From assembly GCA_016930235.1 (NCBI GenBank), contig JAFGHI010000063.1:799-64798 (forward strand): a DNA stretch of 64,000 nt, given 5' to 3'. Below are positions 1 through 64,000 of this stretch, one piece after another; positions within the stretch are counted from its first letter, which is position 1; each line of letters starts with the position of its first letter. A program made the position numbers and the translations under genes. This stretch comes from Candidatus Omnitrophota bacterium (GTDB taxonomy: Bacteria > Omnitrophota > Omnitrophia > Omnitrophales > Aquincolibacteriaceae). Below the pieces are notes generated by a model. It had not been told where the DNA came from, searched no databases, and saw only the letters and a list, made by a program, of their open reading frames with translations.

Positions 1-955
1 TGACGAGATCGTTGCCTGAAACATCGGCCTTTAATTCTTCTTTCGCTTCTCCCATATTGGGAGATCGAGAAGACAGAAGAATCTTCCCTTTTACAAAATC
101 CATCTTGATTGCGGGTGAGTCCGCGGATGTTAAAAGCGCTGTTCTCCTAACAACCCTTAAGAAATCTTCCCGGTTCGCTGAAGAGGTTGTTTTCTTCCCT
201 TTTGGAATGACTTGTTCATAGTTAGGAAAGTGTCCTTCGATTAATCGGGAAACGAGAAAGGTATCTCCTAACACAAAAACAACCTGATTTTGAGACGGGA
301 TCATCTTCACTGTTCCCTCCCATGTCAGCATCTTAAGCAGTTCCTGGACGGCTTTGACCGGAACGATCATTTCAAACGTCTGCCCGTCCTTATTCTCAAT
401 CTCTTTTTCCGAGCATGCCAGTCTTCGCCCATCTGTCGCCACAAACCTTATTAGCTTGTCGGTTACGGAAACGAGAACGCCATTAAGAACATATCTCGTC
501 TCGTCATAGGAAATGGCAAAAGACGTCAAAGCGAGGCACTCTTTTAATAAGGCTTGATCCAACTCTATTGCGTTTTCATTGTTCCATTCCGGAAGTTTGG
601 GATAGTCCTCCTTCATCAGTCCCATGACCTTAAAAAATGCTTTTCCCGCTTTAATATTTACGGCATTGTTTTTCGCAACTGTAATTTCTATCTCCCCTTC
701 CGGAAGTTCGCGCACAATTTCCGATATCTTCTTTGCTGGAATTGTAATAGCGCCCTCTTTTTGAATTTCTGCGGGGACCGTTGTTGAGATTCCTACCTCG
801 AGATCCGTTCCGATTATCTTCAAACAATCCTCTTTCTTGGAGGCTTCGAACAGCATATTCCCAAGAATAGGCAGCGTTGCAGCTTTTTGCGCAGTTACAT
901 TGCCGACGAGCGTTATTCCTCGTAATAGGTTGCTTTTTGATAACTTTATTTCCAT
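1..955 (-). CDS. dnaN: DNA polymerase III beta clamp (partial, runs off window start)
   Basis: Manual minus-strand translation from ATG at 955 gives MEIKLSKSNLLRGITLVGNVTAQKAATLPILGNMLFEA...IGTDLEVGI and later DETRYVLNGV and VATDGRRLA; GAAGGAG RBS; lies directly downstream of dnaA. Confidence 0.95.
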   Translation of the reverse strand, partial: MEIKLSKSNLLRGITLVGNVTAQKAATLPILGNMLFEASKKEDCLKIIGTDLEVGISTTVPAEIQKEGAITIPAKKISEIVRELPEGEIEITVAKNNAVNIKAGKAFFKVMGLMKEDYPKLPEWNNENAIELDQALLKECLALTSFAISYDETRYVLNGVLVSVTDKLIRFVATDGRRLACSEKEIENKDGQTFEMIVPVKAVQELLKMLTWEGTVKMIPSQNQVVFVLGDTFLVSRLIEGHFPNYEQVIPKGKKTTSSANREDFLRVVRRTALLTSADSPAIKMDFVKGKILLSSRSPNMGEAKEELKADVSGNDLV

Positions 956-959
956 AACA

Positions 960-1092
960 ATCACTCCTTCTCTATTATGATTATTCTATTTTAACAAAAT
1001 AGCCGTCGTAATAATAGTCCTTGTTTATTTGTTGATAACTACCCTATCTATATGTTTTAAAAGGAATTAAGAGAAACATATGTTGTGGATAA
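960..1092. other. oriC, downstream (unwinding) part: DnaA boxes plus DnaA-trio-like tract
   Basis: Perfect box TGTGGATAA 1084-1092; 1-mismatch box 1030-1038; minus strand reads TTATCAACA-AATAAACA-AGGA-CTATTATTACGACGGCTA followed by AT-rich DNA; sits between dnaA and dnaN. Confidence 0.8.
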
Positions 1093-2493
1093 TTAGCTCC
1101 CTTTTTTCAACAGATTTCGGATCTGTTCTAAAACTCTTCTTGTCTCTGAGCTTGTCTCACTTTCACTGTTTATTTTGTTGACCGCGTGTAGAACGGTCGT
1201 GTGGTCCCGGCCCCCGAAGTATTCGCCTATTTCAGGCAGAGAGTGAGAAGTAAGATTCCGAATAAGGAACATCGCAATTTGCCGCGGGCGGGCGACGGAA
1301 CGACTCCTTCTCTTGGCCCGTAAATCCGAGACCTTTAAATGAAAGAAATCAGCGACGGTACGTTGGATTTGCTCCATACCGACCTTCTGTTCTTCTTCTT
1401 TAAGAGAATCCCGAAGCATCTCTTGAGCAAGCTTGAGATCTACAATCTGACCCGTTAATGTCCCGTAAGCAACGACCCTTATGAGAGCACCTTCCAGCTC
1501 CCGAATATTAGAACGTATTTTACTGGCAATAAAATAGAGGACATCGTCGGGGACATGGACCGTTTCCTTCTCCATCTTCTTTTTAAGAATAGCAACCCTA
1601 GTCTCAAAATCAGGTGGTTGTATGTCTGTTACAAGCCCCCATCCGAACCGCGAGACTAATCTCTCCTCGAGACCAGGGATCTCCTTTGGTGGTCTATCGC
1701 TGGAAACAACGATTTGCTTATGGGCATCGTACAGCGTGTTGAATGTGTGAAAAAACTCTTCCTGGGTCGCTTCCTTCTCGGCTATGAAATGAATATCATC
1801 AATAAGGAGAAGATCAACCGTTCTGAATTTATTCCTAAATTGCGTCGTAGAGCGGGTTTGTATAGCGGTGATAAGTTGATTTGTAAACTTTTCGCTCGGG
1901 ATATAAAGGAATTTGAACCCAGGATTCCTTCTCTTGATTTCATGCGCTATGGATTGCATGAGATGGGTCTTTCCCAGCCCGACCGGACCGTAGATAAATA
2001 AGGGGTTATATTGCCGCGCTGGGGCTTCACAAACAGCCATCGCAGCAGCATGTGCAAATCGGTTACCAGGACCTATGACAAAATCCTCGAACGTATAGCG
2101 GCTATTGAGGTTAGGCCCAATTATTTCTCCTCCGTGTTTGCTGATATCTTGGAATGGCGGTTTTGCCGGAAGGGGTTCCTTTTTGTTGGGTTTCGGTGCA
2201 GAGACGAATTCAATGCTTAATCTTTTTCCTACAACTTCTTCGCATGCACTTGCAATGATTTCATGATAGTGAGATTTCAGCCAGTTTCCATAATACTGAT
2301 CGGGGACTTCGAGTTTAATCAATTGATCATCCAAATAATTGCAGAGCACTGGCTCAAACCATGTTTTGAAAGATTGGTCGCTTAATTCACGAGATAAAAC
2401 TGATTTTATCTTCACCCAATGGGGATCAGGGGTTTTATCCTGTAGCGGAGATGTTGCCTGCGACTTGGCGCTTGAGGGAGAATAGTTATCCAC
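1093..2493 (-). CDS. dnaA: Chromosomal replication initiator DnaA
   Basis: YTFEDFV, YNPLFIYGPVGLGKTHL (Walker A), LLIDDI, RELEGAL, GGRDHTTVLHA. Confidence 0.99.
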   Translation of the reverse strand: MDNYSPSSAKSQATSPLQDKTPDPHWVKIKSVLSRELSDQSFKTWFEPVLCNYLDDQLIKLEVPDQYYGNWLKSHYHEIIASACEEVVGKRLSIEFVSAPKPNKKEPLPAKPPFQDISKHGGEIIGPNLNSRYTFEDFVIGPGNRFAHAAAMAVCEAPARQYNPLFIYGPVGLGKTHLMQSIAHEIKRRNPGFKFLYIPSEKFTNQLITAIQTRSTTQFRNKFRTVDLLLIDDIHFIAEKEATQEEFFHTFNTLYDAHKQIVVSSDRPPKEIPGLEERLVSRFGWGLVTDIQPPDFETRVAILKKKMEKETVHVPDDVLYFIASKIRSNIRELEGALIRVVAYGTLTGQIVDLKLAQEMLRDSLKEEEQKVGMEQIQRTVADFFHLKVSDLRAKRRSRSVARPRQIAMFLIRNLTSHSLPEIGEYFGGRDHTTVLHAVNKINSESETSSETRRVLEQIRNLLKKGS

Positions 2494-2603
2494 AGCTAGT
2501 CCACATAGTATAATAAATTATTTTACAAGTTACCGTGGAATATTAATAAATTATCCACAGAAAAGCACAATGAAATTAACAAGATAATAACATGTTATCA
2601 ACA
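2486..2603. promoter_or_regulatory. DnaA-box cluster upstream of dnaA (oriC upstream part / autoregulation)
   Basis: TTATCCACA at 2486-2494 and 2551-2559, TTATCAACA at 2595-2603, degenerate TAGTCCACA at 2497-2505, all in AT-rich DNA. Confidence 0.85.
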
Positions 2604-2713
2604 TATCAATAAGTCGATAATCCTACCCCGAAATTGAATTTCAGGGAAAACGCGGTATTGTAACGCGAGACGATCTAAAAGTCCAAGGTTTTTCAAACGG
2701 TAAAAAAGAAAAA

Positions 2714-2742
2714 TTTCACTTCTGCTCCCTTTTTGCTATAAT
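2714..2742 (+). promoter_or_regulatory. Putative sigma70 promoter for rpmH (extended -10)
   Basis: TGcTATAAT with TATAAT at 2737-2742; weak -35 TTTCAC 17 nt upstream. Confidence 0.6.
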
Positions 2743-2750
2743 CCCTCGCC

Positions 2751-2888
2751 GTGAAAAGAACTTATCAGCCTTCCAAAAGAAAGAGACGCTCCAAGCATGG
2801 ATTCCTCGCTCGAAAGCGGTCAAAAGGCGGGAGAAAGATTCTACGCCGGCGCCGGAAAAAAGGGCGATCACGACTAACCCCTGTCTAG
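2751..2888 (+). CDS. rpmH: 50S ribosomal protein L34 (not in ORF track)
   Basis: GTG start; [45 protein letters not shown]; canonical position divergent from dnaA. Confidence 0.97.
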
Positions 2889-2896
2889 AAAACAAG

Positions 2897-3280
2897 ATGA
2901 GCCTGAGCTTGTTGTCGAGCCAAAGGATTTACAAGCCTAGTCATTTTGAATCCCTGATAAAAAAAGGGAAATTCTTCAGAGGAAAGTTGCTAAATGCTTG
3001 GATCAATATGAAGGGGGAAGTCTGTCCGAGGGCAGCCCGCCCGATGATAGCTGTTATGATCAGCCGAAAGGTTGCACAAAGAGCAAACAAACGAAATTTA
3101 TGGAAGAGGAGAATTAAAGAGGCTTTTCGGCGGAATCAAAAGGAAATCAAAAGAGGGGTCGCCGTTCTGATCCAGGGCCGGAAAGTCAATGATCCCCCGC
3201 CCTATCGTGAGATAGAAAAAGAACTCATTTATTTTTTGAAGAAGGCGAAGGCATGGGAAAAGATCGAGGGAAGGAGTTAA
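2897..3280 (+). CDS. rnpA: Ribonuclease P protein component
   Basis: ISRKVAQRANKRNLWKRRIKEAFR (RNR motif variant); follows rpmH. Confidence 0.93.
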   Translation: MSLSLLSSQRIYKPSHFESLIKKGKFFRGKLLNAWINMKGEVCPRAARPMIAVMISRKVAQRANKRNLWKRRIKEAFRRNQKEIKRGVAVLIQGRKVNDPPPYREIEKELIYFLKKAKAWEKIEGRS

Positions 3281-3283
3281 GAA

Positions 3284-4957
3284 GTGAGCCGCGATCCTGA
3301 AATGGAGAGGAATTATTTTCTCGCAATTGTTTTATCTTTACTTGTCGTTGTGGGCTATCCGCTATTCATGCAGAAAACTCGTAACCCGAATCCGATCGGA
3401 GAAGAAGCGAAAATAGAAGAAAATAAAGAAGATGTTTCGGGGGGCCAGAGCGAGCGCGATTGGGCGGAAGAGACTCCATCGGCTTCGGCGATACAAATTC
3501 CCACAAAACCGTCCATCGAGACGTTTGAGAATGATTTGTTCTACATTGAATTTACTTCTCTTGGAGGCGCCATTTCTAAGCTTGTGTATAAGGGAGAGCA
3601 CAAGAACGGAGGCGTGGATGCAACTTCGTTTTTCGACCAAGACTCTCTTCAAACAGGTATTTTTGGAACAAAAATCTCACATGAGAACATTGATTTAACC
3701 CAGGCGATCTTCGGTGTCAAAAAAGGGGCCGGAGGCAAAGAGATCGTCGAGTTTTCATATGAAAAGCCAGAAGAATTTCGGTTAGTAAAACGCTATTACG
3801 TTGATTCGGAGCATCCCGTTCTCGGGCAGGATATGATTATCGAGAATCTTAGTTCGCGGACGAAACATTTCCCCGTCGAATTCGTTTATGGGATGCAATA
3901 CGATTTGTCAGATAGCATGATCGCCCGCAGTTATGAATTGGTTGCCAGGACCGATAAAATCGAGAGCGCGAATATCCATAAAATTGCAAAGAAGGGATAT
4001 GATTTATCAGCAGAAATCACATGGGCGGGTTTAATTAAACGCTATTACGCTTTGATTGTCAATCCAGACTGGAAGATCATTCATATTTCTTCAAACACGG
4101 ATAAAGAAAGCGCGAAAACCGGGACCCTGTATACAACTCTTCGAATGGAGCCTATTTCTATTGAACCCGGGCAGAAGATCGGAAAACAGTTTTTCGTTTA
4201 TGCGGGGCCGCAGCGTTACGAAACACTCAAGAGTTTTAATATGGGATTTGAAAAGATATTGACGCGTGGTTTTTTAGGAAATTTCAAGATTTGGATTTTG
4301 TTGGCGCTCAAATTTATTTACCGGTACACGCATAATTATGGCTGGGCTATTATTTTATTCACGCTGCTCTTGAAAGGTGTTTTTCTTCCTCTAACCCACC
4401 AAAGCTCGAAGCAGATGAAGAAAATGCAAGCCCTAAATCCCAAAGTGAAAGCTTTGCAAGAAAGGCTCAAGAGCGATCCCCAAAAGATGCAGAAAGAACT
4501 GACCCAATTATATAAACGCAACAAAGTTAATCCTGCTGCGGGTTGTTTACCGATGTTGATTCAGATGCCAATATTTATTGCCATGTTCCGATTGCTTCCG
4601 GAAGCCGTCGAGTTAAAGGGGGCCCCTTTTATTTGGTGGATTAAGGATTTATCGCAGCCCGATCGGTTGCTTACGCTTCCCTTTACGATTCCCCTTTTAG
4701 GGTGGGATGCGATCAACTTGGTTCCCATCGTGATGGTGGTTTCACAATTTTGGTATCAGAAAACGATGCCGCAACCAAGCACAAGTAATGAACAGGCCAA
4801 AATTATGGCCTTTATGCCCGTTTTCTTCGGATTTATTTGTTACAACATGCCTTCTGGGCTTGTCTTGTACTGGTTTATGCAGAATATCTTCTCGGTCATT
4901 CACCAAGTTTTCATCAATAAGATTGTCGTTGTCCTTCATCACGAAGACCGGGAATAG
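3284..4957 (+). CDS. yidC: Membrane protein insertase YidC
   Basis: NYGWAIILFT, GCLPMLIQMPIFIA, WIKDLSQPD, PSGLVLYW; large periplasmic domain. Confidence 0.97.
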   Translation: MSRDPEMERNYFLAIVLSLLVVVGYPLFMQKTRNPNPIGEEAKIEENKEDVSGGQSERDWAEETPSASAIQIPTKPSIETFENDLFYIEFTSLGGAISKLVYKGEHKNGGVDATSFFDQDSLQTGIFGTKISHENIDLTQAIFGVKKGAGGKEIVEFSYEKPEEFRLVKRYYVDSEHPVLGQDMIIENLSSRTKHFPVEFVYGMQYDLSDSMIARSYELVARTDKIESANIHKIAKKGYDLSAEITWAGLIKRYYALIVNPDWKIIHISSNTDKESAKTGTLYTTLRMEPISIEPGQKIGKQFFVYAGPQRYETLKSFNMGFEKILTRGFLGNFKIWILLALKFIYRYTHNYGWAIILFTLLLKGVFLPLTHQSSKQMKKMQALNPKVKALQERLKSDPQKMQKELTQLYKRNKVNPAAGCLPMLIQMPIFIAMFRLLPEAVELKGAPFIWWIKDLSQPDRLLTLPFTIPLLGWDAINLVPIVMVVSQFWYQKTMPQPSTSNEQAKIMAFMPVFFGFICYNMPSGLVLYWFMQNIFSVIHQVFINKIVVVLHHEDRE

Positions 4958-5010
4958 ACAAGGTCGACATCTTCTCATACTCGAAAAATTAGGCAGGTTT
5001 CTTTTCAGAA

Positions 5011-6819
5011 ATGACCACACAGAAGTTCGATTCGATTATTGTCGGAGCAGGCCATGCGGGGGTTGAAGCGGCCTTGGCAATAGCGCGAACAGGCTATCAG
5101 GTTTTACTACTAGGGCTAGACATCAGCACTGTAGCGAAGATGTCCTGCAATCCTGCAATCGGTGGCCTTGCTAAGGGGCATATCGTCCGGGAAATCGATG
5201 CTCTGGGCGGTGAAATGGGGCTGGCGATTGATCAGACAGGGATCCAGTTTCGTATGCTCAATAGGTCGAAAGGCCCTGCTGTTTGGGCGCCTCGAGCCCA
5301 AGCGGACAAGCAAGAATACTCTGAGTATATGCGGCGCGCAATCGACGCCGAGTCAAATATATGCCTTAAAGAAGGCCAAGCGGCTGCTATCCTTGTGAAG
5401 GATGGCAAGTGTTATGGAGTGAGGATCCAAGAGGGAGAAGAATTTTTAAGTAAGACGGTTATATTGTGTACAGGGACGTTTCTCCAAGGGCTTATACATA
5501 TTGGCGAAGTCAATTATCCCGGAGGCCGCGGTGGCGAAGACCCAGCCATCGGCCTTTCTGATTCCCTTCGCGAGGCAGGAATTGAACTCGTGCGATTCAA
5601 AACCGGGACGCCGCCGCGACTGCATGTTAAATCAATAGATTGGAATCTTCTCGAAGAGCAAAAAGGTGATGATCCTCCCCTGCCCTTTTCCTATCGGACA
5701 AAGAAAATTAATAGGCCTCAACGCTCTTGTTTTCTTACTTATACAAACAAACAAACGCATGAAATTATAAGAAAGAATCTTCATCGGTCCCCTTTGTACG
5801 CTGGCGTGATTGTTGGAACAGGCCCGCGCTATTGCCCTTCGATTGAGGATAAAATAGTTAAATTTGCAGATAAGGACCGACATCAGATCTACTTAGAACC
5901 CGAAGGCCTTCATAACGATGAGATTTACGCGAATGGTTTGCCGACAAGTCTGCCTAAAGATGTTCAAGAGGATCTTGTCCATTCCATACGAGGGCTGGAA
6001 AGAGCTGAATTTATTCGGTATGGATATGCCATTGAGTATGATTGTGCGCCACCTACGCAATTACATCACACCCTCGAAACAAAGAAGATTGAAAATCTTT
6101 TCTTTGCCGGACAAATCAACTGCACATCAGGTTACGAAGAGGCAGCTGGACAAGGTCTTGTAGCGGCTTTTAATGTTATAAGAAAATTAAAAGGTCAATC
6201 ACCTTTCATCCTTGATCGGTCGGAAGCCTATATTGGAGTCCTCATCGATGATTTGGTCACTCGAGGGACGAATGAACCCTACCGCATGTTTACATCGCGT
6301 GCAGAATTCAGGTTAATCCTGCGTCAGGATAATGCAGACGAAAGGTTAATTCAATATGGGCATCAATTTGGTCTCATAACGAAAGACCAATTTGATGTTT
6401 CATGCGAAAAGTATAATAAAATCAGGCTTGAGATTGAAAGATTGCGGTCTGTTAGAAAGAATGGAAAAACATTAGAGGAGCATATCAGAAGACCCGATCA
6501 AAACTATAAAGCCTTATATGATAATGCATTATGCTCATGCATATTTAATGATGATGAGATACACTCGATCGAAACAAAGATAAAATATGAAGGTTATATT
6601 TCAAGACAAAATACTGAAATAGGAAAATTTAAGAAATTAGAATCTAAACAAATACCGGATGAATTTGATTATAAGAAATTGAAAGGTATTAGCATTGAAG
6701 CCATAGAAAAATTAGATAAAATCCGACCAAAATCGATCGGACAAGCTTCCAGAATTCCCGGAGTATCATCCTGCGATCTTTCAGTGCTAGCAATCCACCT
6801 GAGGCAAGGCTATCTATAG
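5011..6819 (+). CDS. mnmG: tRNA U34 modification enzyme MnmG (GidA)
   Basis: GAGHAGVEAA, MSCNPAIGG, KTGTPPR, GPRYCPSIEDK, YRMFTSRAEFRL. Confidence 0.98.
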   Translation: MTTQKFDSIIVGAGHAGVEAALAIARTGYQVLLLGLDISTVAKMSCNPAIGGLAKGHIVREIDALGGEMGLAIDQTGIQFRMLNRSKGPAVWAPRAQADKQEYSEYMRRAIDAESNICLKEGQAAAILVKDGKCYGVRIQEGEEFLSKTVILCTGTFLQGLIHIGEVNYPGGRGGEDPAIGLSDSLREAGIELVRFKTGTPPRLHVKSIDWNLLEEQKGDDPPLPFSYRTKKINRPQRSCFLTYTNKQTHEIIRKNLHRSPLYAGVIVGTGPRYCPSIEDKIVKFADKDRHQIYLEPEGLHNDEIYANGLPTSLPKDVQEDLVHSIRGLERAEFIRYGYAIEYDCAPPTQLHHTLETKKIENLFFAGQINCTSGYEEAAGQGLVAAFNVIRKLKGQSPFILDRSEAYIGVLIDDLVTRGTNEPYRMFTSRAEFRLILRQDNADERLIQYGHQFGLITKDQFDVSCEKYNKIRLEIERLRSVRKNGKTLEEHIRRPDQNYKALYDNALCSCIFNDDEIHSIETKIKYEGYISRQNTEIGKFKKLESKQIPDEFDYKKLKGISIEAIEKLDKIRPKSIGQASRIPGVSSCDLSVLAIHLRQGYL

Positions 6820-6824
6820 AGCAC

Positions 6825-6840
6825 TGTTTCACGTGAAACA
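6825..6840. promoter_or_regulatory. parS site 1
   Basis: Perfect palindrome TGTTTCACGTGAAACA. Confidence 0.96.
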
Positions 6841-7006
6841 TTCTATTTGTTTAAAAATGCTATTGCTTGTTTGATCATCGTGAATATAATAAAGGAATAT
6901 CCAGTCAAGATAAAGATAAAGAAAAAAGGATTCTAGTCGAACTTAGAGATAGAAATGTCGTTCAATCGAATTAGAAAACCTCTTCTGAAGGAATCCTCAG
7001 TTGTAG

Positions 7007-7022
7007 TGTTTCACGTGAAACA
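7007..7022. promoter_or_regulatory. parS site 2
   Basis: Perfect palindrome TGTTTCACGTGAAACA just upstream of parA. Confidence 0.96.
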
Positions 7023-7037
7023 AAATATAGGTGATAT

Positions 7038-8084
7038 ATGAGCAAAATTGCATCTTTCTGCAATCAAAAAGGTGGAGTTGGGAAAACCACGTCAGTTATA
7101 AATTTGGCGTCGATTTTAGGCCAATACGGTAAAAAGGTTTTAGTTATAGATGTAGATTCACAAGCTAATGCTACAAGCGGCTTTGGGATTGATAAACCAA
7201 AAACAATAGAATCCACAACTTATCAACTCATTGTGGATAAGAGAGATCCATTGGAATTGATAAGAGAAACCGGGGTTAGTAATGTATCGCTTATAGCATC
7301 CAATTTTGAATTATCGGGAGCAGAGCTTGAATTGATATCACAAGAGAAGAGAGAATTCAGCCTAAAAGAGCAACTAAGTAAAATAGAAAATAATTATGAT
7401 TACATATTTATAGATTGCCCGCCATCGCTTGGCCTTATGACCATAAATGCTTTAGTAGCAAGCAGATATATAATAATTCCATTGCAATGCGAATATTACG
7501 CACTAGAGGGTCTTGGGCAGCTACTCCACACATATCATCTGGTAAAACAAAAATTGAATAGTGAGTTGGAGATAGGCGGTGTAATTTTAACAATGGCGGA
7601 CTTTCGAACAAATTTAACACAACAGGTAATAGAGGAAGTAAAAAGTTACTTTAAAGAAAAAGTATTTAAAAACATTATACCAAGAACTGTAAAACTATCG
7701 GAAGCACCAAGTTTTGGAAAACCTGCAGTCATCTATGATCCGCACAATAAGGGATCAGAAGGATATCGATCTGTAGGAATCGAGCTTTTGGAAAGATTTG
7801 AAGGGATAATTATCAATAGGAAAAATGAGGCAAACGGAATCAATGAGAGGGGCCATGAAGAGGGATTGAAAGAGCAAGCGCACGAGAATGATAAAGCGGA
7901 AGAGTCAGGAGAGGTCGCGCAATATGCGGAACCAGAAAAGATTGAAAACATAGGTAATTCTGATCGAGGAGATGTTTTGGTGAAGGACGAAAGAAAAGAA
8001 ATAATTAATACTGAAGAGCTTAATAAAGGCGGAAAAGTTTATGAACAAAACGCAGATGTAATCAAAGAGGAGATTCAACAATGA
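7038..8084 (+). CDS. parA: ParA/Soj partitioning ATPase with acidic C-terminal extension
   Basis: NQKGGVGKTT, IDCPPSLG, PLQCEYYALEGL, EAPSFG. Confidence 0.97.
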   Translation: MSKIASFCNQKGGVGKTTSVINLASILGQYGKKVLVIDVDSQANATSGFGIDKPKTIESTTYQLIVDKRDPLELIRETGVSNVSLIASNFELSGAELELISQEKREFSLKEQLSKIENNYDYIFIDCPPSLGLMTINALVASRYIIIPLQCEYYALEGLGQLLHTYHLVKQKLNSELEIGGVILTMADFRTNLTQQVIEEVKSYFKEKVFKNIIPRTVKLSEAPSFGKPAVIYDPHNKGSEGYRSVGIELLERFEGIIINRKNEANGINERGHEEGLKEQAHENDKAEESGEVAQYAEPEKIENIGNSDRGDVLVKDERKEIINTEELNKGGKVYEQNADVIKEEIQQ

Positions 8085-8998
8085 AGAAAGCTCTCGGAAA
8101 AGGGCTGAATGCTTTAATACCGGACACTTATATTGAAGAATCGAAAATCGGGAGTATGACGGAGGAGAAAATTGATAGTAAGGGCGGAAAGGAGAATTTC
8201 AGAGAGAGCGGATTTGCGCTTATCCCCATAACAAAAATCAAAACAAACAAAGAACAACCGAGAAAAGAGTTTTCCCCAGAAGCCATAGAAGAACTTGCTA
8301 TGTCCATAAAAGAAAAGGGAATGCTTCAACCAATCATAGTAAAAAAAGGGGCGCAAGGAGATTATGATCTTGTTTGCGGGGAAAGAAGACTAAGAGCAGC
8401 CATATTGTGTGGATTAACCGAAGTCCCCGCAGTCATTAAAGATGTTGCCAAAGAAGAATTTTTCGAGTGGGCCCTGATCGAAAACATACAGAGAGAAGAT
8501 TTAAATCCAATCGAAGAAGCTGACGCTTATCGTCGCTTAATGGAGGAAAGGGTTATTGACCAAGAGGAAGTTGCAAAGCGAGTAGGCAAAGATCGCTCAA
8601 CGATAGCGAATATGGTTCGATTGTTAAGACTTCCCGAAGAAGTCAGAAATTATCTAGCATCGGGGCAGTTAACAGCGGGGCATGCGCGCGCAATTTTAGG
8701 GTTGCTGACCCCAGAACACCAGCGCCAAATGGCAAAGAGAATTATCGAAGAAACCTTGTCTGTTCGGCAAGTCGAGGCGATCGTCACAAGGAGTAACGCT
8801 CAAAAAAGGAGGCCTAAGAGAGCCAGGCATTTAAGCCCTGAAATCATTGACCTTGAACAAAGACTTGAGCGACACTTGGGGACGAAGGTTAAAATACACC
8901 CGAAGAAAAATCGCCGGGAGGGTCGGATCGAAATCACCTATTTTTCATTAGACGAACTGGATCATTGCTTGGGGAAAATCGGATTGCCTACTTCGTAA
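8081..8998 (+). CDS. parB: ParB/Spo0J partitioning protein
   Basis: LGKGLNALI, QPRKEF, GERRLRA, ENIQREDLNPIEEA; ATGA overlap with parA. Confidence 0.97.
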   Translation: MKKALGKGLNALIPDTYIEESKIGSMTEEKIDSKGGKENFRESGFALIPITKIKTNKEQPRKEFSPEAIEELAMSIKEKGMLQPIIVKKGAQGDYDLVCGERRLRAAILCGLTEVPAVIKDVAKEEFFEWALIENIQREDLNPIEEADAYRRLMEERVIDQEEVAKRVGKDRSTIANMVRLLRLPEEVRNYLASGQLTAGHARAILGLLTPEHQRQMAKRIIEETLSVRQVEAIVTRSNAQKRRPKRARHLSPEIIDLEQRLERHLGTKVKIHPKKNRREGRIEITYFSLDELDHCLGKIGLPTS

Positions 8999-9032
8999 AT
9001 TAACACGAAGGGGGAGAGGCCCTCTCAGCAGG

Positions 9033-9060
9033 TTGACACGAAAGGTGGGTATGCTATAAT
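9033..9060 (+). promoter_or_regulatory. sigma70 promoter for the sugar locus
   Basis: TTGACA (9033-9038), 16 nt spacer, TGcTATAAT (TATAAT 9055-9060). Confidence 0.8.
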
Positions 9061-9204
9061 CGCCGGACTTTGCGAGCCCCCACCCATTGCAAAAAGGAAT
9101 TCACCACAGAAATTTAAATCGTTTAACCCGCAGAAAAAACGGATAAGTGTAGATTATCCAGTTAAGAAAGCAGTGAAAGAAAGCAAAGCAAGGTTTAGAG
9201 GAAG

Positions 9205-10485
9205 ATGCGGAAGAGATTGAAGCTGACGGTATTAGCTCTGTGTCTCGGAGTGCTTGCCGGTTGCGGCGGGGTTGCCGGGGATGATGGGAAAATCCCTATT
9301 AAAGTCGCATTCTGGGGAAGCCCGGATGAAATTGATATTATCTCAGATTCGATCAAAGATTGGCAGGTATCCCACCCGAATATTAAAGTTGTCTTTGAAC
9401 ATACTCCTTATACCGGATATGACAGTAAAATTCTAACACGTATTGCGGGAGGCGCTGCTCCCGATATTATCGCCACAGAAGTTGATTACTTTGTTACTTT
9501 TGCGACAAAGAACGTCCTTGAAGATTTAACGCCCTACCTAGAAGAAGATGCGACCTTTTCCCAAGACGATTTCTTCCCGACAATTCTCGACCGTTTTACG
9601 GTAAAGGGGCACTTGCTTGCCTTGCCTCGCGATGTTGCACCGTTCGCTTGTGTTTTTTACAACAAAGAGTTGTTCGATGAAATGGGGCTAGACTATCCTA
9701 AGGATGATTGGTCATGGGACGACCTTTTGCGCTTAGCTCGAGTTTTAACAAAGAAAGATGCGAATGGACGCATTACCCAATATGGATTCTATGGCTGGGC
9801 TTGGCAGAATTTCGTGTACGGAAATGGCGGAGCTATTGTGGATGACATCAAAAATCCCACAAGGACCCTTTTAGATTCACCGGAGTCAATCCAAGGCGTT
9901 CAATTTTATGCAGATCTCATCAATATATATGAAGTGATGCCGACGCCCGTCGTTCTTTCCAATCTAGGGATGGGCATTGATTTAATGTTTGCAAGCGGCC
10001 GCTTAGCCATGTTGTTGTCCGGGATTTGGGAAACTCCGGGGCTGAGGAATTATAAATTCGATTGGGACGTTGCCATGTTTCCTAAAAACCCTAAAGGGGT
10101 TCGCGCTTTTGGTTCGGGCGGATCCGGGTACGCCATTTTAAAGTCCTCCAAACACAAGGAAGAAGCCTGGGAAGTTATCAAAGCTTTGACTGGCCCGGAA
10201 GGGCAAGCCGAATTAGCTAAACGAGGCCTGGCTCAACCCTCACGCATCGCCGTTGCTAAGGGGAAAGCTTGGGCAAAAGATCCGTCACGGCCCGCAAATA
10301 AAAAGATGCTTAATGAGGCCGTTAATTACATCAAATTTAGCCCGTTTCACCCAAGATGGCGTGAAGTTGAGGAAAAGTATCTGGCGCAAAAACTAGACCT
10401 TGTTTTTAATGGCAGGAAACAGGCCTCGGAAGTGTTAACGGAATTAGCTCCCACAATAAACGAGATATTACAGAGCTCCAAATAA
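9205..10485 (+). CDS. Sugar ABC transporter substrate-binding lipoprotein
   Basis: Lipobox LAGC; IAGGAAPDI, VFYNKELFD, DWSWDD, FASGRLAM typical of family-1 SBPs. Confidence 0.9.
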   Translation: MRKRLKLTVLALCLGVLAGCGGVAGDDGKIPIKVAFWGSPDEIDIISDSIKDWQVSHPNIKVVFEHTPYTGYDSKILTRIAGGAAPDIIATEVDYFVTFATKNVLEDLTPYLEEDATFSQDDFFPTILDRFTVKGHLLALPRDVAPFACVFYNKELFDEMGLDYPKDDWSWDDLLRLARVLTKKDANGRITQYGFYGWAWQNFVYGNGGAIVDDIKNPTRTLLDSPESIQGVQFYADLINIYEVMPTPVVLSNLGMGIDLMFASGRLAMLLSGIWETPGLRNYKFDWDVAMFPKNPKGVRAFGSGGSGYAILKSSKHKEEAWEVIKALTGPEGQAELAKRGLAQPSRIAVAKGKAWAKDPSRPANKKMLNEAVNYIKFSPFHPRWREVEEKYLAQKLDLVFNGRKQASEVLTELAPTINEILQSSK

Positions 10486-10507
10486 GCAAAGAGGAATTTG
10501 ATTTAAC

Positions 10508-12952
10508 ATGGTTGACGCCGCTGTCCGCCCAAAAAAGAAAAAAACAAAATCTCAGAACGAAGAAAGAAAATTCGCTTCAAAATACGGGTATTTCACTTCG
10601 AACGGACGTGAATATGTGATCACACGCCCAGATACCCCCAGGCCCTGGGTGAATGTTATCTGTAATGGAGAATATGGGATGATCGAATCCCAAACAGGGT
10701 CCGGATTTTCCTGGTTTCATAACTCCAATCTTTCAAGAATAACCCGTTGGGAACAGGATTTAATCAAAGACAGTTGGGGGAAATATATTTATGTTCGGGA
10801 TCGGGAAAACAAGAAATTCTGGTCTGCGACATGGAAGCCTTGTTGCCCCAAGTTTGATTTTTTCGAAGCGCGCCATGGACAGGGGTATTCCATCCTGAAG
10901 AGCGTATATCAAGGCATCGAAATAACCAAAACGGTTTTCGTCGATTCTCTGGAAACCGCAGAGGTCTGGCACCTGAAAGTCAAAAATATTGAAAGGAAGA
11001 AGAGAAAGCTAAGCCTTTTTTCCTACTTCGAATGGTGTTTGGGGAATGCTGCAGATACCCATCGTGAGTTCCAAAAGACCTTCATTGAGACAAGGATTGA
11101 CCGAAAGAATCATTGTCTTTGGGGGCGAAAAAGACCCGCCTTAGTCCCGGGTTTTATTTCCACGGGGCTTTCGGAATCTCCTCTCGAGGCGTTCCATGCA
11201 TGCAACATTAAACCGGTTGCTTATGAGGGGGACAAAGAAGCTTTCTTCGGGAGATATGGGGAGATTCAATCCCCGAAAGCTGTTCGAGACGGGCACCTTC
11301 AAGACACAGACGGAAAGTGGGTGGATTCCATCGCGAGTTTGCAGGTTGATCTTGATTTGGCTCCGGGCGAAACGAAAGATGTTGTTTTTATCCTCGGGGC
11401 AACAAAAACCCGGGAGCACTGTGAAAATATTATCCAAAAATATAAGAACGCCGCATCTGTTAACCGAGAGCTTCTAAAGGTAAAAAAGTTCTGGGATTCT
11501 CTTGTCAATGCAACAACGATCGAGACGCCTGATGAAGCCATGGATATCATGACCAATATCTGGCTCAAGTATCAGGCGATCTCGGCGCGGCTGTGGGCGC
11601 GATGTGCCTATTATCAATCAAGCGGAGGATTCGGATTCCGCGATCAACTTCAAGATTCGCAAATTTTCTTTAGTTTGAAACCGGAATTGGCAAAACGGCA
11701 GATTTTACTCCATTCTGAACAACAGTTTCCGGACGGGACAGTGCACCATTGGTGGCATCATGGAACCTCGGTGGGGGCCGTGACCCACATGACAGACGAT
11801 TTGCTATGGTTGGTTTTTCTTACGCTCAATTATCTAGATGAAACAGCTGATGAAACCCTTTTAGAAGAAAGAACAAAATTTTTGCCCGACCCCAAAACAA
11901 AAGAGATCACAGAAGGGGCCATCTATGATCACTGCGTCAGGGCTATTCGGAAAGTCCTTTCCCGCTGGTCTGAACGAGGGCTCCCTTTGATTGGAGAAGG
12001 TGATTGGAATGACGGGATGAGCCATGTTGGGCTGAAATGGAAGGGGGAGTCGATTTGGCTTGGGCATTTTTTGTATGGGATATTAAAACGTTTTGCACCT
12101 ATTGCTGAACAGCGCGGAGAAAAGAATCTTAGTGACGAGTTTCTTCAGCGGGCGGAAGCTTTAAAAGACGCGATTAACAAGTACGGTTGGGATGGGGAGT
12201 GGTATCTCCGCGCGACGCGGGATGACGGGCGTCCACTGGGGAGTCAGGTTTGTGATGAAGGCAAGATTTTCTTGAATGCGCAAACATGGGCTGTTATTCA
12301 TGGAACCGCGACACCTGATCGGGCAAAAAAAGCCATGGAATCGGTTGCCAAATACCTTTACCGGGAATACGGACCGCTTCTTTTCACGCCAGCTTTTTCG
12401 GTGACGGATCCAACGATCGGATATTTGTCGCGTTATGCACCGTCTGTTCGTGAAAATGGAGGTCTTTATACCCATGCTGGGACTTGGGCTATTCAAGCGG
12501 AATGTATCATGCGCGATGCCCAGAAGGCCTACTCCGCTTATAAGAGTTTTAATCCTATTTTGCGAGGGCTTGATCCGGATCTTTATTATTGTGAACCGTA
12601 TGTAACACCTGGGAATGTCGATGGCCCCGACTCACCTAACTTTGGCAGGGGAGGATGGACGTGGTATACCGGATCCGGGACTTGGTATTATGTTATTGTC
12701 ATTAACTGGCTTCTGGGTATCCGGCCAATTCGCGAAGGGCTGCTTATTGATCCGGTAATTCCTCAAGATTGGCCGGGTTTTCGCATCAAAAGATATTTTC
12801 GAGGATCGCTTTATGAGATCGACGTAAAGAATCCGAACAAGTCCGGACAAGGCGTTAGAGAAATTCGAGTTGATCAGAAAAAGCAGTATTCAAACGTTGT
12901 CCCAGCATTTCATGACGGGAAAACTCACAAGGTTTGGGTGATTTTAAAATAG
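10508..12952 (+). CDS. GH94 glycoside phosphorylase (Cgs/NdvB-type motifs)
   Basis: TPRPWVNVI, YYQSSGGFGFRDQLQD, GDWNDGM, RENGGLYTHA, GRGGWTWYTGS. Confidence 0.9.
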   Translation: MVDAAVRPKKKKTKSQNEERKFASKYGYFTSNGREYVITRPDTPRPWVNVICNGEYGMIESQTGSGFSWFHNSNLSRITRWEQDLIKDSWGKYIYVRDRENKKFWSATWKPCCPKFDFFEARHGQGYSILKSVYQGIEITKTVFVDSLETAEVWHLKVKNIERKKRKLSLFSYFEWCLGNAADTHREFQKTFIETRIDRKNHCLWGRKRPALVPGFISTGLSESPLEAFHACNIKPVAYEGDKEAFFGRYGEIQSPKAVRDGHLQDTDGKWVDSIASLQVDLDLAPGETKDVVFILGATKTREHCENIIQKYKNAASVNRELLKVKKFWDSLVNATTIETPDEAMDIMTNIWLKYQAISARLWARCAYYQSSGGFGFRDQLQDSQIFFSLKPELAKRQILLHSEQQFPDGTVHHWWHHGTSVGAVTHMTDDLLWLVFLTLNYLDETADETLLEERTKFLPDPKTKEITEGAIYDHCVRAIRKVLSRWSERGLPLIGEGDWNDGMSHVGLKWKGESIWLGHFLYGILKRFAPIAEQRGEKNLSDEFLQRAEALKDAINKYGWDGEWYLRATRDDGRPLGSQVCDEGKIFLNAQTWAVIHGTATPDRAKKAMESVAKYLYREYGPLLFTPAFSVTDPTIGYLSRYAPSVRENGGLYTHAGTWAIQAECIMRDAQKAYSAYKSFNPILRGLDPDLYYCEPYVTPGNVDGPDSPNFGRGGWTWYTGSGTWYYVIVINWLLGIRPIREGLLIDPVIPQDWPGFRIKRYFRGSLYEIDVKNPNKSGQGVREIRVDQKKQYSNVVPAFHDGKTHKVWVILK

Positions 12953-12974
12953 TTTTTTACGAAGAAGTTACGCA

Positions 12975-15047
12975 TTGTTAATCAATAATCGCGGATTATA
13001 CAAACAGGGATATCGAAACCGTAAAAGAGGGCGGAAACCGCATCGGCTTTATTTAAGCCTTCTTTATGGCCTTCTCACATTGTTGTGTGGCTTAATTCCC
13101 ACTGTTGTTATGGCCGACATCAATCTTGCCCCAGAAAGCCTGCCGCAAGTCTATGAGACAGTCCCCTCAAACCTTTCACTTCAATCTGCTTCGAGATTTA
13201 TTGTTCTCGATGATTTTAACCGTGGTCAGATGGAAAGCCCCGATGGCACCACATGGAGAATAAAGGCCCCGGAAATAGGGGCGCTCGATTTATCCTTAGA
13301 AAAGGAAGATAGCCGGAGCGAACGCCGCGGTCGGTCACTCAAGGCAAAATTCCATCTTATGGCTGGAGAGAGAGTTTCGTGGAGAAGATTATTCCAGAGA
13401 ATAGATGTCAGCCAAGCGGAGTACCTCGTTTTCCGTTACCGCCTCGAAAGCGATAAGCCTTTTGGTGGGAAGATCATTGTTTCGATGACCGATGGAAATT
13501 ACAAGCGGGCAAGTTATGAGATCGCGAGCGAGCGAGTTGAAGTTTCGAAAGCATGGAAAGATGTAATCCTTCCCCTGAAATATTTTGAAGGGATTGATTT
13601 CGACCAGTTTTTTTCTTTGAGGTTTTCTATCCAAGCCGAAAAAAGCGAGCTTTCAGGTAGTTTGCGGCTTGATGAAATTGCCTTTTTTGGGCAGGAAGAT
13701 CTTGAATTTGAATGCCGGCGGGACAATTTAAAGGGATTTCCTGAGAAATCGTATGATGAAACCGCCCGCCAGAAACTACTCAGGGAGACAGATAGCCGCC
13801 GCCTGCTAGAGAAGATTGCCAGAGACACTTGGAAATATTTTGAAAACGCCAGAGACAAGGAGACGCACTTAATTGTTGACCATCTCCGGGTAGGTGAAAT
13901 TTCTTTGGCGGCCGATTATACGTCGCCCACCAATATTGCTATGGACCTGCTGGCAGTACTTACAGCAAGGGAGATGGGGTTCATCTCCAAAGATGGGGCT
14001 CGGAAAACAACCCGGAATATTCTTGAAACTTTAAAGCAACTCAAGCGCTATAAAGGATTTTTCTACAATTTTTATCACACTCGAAACCTTTTGGTAACGC
14101 GCAGTTACGTTTCGACTGTCGACAATGGTTGGCTCGCGACAGCGCTTGTGGTTGTTCGGCAAGCCTACGGGGAGGAGATCCACGAGATTGCGACAAGCAT
14201 TTTAGATTCAATTTCCTTTGATAAGCTGCTGGACTCAGAAAATAAGCAGTTGGTCATTGGCCTTGAAGTTCCGGAAAAGGATTTTGGGAAATATCATTAC
14301 GGGATGTTAATCTCAGAAGCTAGGGCAACGAGCCTTTATGCTATCGGGAAAGGCGATATTCCGCGGGACCACTGGTGGTTTTTATTTCGAACGCCCCCTC
14401 AAAGTTGGACATGGCAAAATCAAAAACCGAAAGGCGAAGTCGTTTCCTATGATGAGGCGGATGTTTTCGAAGGATATTACGAGTATAACGGAAAAAAATT
14501 TGTTCCCAGTTGGGGCGGATCTCTCTTCGAATTCTTGATGCCAACGCTCGTGCTTAAGACCAGAGAATTAGCGCCTAAGAGTTTTGGTCTAAATAATCGT
14601 ATCGTTGCGGAAATTCACCGCGATTACGCATTAATCGAAAAAAAGTATCCCGTTTGGGGAATTTCCCCTGCCGCCACTTCGGATGGCAGGAGGTGGCGGT
14701 ACGAAGAATATGGGATTAAAGGCTTGGCGGTGAAGGGTTATCCGGACAAGGGCATTTTGACACCGCATGTAAGCTTTCTTGCACTGGATGTTTTGCCGGA
14801 AGATGCTATCATCAATATTCAGAATTTTCTGAAGTTTCCTATCTATGGGGAATATGGATTTTATGATTCTCTGGATGCCAAGCGAAATCAGGTTAATCCG
14901 CAATACTTGGCGCTTGACCAGGGGATGATTTTGGCAGCCTTGTGCAACTATCTTCGCGGGGGTGTTATTCAGGAATATTTTCATCAAGACCCTGTTGGAA
15001 AGGCTGCCGAAGACCTCCTTATGAAAGAAAGATTCTTCGGGCAATAA
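12975..15047 (+). CDS. Secreted carbohydrate-binding domain plus glucoamylase-like (GH144/Cgs-related) beta-glucan enzyme
   Basis: Signal-like N-terminus; CBM-like region ending LDEIAF; YTSPTNIA, STVDNGWL, SEAR, SWGGSLFEFLMP, YGFYDS, LALDQGM; start codon uncertain. Confidence 0.75.
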   Translation: MLINNRGLYKQGYRNRKRGRKPHRLYLSLLYGLLTLLCGLIPTVVMADINLAPESLPQVYETVPSNLSLQSASRFIVLDDFNRGQMESPDGTTWRIKAPEIGALDLSLEKEDSRSERRGRSLKAKFHLMAGERVSWRRLFQRIDVSQAEYLVFRYRLESDKPFGGKIIVSMTDGNYKRASYEIASERVEVSKAWKDVILPLKYFEGIDFDQFFSLRFSIQAEKSELSGSLRLDEIAFFGQEDLEFECRRDNLKGFPEKSYDETARQKLLRETDSRRLLEKIARDTWKYFENARDKETHLIVDHLRVGEISLAADYTSPTNIAMDLLAVLTAREMGFISKDGARKTTRNILETLKQLKRYKGFFYNFYHTRNLLVTRSYVSTVDNGWLATALVVVRQAYGEEIHEIATSILDSISFDKLLDSENKQLVIGLEVPEKDFGKYHYGMLISEARATSLYAIGKGDIPRDHWWFLFRTPPQSWTWQNQKPKGEVVSYDEADVFEGYYEYNGKKFVPSWGGSLFEFLMPTLVLKTRELAPKSFGLNNRIVAEIHRDYALIEKKYPVWGISPAATSDGRRWRYEEYGIKGLAVKGYPDKGILTPHVSFLALDVLPEDAIINIQNFLKFPIYGEYGFYDSLDAKRNQVNPQYLALDQGMILAALCNYLRGGVIQEYFHQDPVGKAAEDLLMKERFFGQ

Positions 15048-15173
15048 GATATCCTTTGAAAAAATATTTTTTAGCGATACAATACTTCCCACTTAACAAC
15101 TATAGCCATTTTAAAAACCCACTAAAAAGATTATTAAATGTTTTTTTGATTTTTAGAAAGGAGCTTATCCGCC

Positions 15174-16397
15174 ATGCCAATGATCAAACAGATTCTCCTC
15201 AAAGACCGAATTCTCACTGACAAGGAACGGAAAAATCTTGCGATCCTGGAAGTGATTCGCAAAAACGGACCGATTTCTAGAACAGATATCTCGAAAATCA
15301 CAGAGCTGAACATTGTAACTGTATCAAATTATGTCAATCACTACATCCGCAAAGGGTTGGTCGTGGAAGGAGAATTGGATGAATCCACGGGCGGTCGAAA
15401 GCCCGTTTTAGTGGAATTGAATTCGAAAGCGGGCTACATCGTAGGCGTTGGGTTGAATATGATGAGCACGGTCGGCGTTCTGGTGGATTTAGAAATTAAT
15501 GTGGTAGCGGAAATGAAACGGGACCGGCATCCTGAAAATTCAGAAGCTGTCATTGAGAGTATGGTCAATATGGCCACAGAAGTCATTGAAAAAGCAAATG
15601 TGGACCGGGATAAAATTGTTGGCGTTGGCGTTGGTGTCCCCGGAATTATTGACGAAAGAGGGCGCACGATTCGTTGGCCGCAAAGCTTGGGGGAGAAGGA
15701 TATTTCTGTTTGTTTATCAATCAAAGACACTTTTGAGAAACGTCTCAACATTCCGACTTTTGTTGAGAATGATGCTAACGCTGCTGTCTTGGGTGAAAAA
15801 TGGCTTGGGTTAGATCGGGATGTTCGGCACATGCTGTATATGTTTTCAGGTGTTGGATGCGGAATCCTCGTCAACGGTGAGATCTATCGAGGAGCAACGG
15901 GGGCAGCGGGGGAACTTGGCATTTCTAGCTCTCAGGCATCGAAAGAGCAAGCACACGAGATTGCAAAGCAGTTGGGGCGGTGGGAAATGGATTTGGGTGT
16001 GACCCGCCGCATGAGAACCGCGATTGAAAAAGGATCGCCGACAATTCTCAAAGATTTTGTGAACGGGGATGCTTCCAAACTTACTTTTAAAGACATTGTT
16101 AGGGCCGTGAAAGAGAAAGATAAGCTTACTATTCAAGCCATCGAAGAAGGGGGCTATGAGTTAGGAAAGAAGATAGCTTTCCTCATCAATCTTTTGAATC
16201 CTGAGATTGTTGTGATTGGCGGCGGGGTTGAAGATTGCGGTTCCCCGATTCTTGATTCGATCAAGACGGCGATAAAAGAATGGGCTGTAGAAGAAGCTTC
16301 TTCCCAAGTGAAAATAATTCCTTCGGCTTTCGGCGAAAATGCTGTTGCCTTAGGAGTGGTCGGGATCGTCGCAAGAGAAGTTTTTGCGCAAGCCTAA
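15174..16397 (+). CDS. ROK family transcriptional regulator
   Basis: N-terminal HTH (ISRTDISKIT), STGGRKP, VENDANAAVLGE, GAAGELG. Confidence 0.93.
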   Translation: MPMIKQILLKDRILTDKERKNLAILEVIRKNGPISRTDISKITELNIVTVSNYVNHYIRKGLVVEGELDESTGGRKPVLVELNSKAGYIVGVGLNMMSTVGVLVDLEINVVAEMKRDRHPENSEAVIESMVNMATEVIEKANVDRDKIVGVGVGVPGIIDERGRTIRWPQSLGEKDISVCLSIKDTFEKRLNIPTFVENDANAAVLGEKWLGLDRDVRHMLYMFSGVGCGILVNGEIYRGATGAAGELGISSSQASKEQAHEIAKQLGRWEMDLGVTRRMRTAIEKGSPTILKDFVNGDASKLTFKDIVRAVKEKDKLTIQAIEEGGYELGKKIAFLINLLNPEIVVIGGGVEDCGSPILDSIKTAIKEWAVEEASSQVKIIPSAFGENAVALGVVGIVAREVFAQA

Positions 16398-16398
16398 T

Positions 16399-17115
16399 GT
16401 GCCTCTAGAAGATTTTGTTTCACATCTCGAAGAATTTCGAAGGCGCCTCCTTGTTTCTCTGCTGGCTTTTGGCGGGGCGACGGTTCTGTGTTTATTCTTT
16501 TCAGGACAACTCCTCGATTTTTTCATTAAGCCTCTCCAAGAGTATGGGGATTTACAACTTTTTTTTCAAAAGCCATACGAAGCATTTTTGACTCACTTAA
16601 AGGTTGCGGCCCTTGGCGGGATCTTTCTGGCCTCTCCCATTATTTTTTCTCAAGTTTGGTTGTTTGTCGCTCCGGGGCTTTACGACTCGGAAAAGAAGAT
16701 TTTGACGCCGCTTATCCTTGTCTCAGTTCTTCTCTTTTCGTCGGGGGCCTTCTTTGCTTATCAAGTGGTGATCCCCTGGGGGCTTCGGTTTCTTTTAAGT
16801 TATCAGACGGAAAGTTTAAGGCCTTTATTGGGGGTCGGGCCTTATTTTTCATTTCTTATGGGAACGATAATTGCCTTTGGCGTCCTTTTTGAGTTTCCAA
16901 TCGTGATGGTGGGCCTTGTTCAACTTCAGATTGCGCAAACTAAGGACCTTGCAAGAAGTCGACGGTTGATTATTGTCCTTATTTTTGTTGCGGCTGCTGT
17001 TCTAACACCTTCACCGGATCCTGTTAGTCAAGTATTCTTAGCTGTCCCCTTAATGATTCTTTTTGAAATATCCCTATGGGTATGTCAATGGGTTGAGAAA
17101 AGGAAGAATTCATAG
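16399..17115 (+). CDS. tatC: Twin-arginine translocase subunit TatC
   Basis: HLEEFRRRL, FVAPGLYDSEK, FEFP, AAVLTPSPD; GTG at 16399 chosen as start. Confidence 0.95.
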   Translation: MPLEDFVSHLEEFRRRLLVSLLAFGGATVLCLFFSGQLLDFFIKPLQEYGDLQLFFQKPYEAFLTHLKVAALGGIFLASPIIFSQVWLFVAPGLYDSEKKILTPLILVSVLLFSSGAFFAYQVVIPWGLRFLLSYQTESLRPLLGVGPYFSFLMGTIIAFGVLFEFPIVMVGLVQLQIAQTKDLARSRRLIIVLIFVAAAVLTPSPDPVSQVFLAVPLMILFEISLWVCQWVEKRKNS

Positions 17116-17128
17116 ATCGGGGGAGAGA

Positions 17129-17157
17129 TTGACACCCCTAGGCTTTGATTGTATATT
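17129..17157 (+). promoter_or_regulatory. sigma70 promoter upstream of cysC
   Basis: TTGACA (17129-17134), 17 nt spacer, TATATT (17152-17157). Confidence 0.75.
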
Positions 17158-17302
17158 GACAAAGTTTAGCTCCCATTGAGAGATCATGAAATCTTCCTAA
17201 CCTTATCTGCCATAAGGAGTTAGGCCTGGCCAGTTTGATCTTGATGTTTTTCTGGGTTAGAAATTTGAAGGGAATTACAATTTTTTAAGGAGGTTTTAAA
17301 CA

Positions 17303-17884
17303 ATGAGTCATTCTGTTTTAGAGGCACAGAGCGTAAAATTGCTGAAAGGGGTTACAATCTGGTTTACAGGTCTTCCCAGTTCGGGGAAATCGACCATTGC
17401 CAACATTTTAGGGCGGGCGTTTCGAAAATGGGGCGTCAAATCCGAAATTCTAGACGGAGATGTTGTTCGGACAAATCTTAGCAAAGGGCTCGGTTTTTCT
17501 AAAGAAGACCGCGATATTAACATCAAAAGAATAGGTTTTGTTTGCCATCTCTTGACTCGCAACGATGTTGTTGCGATTGCCGCCGCTATTTCCCCTTATC
17601 GTGAAATTCGGGACTTTAATCGAAGAATGATCGGTAATTTTATGGAAGTTTATGTCCAAACATCGCTGGAAGAATGTGAAAAACGCGATGTCAAAGGACT
17701 TTATCAAAAAGCCAGATCAGGAGCCATTAAGGGATTTACCGGCGTTGATGACCCTTACGAAACGCCTCTGGCCCCCGAAGCGGTTTGCGAGACGGAAAAA
17801 GAAACTCCGGAAGAGTCCGCAAGCAAAGTCATTGCTCGAATGGAGGAGCTGGGGTATCTCCAAATTCAGGAAGCAGCCGTATAG
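17303..17884 (+). CDS. cysC: Adenylyl-sulfate kinase
   Basis: WFTGLPSSGKST, LDGDVVR, RDVKGLY, FTGVDDPYE; AAGGAGG RBS. Confidence 0.97.
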   Translation: MSHSVLEAQSVKLLKGVTIWFTGLPSSGKSTIANILGRAFRKWGVKSEILDGDVVRTNLSKGLGFSKEDRDINIKRIGFVCHLLTRNDVVAIAAAISPYREIRDFNRRMIGNFMEVYVQTSLEECEKRDVKGLYQKARSGAIKGFTGVDDPYETPLAPEAVCETEKETPEESASKVIARMEELGYLQIQEAAV

Positions 17885-17903
17885 TTGCCCGAAAAAGATT
17901 CGC

Positions 17904-18773
17904 ATGAATAAAATCGACCTGCATATTCACACAACGTGCTCAGACGGCTCTTACTCGCCTCTTGAGATTATGAAAAAGGCGAAGGCCGAAGGGATATGGC
18001 TTATTTCCGTGACGGATCATGATACTCTTTCAGGTTACGAGGAGTGTTGTCGGGAAGCCCGTCGTTTCGAAGTTCAGTATATCCCAGGTATTGAAATGAG
18101 CGCTCAGTTTGATCCTGGAACTCTGCATATTCTTGGATATTTTGTTAATCCGGGAAATGGTGAACTCCAACGGAAAATCCAGGAGGTTCAGCAGGCTAGA
18201 TTGGATCGCAATCCTCAGATCATTGAAAAGTTGAATTTCCATGGAGTTGAGATAACTTTGAAAGAGGTTCAAGCCGTGGCTTATGGCAGCGCTGGCGGAG
18301 GGCAAGAAGGTCAACAATTAGGGCGTCCTCATTTTGCGGAGACACTTCTGAGAAAAGGCTACGTCAAGACATATCAAGAAGCTTTTGAAAAATTTTTGGC
18401 GAAGGGGAAGATCGCCTATGTTGACAAGCGACGTTTGACATCCGAAGAGATCATCCAAGCGATTCATCAGGCAGGCGGCGTTGCTGTTGTGGCACACCCG
18501 AAACTTATGCGTCTTGGAGAAATTGCTTTAGAAGAAGCGCTCGAGAAAATGGTTGGGGAAGGGCTTGACGGGCTCGAGGTTTATAGCAGTTGTCATGGGG
18601 CCTCCGACGTTGCATCTTATCAAAAATTGGCGAAACGGTTCGGGTTGATTCAAACCGGCGGAAGCGATTTTCACGGGACCAAGAAACCGAATGTTCGATT
18701 GGGCGATATCGGGAAGGGTTTTGAGCTTCAAGAAGATATTTACGAAACGCTTCGCGCGAAATCGAAGATGTGA
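17904..18773 (+). CDS. PHP-domain phosphoesterase (TrpH/YciV-like)
   Basis: DLHIHTTCSDG, VTDHDT, GIEMS, GRPHFA, AHP, GGSDFHG; true start taken as ATG 17904. Confidence 0.9.
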   Translation: MNKIDLHIHTTCSDGSYSPLEIMKKAKAEGIWLISVTDHDTLSGYEECCREARRFEVQYIPGIEMSAQFDPGTLHILGYFVNPGNGELQRKIQEVQQARLDRNPQIIEKLNFHGVEITLKEVQAVAYGSAGGGQEGQQLGRPHFAETLLRKGYVKTYQEAFEKFLAKGKIAYVDKRRLTSEEIIQAIHQAGGVAVVAHPKLMRLGEIALEEALEKMVGEGLDGLEVYSSCHGASDVASYQKLAKRFGLIQTGGSDFHGTKKPNVRLGDIGKGFELQEDIYETLRAKSKM

Positions 18774-18809
18774 AACTTTAAATTCATTGACTGAAGGGAA
18801 GGAAAAGAA

Positions 18810-20003
18810 ATGGAAGATTTAATTCAACCGCATGGCGGGAAATTGATTTCAAAAGAACTGAGCGGGGAGGAAGCGAAAGAGGGGGTAAGAAAAGCCAAGG
18901 AGCTTAAGAAACTGGAACTGGCTCCCTATGAGGTTTCGGACTTGGAGATGATCGCTTCAGGAGCCATGAGCCCCTTGGAAGGTTTTATGGGCCAAGAACA
19001 AATGCAGTCCGTTCTAAAAAGAATGCGGCTGCCCAGCGGGCTCGTTTGGTCTTTGCCTGTTGTAAAGTCTGTGTCCGGAGAGGAGAAAAAATCTCTGAAG
19101 GTGGGGGAAGAAGTCGGATTAATCGATGGGGAAAGCAGAGAGGTTTTGGCGATTCTGAAGGTTGCGGAAATTTTCCCTCATGATAAAAAAGTTCACGCAA
19201 ACGAGACTTACCAAACTGAAGATCCGGCTCATCCTGGTGTGGCGCGGATTCTTTCTATGGAAGAGTTCCTTGTCGGGGGGGACATCCAATTAGTCCAAAA
19301 ACCGAAACACACAAAGTTTTTGAATTATCGACGAGACCCCAAGGATACGCGGGCACTTTTTATTCAGAAGAAGTGGAAGCGGGTGGTGGCTTTCCAAACA
19401 CGCAATCCCATTCACCGGGCGCATGAGTATTTAACAAAATGCGCTCTTGAAATGACTGATGGCTTAATGATCCATCCTCTTGTCGGGCAAACTAAAGGGG
19501 ACGATATCTCCGCGGAAGTCAGGATGAAATGCTACGAGGTTCTGATGGAGAAATATTATGCCAATGACCGCGTGCTATTATCTGTTTTTCCCGCAGCGAT
19601 GCGCTATGCGGGTCCTAGGGAAGCGATTTTCCATGCCGTGGTCAGAAAAAATTATGGCTGCACACATTTCATTGTCGGACGGGATCATGCCGGGGCCTCC
19701 AAGCCGGACGGGAAACCTTATTATGGGTCATTTGATGCGCAGCTGATTTTTAACAATTTTGAGCCGGAAGAAATTGGGATCACGCCGATTTTCTTTGATT
19801 TTACTTTTTACTGCAAGACTTGTCAGGGGATGGTGTCTCCCAAAACATGCCCTCATGATAAAAGTCATCATCTCAGCTTAAGCGGGACCAAGGTGCGTGA
19901 AATGCTCCGCCAAGGGGAAATTCCGCCGCCCGAATTCACCCGCCCTGAAGTTGCCCGGATTTTGATCGAAGCGATGAAGGAAAAAAGCGCAGTAAGTTCG
20001 TAA
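18810..20003 (+). CDS. sat: Sulfate adenylyltransferase
   Basis: QPHGGKL, FQTRNPIHRAHEY, MRYAGPREA, HFIVGRDHAG. Confidence 0.97.
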   Translation: MEDLIQPHGGKLISKELSGEEAKEGVRKAKELKKLELAPYEVSDLEMIASGAMSPLEGFMGQEQMQSVLKRMRLPSGLVWSLPVVKSVSGEEKKSLKVGEEVGLIDGESREVLAILKVAEIFPHDKKVHANETYQTEDPAHPGVARILSMEEFLVGGDIQLVQKPKHTKFLNYRRDPKDTRALFIQKKWKRVVAFQTRNPIHRAHEYLTKCALEMTDGLMIHPLVGQTKGDDISAEVRMKCYEVLMEKYYANDRVLLSVFPAAMRYAGPREAIFHAVVRKNYGCTHFIVGRDHAGASKPDGKPYYGSFDAQLIFNNFEPEEIGITPIFFDFTFYCKTCQGMVSPKTCPHDKSHHLSLSGTKVREMLRQGEIPPPEFTRPEVARILIEAMKEKSAVSS

Positions 20004-20013
20004 GGAGGATCTT

Positions 20014-20970
20014 ATGACGACTGGTTCTGTAAAAATGTTTACGAAACCGCTGGTCGCGAAAAATGTTCTCGAGTTGATTTTTAACACGCCTTTGGTGAAA
20101 TTGAACAAGATTGTGCAGCCCGGAATGGCAAATGTTTTCGGTAAGCTTGAGTTTTTTAGTCCGGGCGGGAGCGTGAAGGACAGGATCTGCTATAGCATGA
20201 TTCGCCAGGCAGAAGAGAAGAACTTGATCAAACAAGATACGATTATTGTCGAGCCGACGTCGGGCAATACAGGGGTTGGATTAGCTCTGGTTTGTGCGGT
20301 CAAAGGTTATCGGTTGATTTTAACGATGCCGGAGACTATGAGCATTGAGAGACGGCAATTACTCAAAAGATATGGCGCTGAAGTCGTATTGACGCCTGGC
20401 GAAGAAGGGATGAAAGGGGCTGTCAAGAAAGCCGAAGAACTAACCCAGCAATATAAGAACAGCTTTATGCCTCAGCAATTCAATAATCCGGCCAACCCCG
20501 AAATTCATAAACAAACCACAGCCGAAGAAATTTTAGCAGCCTTAGATGGAAAAATCGATGCCTTTGTGGCAGGCGTTGGGACCGGCGGGACGATTACAGG
20601 GTGCGGAGAACTTTTTAAGAAGAAGAATTCAAAGATCAAAATTATTGCCGTCGAGCCAAAAAACTCGCCCGTGCTTTCAGGCGGCCAACCCGGCAAACAT
20701 AAAATTCAAGGGATAGGGGCAGGTTTTGTTCCTGAAGTTTTGAACCGCGAAATCCTCGATGAAATTGTACAAGTTGATGATCAGGATGCCTGGGATATGG
20801 CCATGGAGCTTGTGAAGCAAGAAGGTATTCTAAGCGGGATCTCCACAGGGGCGATTTTTGTTGCTGCGCTTAAGGTTGCTAAGGAGCTTGGCCCCGGCAA
20901 AAATGTCGTAGGCATTGTTTGTGACACGGGAGAACGTTATCTCAGCATGGACGAAGTTTTCCGGGTTTGA
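20014..20970 (+). CDS. cysK: Cysteine synthase A
   Basis: PGGSVKDR, EPTSGNTG, GVGTGGTITG, HKIQGIG, DTGERYLS. Confidence 0.96.
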   Translation: MTTGSVKMFTKPLVAKNVLELIFNTPLVKLNKIVQPGMANVFGKLEFFSPGGSVKDRICYSMIRQAEEKNLIKQDTIIVEPTSGNTGVGLALVCAVKGYRLILTMPETMSIERRQLLKRYGAEVVLTPGEEGMKGAVKKAEELTQQYKNSFMPQQFNNPANPEIHKQTTAEEILAALDGKIDAFVAGVGTGGTITGCGELFKKKNSKIKIIAVEPKNSPVLSGGQPGKHKIQGIGAGFVPEVLNREILDEIVQVDDQDAWDMAMELVKQEGILSGISTGAIFVAALKVAKELGPGKNVVGIVCDTGERYLSMDEVFRV

Positions 20971-20992
20971 ATTTAAGGGTGCTCCCCGATTT

Positions 20993-22045
20993 ATGAAAGC
21001 GTTTATATCGAATTTGAAAGAGCGGATTTTTACGGGCGGCGAAATCCTCTTTAACGAGGCCATGAAGCTTGCCGAGATTGCTGACGAACAGAGTTTTCAT
21101 CTCCTCCTTGAAACGGCCCACGATATCACTTCCCGGTTTTGTCCGAAGGAACCGGATCTATGTTCTCTTATCAATGCGAAGAGCTATCTTTGCGGCGAAG
21201 ACTGTAAGTTTTGTGCGCAATCGTCAAAATATCAAACCGGAGTTCATCGTTATCCCCTCATCACAGTTGACGAAGCGTTAGGGAAGGCAAAGCTCTTTGA
21301 AAAAGAGGGCGTCAAGACTGTTTGCCTTGTCACAAGCGGTGGCACCTTGAGCGAAAAAGAATATGAGCAAGTCCTTCGGATGATCGAGGCCATCAAGAAA
21401 GAAACAAGAATGGAGGTTGATGGATCTTTGGGATTTTTGTCTATCGAACAAGTCAAGCGTTTGAGAGAAACGGGATTGAGAAGGATTAATAATAACTTGC
21501 AATGTTCAAAGGAATTCTATCCGGAGATCGTTTCGACCCATCGCTATGAAAAACGGCTTGAAACCATGGATAACCTCCAAGAAGGCGGGATCGAAATTTG
21601 TTCGGGCGGAATTTTTAATCTTGGGGAATCCCGGGAGGACAGAATCCGAATGGCTTTCGAATTGAAACCTTTTCGGCCTAAGTGTTTGCCGATTAATATC
21701 CTGAATCCCAGGCCGGGCACGCCTCTTGAAAATCAACCCCGGATGGATCCTAAGGAGATTCTGAAGACAGTGGCCGTTTATCGGTTTATACATCCGACAG
21801 CAAATATAAAACTGGCAGGAGGCCGGGAAGTCAACCTTTCACTTGAGGAGCAGGCCCTTGCGCTTAGGGGCGGGGCTAATGGATTGGTCGTTTGCGGGTA
21901 TTTGACAACGGCAGGGAATCCGCTAGAAGAGGATATGGTATTATTAAGGCAAGCAGGCTTTGATACGGCAAGGCATCCCCGCGCATGCGGTCATGCTGGA
22001 GAAACTCAAGCGATACATCATTCAATTGGTTTATCAACATCTTGA
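20993..22045 (+). CDS. bioB: Biotin synthase
   Basis: CGEDCKFCAQS radical SAM motif, ICSGGI, PINILNPRPGTP, AGGRE, GYLTT. Confidence 0.95.
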   Translation: MKAFISNLKERIFTGGEILFNEAMKLAEIADEQSFHLLLETAHDITSRFCPKEPDLCSLINAKSYLCGEDCKFCAQSSKYQTGVHRYPLITVDEALGKAKLFEKEGVKTVCLVTSGGTLSEKEYEQVLRMIEAIKKETRMEVDGSLGFLSIEQVKRLRETGLRRINNNLQCSKEFYPEIVSTHRYEKRLETMDNLQEGGIEICSGGIFNLGESREDRIRMAFELKPFRPKCLPINILNPRPGTPLENQPRMDPKEILKTVAVYRFIHPTANIKLAGGREVNLSLEEQALALRGGANGLVVCGYLTTAGNPLEEDMVLLRQAGFDTARHPRACGHAGETQAIHHSIGLSTS

Positions 22046-22770
22046 ATAAAATTCTTTCCCAGAAAATCATTTTAATTACCGGCGGGACAAGTCAACTGGG
22101 TAGAATTTATGTGACAAAGGCCCTCGACGAAGGAGCTAAGGTTTATTTCACTTATTTCAAACAAAAAGATCTGGCCAAGGAGCTTTCCCAGAAAGGGGCT
22201 CATGGATTTGAGCTTAACCTTGCCGACACCCCAAGCTTGGATCAGTTTGTGAAATCCTTTAGGGAGAAGGAGAAATCCCTGGATGTTCTAATTCATAATG
22301 CGGCAGCTGTCCGGGATGGGATGATCCAAAATATGAGCGAAGAAGCTTGGGATTACGTTTTAAATGTGAATCTCAAAGCGCCGTTTTATCTTTCAAAAAA
22401 ATTGTTGCCGCTCCTTTTTCAAAGGAAATCGTCGAAAATATTTATGCTGACAAGTCGCTTAGCCCTTAAAGGGGCACCCGGCGTTGCAAATTACGCGGCC
22501 TCTAAAGCTGGGCTCATTGCAGTCGTAAAAACAATGGCCCAGGAGCTTGGTCGAAAAAAAGTTTTGGTGAATGCGGTCAATCCGGGATTTATGAAGTCCC
22601 CGATGACGGCGGATGCACCGGAGTCAGTGATTCGCCAAAATTTGCAGGATAGCTCGCTCGGCCAGTTTTCGAATCCTGAAGAGGTGGCAGATTTTTTGAT
22701 TTATTTGTGCTCGGATAAAATGACTCAGGTGACCGGCCAGGTTTTTCACTTTGATTCGAGGAAGATATGA
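22042..22770 (+). CDS. FabG-like short-chain reductase
   Basis: ITGGTSQLG, HNAA, NYAASKAG (YxxxK), VNAVNPGF; TTGA overlap with bioB. Confidence 0.88.
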   Translation: MNKILSQKIILITGGTSQLGRIYVTKALDEGAKVYFTYFKQKDLAKELSQKGAHGFELNLADTPSLDQFVKSFREKEKSLDVLIHNAAAVRDGMIQNMSEEAWDYVLNVNLKAPFYLSKKLLPLLFQRKSSKIFMLTSRLALKGAPGVANYAASKAGLIAVVKTMAQELGRKKVLVNAVNPGFMKSPMTADAPESVIRQNLQDSSLGQFSNPEEVADFLIYLCSDKMTQVTGQVFHFDSRKI

Positions 22771-23972
22771 GAAGAAGAGTTGTAATTACAGGAATGGGGG
22801 TTGTCTCGCCCATAGGAAATACGGCGGTAACTTTCTTAGAGAGCTTAAAGAATGGACGCTCAGGAGAAGGCGCCATTACAAGTTTTGATGCGACAAATTT
22901 CCCGGTCAAAAGAGCTTTTGAGGTTAAACAATTTGATGCAAAAAGATATAAGACCCACATGATGGATCCTTTCATCCAGTATGCCATGGGGGCGGCGACG
23001 GAGGCGGTTGAAGATGCCTGTTTTGATATGAATGCTGTAGATCATTTCCGGATCGGTTTGGCAATCGGCTCAAGCAAGGGGGGAGTTCACACCATTGATC
23101 GGTTTAAAGAGCGGTTTGAAAAACATCCGAGCGCCATTTTAGGGGCTCGGATTTACACTAATGCCGTTCCAAATTTTGCGGCTCAATGGATTGCCAGAAG
23201 ATGGGATATCGGAGGCCCGGCGAAATGTTATGTTGCAGCTTGCGCGACAGGGACAGTGGGTATTATCGAAGGTATCCGGATGGTTGAAGCCGGTGATGTG
23301 GATTATTGTCTTGCGGGGGCGAGCGATGCGTCGATTGTTCCTCTTATGCTGGCAGGGTATCGGAATATGAAGGCCTTATCGCCTGACGCGATCCGGCCCT
23401 TTGATCTTAGCCGTAACGGGTTCGTAATTGGAGAAGGAGCAGGAATTGTTTTTTTGGAAACAATTGAAAGTGCGCAAGCCCGGAATGCAGCAATTTACGG
23501 AGAAGTTGCCGGGTACGCTTATGGAAATGATTGTTATCACCCTGTTCAATTCGATCCTTGCGGAGATGCCTTGGCTCGAACGCTCGATCTTTTATTTAGG
23601 AAATGTGCGTTATCAAAAAGAGATGTTGATTATGTCAATCTCCACGGGACTGGAACAGTTGCGGGGGATCTTTATGAAGCAAGGCAGCTTCGAAAATTTT
23701 TTGGGGAAAAAACGGACAACATTTCGATGAGTGCGACAAAATCTATGACAGGGCACATGTTGGGAGCGTCGGGTGCTGTGGAATTGATTGCGGCCATCCT
23801 GGCCATAAAAGAGGATTTCGTTCCCCCAACGATCGGGATCGAGAAACAAGATCCGGAGTGTGACATCGATATCACTTGCCTTGGAGCAAAAGAGAGAAAA
23901 ATCAAGGCCGCTCTTTCCCTCTCAATGGGATTTGGCGGGCACATTGCGACGATTGCGATCAAGAAAATATGA
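22767..23972 (+). CDS. FabF-like beta-ketoacyl-ACP synthase
   Basis: RRVVITGMG, AACATG (catalytic Cys), RPFD, GEGAG, HGTGT, KSMTGHMLGASG, GFGG. Confidence 0.92.
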   Translation: MRRRVVITGMGVVSPIGNTAVTFLESLKNGRSGEGAITSFDATNFPVKRAFEVKQFDAKRYKTHMMDPFIQYAMGAATEAVEDACFDMNAVDHFRIGLAIGSSKGGVHTIDRFKERFEKHPSAILGARIYTNAVPNFAAQWIARRWDIGGPAKCYVAACATGTVGIIEGIRMVEAGDVDYCLAGASDASIVPLMLAGYRNMKALSPDAIRPFDLSRNGFVIGEGAGIVFLETIESAQARNAAIYGEVAGYAYGNDCYHPVQFDPCGDALARTLDLLFRKCALSKRDVDYVNLHGTGTVAGDLYEARQLRKFFGEKTDNISMSATKSMTGHMLGASGAVELIAAILAIKEDFVPPTIGIEKQDPECDIDITCLGAKERKIKAALSLSMGFGGHIATIAIKKI

Positions 23973-25123
23973 GTCCTCTAACCCTTCAAGAAGAACTGGC
24001 AGGAATTGCTTCCCAAGATTTATTCAGAAAGATTCGAACCCTCGAACGGATTGACAGTACGCGAGCGGTTTTAAACGGGCGCGAAATTCAACTTTTTTGC
24101 AGCAATGACTATTTGGGGCTTTCTTATCACCCCCGGATCATTGCGGTTGTTCAAAAAGCCGTTTCAATTTATGGGGTGGGGGCAGGCGCGGCGAGACTTA
24201 TTTCCGGGAGTACCAATCTTCATGAAAACTTGGAGAAGAGACTCGCGGAATTGAAACAGAAGGAAAAAGCACTGCTTTTTACAACGGGGTATCTCGCGAA
24301 TCTCGGGATTCTTACAGCGCTAGCTGGCAAAGAAGACATCATTGTGATGGATAAGTTATGTCATGCCTCGATTGTAGATGGAGCCCGGCTTTCAGGCGCT
24401 ACAATACGAGTTTTCCCTCACAAAAACTATGCGCGCCTGGAAGAAATCTTGTCCAAGGCAGTTTCGTTTAGAAGGCGGCTTGTTGTTACGGATACTGTAT
24501 TCAGCATGGATGGTGATTTGGCCGATATCCCCGAATTGATTCACCTAAAGAAAAAGTTTGATGCATTACTCATCGTAGACGACGCCCATGGCACGGGGGT
24601 TTTGGGAGCCACGGGCCAAGGAGCGACTGAGGATATCAACGGGGCAGAGGAAGTCGATATTGTGATGGGGACGCTTTCCAAAGCCTTAGGTTGTCTTGGC
24701 GGGTTTGCTTGCGGGAACAAAGCGCTTATCGATTATTTAATCAATTTTGCACGGCCTTTTATTTTTGCGACGGCATTGCCCCCCATGTGTTGTGCTGCCT
24801 CGATCGAAGCGATTAAGATTCTCAAAGAAGAGCCATTGCTACGAGAAAGATTATGGAACAATGTAAGCCTCGCTCGTGGGAACCTTAAGAATTTAGGGTT
24901 TGATTTTTCTCAATTGGCATCGCCGATTCTTCCCCTTATTGTAGGGGAAGAAAAAAGAGCTGTTGAAATATCGGAGTCTCTTCTTCAAGAAGGGTTCCTC
25001 GTTCCCGCTGTTCGAACCCCGACCGTCCCGCGGGGGAAAGCCAGGTTACGTCTTACGATTAGTGCTTCTCATACTCAACGGGATATAGAAAAGATTTGCA
25101 CTGTATTGAAAAAAACGCTTTAA
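23969..25123 (+). CDS. bioF: 8-amino-7-oxononanoate synthase
   Basis: FCSNDYLGL, HASIVDG, FSMDGD, DDAHG, GTLSKALG; ATGA overlap with the fabF-like gene. Confidence 0.95.
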   Translation: MSPLTLQEELAGIASQDLFRKIRTLERIDSTRAVLNGREIQLFCSNDYLGLSYHPRIIAVVQKAVSIYGVGAGAARLISGSTNLHENLEKRLAELKQKEKALLFTTGYLANLGILTALAGKEDIIVMDKLCHASIVDGARLSGATIRVFPHKNYARLEEILSKAVSFRRRLVVTDTVFSMDGDLADIPELIHLKKKFDALLIVDDAHGTGVLGATGQGATEDINGAEEVDIVMGTLSKALGCLGGFACGNKALIDYLINFARPFIFATALPPMCCAASIEAIKILKEEPLLRERLWNNVSLARGNLKNLGFDFSQLASPILPLIVGEEKRAVEISESLLQEGFLVPAVRTPTVPRGKARLRLTISASHTQRDIEKICTVLKKTL

Positions 25124-25219
25124 CATGGAGATATCTTGGATAATCAGACTCCAGCATGTCTTCTTATCTTTTGAAATATCATAGCCGGTAGTCTTAAAAG
25201 TAAAAGAAGGTAGCCTCTG

Positions 25220-25972
25220 ATGCGGCATATAGTTGTTTTGCCCTACTATTCGGATGAAGAAGTCCAGGTCTTCCATGAAATTGCAGACATATGGAAGGTG
25301 CTGACAAAGACGGAATGCGATTATACCTTTTTGCTTGTGTCTAGGTTTGACCGCAAACCCGATGAGGGATTACTGAGAAAATATTTAGAAATCGCACCGA
25401 CACAAAGTATTCGATCCACTACCGAGGGCCGAGGGATCAAAAAGCCTGACGTGGGATTTAAAGTTGAAGGGCCTACGGCGATGTTTTGGGATGCGGTTGA
25501 ATTTGTCAGCCAAAATTTTCCCCATGACGGAGGATTTATGCTTTGGTTTGAATATGATATGGTCCCTCTGGTCCCCGATTGGTTGGATCGGCTGGAAAAG
25601 GAGTGGAAAATCAGCCGGTACGTATTGATGGGGAAGTTGATTGACCGAGAATGGGCCAAAGAAAATATTCCTAGCCAATCAGATAATATCGTCAAACATA
25701 TCAACGGTGGGGCATGTTATTCAAAAGATTTTATTCGTAAAGTGCCTAAGCAAAAATTTAATATGGCAATGCCGTGGGATATGCAGGTTTATCGATATAT
25801 TTCTTCGTGGCATAATCGGTTCAGGCTTCGATATAAAACAACGAATTTGATCGAATTTCGCTATGCTAGTTCCTCATTGGAAAAGCCACCTTTACATGAT
25901 AGCGCTATCCTTCATGGGGTCAAGGACGGTTCAGCTCGGGCGTATATCCACGAGAAAGTCCAAAGTCCCTAA
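25220..25972 (+). CDS. Hypothetical protein, possible GT-A-like glycosyltransferase
   Basis: 250-aa ORF; WFEYDMVP, HINGGACY, PWD, LHGVKDGS spaced like GT-A motifs; no firm family. Confidence 0.5.
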   Translation: MRHIVVLPYYSDEEVQVFHEIADIWKVLTKTECDYTFLLVSRFDRKPDEGLLRKYLEIAPTQSIRSTTEGRGIKKPDVGFKVEGPTAMFWDAVEFVSQNFPHDGGFMLWFEYDMVPLVPDWLDRLEKEWKISRYVLMGKLIDREWAKENIPSQSDNIVKHINGGACYSKDFIRKVPKQKFNMAMPWDMQVYRYISSWHNRFRLRYKTTNLIEFRYASSSLEKPPLHDSAILHGVKDGSARAYIHEKVQSP

Positions 25973-26049
25973 GCCGTCACTCCTAAGCTGCGATCTTGTA
26001 GGTTCCGAGGAGATGCTGTAAGATACACACCTTTGGAGCCAATATCCCG

Positions 26050-26826
26050 ATGAAATTCACACAACAACGGTTAAGCCAGGTTCTCGATCGGAATCAGCAA
26101 CGGATCGCTGCGGAAAAGAAAATTCTGGGAGTTTTGGCTATTCTCAATTTGCTGGGCCTTGCGTTTTCAGTCTCAGTTATATTTTTTTATGTCCCCAGCC
26201 TGCCCGAACTTTTTTCTCCCCCGGCTCACGCGGCAATCGCCGTATTCATGTGTATGTTTGCAGCGAATTTGCTTTTGATCTGGATGATCATTCGATCCAG
26301 GCGTGCGTGGACCGATGCTGCGAAAAATATTGAATGCGATAAGCTGACAGGGGCTTTGCATTGGCGGAGTTTTCTTGAAGTTTTGGACGAAGAGGTGCGT
26401 CGGGCGGGACGTTATCGATACCCTTTAAGTTTATGTCTCTTAGATTTAGATGATTTTCAGTCGGCAAATAATAATTTTGGGACCACTCATGGGGATGAGA
26501 TCTTACAACGTTTCTCAAAATTCATGATGGGAACGGTTCGTTTTACGGATACGTTTGCGAGGTATGACCGGGATGAATTTCTTGTGCTTTTACCGCATAC
26601 CGATATCGTCAGGGCTCAGAAATTTGCTTCCCGTACTTTGATGCAGTCGATCGAGAGAATCGATAGCAGTTTCAGTGCCGGTCTGACGCTGTTTCAAGTC
26701 GGAGAGAAAAAAGAACAATTTTTAGAGAGGGCCGCCTTAGCGCTGAAGCAAGCCAAGCGGGAAGGGAAGAAAAGGATTCAATGTGTGATTGCTGAAGGAG
26801 GAATGCAAACGGCGCTGTCGTTATAG
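26050..26826 (+). CDS. Membrane-anchored degenerate GGDEF-domain protein
   Basis: Two TM helices, DKLTG, LDLDDF, RYDRDEF in place of RYGGDEF, SFSAG, AKREGK. Confidence 0.88.
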   Translation: MKFTQQRLSQVLDRNQQRIAAEKKILGVLAILNLLGLAFSVSVIFFYVPSLPELFSPPAHAAIAVFMCMFAANLLLIWMIIRSRRAWTDAAKNIECDKLTGALHWRSFLEVLDEEVRRAGRYRYPLSLCLLDLDDFQSANNNFGTTHGDEILQRFSKFMMGTVRFTDTFARYDRDEFLVLLPHTDIVRAQKFASRTLMQSIERIDSSFSAGLTLFQVGEKKEQFLERAALALKQAKREGKKRIQCVIAEGGMQTALSL

Positions 26827-26879
26827 GCATTCTGGGGTTTCTTCACAAGGAAGTTCATTAGAAGGGTTTCCTCGAAGAG

Positions 26880-27275
26880 ATGAAGAAAAAACGAATTATT
26901 GTATTATGCACGGTTGTGGCGGCTATTATATTTATCCCCTCGATGGTTTATGCTCAAGTGGGCGGAGTGAACATCCAACACGTCGCGGCAAAACAGAGGA
27001 CGCCCAGCAAATATGTGCTAACGGCCGAGCTTGTTAATGACAGCGGAGAAGATAAGGAAGTTATTTTAAGGGGGCAGATTACCTTTTATGACAAAGCCGC
27101 CCCCAAGGGTGATTTGCCGGTGACATCTGTGAGGAAAGATGTCTCGGTTGTTTTACGAAAGTACGAAACCCGGAATTTTGAGACGTTGCTAATCATAGAA
27201 GGAACCCCGCCGGTTGGTTCTCTTCGGATGGAACCCTCGCTTCGCATCCGACGTTCTCGCGAATGGAATTATTAG
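26880..27275 (+). CDS. Hypothetical exported protein
   Basis: Signal peptide MKKKRIIVLCTVVAAIIFIPSMVYA; beta-rich mature part. Confidence 0.7.
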   Translation: MKKKRIIVLCTVVAAIIFIPSMVYAQVGGVNIQHVAAKQRTPSKYVLTAELVNDSGEDKEVILRGQITFYDKAAPKGDLPVTSVRKDVSVVLRKYETRNFETLLIIEGTPPVGSLRMEPSLRIRRSREWNY

Positions 27276-27309
27276 ATTTCCCAAATAGGAGTAAGGGGAA
27301 TAAAAAAAG

Positions 27310-29449
<2,140 letters not shown>

Positions 29450-29505
29450 CGAAATAAAATCAGCATTCATTTCAAGCCGGATTAATCGTAAAGGGGGTAT
29501 CGTCT

Positions 29506-30609
29506 TTGGAATATCCTATGGGGAAAAAGAAAATTCTTGTTGCAATGAGTGGGGGGGTCGACAGCTCTGTCACCGCAGCGTTGCTTAAATACGATGGACA
29601 CGAAGTGAGCGGCGCGACCATGCGGACTTGGTCACTCGAAAAATGCGCCCTTGGACAAAAACAGGGGTGTTGCGGTATCGGCGGCGTTCAAGACGCTAGA
29701 GAAGTTGCTGACCGATTGGGCATTTCTCATTGGGTTTTCAATTTTGAGGATGAATTTAAGAATCAAGTGATGGACGACTTTGCTGAAGAATATCGGGAAG
29801 GAAGAACCCCCAATCCTTGCATTTCTTGTAATGAGCGTATTAAATTCAAACTTTTTCTTACTCGCGCTCGACAATTGGGTTTCGAGGCTATTGCCACAGG
29901 ACATTATGCGCAAGTCGACTATAGTCATCAAAGGCAGTCGTACTTTATTCGCGAGGGACGAGATGCGAGTAAGGATCAGTCCTACGTTTTGTATTCGTTG
30001 GATCAAGAGATTTTAAGCCATTTAGTCCTCCCGATAGGAAAATTTACTAAGAAAGAGATTCGCGCTACGGCCAAGACATGGAATCTCCCAGTTTGGACAA
30101 AGCCGGATTCACAGGAAATTTGCTTTGTCCCGGATCAAGATTATGCAAGATTTTTGATGGAGGAGTATGGGATCGCGTCATCCAAGAAAGGAGTGATCCG
30201 GACGAAAGACGGGAAGGTTGTTGGAGAACATGACGGGTATTTTCGTTTTACACGCGGCCAACGCCGGGGTCTGAGAGTTCCTTTTGGTCAAAGAATCTAT
30301 GTCGTGGAGACAAATCCTGAGACGAATGAGGTCATTGTTGGGACCAAACAGGAGGTTCTGAATCAAGTGTGCCTTGTCTCTCAAGTGAAATGGTTTTTAA
30401 GGCCGGATTTTGACAAAGAGGTCCGCGCTCATGTTAAAATACGGTATTTACATTCGAAAGCCCTTGCATCTTTGAACGATGCGGGAAATGGCTCTGTTCG
30501 GGTAGTCTTTGACAAACCTCAAGAAGCTATCACAAAAGGGCAAAGCGCTGTTTTTTATGAAGACGATCAGGTTATCGGAGGAGGGCGGATTGAGGAATTT
30601 TGGGATTAG
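29506..30609 (+). CDS. mnmA: tRNA 2-thiouridylase MnmA
   Basis: AMSGGVDSS, TPNPCISCN, ATGHY, KDQSY, DSQEICF, GQRRGL. Confidence 0.97.
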   Translation: MEYPMGKKKILVAMSGGVDSSVTAALLKYDGHEVSGATMRTWSLEKCALGQKQGCCGIGGVQDAREVADRLGISHWVFNFEDEFKNQVMDDFAEEYREGRTPNPCISCNERIKFKLFLTRARQLGFEAIATGHYAQVDYSHQRQSYFIREGRDASKDQSYVLYSLDQEILSHLVLPIGKFTKKEIRATAKTWNLPVWTKPDSQEICFVPDQDYARFLMEEYGIASSKKGVIRTKDGKVVGEHDGYFRFTRGQRRGLRVPFGQRIYVVETNPETNEVIVGTKQEVLNQVCLVSQVKWFLRPDFDKEVRAHVKIRYLHSKALASLNDAGNGSVRVVFDKPQEAITKGQSAVFYEDDQVIGGGRIEEFWD

Positions 30610-30626
30610 TTCAGTTAAAGGAAATT

Positions 30627-31997
30627 ATGAGATACGGCATATGCCTTGAAGGTAAAAAAGAAGCAAGTTTAATTTCTTGGGCCATTGGGCGAATTTCTCT
30701 TGCCGAGCGGGTTAGAATTCCATTAACCAATAGCTTGCGAGAACGGGTTGAGCCTATGATTGAGATTGGAGAAGATGTTGGACTCGGCCAAAAGATAGCT
30801 GTGCCTGCCTCTGTGGATTCCGTTTCTGTTCATGCCAGCATTTCGGGAAGAATTACGGATATCAGGGACTTTCCTTATCCCTTAGGTGGGATGAGGACGG
30901 CTATAGAGATCACTGCTCATGAGGAAAACAGAAGAGAATTTTATCAACCCATAGAAAGAGAAGATTGGAACAATCTCTCCCGAGAAGAGATCCTTAAGAT
31001 TTGTCAGGAATTGGGGCTTGTGGATCTTGTCCCGGAGATGCATCCGCTTCATAAAAAAATTCTCAAAGTCGGAGAAAAGAGTTCATTTTTGATCATCAAT
31101 GCATGCGAGTCGGAACCTTATATTACAACCAATCACGCCTTATTGATGTCTCATCCCGTTGAGGTTTTAAAGGGGGCAGAGATTTTAAGAAAAACATTGG
31201 GCGCTGAGCGTGTTTTGCTGGCATTGGAAGATCATCAATTAGAAGTGGCTGAGCTGATAAAAAGTAAAATTTATTTCTTGAGGTGGAAAAATTACGAAGT
31301 TAAATTATTTCGAGCAAGGTATCCTCAAGGCAACCCGTCAATTTTAGCATCGGATATTTTAAAGGCAAAATTTGAAGGATCCGGAAAGTTTGCGGAGATT
31401 GAGGCGCCTGTTTTTGATGCGGCGACTCTCTATGCTTTATATGAAGCCGTTGTTTATCAAAAACCCTTGATAGAAAGGCCTGTGACGATTGGGGGAGGAT
31501 GTACGGTCGAATCTCGAAATGTATGGCTTCCTATCGGGGCATCGTTCCAAGATGTATTAAGAAAGTGCCGAGGCCTTCTTCGAGAACCCGGGAAGTTATT
31601 AATGGGGGGGCCGATGAGAGGGTTTGCTCAACAGTCTTATGAGGTTCCTGTTCTCAAGGGAACACAAGCGATTCTTGCGCTTCCTCGAGAAGTCGTTAAA
31701 AAGGGGAAAGAAGGCCCATGTATTCGCTGCAACCGCTGTGTGGAAGCCTGTCCGGTTGAGATATCGCCCGTGCTGGTGGCTACAGCATCAGAATTTGGGG
31801 ATTTCGATCTTGCCAGGACTTATGGCGCAGAACAATGTATCGAATGCGGCAACTGCAGTTATATTTGTCCGGCCAAACGCCCCATGTTGGACTGGATACG
31901 CGCGGCAAAGCAGGATGCGATTATCCTTGAAGAGGATTTTGTTGATATCCACCAGAATCAAGAGCAAGATCTATTATCCGGCGCAAAAATCAGGTGA
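30627..31997 (+). CDS. rnfC: RnfC-like protein (divergent)
   Basis: HASISG, ESEPY, YPQG, GGPMRG, two ferredoxin motifs CIRCNRCVEACP and CIECGNCSYICP; Gly-rich flavin/NADH motif missing. Confidence 0.85.
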   Translation: MRYGICLEGKKEASLISWAIGRISLAERVRIPLTNSLRERVEPMIEIGEDVGLGQKIAVPASVDSVSVHASISGRITDIRDFPYPLGGMRTAIEITAHEENRREFYQPIEREDWNNLSREEILKICQELGLVDLVPEMHPLHKKILKVGEKSSFLIINACESEPYITTNHALLMSHPVEVLKGAEILRKTLGAERVLLALEDHQLEVAELIKSKIYFLRWKNYEVKLFRARYPQGNPSILASDILKAKFEGSGKFAEIEAPVFDAATLYALYEAVVYQKPLIERPVTIGGGCTVESRNVWLPIGASFQDVLRKCRGLLREPGKLLMGGPMRGFAQQSYEVPVLKGTQAILALPREVVKKGKEGPCIRCNRCVEACPVEISPVLVATASEFGDFDLARTYGAEQCIECGNCSYICPAKRPMLDWIRAAKQDAIILEEDFVDIHQNQEQDLLSGAKIR

Positions 31998-32029
31998 TCA
32001 AACTAGGATATCCTTAAATTCATAGTCGC

Positions 32030-32956
32030 ATGAGAGTAAAAACTCAGTTACCCCCGCATATTTCAGCAAGTTCTTCTGTCCCTCAAATCGTGTGGAAAAT
32101 CGTTGCAGCGCTCTTCCCGCTTATCGGAGTTTCCCTTTGGTTTTATCAGTGGGATGCGGTACGCGTCTTCGCGTTTTCAGTTTTAGGAAGTTTAACGGCA
32201 GAATTTTTATGCACTTTTTTATGGAAAGGGAAACTGACTTTGTATGATGGCAGCACGATTCTGACGTCGCTTTTGCTTGCCTTGATGTTACCGCCCACTC
32301 TTCCGGCTTGGATGATTATTTTAGGAAGTTTTTTTGCTGTGTTCTTCGGGAAGGAAGTTTTTGGGGGTTTGGGGCATATGCCTTTTCACCCAGCGATTGT
32401 CGGGCGAGTTTTCCTGCAAGTGACGTTTCCAGTTTCGATGTCTTTTACGCTTCAACCTTTGGAAGGCTTAAGTCGCCCCGCTCCCTTTCTATGGATGAAG
32501 GAGGAAATTTATTTAAATATGCCGCCTTTGCCGGGTTTACTCTTGGGGAATTATCCGGGGACATTAGGAGAAACATGTATCGTTGCCATTTTAGTTGGCG
32601 GTTTGATTCTCTTTTGGCAGCGGCTTATTTATTGGGAAGTCCCAGTCTTGTTTGTTCTGACAGTTTCTTTGATCTCCTGGGGGATGGGCCTTCATCCTTG
32701 GGAGAGCGTTCTTGTCGGAGGAATTATCTTTGTGGCTTGTTTTATCATTACAGATCCCGTGACAACACCATTAACACGTGAAGGGAACCGTGTTTTTTCG
32801 GTTCTTGCGGGTGTTTTAGTTTGTGTGCTTCGAAAATGGACTTCTTCTCTCGAGGGAATTGGCTTTGCGATTCTGATGGCGAATGCCCTAACGCCATGGT
32901 TGGATCAATGGATAAGACCCCGAGGGACACGTTCGAATGAGCGAGGGAAAAGATAA
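32030..32956 (+). CDS. rnfD: RnfD-like membrane protein (divergent)
   Basis: PHI, DGS, KEVFGGLG, GTLGET, TDPVTTP; FMN-Thr motif not seen. Confidence 0.87.
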   Translation: MRVKTQLPPHISASSSVPQIVWKIVAALFPLIGVSLWFYQWDAVRVFAFSVLGSLTAEFLCTFLWKGKLTLYDGSTILTSLLLALMLPPTLPAWMIILGSFFAVFFGKEVFGGLGHMPFHPAIVGRVFLQVTFPVSMSFTLQPLEGLSRPAPFLWMKEEIYLNMPPLPGLLLGNYPGTLGETCIVAILVGGLILFWQRLIYWEVPVLFVLTVSLISWGMGLHPWESVLVGGIIFVACFIITDPVTTPLTREGNRVFSVLAGVLVCVLRKWTSSLEGIGFAILMANALTPWLDQWIRPRGTRSNERGKR

Positions 32957-32959
32957 AAG

Positions 32960-33646
32960 ATGAAATTTCAACAAAAGCAAGATTCAACAAAACGAGAATT
33001 TTTCTGGAAAGAATTTGCCCGCGCTCTTTTTTTTCTAATTTTTATAGGGGGATTAATCGCAGCAGTTTTATTTTCAAAAACGAAGACAAAAAGGATGGCT
33101 GGGGATAAAAGGCCAGATACCGCCGCTTATCATTTCGAAGAAATTTTACCGCGGTTTGATAACCGACCAAGAGAGACCCCCATTTATTTAGATGGAAAAA
33201 CAATTTATCCTGTTTTCCGATTAGAATCCCAAGAAAAAGTTGTCTTGACGGAAGGGGAAGTGAATGAAACGCGAGTTGTTACAACGATCCGCGAGCTTGT
33301 CGGCATTGCTTTTGAGATCAGCGCAAAAGGGTATCGAGATGATCTCCGGTTGTTTTTAGGACTTGATATGGAGGGGAAAATAACAGGAATTCAATGGTTG
33401 GAAGATCATGAGGCGCCGGCTTTTAGCCACCATATTCAGGGACAGAAGGAGTTCTTTAGTTCATTTCTTGGCATGACGAAAGAGGAATTGTTGAGAAAGG
33501 ATAGGAAGGAAATCATGACGGCCAGTAATCAAGTTGCGATTATAGCAAAAGGAATTGCTCAAGAGTTGTTAGCCTCAATAGATTTCTTCGAAAAGAGAAA
33601 AGAGATGATTGTCGAAAAGGCGTTTCAAGGAGCAAATTTATCGTGA
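32960..33646 (+). CDS. rnfG: RnfG-like protein (divergent)
   Basis: N-terminal TM; AKGYRDDLRLFLGLDMEGKITGI; HEAPAFS aligns with HxETPGLG; position after rnfD. Confidence 0.75.
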   Translation: MKFQQKQDSTKREFFWKEFARALFFLIFIGGLIAAVLFSKTKTKRMAGDKRPDTAAYHFEEILPRFDNRPRETPIYLDGKTIYPVFRLESQEKVVLTEGEVNETRVVTTIRELVGIAFEISAKGYRDDLRLFLGLDMEGKITGIQWLEDHEAPAFSHHIQGQKEFFSSFLGMTKEELLRKDRKEIMTASNQVAIIAKGIAQELLASIDFFEKRKEMIVEKAFQGANLS

Positions 33647-34179
33647 AATTTAAAAAGGACAATTTTTTTGCGGTTGTCATCGCGATTTTACCTGTCTTAA
33701 ATGGCGTTCTCAAGGCAGATGAATCCTTGCGCATCGCAATTTTGGTGACAGGAACGTATTGGGGGGGAATTGTTTTTTTTGGCTTATGCCAGAATGGGTT
33801 TCCTCAAAAGCTTTGGCGCCTAGGATTGATAGGATGGCTCGCTGCGTGCGCCCAAATTGCCTATTATCTTCTTGGACAATCGCCCGTTTGGGTCTTAAGC
33901 GTTCTTCTTTTGTTTCCACCCTCATGGTTCTGCTATGTTGGTGAAGAAACTGCCCAGGGGGATTTTAAGGGGTTGGTCTCTCAGGGGGTCACAAGAGGAA
34001 TCGGGTTTTTCATATTAGTATGTTATCTGGGTATTTTTCAGGAAATCTTCAGGGAACGGTTGCTGTTTTGGAGTTTTCAAGGATCGGTTGGAGCTTTTTT
34101 GCTTTTAGCTTCGGTTGCTTTTGTTTGGCAGAATCAACCGAGAAAGGTTAAGACAGAAAAGGAGCATGGGGCAATATGA
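33643..34179 (+). CDS. RnfE-like membrane protein (highly divergent)
   Basis: Hydrophobic; GIGFFILVCYLGIFQEIF and GAFLLLA resemble the RnfE C-terminal half; synteny. Confidence 0.6.
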   Translation: MKFKKDNFFAVVIAILPVLNGVLKADESLRIAILVTGTYWGGIVFFGLCQNGFPQKLWRLGLIGWLAACAQIAYYLLGQSPVWVLSVLLLFPPSWFCYVGEETAQGDFKGLVSQGVTRGIGFFILVCYLGIFQEIFRERLLFWSFQGSVGAFLLLASVAFVWQNQPRKVKTEKEHGAI

Positions 34180-34697
34180 TCAACGCGTGGATTTTTTTGG
34201 CCGCTTCTCTTGCAACTCTTTATATTTTTGAGGAGCCTTTGGATCAGACGAAGCGGAAAAAGTGGGGGAAAAAGGAGGGAAAATATTTTTTTGCCGAGCA
34301 TGTTGAAATTTTTGCGGCAGTGCTTTTCCTTTTATTCATTAATTTTGTAGGCAAGACAACCGAAACTCCGAGCCCTTATGGGCAAGAGGGGGGCATTCTC
34401 TTTGCGATGCTTTTTGCTTATCTTTATGCGATTTTAAGAAACCGTTCGAGAGGTTTTTTTGTCGCGGTTTTGGTTCTCGCAATGGTTATCCCTTCGGCGT
34501 TGAAGAGCGAAATTTTCCTTACGCAAGCTGTCTTTGCCCTTCTTTGCGTTTTTGGCGTGAGCCTTTTTCGATTTTTTCTCTATGCGCTTGGAATGCGATT
34601 GGAATATTCAAAGATTCCAAGCCCTATGAGTGGGTTGCCTGTTTATTTTGTTACGGTTGCTATTCTTTGTTTGGCTTTGCTTGGGATAGGGCAATGA
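34176..34697 (+). CDS. RnfA-like membrane protein (highly divergent)
   Basis: C-terminus RLEYSKIPSPMSGLPVYFVTVAILCLALLGIG matches the RnfA ending; synteny. Confidence 0.65.
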   Translation: MINAWIFLAASLATLYIFEEPLDQTKRKKWGKKEGKYFFAEHVEIFAAVLFLLFINFVGKTTETPSPYGQEGGILFAMLFAYLYAILRNRSRGFFVAVLVLAMVIPSALKSEIFLTQAVFALLCVFGVSLFRFFLYALGMRLEYSKIPSPMSGLPVYFVTVAILCLALLGIGQ

Positions 34698-34776
34698 GAA
34701 GGAGTGGTATCCTAATGTTTTTATCAAGCGGGCCGTTAAACGATATGTTAAAAAGAGAATTTTAAAAGGGGGCATT

Positions 34777-35850
34777 ATGGCTATCGAGGCAATTTTAAAT
34801 ACTGCGATTGAAAGAGAAGCATCGGATGTACATCTTACCATCGGTCGTCCATGGACAATCCGTGTGGCGGGAGATCTCATTTCTGTTGGCAAAGAATTGC
34901 TGGAACCGGAAGATACGGAAGCTTTCGCTCGCGAGATTACAACAGAAGAGCAAAGAAAAAAAATAGAAGAGGTGGGAGGTATCGATTTTGGCTTTACTTT
35001 TGAAGATAAAGCTCGTTTTCGTGTTTCCTGCTTCAAGCAGCGCGGTACGTATGCGATGACGCTTCGTTTGTTGCCAAGCAAGTTTTATAGTTTTGAAGAT
35101 ATTGGTTTGCCGAAACAGCTTGTGGATTTGATTTCAAGGCCACGAGGACTTATTTTAGTAACAGGGCCAACGGGTAGCGGGAAGACAACAACTTTGGCAA
35201 CGATGTTGAATTACATCAATGAAAACCTTCCAAAACACATTATTACAGCTGAGGATCCTATCGAATTTTTGCATCCGAATAAAAAAGGGATTGTAACGCA
35301 ACGGGAAGTTGGAGCAGATGTTCCGAGCTTTGCTGAGGCGGTGGTTAAAGCGCTACGCCAGGATCCGGATGTCGTTCTTATCGGTGAAATGCGGGATCTT
35401 TCCACAATGGAGGCAGCCATTAGGGCGGCAGAAACAGGACACCTGGTTTTTTCGACGCTTCACACAACGGGAGCAGCGCGTACAGTTGACCGGATTATTG
35501 ATGTCTTTCCCTCTTATCAACAAACGCAGATAAGAATCCAATTGTCCGCAACAATTGCTGCAGTGATTTCCCAAACATTGCTACCCAAATTAGACGGGAA
35601 AGGGCGAATTGCGGCTTTTGAGATCATGTTTGCGACACCCGCTATCCGCAATCTCATACGAGAAGGCAAAACTTATCAGGTGATATCAGAAATCCAGACG
35701 GGGATGCGATACGGTATGAGAGCTCTTGATGATCATTTAAAGGAGATTTATCAACAGGGGGTCATCGGATATGACGTCATGATTGAATCAGCGCAGGACC
35801 CCAAGGATCTTGCTCAGCGGGTAACCAAACCGGCAGCCCCGAAGAAATAG
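34777..35850 (+). CDS. pilT: Type IV pilus retraction ATPase PilT
   Basis: ASDVHL, GPTGSGKTTT, EDPIE, LRQDPD, AETGHLVFSTLHT, AIRNLIRE. Confidence 0.95.
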   Translation: MAIEAILNTAIEREASDVHLTIGRPWTIRVAGDLISVGKELLEPEDTEAFAREITTEEQRKKIEEVGGIDFGFTFEDKARFRVSCFKQRGTYAMTLRLLPSKFYSFEDIGLPKQLVDLISRPRGLILVTGPTGSGKTTTLATMLNYINENLPKHIITAEDPIEFLHPNKKGIVTQREVGADVPSFAEAVVKALRQDPDVVLIGEMRDLSTMEAAIRAAETGHLVFSTLHTTGAARTVDRIIDVFPSYQQTQIRIQLSATIAAVISQTLLPKLDGKGRIAAFEIMFATPAIRNLIREGKTYQVISEIQTGMRYGMRALDDHLKEIYQQGVIGYDVMIESAQDPKDLAQRVTKPAAPKK

Positions 35851-35907
35851 GCGCAACAATAGTGTTTAAAAGGATTTAGACAAAAAAGGGAGATGAGGAA
35901 ATAAGAC

Positions 35908-35936
35908 TTGACCGCCATTTTTGAATTCAGTACACT
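35908..35936 (+). promoter_or_regulatory. sigma70 promoter upstream of the putative 6S RNA and polA
   Basis: TTGACC (35908-35913), 17 nt spacer, TACACT (35931-35936). Confidence 0.7.
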
Positions 35937-35940
35937 AATG

Positions 35941-36110
35941 GCCACTGGGACAAAGACCATTCTTCGACCCACGCGCGTGATCCTAAATACCTAAGAAAAA
36001 TCATTGGAATACAAAGACCGCGAGAAAACTTTCCTTTTAGTTCTGAAATGAATCCTTACTCGAGAGTGCGGTTATGGGTTTGAATATGTTACCGGGCCAG
36101 AACAGTGCCT
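35941..36110 (+). ncRNA. Probable 6S RNA (SsrS-like)
   Basis: About 170 nt after a promoter; nested pairings CACTG/CAGTG, TTCGACCCA/TGGGTTTGAA, TCATT/AATGA give a long rod with a central bubble; folded by eye. Confidence 0.55.
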
Positions 36111-36123
36111 GCTTGTGGGTGAG

Positions 36124-38802
36124 ATGAAATTTTTCATAGTTGACGGTAATTCATTTCTATATCGAGCTTATTATGCAATTCGGCTCCTTTCTACGTCCAA
36201 AGGAGAGCCGACCAACGCCATCTATGGGTTTATTACCATGATGAATAAGCTCATTCAAGAGGGCGCGCCGGAATATTTGGCTATTTGTTTTGATCGTCGG
36301 GAGCCGACGTTCAGGCATGAAAAGTTCAAAGATTATAAAGCGCAGCGTAAGCCAATGCCGGATGATTTAGCCGAACAAATTGAGCCGATCAAAAATTTTT
36401 GCCATGCCTATCGATATGCCATTTTTGAGAAAGCGGGATTTGAGGCAGATGACATTATCGGAACGTTAGCGCGCATGGCAGAGGAAAAGGGTTTTGAGGT
36501 TTATATCGTTACCGGGGATAAGGATGCTATGCAGTTAGTGAATGGCAATGTTAAGATTTTGAACCCGCATAAAGAGGGAGTAGTTTTGGGGGTTGAAGAT
36601 GTCCGGAAGCGTTTAGATGGGATCGGGCCCGAAAGGGTTGTTGATCTTATGGCGCTTATGGGAGACTCCTCCGATAACATTCCGGGAGTTTCGGGGATTG
36701 GCGAAAAGACCGCGATCAAATTAATCCAAAAATTTAATACGGTTGAAAATCTGCTAAAACAGATCGACAAGGTTTCGTCAAAGTCTCAACAAAATCTTTT
36801 GCGAAAGCACGAAAAAGAAGCTTTGCTCTCAAAAGAATTAGCGCAGATCGACGTTCATGTGCCTCTAGAGGTTAGATGGGATGATCTCAAATTAAGCGAG
36901 CCGGATGGCGAGGCCCTTATTTCTCTTTTTAAACGGTATGAGTTTAGGGCCCTCTTGAAAAATGTGAAGGCTGAAGAAAGCAAAGAAGATAAGGATAGAA
37001 ATTATAAGGGGATTGTTAGCGAAAAAGACTTTAAACTTTTTTTGGCGCAGATTGGAAAAGTTAAAGTATTCAGTTTTGATACAGAAACAACAGGCGAAGA
37101 TCCTATGCGAGCAGAACTTGTGGGGATGAGTTTCTCGTGGGAAGCCCGGCAGGCTTTTTATATTCCGGTAAGGACATCGACTCATGGTGGTCCGGGCCTT
37201 CCAAAAGAGACTGTTTTAAAGGCTCTCCAGCCTATCCTCGAGAATGAAAAACAAGGGAAATGCGGGCAGAACATTAAATATGATTGGATTGTGATGAAGC
37301 GAATGGGAATCGAATTGAAAGGGATTGTTTTTGACACAATGATTGCAAGCTACCTTATTAATCCGATCAAGCTTAACCATAACCTTGACGACATCGCTAT
37401 GGAATATTTGGGGATCCGTAAGATTTCAATCGAGTCGCTGATTGGCAGCAAAAAAGAACAAATCAGTATGGCGGATGTGCCTCTCGAAAAAGTTACCGAG
37501 TATGCAGGAGAGGATGCCGATTGTGTTTTTCGGTTAAAATCTATTTTAGAAGAAAAACTAGATGAGCTTGAATTAAAAGAGCTATTTTTGGATGTTGAAA
37601 TACCGTTGTCTCAGGTTCTGGCCAAAATGGAAATGAACGGTGTTTATTTGGATTTGGGGTATCTTCAAGAACTTTCCGAAAGGGCGGGCGATGACCTAAA
37701 AAAACTTACAGCCGCCATTTATCATGCAGCGGGGGAGGAGTTTAATATTAATTCAACGAAACAACTTGCCGATATCCTTTTCACCAAAATGAAATTGCCC
37801 GTCATCAAGCGGACCAAAACAGGTTATTCAACGGATGTAAGCGTTCTCGAAAAATTGTCTTTGAGTTATGAATTGCCGCGTATGATCTTAGAATATCGCG
37901 AGAAGGCAAAATTGAAATCAACCTATCTTGATGCCCTTCCGGAGATGATTCACCCTGAAACAAGGGCGGTTCATACTTCTTACCATCAGACAACAACAGC
38001 AACAGGACGACTTTCGAGTTCCGACCCAAATCTTCAAAATATACCCATCCGTACCGAAGGCGGAAGATTGATCCGGAAAGCTTTTGTTCCGAGACCTGAA
38101 AAGGGTAAAAAAAGAAGGATCCTTTCCGCGGATTATTCTCAAATAGAACTTCGGATTTTAGCACATCTTTCGGGAGATGAAAGTTTAACAGAGGCTTTCC
38201 GAAGAGACAGAGACATTCACAAAGTGACGGCAACGCGTCTCTATGATGTTTCTGAAAATGAAGTGACTCGCCAAATGCGAGATGTTGCGAAAACAATTAA
38301 TTTCAGTGTCATCTACGGAAAGACAGCTTATGGTCTTTCGCAGGATTTGGGTATTTCGGTGTCTGAGGCGGATAGTTTTATTTCTAATTATTTTGAACGG
38401 TATGCAAAGGTTAAAGCCTATCTGGAATCTCAGAAAGACAAAGCCCGCGAACAAGGGTATTTGATAACTCTTTTAGGGAGAAGGTCTTACTTCCCGGACA
38501 TCCATTCCAAAAATGTACAGGTCAGGCAATTTGCCGAACGGGCCGCAATCAATGCGCCGATTCAAGGTTCAGCGGCTGATCTAATCAAGCTGGCGATGAT
38601 TCGTATTGAGAGACGGCTTGAAGCAGAAAAATGTCAAAGTTTGATGATTATGCAGGTTCACGACGAGCTTGTTTTTGATGTGGCGGCGGGTGAGCAAGAT
38701 CAGATAGAAGAGATGGTTCGTGAAGAAATGGAAGGGGCCTATTCGTTGAAAGTGCCTTTAAAGGTTGATATTTTTGTTGGCGATTCATGGTACAAAAATT
38801 AA
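36124..38802 (+). CDS. polA: DNA polymerase I
   Basis: VDGNSFLYRAYYA, GDSSDNIPGV, FDTETT, TGRLSSSDPNLQNIP, DYSQIELR, QVHDELVF. Confidence 0.98.
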   Translation: MKFFIVDGNSFLYRAYYAIRLLSTSKGEPTNAIYGFITMMNKLIQEGAPEYLAICFDRREPTFRHEKFKDYKAQRKPMPDDLAEQIEPIKNFCHAYRYAIFEKAGFEADDIIGTLARMAEEKGFEVYIVTGDKDAMQLVNGNVKILNPHKEGVVLGVEDVRKRLDGIGPERVVDLMALMGDSSDNIPGVSGIGEKTAIKLIQKFNTVENLLKQIDKVSSKSQQNLLRKHEKEALLSKELAQIDVHVPLEVRWDDLKLSEPDGEALISLFKRYEFRALLKNVKAEESKEDKDRNYKGIVSEKDFKLFLAQIGKVKVFSFDTETTGEDPMRAELVGMSFSWEARQAFYIPVRTSTHGGPGLPKETVLKALQPILENEKQGKCGQNIKYDWIVMKRMGIELKGIVFDTMIASYLINPIKLNHNLDDIAMEYLGIRKISIESLIGSKKEQISMADVPLEKVTEYAGEDADCVFRLKSILEEKLDELELKELFLDVEIPLSQVLAKMEMNGVYLDLGYLQELSERAGDDLKKLTAAIYHAAGEEFNINSTKQLADILFTKMKLPVIKRTKTGYSTDVSVLEKLSLSYELPRMILEYREKAKLKSTYLDALPEMIHPETRAVHTSYHQTTTATGRLSSSDPNLQNIPIRTEGGRLIRKAFVPRPEKGKKRRILSADYSQIELRILAHLSGDESLTEAFRRDRDIHKVTATRLYDVSENEVTRQMRDVAKTINFSVIYGKTAYGLSQDLGISVSEADSFISNYFERYAKVKAYLESQKDKAREQGYLITLLGRRSYFPDIHSKNVQVRQFAERAAINAPIQGSAADLIKLAMIRIERRLEAEKCQSLMIMQVHDELVFDVAAGEQDQIEEMVREEMEGAYSLKVPLKVDIFVGDSWYKN

Positions 38803-39410
38803 GGAAGAATCTCGGGGATAAAATCTTAGTCGGGATTACTGGGGTCTTCGGAAGCGGCAAGAGTACTGTGGCCGAGATCTTGGGGACGCTTGGGGCATCC
38901 GTGGTGGACGCAGACCTTTTGGCGCACGAGGTTTTTGAAAAAGGGAATCCTCTTTATTCGGTGATTCAGGCAAAATTTTCGGAAGCATTTCAGGAAGGGT
39001 TCAACCGGAAGAAATTAGCCGAGATTGTTTTTTCAGATGAATTACGAAGAAAAGAGCTTGAGGCCGTTATTCATCCTTATGTTTTTAAAAGGATTGAAGA
39101 GGAAATGACGAAAGCAAAGACAAAGGTTGTGGCGGTCGAGGTTCCTTTATTATTTGAAAGCGGTTTTCATGATTGTTGCTGTTTTACCGTTGTGGTGAAA
39201 GCTTCTCAATCTGTGATTCAACAAAGGCTAGAGGAGAAAGGTTTTGCCTTGGAGGACATGCGCGTACGGACACAAGCGCAAATGTCTCTTGAGGAAAAAT
39301 GCAGGAAAGCGGATTTTGTCATTGATAATTCAAAATCAATAGAAGAAACAAGGAGTGAAGTTGAGATAAAGGTTTGGGAAAAACTCCACTCCCTTTTAAA
39401 AGGAGCATAA
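38787..39410 (+). CDS. coaE: Dephospho-CoA kinase
   Basis: [27 protein letters not shown]; follows polA. Confidence 0.95.
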
Positions 39411-39414
39411 GAAA

Positions 39415-40866
39415 ATGATGGAAAAAGACAGAAGACATTCAGGAAGAAGAATGCACGGGAATTTTAATCACCGTCAAAATTATAACGGAGGGAGTCGGCA
39501 TTTTCGTCATGATGCTCATAAGTCGCAGCAGCATCAGAATCCGAATCGAAATGAAGACGCCCCAGCCGCGGTGACCGAGGAGCGCCGCCCAAAGCCTGGT
39601 GAAAAGGCTTTTGCTGTTGCCAGTCTCAAGAAGTTAAAGGTGGCCGAATTGCATCAACTGGCCAAAAAATTTGATATTGGACCGACGGCCGGGATTAAGA
39701 AACAAGATCTTATTTTTAAGATTTTGCAAACACAAGCGGAACGTTCAGGTCTTATGTTCGGAGAAGGTGTTTTGGAGATTTTAGATGATGGTTTTGGGTT
39801 TTTAAGATCTCCTAATTATAACTATCTCCCTTCACCGGACGACATTTATGTTTCCCCAAGTCAAATCCGAAGATTCAATCTTCGGACAGGCGATATCGTA
39901 AGCGGGGAAATTCGTCCACCAAAAGAAGGCGAGCGTTATTTTGCTCTATTGAAAGTGGAGTTGGTCAATTTTGAGGATCCGGAAGGATTGAGAGACAAGA
40001 TTCCTTTTGATAACTTAACGCCGCTTTATCCGGAGAGAAGGATTAAACTCGAAACGAGCCCCGAAGAAGTTTCGATGCGAGTCATGGATTTGTTGACGCC
40101 GCTCGGTTTCGGACAACGCGGACTTATCGTGGCGCCGCCCTACAGCGGGAAGACAATACTGCTTCAGAAAATCGCCAATAGCATTACGGCGAATCATCCT
40201 GACACGTATATGATTATCCTACTGATTGACGAACGACCGGAAGAAGTAACAGATATGGAACGCTCAGTTAAAGGGGAGGTCATTTCTTCGACATTTGATG
40301 AGCCTGCCGAACGACATGTTCAAGTGGCGGAGATCGTGCTTGAAAAGGCCAAACGGTTGGTTGAGCACAAGAAAGACGTGGTTATTCTTTTGGACAGCAT
40401 TACGCGTCTTGCTCGCGCTTACAACACAGTGGTACCTCATTCCGGGAAAATTCTCTCAGGCGGTGTGGATTCCAGCGCCCTTCATAAACCGAAACGTTTT
40501 TTTGGGGCTGCTCGAAACATTGAAGAGGGTGGGAGTTTGACGATTATTGCAACAGCTTTGGTTGACACAGGTTCGCGTATGGATGAAGTGATTTTCGAAG
40601 AGTTTAAAGGAACTGGAAACATGGAATTGCAGCTTGACCGTAACCTATTCCAGCGCCGCATCTATCCGGCCATTGATGTAAAGAAATCAAACACGAGAAA
40701 AGAAGATATGTTGATGCATCCGGATGAATTGAGCCGGGTTTGGATCCTTCGCAAAGTCCTGAATGAGTTGAACCCGACGGAGGCGATGGAGCTTTTAGTC
40801 GAGCGTTTGAAGAAGACAAAATCAAACGCCGAATTCCTCCTCAGCATGAATAAAATTGATAAATGA
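39415..40866 (+). CDS. rho: Transcription termination factor Rho
   Basis: [59 protein letters not shown]. Confidence 0.98.
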
Positions 40867-40897
40867 GGAATAATAAAATAAAAGGAGAAGTTGAACG

Positions 40898-41200
40898 ATG
40901 AAAGAAAAAATCCATCCAGAATATGGCAAAACAGCCTTTCGCTGTGCTTGTGGAAATGTTATTGAAACACGCAGCGTCATACGTGGAAATATGCAAGTTG
41001 ATGTTTGCTCAGCGTGCCATCCCTTTTTTACCGGGAAGCAGAAGCTTATGGATACAGCAGGCCGAATCGATCGGTTCAAGAAGAAGTTTGGATCGAAGAT
41101 CGCTCTTGGTGGGGCGAAGAAAGTAAAGAAAGTAGCTCCGAAAAAAGCCAAAGAGGTCGAGGAAAAGCCTGTCGTTGAGAAACAAGAAAAGCAAGGCTAA
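40898..41200 (+). CDS. rpmE: 50S ribosomal protein L31 with Lys-rich tail
   Basis: [32 protein letters not shown]. Confidence 0.97.
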
Positions 41201-41214
41201 GGCGGGAGAAACCA

Positions 41215-42294
41215 GTGATTTTTCTTGATCGCCTAAAAAGGATTGAGGCTAGGTTGTGTGAAGTTGAAAAAGAACTTTCGGACCCCGAGGTAGTTAAAAA
41301 GCAGCCTCAGTTTCAGAAGCTCACGAAAGAATTAGCTGGCCTACGTCCAGTTGTCGAAGCGTTTCAGTCTTATAAAAAGATGGAAAATGAGATGACTGGA
41401 TTGGCGGATCATCTTCAAGAAGGTGACCTCGATCAAGAAATGAGGCGGCTTTATGAGGATGAAATCCGAGCGCTTGAGGCGAGGAAAAAAGAGACGGTTT
41501 TAGAGCTTGAAAAGCTTCTTTTGAAAGAAGACGATCCGAATTCAGGGAGAGATGTTATTGTTGAAATTAGGGCAGGAACGGGCGGAGATGAAGCGACCCT
41601 TTTTGTTGCTAATTTGTTTAGGATGTACTCAAAATATGCGGCTGCTCACCGCTTGTCTTTTGAGGTAATCAATTCCAACCCGACAGGAATTGGGGGATTC
41701 AAGGAAATTTCCTTCGGCGTAGGAGGAATGGATGCTTATGTGCTTTTTAAATATGAGATGGGAATTCACCGGGTTCAAAGGGTACCGGTCACAGAATCGA
41801 GCGGCAGAATTCATACTTCAGCGGTAACGGTGGCTGTGCTCCCGGAAGTTGATGAAGGAGAACTTGAGATAGACCCAAGCGATCTTAAAATCGACGTTTT
41901 TAGAGCTTCGGGGGCGGGTGGGCAGCATGTGAATAAAACCGAATCAGCTGTCCGCATTACGCATCTACCGTCAGGGGTTGTTGTGAGTTGTCAGGATGAA
42001 CGGTCTCAGCATAAGAATCGGGCAAAGGCCATGCGGGTGTTAAGGGCAAGGCTTTATGATGCTATGCAGCAAAAACAAATGGCCGAAATAGCCAAGCAAA
42101 GAAAAGATCAAATTGGATCAGGGGATCGCTCCGGGAAAATAAGGACTTATAACTTTCCAGATCAACGAGTTACGGATCATCGAATCGGTTTGACTTTGCA
42201 TAGCCTCGATGATATTTTAGACGGCCATTTAGAGCCCATCGTTCAGGCTTTAGAGCAGGACGAAAGAGAGCGGAAACTCACAGATGCAGCATGA
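41215..42294 (+). CDS. prfA: Peptide chain release factor 1
   Basis: [21 protein letters not shown] (PxT), [15 protein letters not shown]. Confidence 0.98.
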
Positions 42295-43217
42295 GAACCG
42301 CGGCTAGACCTAAGAGTTTAAATACCCGTAAGTTGGGGCCTATCTATTCATTGGGGAAGGTCGAGGTAAGCCGTCTCCTTCAGTGGGGGAGGAGAGAGCT
42401 TCGAGATCTCGGAGAAGAAGAGGCCCGGGCGAGCGCTGAACGGTTGTTGGAAGAAATACTTCAGATCAACCGTTCAGCGGTGTACTTAGATCTCGCAAAA
42501 GAAGTCACCCAAGACCAAGCCAAAGAATTCAGCAGGCTTGTGATTCTCCGCAAGGAGAGGATGCCCCTTGCTTATTTAGTGAAGAGGGCTTATTTTCGGG
42601 ACGAAGTAGTGGAAGTTGGGCCAGGTTGTTTGATCCCGAGACCTGAAACGGAGTTGCTCATTGAAAATTTTCTTAAAGAAGATCAGGATGTCCTCACGAG
42701 AGATTTCGAATTTCTCGATTTGGGAACTGGCTCAGGCGCCTTGGGGATTTCGCTCTTAAGGGTTCTTCCTCGAGCGCGAGGGACGCTTTCAGATATTTCT
42801 CCTGAAGCGCTTGAATATGCCGAATCAAATCTAAAACGGTATAAACTCGAGGAACGAAGTCGGATAATTTTATCGGACTTATTTGAATGCTTTAAAAGGC
42901 AGAAGGCCGTCCCAAAGTGGGATGCTATTTTCTGCAATGCTCCTTACCTTTCAGCCAAAGATCTTCGGGAGGCACAACCCGAGATTTGTTTTGAGCCAAG
43001 GGTTGCCTTGGATGGAGGTGAGGACGGACTCGATTTTTATCGCAGACTTTTTCGAGAGTGTGCGAATTTTTTGAAATGCCATGGGGCTCTCATTTTAGAA
43101 ATCGGCTCAACGCAAAGGGAAAGATTAACCTTGATGATTCGCGAACTGAACTTATTTTCATCGGTTCATAGTTATCAAGATTTAGCCGGGCTGGATCGAG
43201 TCATCATAGCCCGATAG
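42291..43217 (+). CDS. prmC: Release factor glutamine methyltransferase
   Basis: [19 protein letters not shown] (NPPY variant), [13 protein letters not shown]; follows prfA. Confidence 0.94.
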
Positions 43218-43223
43218 GATACA

Positions 43224-44489
43224 ATGGATAAAATTGTCATTACTGGCGGGAGAAAATTAAAGGGCGACATTGAAATTTCGGGCGCGAAGAATGCGGCTTT
43301 GCCCATCATGGCGGCTGCACTCCTAACAGATGAAGAATCGGTGATTGAGAATGTCCCTGATCTCAGAGACATTCAAACGATGATTAGATTGTTGAGGTCC
43401 TTGGGTGTAAAAGCTCTTTATGATCATGGGCGCGTTTTGGTTCGACCGGGGAAAAGTTTAAAGCCGATTGCTTCTTATAAATTAGTGAGTACAATGCGTG
43501 CTTCCGTGTGTGTTTTGGGGCCCCTTCTTGCTCGGATGGGAGAGGCTCAAGTATCCTTGCCCGGTGGTTGCGTGATCGGGCCCAGACCCATTGATCTTCA
43601 TCTAAAAGGACTTGAAGCTTTAGGTGCGCAGATCGAGGTTCAGCACGGTTATGTGAATGCCCGGGCGATTAAGAAATTGAAGGGCAATGATATTTATTTG
43701 GGAGGAGCTTTTGGCTCCTCAGTTTTAGCAACAGCCAATGTGATGATGGCGGCCGTTCTTGCTCGTGGAGTGACCACGATAGAGAATGCGGCTTGTGAAC
43801 CCGAGATTGTTGATTTGGCTCGATTTTTGAAAAAAATGGGTGCTAAGATAGCCGGAGAAGGATCCCCAAGTATTGAAATTGAAGGAGTTAAAAAGTTAAA
43901 GGGAGTCCGTTATGGGATAATTCCCGACCGGATTGAAGCGGGGACTTATATGGTGGCCTCCGCGATGGCGGGAGGGGATGTGAATATCCGGCAAGTGGAG
44001 CCGAGCCATCAAAATGCTTTGATCGATAAATTTCGGGAAGCGGGCATCCGCGTGGATAAAATGAAGACATCCATCCGTATCCGGCGATCAGGCCGTTTGA
44101 AACCGGTTGATGTGGCAACTCTTTCATATCCCGGGTTTCCAACGGATCTACAGGCTCAGATGATGGCGTTAATGACGGTGACACCTGGAATTAGTGTGAT
44201 CACCGAAAAAATTTATCCTGATCGATTTATGCATGTCAGTGAATTAAACAGAATGGGCGCAAGAATTTTCCTAGAGGGCCCAAGCGCAATTGTTCATGGC
44301 GTCAAACGCTTGAGCGGGGCTCCTGTGATGGCTTCCGATTTGAGGGCAAGCGCGGCTCTTGTCATTGCCGGACTTGTTGCGGAGGGAACGACAGAAGTAC
44401 AGCGTGTCTATCATTTAGACCGTGGGTATGAGAAGTTAGAAATTAAATTATCTTCGTTGGGGGCATCGGTCCACCGCGAAAAAGAGTAA
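43224..44489 (+). CDS. murA: UDP-N-acetylglucosamine 1-carboxyvinyltransferase
   Basis: SGAKNAALP, LPGGCVIGPRPIDLH, PGFPTDLQAQ, DLRA, HLDRGYE. Confidence 0.98.
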   Translation: MDKIVITGGRKLKGDIEISGAKNAALPIMAAALLTDEESVIENVPDLRDIQTMIRLLRSLGVKALYDHGRVLVRPGKSLKPIASYKLVSTMRASVCVLGPLLARMGEAQVSLPGGCVIGPRPIDLHLKGLEALGAQIEVQHGYVNARAIKKLKGNDIYLGGAFGSSVLATANVMMAAVLARGVTTIENAACEPEIVDLARFLKKMGAKIAGEGSPSIEIEGVKKLKGVRYGIIPDRIEAGTYMVASAMAGGDVNIRQVEPSHQNALIDKFREAGIRVDKMKTSIRIRRSGRLKPVDVATLSYPGFPTDLQAQMMALMTVTPGISVITEKIYPDRFMHVSELNRMGARIFLEGPSAIVHGVKRLSGAPVMASDLRASAALVIAGLVAEGTTEVQRVYHLDRGYEKLEIKLSSLGASVHREKE

Positions 44490-44547
44490 TAAAAGTAAGG
44501 ACCTAATATTTTGTTCAAAGGTTCTTACTTAAAAGAGGAGGTTTCAA

Positions 44548-44811
44548 TTGGCAGTTCGAATTCGATTAAAACGTTTCGGAACTAAAAATCGCTTGCAGTG
44601 GCGCGTAGTTGTCTCTGATGTCAAAATGCCGCGGGATGGCCGGTTTATCGAAGAAATCGGTTATTATGACCCGCTTCCTATTGATGAAAAGTTTGTGATT
44701 CAAAAGGACAGGCTGGATTATTGGTTGGGACAAGGTGCGCAGCTGAGTAGTTCGGTTAGAAGCTTGCTGAAACGGGCAAATAAAAAAGCCAAGAAGACAG
44801 CAAAAGCTTAA
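44548..44811 (+). CDS. rpsP: 30S ribosomal protein S16
   Basis: AVRIRLKRFG, RDGRFIEEIGYYDP, WLGQGAQ. Confidence 0.97.
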   Translation: MAVRIRLKRFGTKNRLQWRVVVSDVKMPRDGRFIEEIGYYDPLPIDEKFVIQKDRLDYWLGQGAQLSSSVRSLLKRANKKAKKTAKA

Positions 44812-44826
44812 ATAGTCTGGATTGAA

Positions 44827-45519
44827 ATGAAACTTGAGATTGACATCGTGACGCTGTTTCCTCGCTTTTTCGATGGGCCTCTTCAAGAATCCATTCTTAA
44901 CCGTGCCCAACAAAAGCAGCACGTCAAGATTAGGGTTCACGATCTCAGAAAATACACGCATGATCGGCACAAAACCGCTGATGATAAACCGTTTGGCGGT
45001 GGTGCTGGCATGGTAATGAAGCCCGAACCAATTTTTGAGTGTGTAGAGGATATCCGGAAAAAAGGGTGGGTTGTTTTGCTCGATCCTCAAGGCGAGAGGA
45101 TGACACAGAGAATGGCTGCCCGATTGGCAAGAAAGCGACACATTATTTTTATCGCGGGGCATTATGAAGGTGTCGATCATCGAGTTAAAGAACACCTTGT
45201 TGATCAAGAAATCTCAGTCGGTGATTTTGTGACGATGGGGGGAGAAGCGCCTGCCGTATGTATTTTAGAAGCTGTGATCAGGCTTTTACCAGGCGTTTTA
45301 GGGAACAAAGATTCTCTAGTGCATGAAAGTTTCCAATCAGGATTGCTAGAGTACCCTCAATATACGCGTCCGAGGAATTTCCGCGGATGGAAGGTCCCAG
45401 ATATTTTGATGTCAGGGAATCATTGTGAAGTGGAAAAATGGCGCTCGCGAATAGCTCGTCAGTTAACGCAAAAAAAAAGACCTGATTTGTTAAAACTGAG
45501 TCAAAAAAGAAAAACTTAA
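44827..45519 (+). CDS. trmD: tRNA (guanine-N1)-methyltransferase
   Basis: VTLFP, DDKPFGGGAGMVM, GHYEGVD, LLEYPQYTRP. Confidence 0.98.
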   Translation: MKLEIDIVTLFPRFFDGPLQESILNRAQQKQHVKIRVHDLRKYTHDRHKTADDKPFGGGAGMVMKPEPIFECVEDIRKKGWVVLLDPQGERMTQRMAARLARKRHIIFIAGHYEGVDHRVKEHLVDQEISVGDFVTMGGEAPAVCILEAVIRLLPGVLGNKDSLVHESFQSGLLEYPQYTRPRNFRGWKVPDILMSGNHCEVEKWRSRIARQLTQKKRPDLLKLSQKRKT

Positions 45520-45554
45520 TTGGTAATAATTCAATAGGGAATGAGGAGAAAACG

Positions 45555-45869
45555 GTGAAAGCGATTGAATGGATCGAAAAAGAAGTGAAGAAAAAGAAGG
45601 TTCCTGACTTTCGGCCAGGGGATACTTTGAAAGTTCATATTCGGGTCAAAGAAGGGGACAAAACACGCACTCAGCTTTTTGAAGGCGTTTGTATCCGACG
45701 ACGGGGGGTTGGGATCAATGCAAGTTTTTCGGTGGTTCGGGAAAGTCATGGGGATATAATCGAAAAACTATTCCCGCTTTACTCACCCAATGTTGAAAAG
45801 ATTGTAGTCAGCCGCAAAGGCAAAGCTAAGCGGGCCAAACTTTATCATCTTAGGAAAAAGAAAAGCTAA
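45555..45869 (+). CDS. rplS: 50S ribosomal protein L19
   Basis: FRPGDTLKVH, QLFEGVCI, RAKLYHLR. Confidence 0.97.
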   Translation: MKAIEWIEKEVKKKKVPDFRPGDTLKVHIRVKEGDKTRTQLFEGVCIRRRGVGINASFSVVRESHGDIIEKLFPLYSPNVEKIVVSRKGKAKRAKLYHLRKKKS

Positions 45870-45888
45870 TTATTGATTAAGGAGTGCA

Positions 45889-46536
45889 GTGGAATCAGAG
45901 CGGTTCGATTGCCTTCGCGCTTTTGATCTGTCCGAAATTTCGGACAGGGGGAATTTGTTGGCAGGAGTTGATGAAGCCGGCCGGGGGCCACTCGCGGGGC
46001 CGGTTGTTGCCGCAGCGGTTATCCTTCCAATTAACGTTGTGATTCTTGGTTTGAACGATTCAAAGAAAATCTCACCCCGCCGCCGTGAGATTCTTTATGA
46101 AGACATTAAAGGGAAGTGTCTTGTGGGGGTCGGTATTGCCGATGAACAAGAGATCGATACCTTGAATATCCTGCAAGCTTCCCGTTTAGCCATGAAAAAA
46201 GCTGTGCTCGCCCTTCCTTGTACGCCCGATTTAGTATTAATAGATGGTCGCGAAACGTTGGATCTTGCTTTCCCTCAAAAGGCCGTTATCGGCGGGGATG
46301 GAAAATCAGCAAGCATTGCGGCTGCGTCAATTATTGCGAAGGTTTATCGCGACCGGTTAATGGACGAGTGGCATGAAACTTATCCCGCCTATAACTTTAA
46401 GAAGCATAAAGGTTATCCAACCCGTGATCATATTCAGAAAATCAGGGAGGTCGGGCCTTGCCCTATCCATCGGAAAAGCTTTGGACCCGTTCAAGAAGCA
46501 TGGCAGCAGCTCGGAATAACAGAAAATTCATTTTGA
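45889..46536 (+). CDS. rnhB: Ribonuclease HII
   Basis: GVDEAGRGPLAGPVVAAAV, DSKK, IAAASIIAKV, HRKSF. Confidence 0.97.
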   Translation: MESERFDCLRAFDLSEISDRGNLLAGVDEAGRGPLAGPVVAAAVILPINVVILGLNDSKKISPRRREILYEDIKGKCLVGVGIADEQEIDTLNILQASRLAMKKAVLALPCTPDLVLIDGRETLDLAFPQKAVIGGDGKSASIAAASIIAKVYRDRLMDEWHETYPAYNFKKHKGYPTRDHIQKIREVGPCPIHRKSFGPVQEAWQQLGITENSF

Positions 46537-46916
46537 AGAAGGATTTCAATTTCTCTTTGGGAAAGCGCGGAGAAATCATGGCTTGGAATTATTTGATCGA
46601 AAAAGGTTACAAGCTTCTTGAAAAAAATTACAGCTGTCGCTTGGGCGAAATTGATGTAGTAGCAAAAAAAGAAGGTCGGTACCGGTTCGTTGAGATTAAA
46701 ACTCGTGCTCAAAAGCGGTTCGGTATGCCGGAGGAATCCGTGCATCACGTTAAACAAAAAAGACTTGTTCGGCTGGCTTTATGGTATCTTAAAGAAAAGA
46801 AATTGGGTGAACCTCCCGTCAGTTTTGATGTTTTGTCGGTTTACTATGATGGCGAGGATGAACCAGGAATCCGGCTTATTGAAAATGCCTTTTCTGTCGA
46901 TAATGAAATCGGATAA
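46533..46916 (+). CDS. yraN: YraN family (UPF0102) nuclease
   Basis: LGKRGE, GEIDVVA, FVEIKTR, FDV; TTGA overlap with rnhB. Confidence 0.92.
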   Translation: MKKDFNFSLGKRGEIMAWNYLIEKGYKLLEKNYSCRLGEIDVVAKKEGRYRFVEIKTRAQKRFGMPEESVHHVKQKRLVRLALWYLKEKKLGEPPVSFDVLSVYYDGEDEPGIRLIENAFSVDNEIG

Positions 46917-49328
46917 ATGAATCATCTTTCTCGGCTTTTAACCAATTTATTAAAACCTTTAATTGAAATTCGCCCTGGCGAGCGCGCTAAAACGCTTGTC
47001 ATGTTCGTCTATTTCTTCCTGATTATCGCTTCGGTCTGGATCTTAAAACCCGTCAGGGACTCACTTTTCCTTGAAGAGCTCGGGGCAAAAAATCTTCGCT
47101 ATATTTACATTGCCGAAGCCGGTTTTATGGTTGCTATTGTTTGGGGGTTTTCGCAATTTGCCAGGAGGGTGACCCAAAAGGTTCTTTATACAGGAGTCTT
47201 ATCGTTTTATATCGTGTGCCTTTTATTTTTTTGGATTTTGTTTCATTGGAAAGTTCCCTATCTATCTTTCTTTTTCTATATCTGGGTTGCGTCTTATTCC
47301 ATTGCAATGACAACGTTATTCTTTACTTTGGCCAATGATATCTTTAATCCCCAAGAAGCGAGGCGTCTGTTTGGCCTTATTCTCAGCGGAGGGAGCATTG
47401 GAGGAGTTCTTGGAGGATTGATAACGGAAAAACTGGCTGTTTTGCTTCATACTGAGAATCTTTTACTGGTGGTTGCTGTTATTATTAGCGCGTGTTGCCT
47501 TTTAGTTGGGATGATGTGGAAACACATTTCTCCGACCATCGATCACGCACCTCTTCCTAATGATCCCCCTCAAGAAAACAAGGGTAAAGCTGAACAGACG
47601 GTCCCTTTCCCGTCCGCGAAGAAACTTTTTACTGGATCTTCTTATTTGATGATGCTGGCGGGCCTCGTCATGATCGTTAAGATATCTTCTGCTGTTGTGG
47701 ACAATCAATTTAAAGGTATCGTTGAAGCATCGATTATCGGACTTGATTCCCGGACAGCTTTTTTGGGAGGATTTTTTAAGTGGCTCAATGCAGCTTCCTT
47801 TTTTAGCCAACTGTTTTTGACAAGTTTGGCTTTGAGATATTTAGGGGTCGGAATTTCCCTCTGGATTTTGCCGGTAGGACTGGCCATCGGGTCTGTTTTT
47901 AGTTTCTTGAATCCTATTCTTTTGACTGGGGGGGCTATAAAACTTTTTGACGGCAGTGGAAATTATTCGATTCAACAAGCGTGTCGGGAAGTTCTTTATC
48001 TACCGGTTCCGAGCAAGGTTCGGTATAGGGTCAAGCCGGTTATCGACATGCTGGGATTTCGTATTGCGAAGGGGTTGGGGGGTCTTTATATTGCCATTTT
48101 TGCCCCATTGCTTGGATTAGCTAATGAAAGATTAAGCTTGCTCGTTCTTCTTTTAATTCCCTTTTGGTTCATTCTTGCTTGGAGAATGAAAAAAGGATAT
48201 TCAAAGCTTTTGAAGGAACGGCTTGTTAAGAAGGGCAAATTTGATCAAGCTGTAAAAGCGCAGAGAGCGACGGATGTCTTGAGTATTCTCCATGACGAAA
48301 AAGGTTTTCATGATATCAAAGCTTTCATGAATCATCGATCTTCTTATGCTCGAAAATTGGCGGCGGCTGCTTATTTAGCCTATGCAAAGGCATCTAAGGA
48401 TGTTGGGCCGGCCAGGATTTTTATCAATCAGATGATTCAGCAGGAGGCATTTGACCAGGTTGAAGAGGCGGTCAATCAAGAGGGTTTGTTTGAGCGGGAT
48501 ATCTGTTTCTTGCAAGAATTGCTACAAGGAGAGGTGAAGGAAAAAGTTCCTAATGATGCAACATTCCGGGATTATTTGGACCGACATTCAGAAAGCGTTT
48601 TGTTGAAATTGGGAACAATTTTAAGGGATCCGGATTTGGGGTTGGCTATCAAGAGAAGAGCGGTTAGGCTAACAGAGATGATTCCCAAACAAGAATCGGT
48701 CGATCTTTTGCTTCACACACTTGCCAGCGCACAAGAGCATGCTTTCCGTTTCGTCATGATTAAAGCGCTGAATCGTTTGCAGACGCAAGACAAGACTTTG
48801 CGAATGAACCGATTTCTGATTAAAAGTGAGATTTCGAGAGAGGCAAAGATTCATGATAAAATTCAAAAAATCAGGTATTTTTACCATCAGCAACCATCCG
48901 TTACCGGTTCGGAAGATTATTTGGAAGTAGCGCTTAAGGCGATTTTGGAGGAGAGCCTTGAAAGGATTTTTTATTATCTTAATCTTTTGTATCCCGAGGA
49001 AGGGATTTTGGTCATTTTTGAGAGGATTCAGGAATATGCCGAAGATGATCCAGTTCGAGCGCATGCAGTTGAGCTTCTGAGCAATACTGTCGAGACAGAT
49101 CTTCATATTATTATTCACAAAATTTTGGATGGGCGAAAACTTCTGAAGGTAAAAGAAAGAGATATTATCGAAATTCTGAAAAATTTTGCAGGATCCCAAG
49201 ACCGTTGGTTTTCCATCACGAGTTACTTTTTGCTCTCAGGTCTTGGACTGACACAAAAATGGCCTGAACTAGCAGAGCTCGAAATTTTTCAGGATCTTGA
49301 TAGCAACCCATTTAAAGCAGAAACTTGA
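46917..49328 (+). CDS. TLC/Npt-family nucleotide (ATP/ADP) translocase with C-terminal helical (HEAT-like) domain
   Basis: About 12 TM in the first ~430 aa; ILKPVRDSLFL, ANDIFNPQEARRLFGLI, LYLPVP...RVKPVID; helical C-terminal ~370 aa. Confidence 0.85.
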   Translation: MNHLSRLLTNLLKPLIEIRPGERAKTLVMFVYFFLIIASVWILKPVRDSLFLEELGAKNLRYIYIAEAGFMVAIVWGFSQFARRVTQKVLYTGVLSFYIVCLLFFWILFHWKVPYLSFFFYIWVASYSIAMTTLFFTLANDIFNPQEARRLFGLILSGGSIGGVLGGLITEKLAVLLHTENLLLVVAVIISACCLLVGMMWKHISPTIDHAPLPNDPPQENKGKAEQTVPFPSAKKLFTGSSYLMMLAGLVMIVKISSAVVDNQFKGIVEASIIGLDSRTAFLGGFFKWLNAASFFSQLFLTSLALRYLGVGISLWILPVGLAIGSVFSFLNPILLTGGAIKLFDGSGNYSIQQACREVLYLPVPSKVRYRVKPVIDMLGFRIAKGLGGLYIAIFAPLLGLANERLSLLVLLLIPFWFILAWRMKKGYSKLLKERLVKKGKFDQAVKAQRATDVLSILHDEKGFHDIKAFMNHRSSYARKLAAAAYLAYAKASKDVGPARIFINQMIQQEAFDQVEEAVNQEGLFERDICFLQELLQGEVKEKVPNDATFRDYLDRHSESVLLKLGTILRDPDLGLAIKRRAVRLTEMIPKQESVDLLLHTLASAQEHAFRFVMIKALNRLQTQDKTLRMNRFLIKSEISREAKIHDKIQKIRYFYHQQPSVTGSEDYLEVALKAILEESLERIFYYLNLLYPEEGILVIFERIQEYAEDDPVRAHAVELLSNTVETDLHIIIHKILDGRKLLKVKERDIIEILKNFAGSQDRWFSITSYFLLSGLGLTQKWPELAELEIFQDLDSNPFKAET

Positions 49329-49409
49329 TGGCCAGCCTCTAGCTTTGTTTTCGGGCGATAAGATTAACCTAAGTGCTTTTAAACGGGTGCGTTAAGAAAA
49401 GACAAGCCC

Positions 49410-49438
49410 TTGTCGAAAATTAATCAACAGGGTATAAT
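49410..49438 (+). promoter_or_regulatory. sigma70 promoter upstream of the Omp85-family gene
   Basis: TTGTCG (49410-49415), 17 nt spacer, TATAAT (49433-49438). Confidence 0.6.
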
Positions 49439-49454
49439 GTTTTTACTTTAACAG

Positions 49455-50798
49455 ATGGGGCGTATGAAACATTGCAGAACTTCTTTTTATAAAGTAGCTT
49501 TCTTTTTCCTCGGCGTTTTGTTTATTGCCAGTCCTCTTTTTGCCCAAGATCTCTCCTATGATCGGTATACGGAAACTCTGCGGGAGCCTGAAGCGCCCTC
49601 TCGGGTCGGGCGGAGTATTGCTCATTTCCTTGTTTATCCGTTTGAAATTATTCGCTATGGGACGGATAAGACCTTGGTAGCAATCGAAAAGCATCACATT
49701 GACAAAAAAGTGAAATGGATTTATGAAAAAATTCAAAGCTATGGCATTAGTCCGCATCTTAATTTTGTAAGTATGAGCAATCGCTCATATGGAGCCGACA
49801 TCGATTTTATACGGCTCGTTCAGAAGAAAGAGTATTTGCCCGATTCGACATTGAGTGGGTGGGTTCGGTGGGCTGAGGACGGATATTTTCGAGCAGGAGG
49901 AAAGGTCGGATGGAGCCTCATCAAGGGGACTGGTCTTAGGACTTTCGGTATTGCCAATTATGAAAATCGTCACGAGGAACATTTTTACGGGGTAGGCCCC
50001 CATTCAAGTGCAGGGGATGGAGCCGTTTTCTCATGGGAAGAAACGAAGTTGGAATATCAGTTAGGATACAGCAAGACTCCGGAATGGGGCATTGACGGGA
50101 AATTTAGTTATCGTAATGTGAATATCTCAGGCGGGCGGGATGGTGGTAGGGGGCAAATCGGAGAAATTCCCACTTTCAGTGAAGAAAGGATACCGGGTTT
50201 TCATGGGGATTCCTTTTTAACCTGGAAGCTTGAAGTGATTCATGATACGCGTAATCAAAAAGAAAATTCCACGATAGGGGGGATGCAGCGATTCGGTTTC
50301 AGCTTTAACGAGGGATTAAATAGTTCGCTGGCGCGTTTTTTTCGATATGAAACAGAAGTGAGTCATTATTTTCGCCTGGGGGCCGACCGGAGGGTTTTAG
50401 CCTTTCATTTCTATGGGGAACACAATGATGAAGTAAACAACGGGCAGGTACCTTTCCACCAAATGGCAAAATTAGGCGGGTACGGAACTAGCCCGCATAT
50501 GAGTCATACGCTACGAGGCTATGATTTTAACCGTTTTTTTGATGAGAGCGCCTTGCTTTTCAATATAGAATACCGTTATACAATATGGGAATATCGTGAT
50601 TATAAATTAGATACGGTCTTTTTCTGGGACGAAGGCCAGGTTTTTGGCGAATTCAGTGAATTTCAGTTAAGTGATTTCAGGGAATCTTACGGAATAGGGT
50701 TCCGATTAAGCGTTGCGAATGTCATGTTTTTAGCTCTTGAAGTTGCACATGGAGATGAGGGTACCAATCTATATGTTAAAGGAAGCAGCCCATTTTAA
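49455..50798 (+). CDS. Omp85 (BamA/TamA)-family outer-membrane beta-barrel without evident POTRA domains
   Basis: Signal peptide; HDTRN, LGG...LRGYDFNRF, EYRY, YGIGFR, terminal Phe. Confidence 0.85.
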   Translation: MGRMKHCRTSFYKVAFFFLGVLFIASPLFAQDLSYDRYTETLREPEAPSRVGRSIAHFLVYPFEIIRYGTDKTLVAIEKHHIDKKVKWIYEKIQSYGISPHLNFVSMSNRSYGADIDFIRLVQKKEYLPDSTLSGWVRWAEDGYFRAGGKVGWSLIKGTGLRTFGIANYENRHEEHFYGVGPHSSAGDGAVFSWEETKLEYQLGYSKTPEWGIDGKFSYRNVNISGGRDGGRGQIGEIPTFSEERIPGFHGDSFLTWKLEVIHDTRNQKENSTIGGMQRFGFSFNEGLNSSLARFFRYETEVSHYFRLGADRRVLAFHFYGEHNDEVNNGQVPFHQMAKLGGYGTSPHMSHTLRGYDFNRFFDESALLFNIEYRYTIWEYRDYKLDTVFFWDEGQVFGEFSEFQLSDFRESYGIGFRLSVANVMFLALEVAHGDEGTNLYVKGSSPF

Positions 50799-52413
50799 GA
50801 TATTTGCCTGGTTTGTAATCGCAGGGTTAGCGTTATTCCCGAATATGGGGAACGCTGACCAAGCAGCAAACTATAAGAAAAACGATGTCGGTCTTTATCG
50901 GGACGTTTTTGATCAGAATATCTATTATGAAGGGACAAATTTTCTTCATTTAGAACGGCTCTATCGGGCCATTTTTAGGAAAAAGAGCCGATCTGCCAAC
51001 ATTAATATCTTTGACGAGGTTCCCGACTCAAACTTTTTCACAAATCGCCATGCCCGAACGCGGTTGAATGCAAGGGAGCTTGAAGAGGGCTTCCGACAGG
51101 GGGCTCCTCCGAGTTCGAACGGGAAACTTACTGTGACGAAGGGGAAATTTGAAGGGTTGCATCCTGGATTTTATGTTCGAGATGACAAAGGAGATGAATA
51201 TCTTTTGAAGTTTGATCCGCTTGATTATTTTGAGCTGGCGACGGGCGCAGAAACAGTCGCGAATCGATTTTTGTATGCCATTGGGTATAACGTTCCCCAA
51301 TATGATGTTTTCTACTTCAACGCAGACCGTTTGGTCCCCGCTCCTGAAGCAACAACCGTGGATGATACAGGTTTTTGCAAGAAGTTAGATCAGGCAAAAT
51401 TGGAAGAATATCTTCTTTATTTACCACAGGGTGACGATGGCAAATATCGTGCGGCGGCCAGCAACCTTTTGAAGGGCGAAAATCTTGGAGGGTTTAGTTT
51501 CGCCGGCCGGCGGAAAGATGACCGTGAAGATATTTATGATCATCAGGATCGGCGTGAGATTCGAGCGCTTCGGGTATTTTCCTCCTGGATCAATAATAAT
51601 GATGTTCGAGAAGGGAACACCCTTGATGTCCTCGTTGAAGAAAATGGGCGGTCTTTTATTAAACATTATTTAATTGATTTTAACGCATCGTTGGGTGCGG
51701 GTTCAGACGGGGCAAAACCGCCGATGTTTACCCATGAATATATGATTGACTATGGAGAAGCAACAAAAGCTTTTTTGGGCCTGGGTTTATGGCAGAAACC
51801 GTGGCAAAAGCGGTGGCAAGAAGCGGGTGAGACTTTTTCGCAATCTCCAGCCGTTGGTTATTTTGATAATCGTTATTTTGACCCAAGTAAGTATAAGACA
51901 CAATTACCTTATTTTGCTTTCAAAGATTTAACCCGCGCGGATGGTTTTTGGGCAGCAAGAATTATTATGTCCTTCACCGATGATGACATCCGCGCGATGG
52001 TTAAGGCGGGGGAATATAGTGAACCAGAAGATGCTGACTATATTGCCCAAACCCTGATTGAAAGAAGAGATATTATTGGGCGCTATTGGTTTAGTGAATC
52101 AAACCCACTTGATAAGTTTTCCATGACAGGAGATGCCCTGACTTTCAATAACCTAGCTGTTGATTACGGGTTCGAATCGAAAGAGGGGATCACTTATCAT
52201 GTTAAAATCATTGAGAAGATTAAGAAGCGGGGCAAAGAGCTAGAAACCATTCAAATTAGCCAGCCGTCTGTAGACCTTGGGAAATGGCTTTCCGAGGCGG
52301 GTTCCTTAGATATCTTAATCAAAACTGAATGGGCTCAACAAGGCGAACTAAGCCCGATGGTTTTGGTTGAAATTAGGCAAGGAAAAGTTGCCGGCATTAT
52401 CCACGAAGATTAA
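50773..52413 (+). CDS. Exported protein with HipA/PI3K-like kinase motifs
   Basis: Signal-like N-terminus; YLLKFD, GAETVA, GYNVP, NNNDVREGN (Dx4N), LIDFNASLG; overlaps the Omp85 gene. Confidence 0.6.
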   Translation: MLKEAAHFKIFAWFVIAGLALFPNMGNADQAANYKKNDVGLYRDVFDQNIYYEGTNFLHLERLYRAIFRKKSRSANINIFDEVPDSNFFTNRHARTRLNARELEEGFRQGAPPSSNGKLTVTKGKFEGLHPGFYVRDDKGDEYLLKFDPLDYFELATGAETVANRFLYAIGYNVPQYDVFYFNADRLVPAPEATTVDDTGFCKKLDQAKLEEYLLYLPQGDDGKYRAAASNLLKGENLGGFSFAGRRKDDREDIYDHQDRREIRALRVFSSWINNNDVREGNTLDVLVEENGRSFIKHYLIDFNASLGAGSDGAKPPMFTHEYMIDYGEATKAFLGLGLWQKPWQKRWQEAGETFSQSPAVGYFDNRYFDPSKYKTQLPYFAFKDLTRADGFWAARIIMSFTDDDIRAMVKAGEYSEPEDADYIAQTLIERRDIIGRYWFSESNPLDKFSMTGDALTFNNLAVDYGFESKEGITYHVKIIEKIKKRGKELETIQISQPSVDLGKWLSEAGSLDILIKTEWAQQGELSPMVLVEIRQGKVAGIIHED

Positions 52414-52600
52414 TATCGAAACGAGCTAAGCAATTACGCTCAAGCCAGGAATCTTGAGTTGTCCCTTAATATTTTCTGCGGCAATTGCGAAAATCTATGG
52501 ATGGAGGTCATATCTATATTAACCATGACGAGAATGGGGCGTCACTGCTTGTGATTATATGAGAAAATGATAGGCGGAGCAGGGAACAAGGAGAATCCTC

Positions 52601-53647
52601 GTGCGAGAGATATTGCTCGAATGTTTGATATGCCCAAGATGTGGGAAGCAAGAATGGAAAATTCAGGTAGACTCAAAGAGTGAGTATGAGATCCGAGAAG
52701 GAATCCTGTCATGCCTTTCTTGTGGGCGGCAGAATACTATTACCAAGGGTATTGTGGATTGCCTTGGCGAACTTTCTTTGGAAGTAGCTCATGAGAAAAA
52801 TCACGCCGAATCCCTTGGATACTTGGTTACCCCCGAAGGAGAAAGTTGTGTAATCAACGAGGAAACAATCCAATGTTTTCGAAATCTCTTCTTATCGCTT
52901 CCGGCAGGGGATGGAAGTGCTTATTTTAAGCCGGGTGGCAGTTTTGACAATCAGGCTGGCAACGCGGAGCGGTTTTTTAAAACTCTTGATTTGCTTAATC
53001 TGACCGGGGAAGAAAAAATTTTGGAGGTTGGAGCAAGTTTTGGGTGGGGAGCATGGCGATTTGCTCAGCGAGGATGTCAGGTTGTTGCTCTTGATGTGAC
53101 AAATTATTTACAGGCTGCCGATCTTTATTTTGATAAAGATGGGTGTTACTTTGATCGAGTCATGGCTGATATGAACGCACTCCCTTTTTCGGACGGAAGT
53201 TTTGATATCATTTTTTCTCATTCCGTGATTCATCATTGCAAGAATATTGAAAATTTATTCTGCGAGTTTTATCGAGTTCTCCGACCTGGAGGGAGAGTTG
53301 TTGCACTTCATGAATGTGCTTTCGGAATTTTTGAGGACAAATCAGGTAAAGCGTTAAAAAAAGCGATCGATGAAGGTTTTAATGAAAATGCCTATACTCT
53401 TTGGGAGTGGTGGCAGGGGGCAAGACGGGGAGGATTTTTAAATATACGATTTCATTTCTTTTCTCTTGTTGATGATTATATCCACCGAAAAAAAATTCGC
53501 GGCTCAGGAATGACAGGCAAACTACGATTTGCTTATTGGATCAAAGCTCGTCCTTTCTTAAATCGATTGATTAATCTTCTGAGTATTATCCCACGAATTA
53601 TATTAAGACCTAAAGCCTGGATGATGATGGCTAGCCGGTCGAAATAA
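52601..53647 (+). CDS. Class I SAM methyltransferase with N-terminal Trm112-like Zn ribbon
   Basis: LICPRC...LSCLSC, ILEVGASFG, ADMNALPFSDGSFD, RVLRPGG. Confidence 0.88.
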   Translation: MREILLECLICPRCGKQEWKIQVDSKSEYEIREGILSCLSCGRQNTITKGIVDCLGELSLEVAHEKNHAESLGYLVTPEGESCVINEETIQCFRNLFLSLPAGDGSAYFKPGGSFDNQAGNAERFFKTLDLLNLTGEEKILEVGASFGWGAWRFAQRGCQVVALDVTNYLQAADLYFDKDGCYFDRVMADMNALPFSDGSFDIIFSHSVIHHCKNIENLFCEFYRVLRPGGRVVALHECAFGIFEDKSGKALKKAIDEGFNENAYTLWEWWQGARRGGFLNIRFHFFSLVDDYIHRKKIRGSGMTGKLRFAYWIKARPFLNRLINLLSIIPRIILRPKAWMMMASRSK

Positions 53648-53842
53648 TTCCAAAATCTTCTTAGTCCCATTTAGGCTTGCCTCGGATGTTTCTATTAAAG
53701 GGTCTTGATTGCACTTTAATGAAGTGGACTTCTAAAAGATCATAATTGCTATGTGTTGCTACAACGCTCTATCGGGAAATATACTTATTAATATTGTAAA
53801 ATAAGTCTTTTTCAGCTAGTCTTTATAAAAGGGGGTTTTTCG

Positions 53843-54310
53843 ATGAAAATGAATAGCAATAGCTCGCATTTATGGAGGATTGGGGAGATATTGCTTCAGC
53901 ACAACTGGATTGAGTGGGAGCAGCTTCGAAATGCCCTTATGTCCCAAAGAGAATCGGGAGAAAGAATAGGCTCAATTTTGGTACATATGGGGGCTGTGAC
54001 CAAGGAAAGAGTTGCTAGAGCCGTAGCCGAACAGCATCAAAAACCCTTTGTTGATCTTCATATCTTAAATGCTCAGACGGATGCTATTCACCGTATCCCA
54101 AAAAGATTTGTTCACCAGTATCAAATCATGCCTCTTCTTGTCAGCGACAGAACACTTCTTGTTGCAGTTTCTGATCCCCTTGATTCATGGGTGGAAGCGG
54201 AGATTGCACGAATTGCGAAATGCTCCGACATCAAAACGGTCATTGCTTGTGCCGATACGATTCAGGAAGCCATTCTTGAAGTCTACGGCAGAGAAGGAAT
54301 GGCTGCTTAA
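53843..54310 (+). CDS. Stand-alone MshEN (GspE N-terminal) domain protein
   Basis: Tandem RIGEILL...QLRNALMSQ and RIGSILV..G.V...AVAEQ motifs, VAVSDPLD; no ATPase domain. Confidence 0.85.
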   Translation: MKMNSNSSHLWRIGEILLQHNWIEWEQLRNALMSQRESGERIGSILVHMGAVTKERVARAVAEQHQKPFVDLHILNAQTDAIHRIPKRFVHQYQIMPLLVSDRTLLVAVSDPLDSWVEAEIARIAKCSDIKTVIACADTIQEAILEVYGREGMAA

Positions 54311-54417
54311 TTCACCTCTACAAAGAGTCTGCCGATAATTTTATTGTTAGACCAATTCTCTTTTAAGCCGTCTAAAATATAAGATAGCATGGAAGAAAGA
54401 TTCGAAAGGGGAAAATT

Positions 54418-54786
54418 ATGTGTAAGATTAAACCATTTATAGCAATTTGCTCTTTGCTAGGGCTGATGATTGTTTTCTCTCTGACAGCGGTATCTGCGTG
54501 GGCGTTTAAGAATAATCCTCCAGGACCGAAAGGTGGGAAAGGGACAAACTGGAATAATCCCCCTGGCCCGGAAGGAGGGCCGGGAGCAAGCCCTAAAGAA
54601 GTCGATTCAAATAAATGGTGGCAGTCCAAGGTGGCGTATCATAAGTTGGAAAGGGAAGAACTTAGGACTAAGTTAGAAAAGCTGAAAGAATATCGGTCTG
54701 AATTAATGGCTAGCGGGGCCGATGGAGATCTCATCGCAGAAATTAATGATGAAATCGAAGACGTTGAAGAAGCCTTATTCCGCTAA
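54418..54786 (+). CDS. Small exported protein with NNPPGPxGG repeats and a C-terminal coiled coil
   Basis: Signal peptide ending AWA; NNPPGPKGGKGTNW-NNPPGPEGGPGASP. Confidence 0.75.
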   Translation: MCKIKPFIAICSLLGLMIVFSLTAVSAWAFKNNPPGPKGGKGTNWNNPPGPEGGPGASPKEVDSNKWWQSKVAYHKLEREELRTKLEKLKEYRSELMASGADGDLIAEINDEIEDVEEALFR

Positions 54787-54832
54787 GAGAAAGAGCGTCT
54801 TCGCTTAACTATTGCGTGGACGCTCTTTTTCT
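54787..54832. terminator. Bidirectional intrinsic terminator
   Basis: AAAGAGCGTC...GACGCTCTTT stem with flanking A/T tracts between convergent genes. Confidence 0.75.
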
Positions 54833-54849
54833 ATTTCTTTTTGAGAAGA

Positions 54850-55182
54850 TTAAAGCTCAACTCCTCCATCAAGGAGCGGAACGTCAAGAGATGTAATGGG
54901 GAAAGTAATAACATGGAGTACTCCACCTAGGGTATAGGTCATTGTTTTTACAAATCCCATGCCTGCTCCCGCAATGACATTTTTCCCCTCTTGTTTGTAA
55001 TTATAGGGCTCAGAAAAGAGAGCCGTCCAGCCGCCAAGGATGTTTTTCATGCCATAATCTAGCTTGCCAGTCATTTTGGCACCATAGGTTGCTTCTTCAG
55101 TCCATGGGCTTGCCGCAGAGGCCAAAGAAGGCATAAGCGTAAGGGTTAGGGCTACAAAAAGGATAGACGTGATTTTTTTCAT
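54850..55182 (-). CDS. Small exported/membrane protein resembling the exosortase-associated TIGR04073 family
   Basis: Signal peptide; KLDYGMKNILGGW...P, GxGxG, GVLHVITFP pattern; GAGG RBS. Confidence 0.65.
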   Translation of the reverse strand: MKKITSILFVALTLTLMPSLASAASPWTEEATYGAKMTGKLDYGMKNILGGWTALFSEPYNYKQEGKNVIAGAGMGFVKTMTYTLGGVLHVITFPITSLDVPLLDGGVEL

Positions 55183-55258
55183 GATCGACCTCGGCTTTCT
55201 GAGTTTTTTATGTAGTGCAAATTCCGTTCGCCATTTTTTTTAAGGGCTTCCGAGTATT

Positions 55259-56209
55259 CTAATCGGAATATTGAAAAGCGACAAGGTCAGAAAGAGAAAT
55301 AATCTCAAAGCCCTCATTGATGAGTTCTGGAATTCTCGCTTGCAAAACGCGCAGGGTTTTAGGTCGGTAATGGCCAATTCCAATGGCATAACCGTGTTTC
55401 CTGGCACGTTCAGCGAGCTCCGCAATTTTTATTTCGATGGAAGGACGGAGATTTTGATTATCCAGAAAAACGCTCCGAGTCAGAACCGGAAGGTTGATTT
55501 TGCTTCCAATTTCGACAGCGGTTGTTTGAGACGTTGTATAACTGTCGAGATAAAAGAGTCCCCGGTCTTTTAATTCTTGGAGAATAACCCCCATCAGTTT
55601 TGGATTTTTGCTACCTAGGGAACCCATATGATTGTTGACGCCCACATGCGGGCTTACCGAAATTAAGTTACGGTTCAATACGTCAAGGACTTGAGATTCG
55701 GGCATCCGATCAGTGATTAGACCTGGCCCTGGGATGGTTCCATCCGCAGCTTCAAGAGGGAGGTGAAGAATGACCTCAGCTCCCGTTTTCTGGCTTAATC
55801 GGCTGAACGTCCTGGAATAAGGCAGCATAGGCAGAATGGCATAAGTGACTTTGTCACCTAATTTCACAAGTTCGTCCTGATAAGAAAGGGTATTTCCAAT
55901 GTCGTCGATAACAAAGGCAATTTTGGGTTTATCAAGGGATACTTTCCGTGACCGTATTTTCCAAAGCGGGATCAAGGGCTTAGATTTATCTACAGCGATA
56001 ACCTTTTCGATCGTAGGGAGGGAAGAGGGTTTGATTTCTACTTTTCTTTGAATGGGTAGAAAACCTGATTCATAGAGGAGATAGAAAAAGCTAGCAAGCA
56101 ACAAAAAATTAAAGATGTGACCCACCAGCTTCAATTTCTTTTTGGTTTTTGCCTTAAGCCTAAAAACGAATCTTTTTCGTTTGCCCTTTTTGCGTGTGCG
56201 CGCAACCAT
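55259..56209 (-). CDS. Divergent polysaccharide deacetylase (YibQ-like)
   Basis: IAFVIDDIG, ILHLPLE, NNHMGS, YLDSYT, RSVFLDN, AIGIGH. Confidence 0.92.
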   Translation of the reverse strand: MVARTRKKGKRKRFVFRLKAKTKKKLKLVGHIFNFLLLASFFYLLYESGFLPIQRKVEIKPSSLPTIEKVIAVDKSKPLIPLWKIRSRKVSLDKPKIAFVIDDIGNTLSYQDELVKLGDKVTYAILPMLPYSRTFSRLSQKTGAEVILHLPLEAADGTIPGPGLITDRMPESQVLDVLNRNLISVSPHVGVNNHMGSLGSKNPKLMGVILQELKDRGLFYLDSYTTSQTTAVEIGSKINLPVLTRSVFLDNQNLRPSIEIKIAELAERARKHGYAIGIGHYRPKTLRVLQARIPELINEGFEIISLSDLVAFQYSD

Positions 56210-56353
56210 ATCTATCTCCTCCCAGGCCTATTTTGCTTCAAGATGTGGATAAATTCAAGGGATCTGCTCTTAATAAGAGATTTTCTAGATTTTGAAGCAA
56301 CATGACGATAATTAAATTAAAATCAAACAGCGATAAAGACAAAGGAGTCCAAG

Positions 56354-56806
56354 GTGAATTCGGAATTCATCGGTGGATTGATGTTCGTTGCTGGAGTTGT
56401 GATGAGCATTGTTGGACAATTCATGTTAATTTGCGCAGCGTTTTCTAAAAGTATTCTTTGGGGATTATCGTATCTTTTTATCCCCGGTATTGGCCCCCTT
56501 ATTTTCATACTACGGTTTTGGCGCCAAATCAAAGGGCCTCTTCTTATTTTTTTTGTTTCACTTTGTATGCTCGGGGGAGGCGCTTTTATGACAATAAAGC
56601 CTCTTGAAGATCGGCATTTAACGATAAAGAAGCAGATAAAACATCTCAACCCGTATTTTAAGAAATGGTTCGACAGTGGCGGTGAAATTCGCGTTTGGGA
56701 GGCTAAGACATGGGGAAAATGGAGACCTATCAGGACAATCGGAGAAGGTTCCGTTGTTGAAGTTTCTGATATCAAAATCCAGGCCAGCGGAAACGAACCA
56801 AACTAA
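56354..56806 (+). CDS. Hypothetical membrane protein
   Basis: Three hydrophobic segments (AFSKSILWGLSYLFIP...FWRQIKGP); AAGGAG RBS. Confidence 0.7.
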   Translation: MNSEFIGGLMFVAGVVMSIVGQFMLICAAFSKSILWGLSYLFIPGIGPLIFILRFWRQIKGPLLIFFVSLCMLGGGAFMTIKPLEDRHLTIKKQIKHLNPYFKKWFDSGGEIRVWEAKTWGKWRPIRTIGEGSVVEVSDIKIQASGNEPN

Positions 56807-56818
56807 TTTCGAATCATA

Positions 56819-58327
56819 ATGAGTAATTCGAAACTTTTATTATCAGATATGAGCGGGATTCGAGGGATATCGGTGCGATATCTTTCTGCTTACGCGAAAT
56901 CCCAAGGGGTGGAGACAGAATTGCTTTTCCCTTTGATTTTAGGACGCGGATTCGAGGATTTACCTCGTTTGAAGGTTGAGCAACAACAGGCTGTGCTTGA
57001 TTTTCTTAGAACCCACGGGGTAACTCATTTTGGATGCTATTTAATGACAGGTCATTTAAGGGCTTTCAAAGAACTTGTCGAGTTTATCAGAAGTCGCGGA
57101 TGGCAGGGATGTATCATCGCGGGAGGTGTGCATCCTACAGTTTGCTGCGAAGAATCGTTGATGGACGGTGTCGATTATGTAGTCATGGGACCTGGTGAAA
57201 AATCGCTAGTTGATATTGTTAATGGGATGGGTTTAAGCCGTATTAGTGGGTTGGTATACAGAGAAAACGGTAGGATCAAAATCAATCAAGTTGCCGAAGA
57301 CGCTTATGTCGATTTGAATCTTCTCCCATTCCCTGATTACGATTTTAAGACTCATTATGTTATTCGTAATAAAGGAATTGAACTGTTAACGATTAAGGTT
57401 TACCGAGAACTAGAGACATGGAAGGGCATTTATTATTTTTTAACAACCACAAGAGGATGCCCCTATCATTGCTCTTATTGCGTGAATCTTAATCGGAAGC
57501 ATCTTCAACGTGCTTCCATTGACCGCGTGATAGAGGAATTGCATTCCGCCAAGAAGCGAATGCCTTTTATTAAAGGATGTAACATTCAAGACGATTCTTT
57601 TTTTATTGGTTCGGATGAATGGATAAATGAGTTTTGTCGACGATTCAAAAAAGAGTTTAATTGGCCGTTCATTGCTCGCGTCATGCCTCGATTTGCAACC
57701 GATAAGCGTTTGAGAATGATGAAAGAAAGCGGATTAAAATATGTATCTGTAGGATTGCAGGGATCTGAAAGGATGAACCGTGAGATTTATGATCGGCATG
57801 AGACCAATAAATCCTTTGTCGATGCATGTCATATAATGAATAAACTAGGCATCCATTATGTTGTTGATGTCATATTAGATAACGCCTATGAAGCGGAAGA
57901 AGATTTAAAAGAAATTGCGAGGGTTTTAAACAGTATCCCGAGGCCATTTAAAGTCTTAGCCTATGGGATGACCCCTTTCCCAGGGACAAGTTTTTATCAA
58001 CGAGTTGTAAGAGATGGGTTGTTAGAGAGGTTTGCGGCAGATGCCTATGAATCGATGTTCACCCCAACGCGGCCCGGCGCTTATGAAACACCGACTTATT
58101 GGAGATTACTCATCTCGAAAGTAATCCCTTTGTATCGGAATAAAGTCGTGAATCAATTAATAGAGTCGGGGCCTAATAATGAAAGGGCTGTTCATCAATT
58201 AGAGAGTATTTGTAAAAATGCTGAAAGAAAAATTGTTCTAGCAGAAGGATTAAGGCGGGTGTGGCCTGAGGGCTTTGGTTTTGGGTTAAGTTTCTACAAG
58301 GCTCTAATGCGGTGGTGGACCCACTGA
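56819..58327 (+). CDS. B12-binding-domain radical SAM protein
   Basis: IIAGGVHPT, DYVVMGPGE, LPFPD, RGCPYHCSYC, DDSF, PFPGT. Confidence 0.9.
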   Translation: MSNSKLLLSDMSGIRGISVRYLSAYAKSQGVETELLFPLILGRGFEDLPRLKVEQQQAVLDFLRTHGVTHFGCYLMTGHLRAFKELVEFIRSRGWQGCIIAGGVHPTVCCEESLMDGVDYVVMGPGEKSLVDIVNGMGLSRISGLVYRENGRIKINQVAEDAYVDLNLLPFPDYDFKTHYVIRNKGIELLTIKVYRELETWKGIYYFLTTTRGCPYHCSYCVNLNRKHLQRASIDRVIEELHSAKKRMPFIKGCNIQDDSFFIGSDEWINEFCRRFKKEFNWPFIARVMPRFATDKRLRMMKESGLKYVSVGLQGSERMNREIYDRHETNKSFVDACHIMNKLGIHYVVDVILDNAYEAEEDLKEIARVLNSIPRPFKVLAYGMTPFPGTSFYQRVVRDGLLERFAADAYESMFTPTRPGAYETPTYWRLLISKVIPLYRNKVVNQLIESGPNNERAVHQLESICKNAERKIVLAEGLRRVWPEGFGFGLSFYKALMRWWTH

Positions 58328-58347
58328 AATGATGAAGAATTATGAAG

Positions 58348-59877
58348 TTATTGCCCCCACCACTGACGGTCTAAGCTTCGGTATTGGATGGCTTCGGCGA
58401 TATGTTCGGGACGGATCTCGCTTGATTCAGCCATATCGCCGATGGTTCTTGAAATCTTGAGGATCTTAAAATAACCGCGGGCTGAGAGCCTTAATTCCTT
58501 CATGGCAAGTTCAAGGAGTTTACGCCCTTCTGCGTTGGGCGAAGCATACAATTTGATGTCGCGAGGGCTCATCCGCGCGTTGGTCCGGTAATTTTTTTTC
58601 TGATAACGTTCTGTTTGAATTTGTCGGTATCGAGTGATTCTGGAGCGGATTGCAGAAGAGCTTTCCGAAGAATCGTCTTTGCTCAAATGAGAAAAGGGAA
58701 GTGCGCTAACTTCCACCTGCAAATCAATCCTGTCTAAGATGGGACCGGATACCTTGGCTTGGTATTTTTGTATTTGGTGAAGAGTACATCGGCATGTCCT
58801 GCGTCTGTCCGTTAAATAACCACACGGACACGGATTCATGGCTGCCACGAGAGTTGTTTTAGACGGAAAAGAGATTCGTGTTTTTGCTCTTGAAACGGTA
58901 ATCATGCCGTCTTCTAAAGGGGATCGCAGGGATTCTAGGACATCCCGGCGGAATTCCGGGAATTCATCAAGAAATAGGACCCCTTCGTGAGCGAGAGATA
59001 TTTCTCCGGGTTTGGGCCAAGTCCCGCCGCCAATCATAGCCACAGGAGAAATTGTATGATGAGGAGATCGAAAGGGTCGTTCTTGGATGAGCGGCGCTCC
59101 ATTTTGGATGAGTCCCGCAACGCTATGGATTTTGGTTACGGCCATCGTTTCATCAAATTGAAGTGGCGGGAGGATGGTTGGGATTCGTCTTGCCAACATC
59201 GTTTTTCCAGCGCCGGGTGGACCAATTAAAAGAAGATTATGCTCTCCTGCAACTGCGATTTCGATAGCACGTTTGGCAAAATGTTGACCTTTAACGTCAG
59301 AAAAATCTGTTGAATAAGTGGGAGACCAAAGGTCAGAATGCAAAGAGTTTGAAGCGATAGGTTGAATATCACGTTCTCCTGACAAAAACTCCGCGACTTC
59401 TCTAAGAGAATTAACGGGGTAGACAAGGGCTTCTTTGTCCAGGGACGCTTCCAAAGCATTTTGAATGGGTAGAACAAGAGTGTTGGATTTCTTGAGGCTT
59501 GAAGCAATGACGACAGCGCCTTTGAAAGGCCGCAAAGATCCGTCGAGAGCTAATTCGCCAAGAAAGATGTGTTTTCTGAGCGTTTCTTGAGGAATGATTT
59601 CTTGAGAGGCTAAGATGCCTAATGCGACTGGGAGATCGAAGGAGGGGCCTTCTTTTCGGATATCGGCAGGAGCGAGGTTGACGGTAATCCGATCTTGGGG
59701 GAAAGGATACCCACTGTTTTTAATTGCTGCTCGGACCCGGTCTCGTGATTCCTTGACACTTGTATCTGGCAAACCGACAACTGTAAATTGTGGCAGCCCT
59801 TCTGTTATGTCGACCTCAATCTCTACATGATAAGCATCAATCCCTAAGAATGCAGCGCTTTGGATTTTCGACATCAT
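58348..59877 (-). CDS. comM: ComM/YifB Mg-chelatase-like AAA+ helicase
   Basis: VGLPDTSVKESRDRVRAA, GPPGAGKTMLA, RPFRSPHHT, FLDEFPEF, NPCPCG. Confidence 0.96.
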   Translation of the reverse strand: MMSKIQSAAFLGIDAYHVEIEVDITEGLPQFTVVGLPDTSVKESRDRVRAAIKNSGYPFPQDRITVNLAPADIRKEGPSFDLPVALGILASQEIIPQETLRKHIFLGELALDGSLRPFKGAVVIASSLKKSNTLVLPIQNALEASLDKEALVYPVNSLREVAEFLSGERDIQPIASNSLHSDLWSPTYSTDFSDVKGQHFAKRAIEIAVAGEHNLLLIGPPGAGKTMLARRIPTILPPLQFDETMAVTKIHSVAGLIQNGAPLIQERPFRSPHHTISPVAMIGGGTWPKPGEISLAHEGVLFLDEFPEFRRDVLESLRSPLEDGMITVSRAKTRISFPSKTTLVAAMNPCPCGYLTDRRRTCRCTLHQIQKYQAKVSGPILDRIDLQVEVSALPFSHLSKDDSSESSSAIRSRITRYRQIQTERYQKKNYRTNARMSPRDIKLYASPNAEGRKLLELAMKELRLSARGYFKILKISRTIGDMAESSEIRPEHIAEAIQYRSLDRQWWGQ

Positions 59878-60028
59878 TGGAAATCACCCTTGCTTTTTGT
59901 AAAGTGCGTTCTTATAATCCTTTTGCTTACTAGAAAAGCGTATTGCGTGTATTTATTTAATGTATAAATATTATGATATTTAATCATATATTCTATAGAA
60001 CGTCAAGCCTTTACGTGGGAGACGACCT

Positions 60029-60490
60029 GTGACCTCCTTTGAAGCAATAGAGCCACCTTTCTCCCACTTCCAAGCATGGGCTGCTGTTTTTTTAAGCTGG
60101 TTAACAGCTCAGCTTGCTAAGGTGGCCAGAAGCGCCCTTCAAGAAAAACGACTAAGTTTAAGATGGTTGTTTGGAGCAGGAGGGATGCCAAGTTCCCACT
60201 CAGCAACCGTTTCAAGCCTTTCGACGGTTACAGGGCTTTATTTTGGGTTCAGTTCTTTACCCTTTTTGATCGTTCTCATATTTACACTGATTACGATGTT
60301 TGATGCTGCAGGGGTTCGAAGAAACGTAGGCCGTCAAGCAAGGATTTTGAATAAAATGCTGGACGAATTTTATGAAAAAGGAGAATTCAAGGAAGGAAGA
60401 TTAAAAGAACTTTTGGGGCATACGCCTGTAGAGGTATTTGCGGGCGCCTTCCTTGGCATAATCATCGCCCTTTTGATCTGCGCTTTTTAA
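60029..60490 (+). CDS. Divergent PAP2 (DUF212) family membrane protein
   Basis: GGMPSSHSA, MFDAAGVRR, LKELLGHTPVEV. Confidence 0.92.
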   Translation: MTSFEAIEPPFSHFQAWAAVFLSWLTAQLAKVARSALQEKRLSLRWLFGAGGMPSSHSATVSSLSTVTGLYFGFSSLPFLIVLIFTLITMFDAAGVRRNVGRQARILNKMLDEFYEKGEFKEGRLKELLGHTPVEVFAGAFLGIIIALLICAF

Positions 60491-60497
60491 AAGCATC

Positions 60498-61271
60498 ATG
60501 AAAAGATCCCTTTTCCTTATTATCATGTTCTGTTGTGTATGGGGGGGGCAAATTATGCCAGCCGATCCAAGCGTTTTGGATCAGGTTCAGGAAGCCGTGG
60601 AGCTAACGGAGCAAGGGAAATATCTTGAAGCGCAAGGCAAATACGAAGGGATTCTTTGTCAATCTAATCTTACAGAAGATGAGAAAGTTGCTATTCAAAA
60701 GGGCTATGAAGAACTTAATATGAAGTTGATTTTTTCCCGAATTGAAACGCCTAATAGTTTTTTTCATCAAGTTCAACCGGGCGAAAGTTTGTATAAAATC
60801 GCAAAGAAGTATGCCGTAACTATAGATCTTTTGAGAAAAAGCAATTCCCTGACTTCGGATGTCATTCATCCTGAAATGAAGTTAAAAGTTCAAAAAGGGG
60901 TTTTCTCAGTTCAGGTTGATAAATCTGATAATATTTTAATCCTGCTGCTTGATGAGAAACCCATAAAACATTATCCTGTTGCAACCGGAAGAGATAATAG
61001 AACCCCGATAGGGGAGTTTGAAATAAAAAATAAGCTTGTGAATCCTACATGGTTTCATGCCGGAACGGTTGTCCCGCCCGAAAGTCCTGAGAATATCTTA
61101 GGGACGCGTTGGCTTGGGTTTGATTACCAAGGTTACGGGATCCATGGGACGACACAACCCGACTCTATAGGGAAACAGGCGACATCCGGATGTATCCGGA
61201 TGCATAATCATGACGTTGAAGAAATCTATTCTATTTTACCAAGGGGGACAAAAGTCATAATTGCGGACTGA
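60498..61271 (+). CDS. LysM-containing L,D-transpeptidase
   Basis: [14 protein letters not shown] (LysM), YPVATG, GIHGT, SGCIRM. Confidence 0.93.
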
Positions 61272-61275
61272 TAAT

Positions 61276-62319
61276 ATGGGTAAAAAAAACAAAAAACAAG
61301 AAAACGGTAACACCGAAATAAAAAGAGAAAAGATACGTTTAGGAGAGCGGGATCTTGCAGATGCTTGTTTGCCTTTCGAAAGACCCATTGTTGAGCTGGA
61401 GAAAAAGATTGATGAGCTGAGAAGTTCAAGTGATAGTGAAATTGATTTGTCCGGTGAAATCAAAAGTGCGGAGAAAAAATTAGAAAAAGCACTGAAAGAT
61501 GTTTTTGATAATTTGACCCCTTGGCAGCGTGTTCAAGTTGCACGCCATCCTTTAAGGCCTTATACATTAGATTATGTTAATTATCTAACCACCGATTTTC
61601 TTGTGCTTCATGGAGACCGTCATTTTAGTGATGATCGTGCGATTATCTGCGGTTTTGGCAGATGGAAAGGGAAGAAACCTGTTTGTATAATCGGGCATCA
61701 AAAAGGACGGGATACAAAGGAGAATCTTCTCCGGAGCTTTGGCAGCGCTCATCCTGAAGGATACCGAAAAGCTATTCGAATTATGCGAATGGCAGAGAAA
61801 TTCGGACACCCCATCATTTGTTTTATAGATACTCCAGGGGCTTACCCTGGTATTGGTGCTGAGGAAAGAGGACAGGCAGAGGCGATTGCCTATAATCTTC
61901 GTGAAATGGCAGAATTAACCGTTCCGATTGTGGCAGTTGTGATTGGTGAAGGAGGAAGCGGTGGGGCCTTAGGCATAGGCGTAGCGGATAAAATACTGAT
62001 CCTTGAAAATGCATATTACTCAGTCATTTCTCCCGAAGGTTGTGCGGCAATCTTATGGAAAGAAAACTCAAGAGCGCCTGATGCCGCAAAAGCTTTAAAA
62101 TTGACAGGAGAAGATCTAAAAGGTCTAGGTATTATTGATGGAATTATTTCTGAACCGTTAGGTGGTGCCCACCGTGATTTTGAAGCGACAGCAGAAAATT
62201 TGGGAGAAGCGATTGATGAAGCTCTTCTAGAGCTTAGTAAGATTTCAAGGAGAGAGTTGCCCCAACGCCGTTATGAGAAATTCCGAAAGATGGGGGTCTA
62301 TCAATCAAAAAAAACGTGA
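61276..62319 (+). CDS. accA: Acetyl-CoA carboxylase carboxyltransferase alpha
   Basis: [49 protein letters not shown]. Confidence 0.98.
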
Positions 62320-62511
62320 ATACCTTCTTTTTAACCGCATCAAACGATTGAAAGCTTTTTGCTCTGAGATGATTTCTCTTAAAGTACCCTCAGGAATATC
62401 TAATAGGGCGACTTCTGAAACACGGCGTATATCATGAGGATAACGGCGGGCGAGTTCAGACGTTGATACCCCCTCACTAAACTTAAGCTGAAAAAGCTTT
62501 TGGTAAGTCAC
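62305..62511 (-). CDS. Small hypothetical protein (68 aa)
   Basis: GGAGG RBS before the GTG start; STSELARRY is HTH-like; convergent overlap with accA. Confidence 0.6.
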
Positions 62512-62709
62512 ATTTCCTCCAAATATTTCTCATCGGCGAATCTGATTTCATCTCGCTTGTCGAAAATGAAACCTCGGCTTACGTTGGGATTATCGTCTAA
62601 TCAAGCGGCCAACCTTAAAAAATAACTGGCCAAGATCCCCTATATGTTGTGCCCATCTCGCGAATGACCACAATTGCTAGTTATCGCTAAAAAAAGATTA
62701 AAATTATGC

Positions 62710-62772
62710 TTGACTGATGGAGTCAATATTTATAAAGTGTAATTTATAAAATATAAAGTACAAAGTATAAAC
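62710..62772 (+). promoter_or_regulatory. Promoter with operator-like palindrome and 7-nt direct repeats
   Basis: TTGACT-17-TAAAGT; inverted repeat TTGACTgatggAGTCAA 62710-62726; TA(T/C)AAAN heptads up to the ATG. Confidence 0.6.
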
Positions 62773-63432
62773 ATGAGATACTTAGCCATAATGCTTTTAA
62801 CAATGACTTTAACGGCCTGCCAAACCATGAGAAGCGGAACAATTATCCAAGACAATCCGGCAAGCATCGAAAAAGCAAATCAACATTTTCAAGCGGGAGA
62901 GCTTTATCGGGCAAAAAAGATGGCTCGGTCATTGCTCGATAAGGATCCAACCAATGAAGATGCTCAATCCTTAATGGCAAAGATTATTACGGCAGAGATA
63001 GCTCAACAGAAAGTAGTAAGCAATCACCCAGCCATTGATGATATGGAGGATTCCGAGAGGGCGTTAGTTGTTAAGACATGGTTAGAAAGAAGCCGTTCTT
63101 TGATGGAGATACAACAGTATGAAGAAGCCTTAGCGGCTGCTGAGGAAATTTTTATTTATGATCCCGATTCTCATGAGGCATCCAGGCTTGTCGATGAAAT
63201 TAGAAGAAAAGCCATCAATGAAGGAAAGAGAGACGGAAAGATTGTTTATCAAATGAAACATGAAGAGGTTGTAAAAAGGATTGATCGTTACAGGCAAGAG
63301 GCAGAATCATCGTTTGAGGCCGGTTATTGGCATTCAGCAAAGTTAGCGGTGGAGAAAATTCTTCTACTGATGCCTGGAGATAGCGAAGCTCAAAAGCTGC
63401 ATAAGGAAATCCAGGCCCAAATACAAGGGTAA
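62773..63432 (+). CDS. TPR-like lipoprotein
   Basis: Lipobox LTAC; three TPR-like units (LLDKDPTNEDA, IFIYDPDSHEA, ILLLMPGDSEA). Confidence 0.8.
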   Translation: MRYLAIMLLTMTLTACQTMRSGTIIQDNPASIEKANQHFQAGELYRAKKMARSLLDKDPTNEDAQSLMAKIITAEIAQQKVVSNHPAIDDMEDSERALVVKTWLERSRSLMEIQQYEEALAAAEEIFIYDPDSHEASRLVDEIRRKAINEGKRDGKIVYQMKHEEVVKRIDRYRQEAESSFEAGYWHSAKLAVEKILLLMPGDSEAQKLHKEIQAQIQG

Positions 63433-63438
63433 CAGCCT

Positions 63439-63681
63439 TTGAAGAGAGAAAAACTCTATAAAATTGGCGAAGTAATGCAGTACACAGGTTTATCGCGTCA
63501 AACCGTTCATAACTATACGCTAGCAGGCCTTATCTATGAAGCAAGGCGCACACCTTCAGGGCATCGGCTTTATGATGAATCCGTATTTGATCGTCTGGAG
63601 CAAATTAAGATTTTACAGTCAAAAAATTACACGCTTTTTCAGATCAAGAAAATTCTCGAACAACAAAAGAATAACGCATAA
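63439..63681 (+). CDS. Small MerR-type HTH protein
   Basis: LYKIGEVMQYTGLSRQTVHNY, RTPSGHRLY; no effector domain. Confidence 0.88.
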   Translation: MKREKLYKIGEVMQYTGLSRQTVHNYTLAGLIYEARRTPSGHRLYDESVFDRLEQIKILQSKNYTLFQIKKILEQQKNNA

Positions 63682-63717
63682 CTAATAAGTAAATGTGTCT
63701 TTGAAAGGAGAGCCCCC

Positions 63718-64000
63718 ATGCATGAAGCGGAAATTAAAATGTGGAGAAAATACAAGAGAACGAAAAGTCAAGCGTTGCGCGAAGAGATTGTAAAGAAGTA
63801 CTTGTACCTCGTGAAATACGTAGCAGGGCGCGTTGCGATTGGATTGCCTCCTAATGTTGAATTTAATGATCTCGTGAGTTATGGCATTTTAGGATTGTTT
63901 GATGCGATCAATAAATATGATGTTTCGCAAGGGAATAAGTTTGAGACATATGCTGTTGCAAGAATTCGTGGATCCATTATGGATGAACTTAGGAAGCTTG
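63718..64000 (+). CDS. FliA/WhiG-family (sigma-28) factor, partial
   Basis: Manual translation: MHEAEIKMWRKYK...YLYLVKYVAGRVAIGLPPNVEFNDLVSYGILGLFDAINKYD...KFETYAVARIRGSIMDELRKL; AAGGAG RBS. Confidence 0.92.
   Translation, partial: MHEAEIKMWRKYKRTKSQALREEIVKKYLYLVKYVAGRVAIGLPPNVEFNDLVSYGILGLFDAINKYDVSQGNKFETYAVARIRGSIMDELRKL

Follow-up and report, generated by a model that had tools for sequence, protein, structure and literature searches.

The window, a stretch of 64,000 nucleotides from a Candidatus Omnitrophota genome (G000), carries five co-oriented and unbroken genes in the order rnfCDGEA, hereafter called the stripped operon for the cofactor sites it has lost. As an earlier sequence-only reading of this DNA had claimed, the five open reading frames are tightly spaced and free of frameshifts, with gaps of 32 and 3 bases followed by two 4-base overlaps:

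29506-30609, + strand: mnmA, neighbour 5' of rnfC, outside the system; adjacency ancestral
30627-31997, + strand: rnfC, RnfC-derived protein of 456 aa; ATG start with AAAGGA upstream
32030-32956, + strand: rnfD, RnfD-derived membrane protein of 308 aa
32960-33646, + strand: rnfG-like gene, RnfG remnant of 228 aa without flavinylation motif
33643-34179, + strand: rnfE-like gene, RnfE-derived membrane protein of 178 aa, both cluster cysteines lost
34176-34697, + strand: rnfA-like gene, RnfA-derived membrane protein of 173 aa, both cluster cysteines lost
34777-35850, + strand: pilT-type ATPase gene, neighbour 3' of the rnfA-like gene; adjacency ancestral

An in-frame TTG at 30600 provides an alternative rnfC start. 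Scanning for promoters and terminators gave counts at chance level (29 versus 25.0 and 23 versus 21.8), and three RNA assemblies from the same study contained only short unrelated pieces that leave the operon uncovered, which is evidence neither for nor against its expression.

Homologs of RnfC, RnfD, RnfG, RnfE and RnfA stand together in one operon, as is characteristic of Rnf. RnfC and RnfD from the window exceed the TIGR01945 and TIGR01946 cut-offs; as single sequences, the G-, E- and A-like proteins fall below those of the Rnf models. Their family profiles nonetheless match the canonical G, E and A subunits (hhalign E of 9e-20, 4e-8 and 5e-13, respectively), and the best PDB matches of the E- and A-like proteins are RnfE (5e-8) and RnfA (5e-14). 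The A-like protein has a predicted six-helix RnfA fold with the C-terminal R-L-x-x-S-x-x-P-x-x-x-x-G-x-P segment retained, and its structure model, for which stripped sequences were the sole input, places RnfA, NqrE and RnfE at the top among 48,161 chains (Z of 10.4, 10.4 and 8.2; rmsd of 3.5-4.3 over 155-157 aligned residues). The reported lack of rnfB also holds for G000, which is 90% complete and in which neither rnfB nor a second canonical rnf or nqr operon was found; within the order, rnfB occurs in 2/66 genomes, namely G083 and, as a fragment on a 621-base contig, G005.

The description of the operon as cofactor-stripped is right for the FMN sites, the RnfC glycine loop and the RnfA/E cysteines, all of which are gone, but not for the two [4Fe-4S] motifs of RnfC and most of the riboflavin contacts of the window's RnfD, which are kept. 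In the RnfC of the window, both cluster motifs are intact (C365-C375 and C404-C414), YPQG and GGPMxG are retained, and GLVDLVPEMHP aligns over the canonical GIVGMGGATFP of the solved subunit, which confirms the replacement of GxGGAGFP noticed before. This loop, which we take to be the FMN/NADH site, is found as GxGGAxFP in 20/20 canonical and 0/78 stripped RnfC, with conservation dropping from 0.85 to 0.41. The [4Fe-4S] motifs are detected by pattern in 75/78 stripped RnfC and one more holds all eight cysteines, the remaining two being cut by contig ends; conservation is 0.57 (stripped) versus 0.56 (canonical) for the ferredoxin domain and 0.62 versus 0.63 for the SLBB domain. Besides, NGAECEP has become NACESEP in the window, a cysteine displacement of two places seen in 36/42 RnfC, the new cysteine being missing in 6/42.

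The altered motifs reported for RnfD (EGLSRPAP, HMPFHPA) and RnfG (HEAPAFS) are likewise present and sit at the canonical positions of the solved subunits, over DGVTTATP, NIVNPA and HAETPGLG, respectively. The FMN threonine of RnfD, replaced by A151 in the window, is found in 0/39 stripped proteins (one per genus, as for all per-genus counts) versus 21/21 canonical ones. Five of the seven riboflavin contact positions are kept in the window (D242, T79, G115, A122, F238), the two asparagines having become M117 and H120. Among stripped RnfD, the Asp (D or E in 65/71), Gly and Phe of this site are kept, and, counted per genus, the Thr (8/39), first Asn (12/39) and second Asn (N in 9, H in 22) are mostly changed. 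RnfD has diverged strongly, with a median identity of 0.27 in the stripped clade versus 0.49 in canonical proteins. Its periplasmic face is the most affected: conservation falls from 0.62 to 0.11 in the linker, which measures 18-52 residues in 67/71 proteins instead of the canonical 54-75, and from 0.81 to 0.27 in the periplasmic loop, compared with 0.61 to 0.42 in the transmembrane helices and 0.92 to 0.66 and 0.81 to 0.61 in the cytoplasmic loops; the RnfC-docking termini are retained in the window. The RnfG-like gene is present in only 10/61 family loci, and its flavinylation motif in 0/10 stripped versus 20/21 canonical proteins. As claimed for the window, the RnfA/E cluster cysteines are lost: both motifs occur together in none of the 55 stripped E and 52 stripped A proteins, compared with 20/20 canonical E and A. 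Finally, no shifted threonine or cysteine was found that could rescue the lost sites, and stripped D, E and A have no conserved cysteine.

The stripped operon is an order-wide trait and not the decay of a single genome. It was inherited and is orthologous to the canonical rnfCDGEAB operon found at the same locus in the sister genome G083, where the neighbours are those of the window and rnfB and trxA precede pilT. Since this adjacency is ancestral, the proposed functional link to mnmA or pilT is rejected; moreover, mnmA is absent from 26/60 family loci, in which bioD directly precedes rnfC, and at four loci the operon and polA have no pilT between them. RnfC is present in 63/65 family genomes (the two misses are assembly gaps), and no broken C or D frame was found among 61 and 59 loci, one contig end aside. 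ApbE is found in 10/66 order genomes. The contig-end fragments G021, G042b, G042c and G075 were dropped, as was G074 in the branch-length and conservation comparisons. Within-genus dN/dS, which covers neither RnfG nor G000's own branch (no congener), ranges from 0.11 to 0.26 with a maximum of 0.52; it is about twice that of the neighbours, and the stripped lineage has longer branches. The earlier reading favoured repurposing over decay and proposed a dN/dS comparison among relatives; with the same losses fixed across the order, intact frames and ratios never near 1, as under purifying selection, repurposing is sustained and recent pseudogenisation is rejected. Subunit loss was nevertheless stepwise (B, G, then E/A), with C and D only, E/A being undetected, at five loci (G072, G073, G077, G081, G082) and the whole block missing in G068 (a clean deletion) and G079.

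RnfC is predicted to dock on RnfD still. The modelled complex scored 0.71 (best of three controls, 0.00), above a mark reached by 116/157 solved and 2/215 mismatched pairs, although a pass through likeness to solved Rnf is the expected outcome; model runs share at least 90% of contacts, with partner pLDDT of at least 77. Since the retained RnfD loops and the RnfC GGPMxG sit within the predicted docking face, their retention may be explained by docking alone.

What such a complex could do is constrained by the missing parts, without which the U-shaped electron path of Rnf cannot form. The Rnf of Acetobacterium woodii becomes inactive when the residues for the AE cluster, FMN-G or riboflavin are removed (PMC11889175). 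By analogy, since its AE cluster and FMN-G sites are lost, the stripped operon presumably cannot act as a ferredoxin:NAD+ pump, and the genes annotated there as Rnf likely encode another enzyme. Our best explanation, a tentative one, is that the operon may encode a non-pumping RnfC-RnfD conduit from ferredoxin to menaquinone. Ferredoxin would donate electrons to the two [4Fe-4S] clusters of RnfC at a putative docking site; these electrons would pass through a predicted riboflavin in RnfD, which would hand them to menaquinone, and the E-, A- and G-like proteins would be a dispensable membrane scaffold. In canonical Rnf, riboflavin lies 11.7 A from the RnfC cluster (PMC9588780), and the riboflavin-to-quinone distance in NqrB is 11.6 A (PMC10643135). 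G000 has a futalosine operon and cytochrome bd, and stripping coincides with the gain of futalosine menaquinone synthesis: UbiA and MqnC-family proteins are each found in 64/66 order genomes and both are absent from canonical G083, and MqnC occurs in only 1/166 canonical-RnfD genomes of the phylum, a set that leaves out matches between 1e-51 and 1e-67. POR_N (2-oxoacid:ferredoxin oxidoreductases) is present in 66/66 order genomes but does not discriminate, since G083 has it too. The menaquinone tie is weakened because it reflects one evolutionary event and would be explained equally if Rnf had been freed when the lineage switched to respiration. The conduit reading is further weakened by the absence of RnfC from 18/19 menaquinone-bearing genomes outside the order, by G068 and G079, and by G223, in which canonical Rnf and MqnC occur together. 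It is also weakened by the strong divergence of RnfD, its partly kept riboflavin site and the lack of an NqrB-type quinone pocket: no quinone-site residue is newly fixed, the position aligned to NqrB G141 is V/L/A/F, and the N-terminus is of RnfD length. An independent stripped, stand-alone rnfC-rnfD unit with a dismantled NADH loop in gut Clostridia, which to our knowledge mostly lack quinones, weakens it as well.

A somewhat unlikely alternative is a membrane-anchored redox sensor or electron carrier, in which RnfD would be a mere anchor and the RnfC clusters, via a new surface, would signal the redox or oxygen state to a putative cytoplasmic partner or trade electrons with it. RnfC indeed exhibits an invariant, family-specific surface motif (E-x-x-K-S-K-I-Y-F-L-K-W) together with new W300 and E355, is conserved far better than RnfD in the stripped clade (0.41 versus 0.27), and the operon is kept with and without a heme-copper oxidase (36/66). 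Precedents for an RnfC-type protein that lost catalysis while staying on its membrane partner (NqrA) and for Rnf in the service of a regulator (Rsx) are found in PMC12174285. However, part of the motif is already present in canonical G083, no regulator or partner gene accompanies the operon, and a sensor would not require the widely kept riboflavin Asp. Quite unlikely in our view is a dehydrogenase for a non-NAD substrate such as a thiol, with a flavin-like ligand in a rebuilt RnfC pocket bearing the new cysteine and electrons flowing through the clusters and RnfD to quinone. It would fit the displaced cysteine and the retention of N161, E164, E166, P167, Y235, P236 and T270 (G083 numbering) in 33-42 of 42 RnfC, but the new cysteine is not universal, and the glycine loop, its Lys (21/42) and the NVxT Asn (15/42), which presumably hold the FMN phosphate, are degraded, often to acidic residues. 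According to PMC6560083, D94-E95-S96-E97 of NuoF lines the flavin site; this segment was matched to that of RnfC by eye.

The remaining explanations are far less probable. It is very unlikely that the complex stands in for DsbB or VKOR by recycling a multi-domain DsbA anchored in the membrane. A DsbA of one to four domains (CPFC) lies between rnfC and rnfD in 23/60 family loci, DsbA is found in 62/66 genomes but not in G083, and DsbB and VKOR are absent from G000 (VKOR occurs in 15/66). Yet 37/60 loci, including the window, have no DsbA in the operon, nor do the examined loci of other families, and DsbA as obligatory partner is rejected on this count. The lack of conserved cysteines in the membrane subunits also eliminates a thiol relay through them; besides, what RnfD has lost is its periplasmic face, the C-D gap hosts unrelated opposite-strand inserts at four loci, and the DsbA of G000 has its own MauE/DoxX neighbour. 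Equally improbable is an ion or solute channel, with RnfD back in a urea/ammonium-transporter-like role and RnfC as gate. The RnfD fold resembles Amt and urea transporters (about 245 residues aligned with Z about 12 and rmsd 4-5), the shortened periplasmic linker is the one that occludes the channel in Rnf (PMC9588780), and the putative Na+-binding Asp is retained. Against this, the other proposed path residues are mostly lost (Glu 5/39, Asn mostly Leu), no new pore residue is fixed, and the transmembrane helices are among the relaxed parts; with E/A undetected at five loci, the ion channel suggested earlier appears weak. Least probable of all is slow decay of a vestige disappearing subunit by subunit, to which the stepwise losses, complete deletions, elevated dN/dS and longer branches might point; for C and D it is largely refuted by the ratios well below 1, the near-constant presence of RnfC, the unbroken frames and the eight cysteines kept in 76/78.

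Compared with the Rnf complex (RnfABCDGE; PDB 7ZC6, 9ERI, 8AHX), from which it directly descends, the stripped operon has the same CDGEA order, D and A folds, RnfC [4Fe-4S] motifs and predicted C-D interface, but it is devoid of RnfB, the RnfA/E cysteines, the FMN threonines and the glycine loop, RnfG is mostly gone and E/A are dispensable. Na+-NQR (NqrABCDEF) is also an Rnf descendant without RnfB and the RnfC NAD/FMN site, whose RnfD homolog reduces quinone from riboflavin (PMC4014512, PMC12174285 and PMC10643135). It is a mirror image, since Nqr kept the pumping core with a cluster-free NqrA and the stripped operon did the reverse; the examined loci hold no NqrF-like ORF, the N-terminal amphipathic helices of the NqrB pocket are lacking, and the RnfC of the window scores 327 on TIGR01945 versus 28-42 on NqrA models. 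For the partial NQR/RNF-like systems of Meheust et al., PMC8238504 proposes one-way electron flow through a half-Rnf built on an RnfD/NqrB domain, with RnfD fused to an NqrF-like NAD domain, ApbE flavinylation and delivery of electrons outside. In the stripped operon, flavinylation has disappeared and RnfD is paired with RnfC; the 308-aa RnfD contains PF03116 only, with no PF00175 fusion or flavinylation Thr. PrdC, the proline reductase electron-transfer protein, is an RnfC homolog recruited elsewhere that retains NADH and FMN sites and a C-terminal CxxU/C (PMC3091704); the RnfC of the window scores 118 on its model (cut-off 490).

A literature search returned no description of the stripped operon. 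That this half-Rnf is an undescribed minimal ferredoxin:menaquinone module, a mirror image of Nqr that arose with quinone gain and evolved at least twice, seems doubtful but conceivable; it would represent a second route, opposite to that of Nqr, for rebuilding an ancient Rnf when quinones arrived. Since RnfC and, in the window, RnfD pass the NCBI Rnf cut-offs, metabolic models may credit these widespread uncultured bacteria with an ion pump that they presumably lack. The two-subunit form is small enough for expression and for assaying the cluster-riboflavin half on quinone. Finally, one fixed locus in the order offers a natural dissection of Rnf, in a graded series that runs from the canonical operon through partial states to C and D alone and then to deletion.

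The five-gene operon (30627..34697, + strand: rnfC, rnfD and rnfG-, rnfE- and rnfA-like genes) is real, order-wide and under selection; by membership it is not an Rnf pump, and its mechanism is unproven. The five co-oriented ORFs described in the sequence-only reading are indeed free of frame breaks, their G+C content resembles that of the remaining window, and each motif substitution it quoted falls on the canonical site in alignments to solved subunits. RnfC and RnfD score over their NCBIfam cut-offs (327 vs 246 and 223 vs 207, respectively). The G-, E- and A-like proteins score below theirs, but profile-profile comparison, family profiles against PDB sequences and a confident model of the A-like protein confirm their identities. 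This model (pLDDT 90.5, built from 40 stripped sequences, i.e. without cofactor motifs) has RnfA, NqrE and RnfE as top three fold matches. For RnfD, the model (pLDDT 90.8), whose alignment took in 21 canonical sequences, gives RnfD matches at Z 36-38. Neither rnfB, already noted as missing after the operon, nor a second rnf set was found in the 90% complete genome. Named homologs belong to Omnitrophota.

An RnfC ortholog is present in 63 of the 65 other family genomes, the exceptions being G052, also without bioD and polA, and G044, whose contig stops after mnmA. Across the 60 family loci fetched from genomes with an ortholog, the genes run bioA-bioD-(mnmA)-C-(insert)-D-(G)-E-A-pilT-polA-coaE. 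Among 61 loci (window included), profiles detected D at 59, E at 50, A at 45 and G at 10, several misses being contig ends. The same stripped type occurs in other families of the order, and of 150 representatives listed by an exhaustive profile search, none of the best 29 has the glycine loop. Only C and D were seen at five loci of the order; the block is deleted in G068, where mnmA lies 558 bases from polA, and absent within 15 kb upstream of polA in G079. Biotin genes are a constant upstream part of the locus throughout the order; in the window (23876-29449), two unknown ORFs and the gene of a small GGDEF protein lie among bioF-bioA-bioD. In four genomes (loci L070:1501-8691, L062, L086 and L087), rnfC is split from rnfD by an opposite-strand seven-gene block (ABC ATPase, permease, LolA-like, ThiF, nitroreductase, PilZ-FeeM). 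G042, possibly a mixed bin, carries as many as three copies of rnfC, all on short contigs (L008, L093), and the tree shows one of them as almost the same as that of G021.

The GxGGAxFP motif is absent from 78/78 stripped RnfC proteins and present in 20/20 canonical ones, and the RnfD threonine is found in 0/39 stripped (one per genus) vs 21/21 canonical proteins. The RnfG motif is kept in 0/10 stripped proteins, the A/E cysteine pairs are lost, and the RnfD periplasmic linker is mostly gone in 67/71, the window copy being among four full-length exceptions. Genomes of the order encode rnfB in 2/66 and ApbE in 10/66 cases; that of the window has one ApbE and another FMN-domain protein for it to act on. 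Since A. woodii Rnf variants without the AE cluster, FMN-G or riboflavin residues are inactive according to the available text (PMC11889175), the stripped complex should, by analogy, not be a ferredoxin:NAD+ pump.

Intermediate states are extant, G066 and G067 retaining GxGG..FP with one change. At the same locus, G083, a genome of the same order, carries bioA-bioD-mnmA-larE-like-rnfCDGEAB-trxA-pilT-polA-coaE with every Rnf motif canonical (larE-like and trxA being presumptive labels read from the sequence). In RnfC trees built with FastTree (63 rows, support 0.82) and IQ-TREE (34 rows, motif columns taken out, SH-aLRT 99), a branch separates the stripped proteins from the rest, G083 and then G149 being next to them. 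This placement and the canonical G083 operon therefore identify the stripped operon as the lineage's own Rnf, altered in place. The suggested link to pilT or mnmA falls away, both being neighbours of the operon before the change.

Eight RnfC cysteines are retained in 76/78 stripped proteins; NxCE[SP]EP, YP and GGPMxG are kept too, and the SLBB and ferredoxin domains are conserved at canonical level. RnfD retains its termini, the docking parts for RnfC in solved Rnf, and its riboflavin Asp is D or E in 65/71. Of the seven riboflavin contacts listed for NqrB in the available text (PMC10643135), five positions are retained in the window's RnfD; in the wider set of genera, Gly, Phe and Asp persist, while Thr and two Asn have mostly changed. 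The dN/dS check on relatives proposed earlier (Nei-Gojobori, within-genus pairs, median dS under 1.2) gave 0.145 for C, 0.157 for D and 0.107 for E, with 61 pairs for each gene, and 0.26 for A with 59 pairs; the pairs are not independent, come mostly from one genus and lie in genera other than that of the window genome. Neighbour genes gave 0.066-0.092. Selection on C, D, E and A is purifying but relaxed, and decay of the operon is most improbable.

The predicted RnfC-RnfD complex scores 0.71 (best of 3 controls, 0.00), passing a mark reached by 116/157 solved and 2/215 mismatched pairs, and its runs share at least 90% of contacts with partner pLDDT of at least 77. Because the pair resembles solved Rnf, this model-based pass shows likeness to it rather than binding. 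The predicted interface takes in RnfC 328-334 and RnfD 113-116 and 243-250, D242 of RnfD not being among its listed contacts; since conserved motifs lie in it, their conservation may reflect docking, not cofactors.

Some lower-ranked representatives, outside the Omnitrophota stripped clade, are also without the glycine loop. A scan using one of them yielded 80 loci, two of which, from gut Clostridia records, have this loop dismantled:
L187:2408-5970, stand-alone rnfC-rnfD
L189:6902-10494, stand-alone rnfC-rnfD
There, RnfC has both cluster motifs intact and RnfD its riboflavin residues, the ORF that follows the pair (274-278 aa) has no Pfam match, and E, A and B were not found at either locus. 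These pairs are independent of the Omnitrophota clade; they show C+D to be a recurring unit and warn that quinone need not be its acceptor. A full-text literature search, supplements being outside its reach, found no description of the stripped form.

The window's genome encodes a futalosine menaquinone operon, near-universal in the order, cytochrome bd, pyruvate:ferredoxin oxidoreductase, and bifurcating-type and Hox-type hydrogenases; no heme-copper oxidase was found in it. The futalosine operon (L147:7045-12699, contig C1) comprises UbiD-type decarboxylase, MqnP-like, UbiX, MqnA/D-family, MqnC and methyltransferase genes. Such prenyltransferases are read as ubiquinone synthesis in the available text of Seymour et al. 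(PMC10066038); menaquinone fits better. UbiA and MqnC-family matches each occur in 64/66 order genomes, G083 being without both, heme-copper oxidase in 36/66 and POR_N in 66/66. In a phylum sample of 301 genomes, canonical RnfD occurs in 166, of which a single one also has MqnC (G223, sole exception to the exclusion pattern); RnfC is absent from 18/19 MqnC genomes outside the order. The canonical operon of menaquinone-bearing G223 (L163:9812-15154) lies in a different gene neighbourhood. As kin are not independent, the association of menaquinone with stripping is one transition. Seymour et al. place Rnf with acetogenic classes, other classes being respiratory, and the available text makes no mention of a stripped form (PMC10066038). 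A group-4-hydrogenase-like membrane operon of the window's genome (L167:7318-14920, contig C39), whose large subunit has no match to RxCGxC (nickel motif) in a pattern scan, possibly encodes an Ehr-type complex.

We tentatively favour a non-pumping ferredoxin-to-menaquinone conduit, of which we infer donor, flavin and acceptor alike. Ferredoxin would pass electrons into it and a flavin in RnfD would carry them on to menaquinone without pumping; ferredoxin from 2-oxoacid oxidation would thus have an outlet into respiration or oxygen removal. Transfer from ferredoxin to menaquinone is downhill. The conduit is favoured because the retained parts (the clusters, the docking surface and some of the riboflavin site) face the cytoplasm and inner leaflet and because, in the available texts, riboflavin lies 11.7 Å from an RnfC cluster in a solved complex (PMC9588780) and 11.6 Å from quinone in NqrB (PMC10643135), and Nqr is thought to have started as a menaquinone reductase (PMC12174285). 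Against it stand the strong divergence of stripped RnfD, in which neither an NqrB-type pocket nor a newly fixed residue was found, and the dispensability of the complex in quinone-bearing relatives. The complex could instead be an anchored sensor or carrier, which is doubtful, or a dehydrogenase of a new substrate using a moved cysteine, which is unlikely; a role as a channel is very unlikely. The chance that it recycles DsbA is equally slim; DsbA lies within the operon at 23/60 family loci.

At these loci (L054:8398-9717, L064:5575-8469 and 21 others), mostly in genomes with heme-copper oxidase, the insert between rnfC and rnfD is a membrane-anchored DsbA whose CPFC domains number one to four in tandem and which sometimes has a SurA-like N-terminal part. 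DsbB and VKOR were not found in the window's genome, where the gene immediately after that of a single-domain DsbA (CPAC) encodes a MauE/DoxX protein (L120:7550-8917, contig C29); the two are a candidate alternative oxidative-folding pair.

Follow-up and report, generated by a model that had tools for sequence, protein, structure and literature searches.

In the window, a 64,000-nt stretch of a contig from an Omnitrophota bacterium, three consecutive forward-strand genes encode a nucleotide carrier, an Omp85 barrel and a predicted exported kinase (Table 1). Across relatives, barrel and kinase form a fixed core, with the carrier as a partner that can be lost; such loss tracks decay of the kinase's ATP site. 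The carrier probably exports ATP to the putative kinase, which would be docked on the barrel in the periplasm. An earlier note on this DNA, whose three ORFs were all found, had suggested an ATP-supply and phosphorylation system with a periplasmic or surface-displayed kinase; co-loss and gene pairing favor ATP supply to such a kinase, and the predicted dock favors the periplasmic version and not surface display.

Table 1. Features of the carrier, barrel and kinase genes in the window
Feature	Position	Strand	Description
Carrier gene	46917..49328	+	803 aa; NTT/TLC (AAA-family) nucleotide carrier
Carrier Lys385	48069..48071	+	Equivalent of AATP1 K527, hand-mapped on alignment
Sigma-70-like promoter candidate	49410..49438	+	TTGTCG-17-TATAAT, 10/12 match, in the 126-nt carrier-barrel gap
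Barrel gene	49455..50798	+	447 aa; POTRA-less Omp85 barrel
Barrel loop-6 LRGY motif	50511..50522	+	Between strands 11 and 12
Kinase gene	50773..52413	+	546 aa from ATG at 50773; atypical protein-kinase-like, predicted exported
Predicted Sec signal peptide	50773..50856	+	Residues 1-28; probable cleavage after G-N-A; from sequence and hydropathy
Kinase domain	51070..52107	+	Residues about 100-445; Gly loop 124-132
Catalytic residues	K146 51208, E160 51250, D277 51601, N282 51616, D302 51676	+	
Fibronectin type-III-like domain	52096..52383	+	Residues 442-537; matches many FnIII chains (Z 8-9.8; 80-90 residues at rmsd 2.2-3.0)

The kinase gene overlaps the barrel gene by 26 nt, and the carrier ATG lies directly 3' of the stop codon of a gene that we take to be yraN-like. 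Among 78 distant loci, the barrel gene was directly upstream of the kinase gene in 73. Of 29 relatives with a carrier, 25 had it within about 1 kb of this pair (upstream in 16 and downstream in 9), and gene neighborhoods brought the three families together across several phyla. The carrier was non-adjacent in 47 of the 78 distant loci; of the 34 genomes from this group that were tested for a TLC gene, 32 had one elsewhere. cNBD genes adjoined the carrier in 6 of the 78 loci. Because the distant loci were chosen by motif and similarity, the near-universal intact sites among them are biased, and these loci were excluded from the co-loss count. A separate promoter between the carrier and barrel genes had been raised as a caveat; a promoter-like site does exist there, but such sites are not more frequent than chance (13 found versus 12.6 expected from shuffles), leaving it a candidate only. 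The caveat is weak because of this frequency and because, in other lineages, the carrier gene lies 0-60 nt downstream of the kinase gene.

The AlphaFold model of the kinase (pLDDT 93.7) showed a bilobed PKL fold when the product of 50773-52413 was compared with known kinases. Structure searches found the fold to be CtkA/Fam20/PI4KII/CotH-like (Z 11-14); the best 13 VIA-align rows were all kinases (Z 10.2-13.7, rmsd 3.9-4.7, 211-259 residues aligned), and Foldseek agrees. The ordered kinase landmarks reported earlier lie at residues 123 (KGKFEGLHPGF), 143 (YLLKFD, K146), 158 (GAETVA, E160), 277 (DVREGN, D277 and N282) and 300 (LIDFN, D302), with K146 in strand 142-147 and E160 in helix 155-170 of the model. 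They are conserved among 121 aligned homologues: K146 in 109, E or D at 160 in 109, D277 in 109, N282 in 110 and D302 in 113. Fold and ordered residues point to an atypical member of the protein-kinase-like superfamily (AFK/PI4K/HipA/Fam20/CotH clade) and to a predicted enzyme. By sequence, it is a family of its own, not HipA, Fam20, CotH or PI4K as named; it fell below all Pfam cut-offs (HipA_2: 12.7 bits versus a cut-off of 27, E 0.074, with E 7.4e-5 for P0001), NCBIfam and PDB sequence searches gave no match, and its Atlas neighbors had no common Pfam family. The family comprises 2621 representatives at E<=0.001.

Export of the kinase is predicted from its N-terminus. By a heuristic search, 111 of the 121 homologues have a hydrophobic stretch within their first 45 residues, compared to 0-6 in nine control windows further along the protein, and a loose pattern detected a lipobox-like motif in 38 of 121. 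A kinase fold, a signal-like N-terminus and co-localization of the families, whose absence the earlier note had named as counting against its proposal, are thus all present. Apparent barrel-kinase fusions (P0166-P0168) contain both domains, but were read as frameshift-garbled translations; neither they nor a joint ORF at L107 were used as evidence.

The barrel matches Pfam Omp85 (E 5.6e-14) and is modeled by AlphaFold as 16 strands after N-terminal helices with no POTRA domain, in agreement with the original reading. The best Foldseek matches were BamA and TamA (E about 1e-12), and R354 and R360 were invariant in 50 homologues. Assignment as a BamA/TamA insertase or a TpsB transporter was rejected, as the model has no POTRA domain and the scores were low (BamA model, 13 bits versus 1050; NF047779, 80 versus 200). 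Loop-6 topology is well established for Omp85 proteins, and the LRGY motif therefore tells which face of the barrel is extracellular. Complex prediction, proposed as a check on barrel-kinase partnership, indicated binding of the two proteins with a score of 0.74, versus 0.00 for the best control; of 157 solved and 215 mismatched pairs, 116 and 2, respectively, had scores at or above the mark used. Contacts agreed by at least 87% between runs, with a partner pLDDT of at least 87. The predicted contacts involve barrel residues 33-88, 310-313 and 375-387, and the N-terminal helices (residues 50-95) form part of the dock. With the side assigned from strand topology, the kinase is predicted to dock on the periplasmic (inner) face, contrary to the idea of a surface kinase displayed by the barrel. 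For degenerate rows, a comparison of how well the interface (0.70 to 0.60) and the ATP site (0.97 to 0.39) are conserved was set aside since its ATP-site part is circular.

With 16 strands, a loop-6 RG(F/Y) motif and no POTRA domain, the barrel has the features of the noNterm Omp85 subfamily, and the Metallo Omp85 subfamily, in which a PF00149 phosphoesterase is joined to the barrel, echoes the phosphoesterase neighbors seen at kinase loci (PMC4104836). Unlike either subfamily, the barrel described here has a separate kinase-fold partner protein; the paper suggests roles in OMP biogenesis or as proteases, and the word "kinase" is absent from it (PMC4104836).

The carrier consists of a membrane domain of about 440 aa and a HEAT-like helical C-terminal domain, as first described for this TLC/Npt protein; the Pfam TLC match is above the cut-off (E 9.3e-17, 61.4 bits versus 21) and the HEAT_2 match is weak (E 0.034, residues 567-625). 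Its family profile matches the solved ATP/ADP carriers 9J3N (3.5e-42) and 9J3J (2.8e-33), and the carrier scored 40 bits against TIGR00769 (cut-off 387). According to the accessible part of PMC4256464, AATP1 K527 is linked to triphosphate and Pi transport and the substrate range is not predictable from sequence. Of 24 own-class sequences, 23 have K at the equivalent position, K385, and one has R; by hand mapping, AATP1 E385 corresponds to D262, which was counted as kept, and K155 and E245 are replaced by Y64 and A125, so that two of four key residues are changed. The carrier has the TLC domain, HEAT-like tail and K527 and E385 equivalents in common with NTT/Tlc translocases and NTT-HEAT(-cNBD) fusions (PMC5381601), but differs from them in the two replaced residues, the TIGR00769 score and the proposed outward direction. 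In the main text of PMC5381601, NTTs of known function are described as importers and free-living NTT-HEAT carriers as uncharacterized, and a barrel or kinase neighbor is not discussed.

Co-loss was assessed in 68 orthologous kinases of the window's class, with a site called intact if K146, E160, D277, N282 and D302 were all kept. The site was intact in all 39 kinases with a carrier (35/35 adjacent and 4/4 whose carrier lies elsewhere or at a contig end), in 1 of 3 second kinase copies and in 4 of 26 kinases where no carrier was found. When 29 carrier-negative genomes were searched again with Pfam TLC, 28 gave no match. Twelve of the 26 carrier-negative rows represent one genus; the tree needs six changes, at least four of them forced by starred branches (4-6 separate losses), and independent pairs changed in the same direction 3.6 out of 6 times and never in the opposite direction (sign test not significant, median p 0.125). 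Of the 80 columns conserved across carrier-positive rows, the 15 most decayed in carrier-negative rows included all five catalytic residues (hypergeometric 1.2e-4, for columns that are not independent), and 40 stayed fully conserved. Decay after carrier loss is thus concentrated in the ATP pocket. A claim that the catalytic residues persist only next to a carrier would be too strong, as four carrier-negative genomes (G001, G009, G018 and G060) have intact kinases and the carrier of many intact loci lies elsewhere.

In a sample of 81 Acidobacteriota genomes, the carrier was present in 15 of 17 kinase-positive and 16 of 64 kinase-negative genomes; its presence in the latter indicates that carriers have other uses. 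Both kinase-positive, carrier-negative genomes had degenerate kinases, as predicted before checking. A strictly intact copy was found in only 10 of the 15 carrier-positive genomes; two more had conservative swaps only and three lacked the beta-3 lysine in the copy examined. In one of these three, at locus L258, the lysine is absent although a carrier is the direct neighbor, and likewise at L129. Co-loss itself gives no direction of transport.

Exported-looking phosphatases of three families are frequent neighbors in relatives. Among distant loci, 21 of 31 with a carrier and 8 of the other 47 have a metallophosphoesterase, PAP2 or DSP phosphatase no more than 8 kb away; among own-class loci, DSP, which resembles the Y_phosphatase2 family, occurs in 7 of 34 versus 0 of 26. 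No phosphatase lies at the window's own locus, and a DSP homologue was not found in its genome. A DUF5329 lipoprotein is co-lost and is a candidate kinase substrate. Metallo-Omp85, considered as a fused homologue, is a lead only. Its middle domain has invariant GGG, GDWDRHxDQW and PRDRD motifs, but its alignment to the kinase family reached only E 0.048 in hhalign (single sequence, 0.14), PDB and Pfam searches gave no kinase, Atlas kinase neighbors scored 0.75-0.76, and a carrier was nearby in 1 of 68 loci.

In the mechanism that we propose, the carrier would export cytoplasmic ATP in exchange for ADP, and the putative kinase, docked on the inner face of its own barrel, would use this ATP to phosphorylate an envelope substrate, possibly one that passes or is bound at the barrel mouth or the outer-membrane inner leaflet, be it a protein, lipid or glycan. 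Exported phosphatases, where relatives encode them near kinase loci, would reverse the mark and return Pi. NTTs are gradient-driven exchangers, and a periplasmic ATP sink would therefore run the carrier outward, which is how we infer the direction. Because lineages that have lost the carrier retain both barrel and pseudokinase, the pair seems to have an ATP-independent role as well. A parallel is provided by animal Fam20C/Fam20 (Golgi casein kinase), of the same atypical fold clade (Hydra Fam20 5xom: Z 13.1, rmsd 4.0, 259 aligned); these kinases carry a signal peptide and work outside the cytosol, as proposed here, and therefore need carried ATP, which a luminal ATP transporter supplies in the secretory pathway. 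The putative bacterial kinase differs in its proposed periplasmic setting, predicted Omp85 dock, NTT carrier and FnIII tail, and identity is about 10%. The fold and the D-x4-N / D-F-x order are also shared with CtkA (Helicobacter pylori JHP0940; Z 13.7), PI4KII (12.9), CotH of the Bacillus spore coat (11.6), actin-fragmin kinase (11.6) and HipA/HipT (11.2/11.0), which, to our knowledge, draw on ATP of the cytoplasm or of a host and lack a barrel or carrier of their own.

Nucleotide scavenging, in which the barrel would admit host or prey ATP, the kinase-fold protein would capture or sense it in the periplasm and the carrier would import it, is the main, though unlikely, alternative to ATP export. 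It takes the canonical NTT direction (PMC5381601) and extends a published reading, as the accessible part of PMC10066038 describes Omnitrophota as host-dependent and their translocases as symbiosis factors; co-loss fits as well. However, besides the binding residues those for phosphotransfer (D277, N282 and D302) are also kept with the carrier, the trio is common in Acidobacteriota with genomes of 4-10 Mb, and nearby exported-looking phosphatases would destroy captured ATP. Moreover, we know of no case of an Omp85 barrel serving as a nucleotide pore.

We consider it distinctly unlikely that the enzyme is a small-molecule kinase acting on an incoming solute, or a reverse kinase making ATP or another nucleotide from exported ADP and an external phosphoryl donor, with re-import of the nucleotide product by the carrier. 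Either would require an intact catalytic site and a carrier, as seen, and the fold clade holds lipid and sugar kinases (PI4KII, Fam20); the Y_phosphatase2-like DSP neighbors also fit. Ordinary phosphoesters are, however, too weak to drive ATP synthesis, and no donor-handling gene recurred in the neighborhoods examined. Two-partner-like secretion, in which the kinase would be a CtkA-like effector that the barrel delivers to the cell surface or into a host and the carrier would be a symbiosis gene in its own right, is very improbable: gene order and the best structural match, secreted CtkA, speak for it, but the predicted dock lies on periplasmic turns and N-terminal helices, the barrel has no POTRA domain, some homologues have lipobox-like motifs, and an effector fed by host ATP would stay intact when the bacterium lost its own carrier. 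That the carrier is a chance neighbor of a barrel-pseudoenzyme pair, as its many non-adjacent loci and the promoter-like site might suggest, is very hard to credit given two gene orders, adjacency in several phyla, ATP-site co-decay and TLC genes elsewhere in nearly all non-adjacent genomes tested.

The periplasm is taught to be ATP-free; if true, dedicated ATP export to a periplasmic kinase would bring a new level of regulation or chemistry to the envelope, and would provide a function for three orphan classes, the free-living NTT-HEAT carriers, the noNterm Omp85 barrels and the kinase family, which has more than 2,600 representatives and no annotation. Since natural pseudokinase lineages are ready negative controls, the idea is directly testable. 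A literature search, mostly of open texts, found no description of the carrier-barrel-kinase gene set; the supplements of PMC5381601 and PMC10066038 may hold neighborhood data. Tentatively, with the odds slightly against so broad a claim, diderm bacteria of several phyla may export ATP through NTT carriers to a dedicated Omp85 barrel, at whose periplasmic face it would drive a cycle of kinase and phosphatase; this would be the bacterial equivalent of Golgi Fam20, with Bacteroidota Metallo-Omp85 as a one-chain phosphatase-kinase-barrel analogue; many translocases read as energy parasitism in metagenomic genomes would then be this supply line. ATP/ADP translocases have been used as markers of parasitism or predation in Omnitrophota (accessible part of PMC10066038) and Aridivitia (PMC13755416). 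In the window's class, the translocase gene used in this way is the one adjoining the barrel-kinase pair, and the proposal challenges its use as such a marker.

The three open reading frames proposed in the earlier note, encoding a nucleotide carrier (803 aa), an Omp85 barrel (447 aa) and a kinase-like protein (546 aa), were found on one strand at the positions claimed for them. Upstream lies a run of housekeeping genes that we take, from the translations, to be trmD, rplS, rnhB and yraN, and the carrier gene starts directly after the stop codon that closes this run. A promoter had been placed between the carrier and barrel genes; the sequence pattern is present there, but such sites are not above chance. 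The predicted barrel model has 16 strands and N-terminal helices and no POTRA domain, in agreement with the POTRA-less assignment, and is nearest to BamA/TamA by structure comparison. Downstream, the Trm112-like/methyltransferase gene is kept at the same place in several relatives, along with genes that by eye are cysteine-synthase-like and JAB-like; no link between it and the three genes emerged. The short exported-looking protein had no family match above cut-off.

Coordinates of the three genes and of other features observed
Feature	Position	Strand	Remarks
Carrier gene	46917-49328	+	Pfam TLC match above cut-off; HEAT match weak
Barrel gene	49455-50798	+	Pfam Omp85 match
Kinase gene	start 50773	+	26-nt overlap with barrel gene
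Trm112-like zinc finger and SAM methyltransferase gene	52601-53647		
Short exported-looking protein	54418-54786		Repeated NNPPGP motifs, coiled-coil tail
Divergent barrel and kinase-lipoprotein pair	G000:C1:1-2862	-	Second pair of the window's genome (G000), on contig C1
Bacteroidota-like locus	L231:8197-19212		PAP2-like gene (by eye), Metallo-Omp85 and NTT-HEAT carrier within 11 kb

The AlphaFold model of the third protein (pLDDT 93.7) upheld the proposed kinase fold, as its best 13 structural matches were all atypical kinases, led by CtkA (Z 13.7, rmsd 4.2, 231 aligned) and including Hydra Fam20 (Z 13.1), PI4KII (12.9), CotH (11.6), actin-fragmin kinase (11.6) and HipA (11.2); by structure comparison, an FnIII domain spans residues 442-537. 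The sequence fell below the cut-off of every named family searched. At E≤0.001 its own family numbers 2621 representatives; the best 150 of these were examined, 120 being aligned with the query; homologue P0008 is 44% identical to it. The Lys, Glu, Asp, Asn and Asp landmarks (K146, E160, D277, N282 and D302) are each conserved in about 90% of the aligned homologues, and the signal-like N-terminus recurs among them, with a hydrophobic stretch in 111/121 rows versus 0-6 in control windows and a lipobox-like motif in 38/121.

Several variants of this family were observed. Homologues P0082, P0124 and P0152-P0165 (about 970-1160 aa) carry a conserved, unannotated C-terminal extension. A divergent barrel and kinase-lipoprotein subfamily (loci L153, L168, L171 and the second pair in G000, which has no carrier upstream and whose contig ends just downstream) has Gly at the catalytic Asp position and keeps the Asn and DFG, which reads as a pseudokinase or a shifted chemistry. 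An acidobacterial subclade (L101, L125, L129, L137, L138, L258), adjoined twice by the carrier, has Glu for the beta-3 Lys and keeps the Gly-loop Lys and D/N/D, possibly a migrated lysine.

A profile of 35 carrier sequences matches the solved plastid and parasite ATP/ADP carriers. Four residues of the carrier AATP1, named in the parts consulted of PMC4256464 and PMC10654386, were placed by hand through this profile alignment: K527 corresponds to carrier K385 (K in 23/24, R in 1/24) and E385 to D262 (D or E in 24/24), and the K155 and E245 equivalents are replaced.

For the window's class in Omnitrophota, the sample was widened to 55 genomes of at least 90% completeness and 68 orthologous kinases were aligned, leaving out the four members of the divergent subfamily, L060 (truncated row), L170 (context unknown) and G002 (too short). 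All five catalytic residues were intact in 35/35 carrier-adjacent kinases (one adjacency was inferred across split contigs, and one carrier and one kinase were frameshift-split), in 4/4 kinases whose carrier lies elsewhere or at the end of a contig, in 1/3 second kinase copies and in 4 of the 26 carrier-less kinases, 12 of which belong to a single genus. Searching for the TLC family gave no match in 28/29 carrier-negative genomes, the exception (G047) having a distant 469-aa member; a yraN-like gene abuts the barrel gene in many carrier-less loci, so the carrier no longer occupies its usual position. When the catalytic columns were excluded from tree building, kinase degeneration required 6 changes, of which at least 4 were forced; 3.6/6 independent pairs agree with co-loss and none disagree, but this falls short of significance (p = 0.125). 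Decay in the carrier-less kinases is specific: with the genus down-weighted, 40 of the 80 columns conserved in carrier-positive rows remain fully conserved, and the most decayed are S230, L284, K125, G132, K146, Y177, N282, D302, G124, R279 and D277.

Among 81 genomes of an independent phylum, Acidobacteriota, the carrier was present in 15/17 kinase-positive versus 16/64 kinase-negative genomes. In both kinase-positive, carrier-negative genomes (G129 and G144) the kinase lacks the beta-3 Lys, and three or more of the other four residues are also gone. Of the 15 carrier-positive genomes, 10 have a strictly intact kinase copy, 2 have a kinase with Asp-to-Glu or Asn-to-Gln swaps only, and in 3 the copy examined lacks the beta-3 Lys (one more truncated copy, in G181, was left out). 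This converse relation is looser, so that having a carrier appears nearly necessary, yet not sufficient, for an intact site.

A kinase located beyond the inner membrane has to be supplied with ATP, and the ATP site of this one decays on loss of the single adjacent nucleotide-carrier gene; the simplest reading is that the neighbouring carrier would deliver ATP to the predicted exported kinase. With a sink for ATP in the periplasm, an exchanger would move ATP outward and ADP inward. Carrier-fed phosphorylation in the periplasm is moderately probable, and the comparative support for it is strong. ATP scavenging, the interpretation given in the sections consulted of PMC10066038 for the translocase in 20/36 Omnitrophia and, similarly, of PMC13755416 for that of Aridivitia, seems unlikely. 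Protein, lipid and sugar kinases all belong to the fold clade. Use of the kinase on a small molecule, or in reverse, is quite unlikely.

The barrel and kinase, suggested earlier as partners, gave a predicted complex scoring 0.74 (best control 0.00); the score mark, reached by 116/157 solved and 2/215 mismatched pairs, applies roughly, as our own alignments were supplied. At least 87% of contacts agree between runs, with a partner pLDDT of 87 or more. The predicted barrel contacts (residues 33-88, 310-313 and 375-387) would be pre-barrel helices and periplasmic turns; loop 6 (LRGY, 353-356) lies between strands 11 and 12. Loop 6 of Omp85 proteins is an extracellular marker, and on this basis the dock would be on the periplasmic side; a kinase acting as a secreted effector is very improbable. 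Predicted kinase contacts include 75-95, 196-201 and 316-349, and several of these stretches remain conserved in pseudokinases, which may explain retention of the pair without ATP.

Of 41 genomes examined from the window's order, 40 contain the kinase, 39 the barrel and 29 the carrier. Co-localisation was borne out there: in 25/29 carrier-positive genomes the carrier shares a strand with the barrel-kinase pair and lies no more than about 1 kb away (16 upstream; 9 downstream, one cut by a contig start), the remaining carriers being at a contig end (2) or elsewhere (2); that the carrier adjoins the pair by chance is hardly credible. It also extended across phyla in the best 78 of 569 confirmed GTDB loci, mostly Acidobacteriota with Calditrichota and Krumholzibacteriota: the barrel gene lies directly upstream in 73/78 and the carrier within 8 kb in 31/78, and of the 47 other loci, 32/34 genomes searched have a TLC-family gene elsewhere. 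In these 78 loci, recurrent phosphatase neighbours, mostly with signal-like N-termini by eye, were metallophosphoesterases (17), PAP2 (10) and DSP (4), and occurred at 21/31 carrier-bearing versus 8/47 other loci, with varying flank lengths; such phosphatases would close a phosphorylation cycle. Genes encoding cNBD proteins lie near 6 of the 78 and Hanks-type Ser/Thr kinases near 16 (L070-L132, Acidobacteriota), often between carrier genes. In the window's class, carrier-adjacent and carrier-less loci differ in a DUF5329 lipoprotein (20/34 versus 1/26) and the DSP phosphatase (7/34 versus 0/26). The window's own locus has no DUF5329-like protein, though relatives keep one there; G000 has six scattered exported ones (contigs C1, C9, C21, C53, C58 and C60).

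NTT-HEAT fusions are termed uncharacterised in PMC5381601. The parts consulted of PMC4104836 define the noNterm and Metallo Omp85 subfamilies without mention of kinases, and those of PMC11358297 give leptospiral noNterm barrels other neighbours than here. In Flavobacteriaceae Metallo-Omp85 proteins (loci L176-L243), kinase-like motifs are invariant in a middle domain that carries no annotation (P0187 residues 385-780), and the usual neighbours of these proteins are an HD-PycTM gene (43/68) and a 790-aa gene without Pfam match (35/68). Our literature search found no published description of a carrier-barrel-kinase system, and the three genes represent a real, widespread and apparently undescribed envelope system made of known folds.
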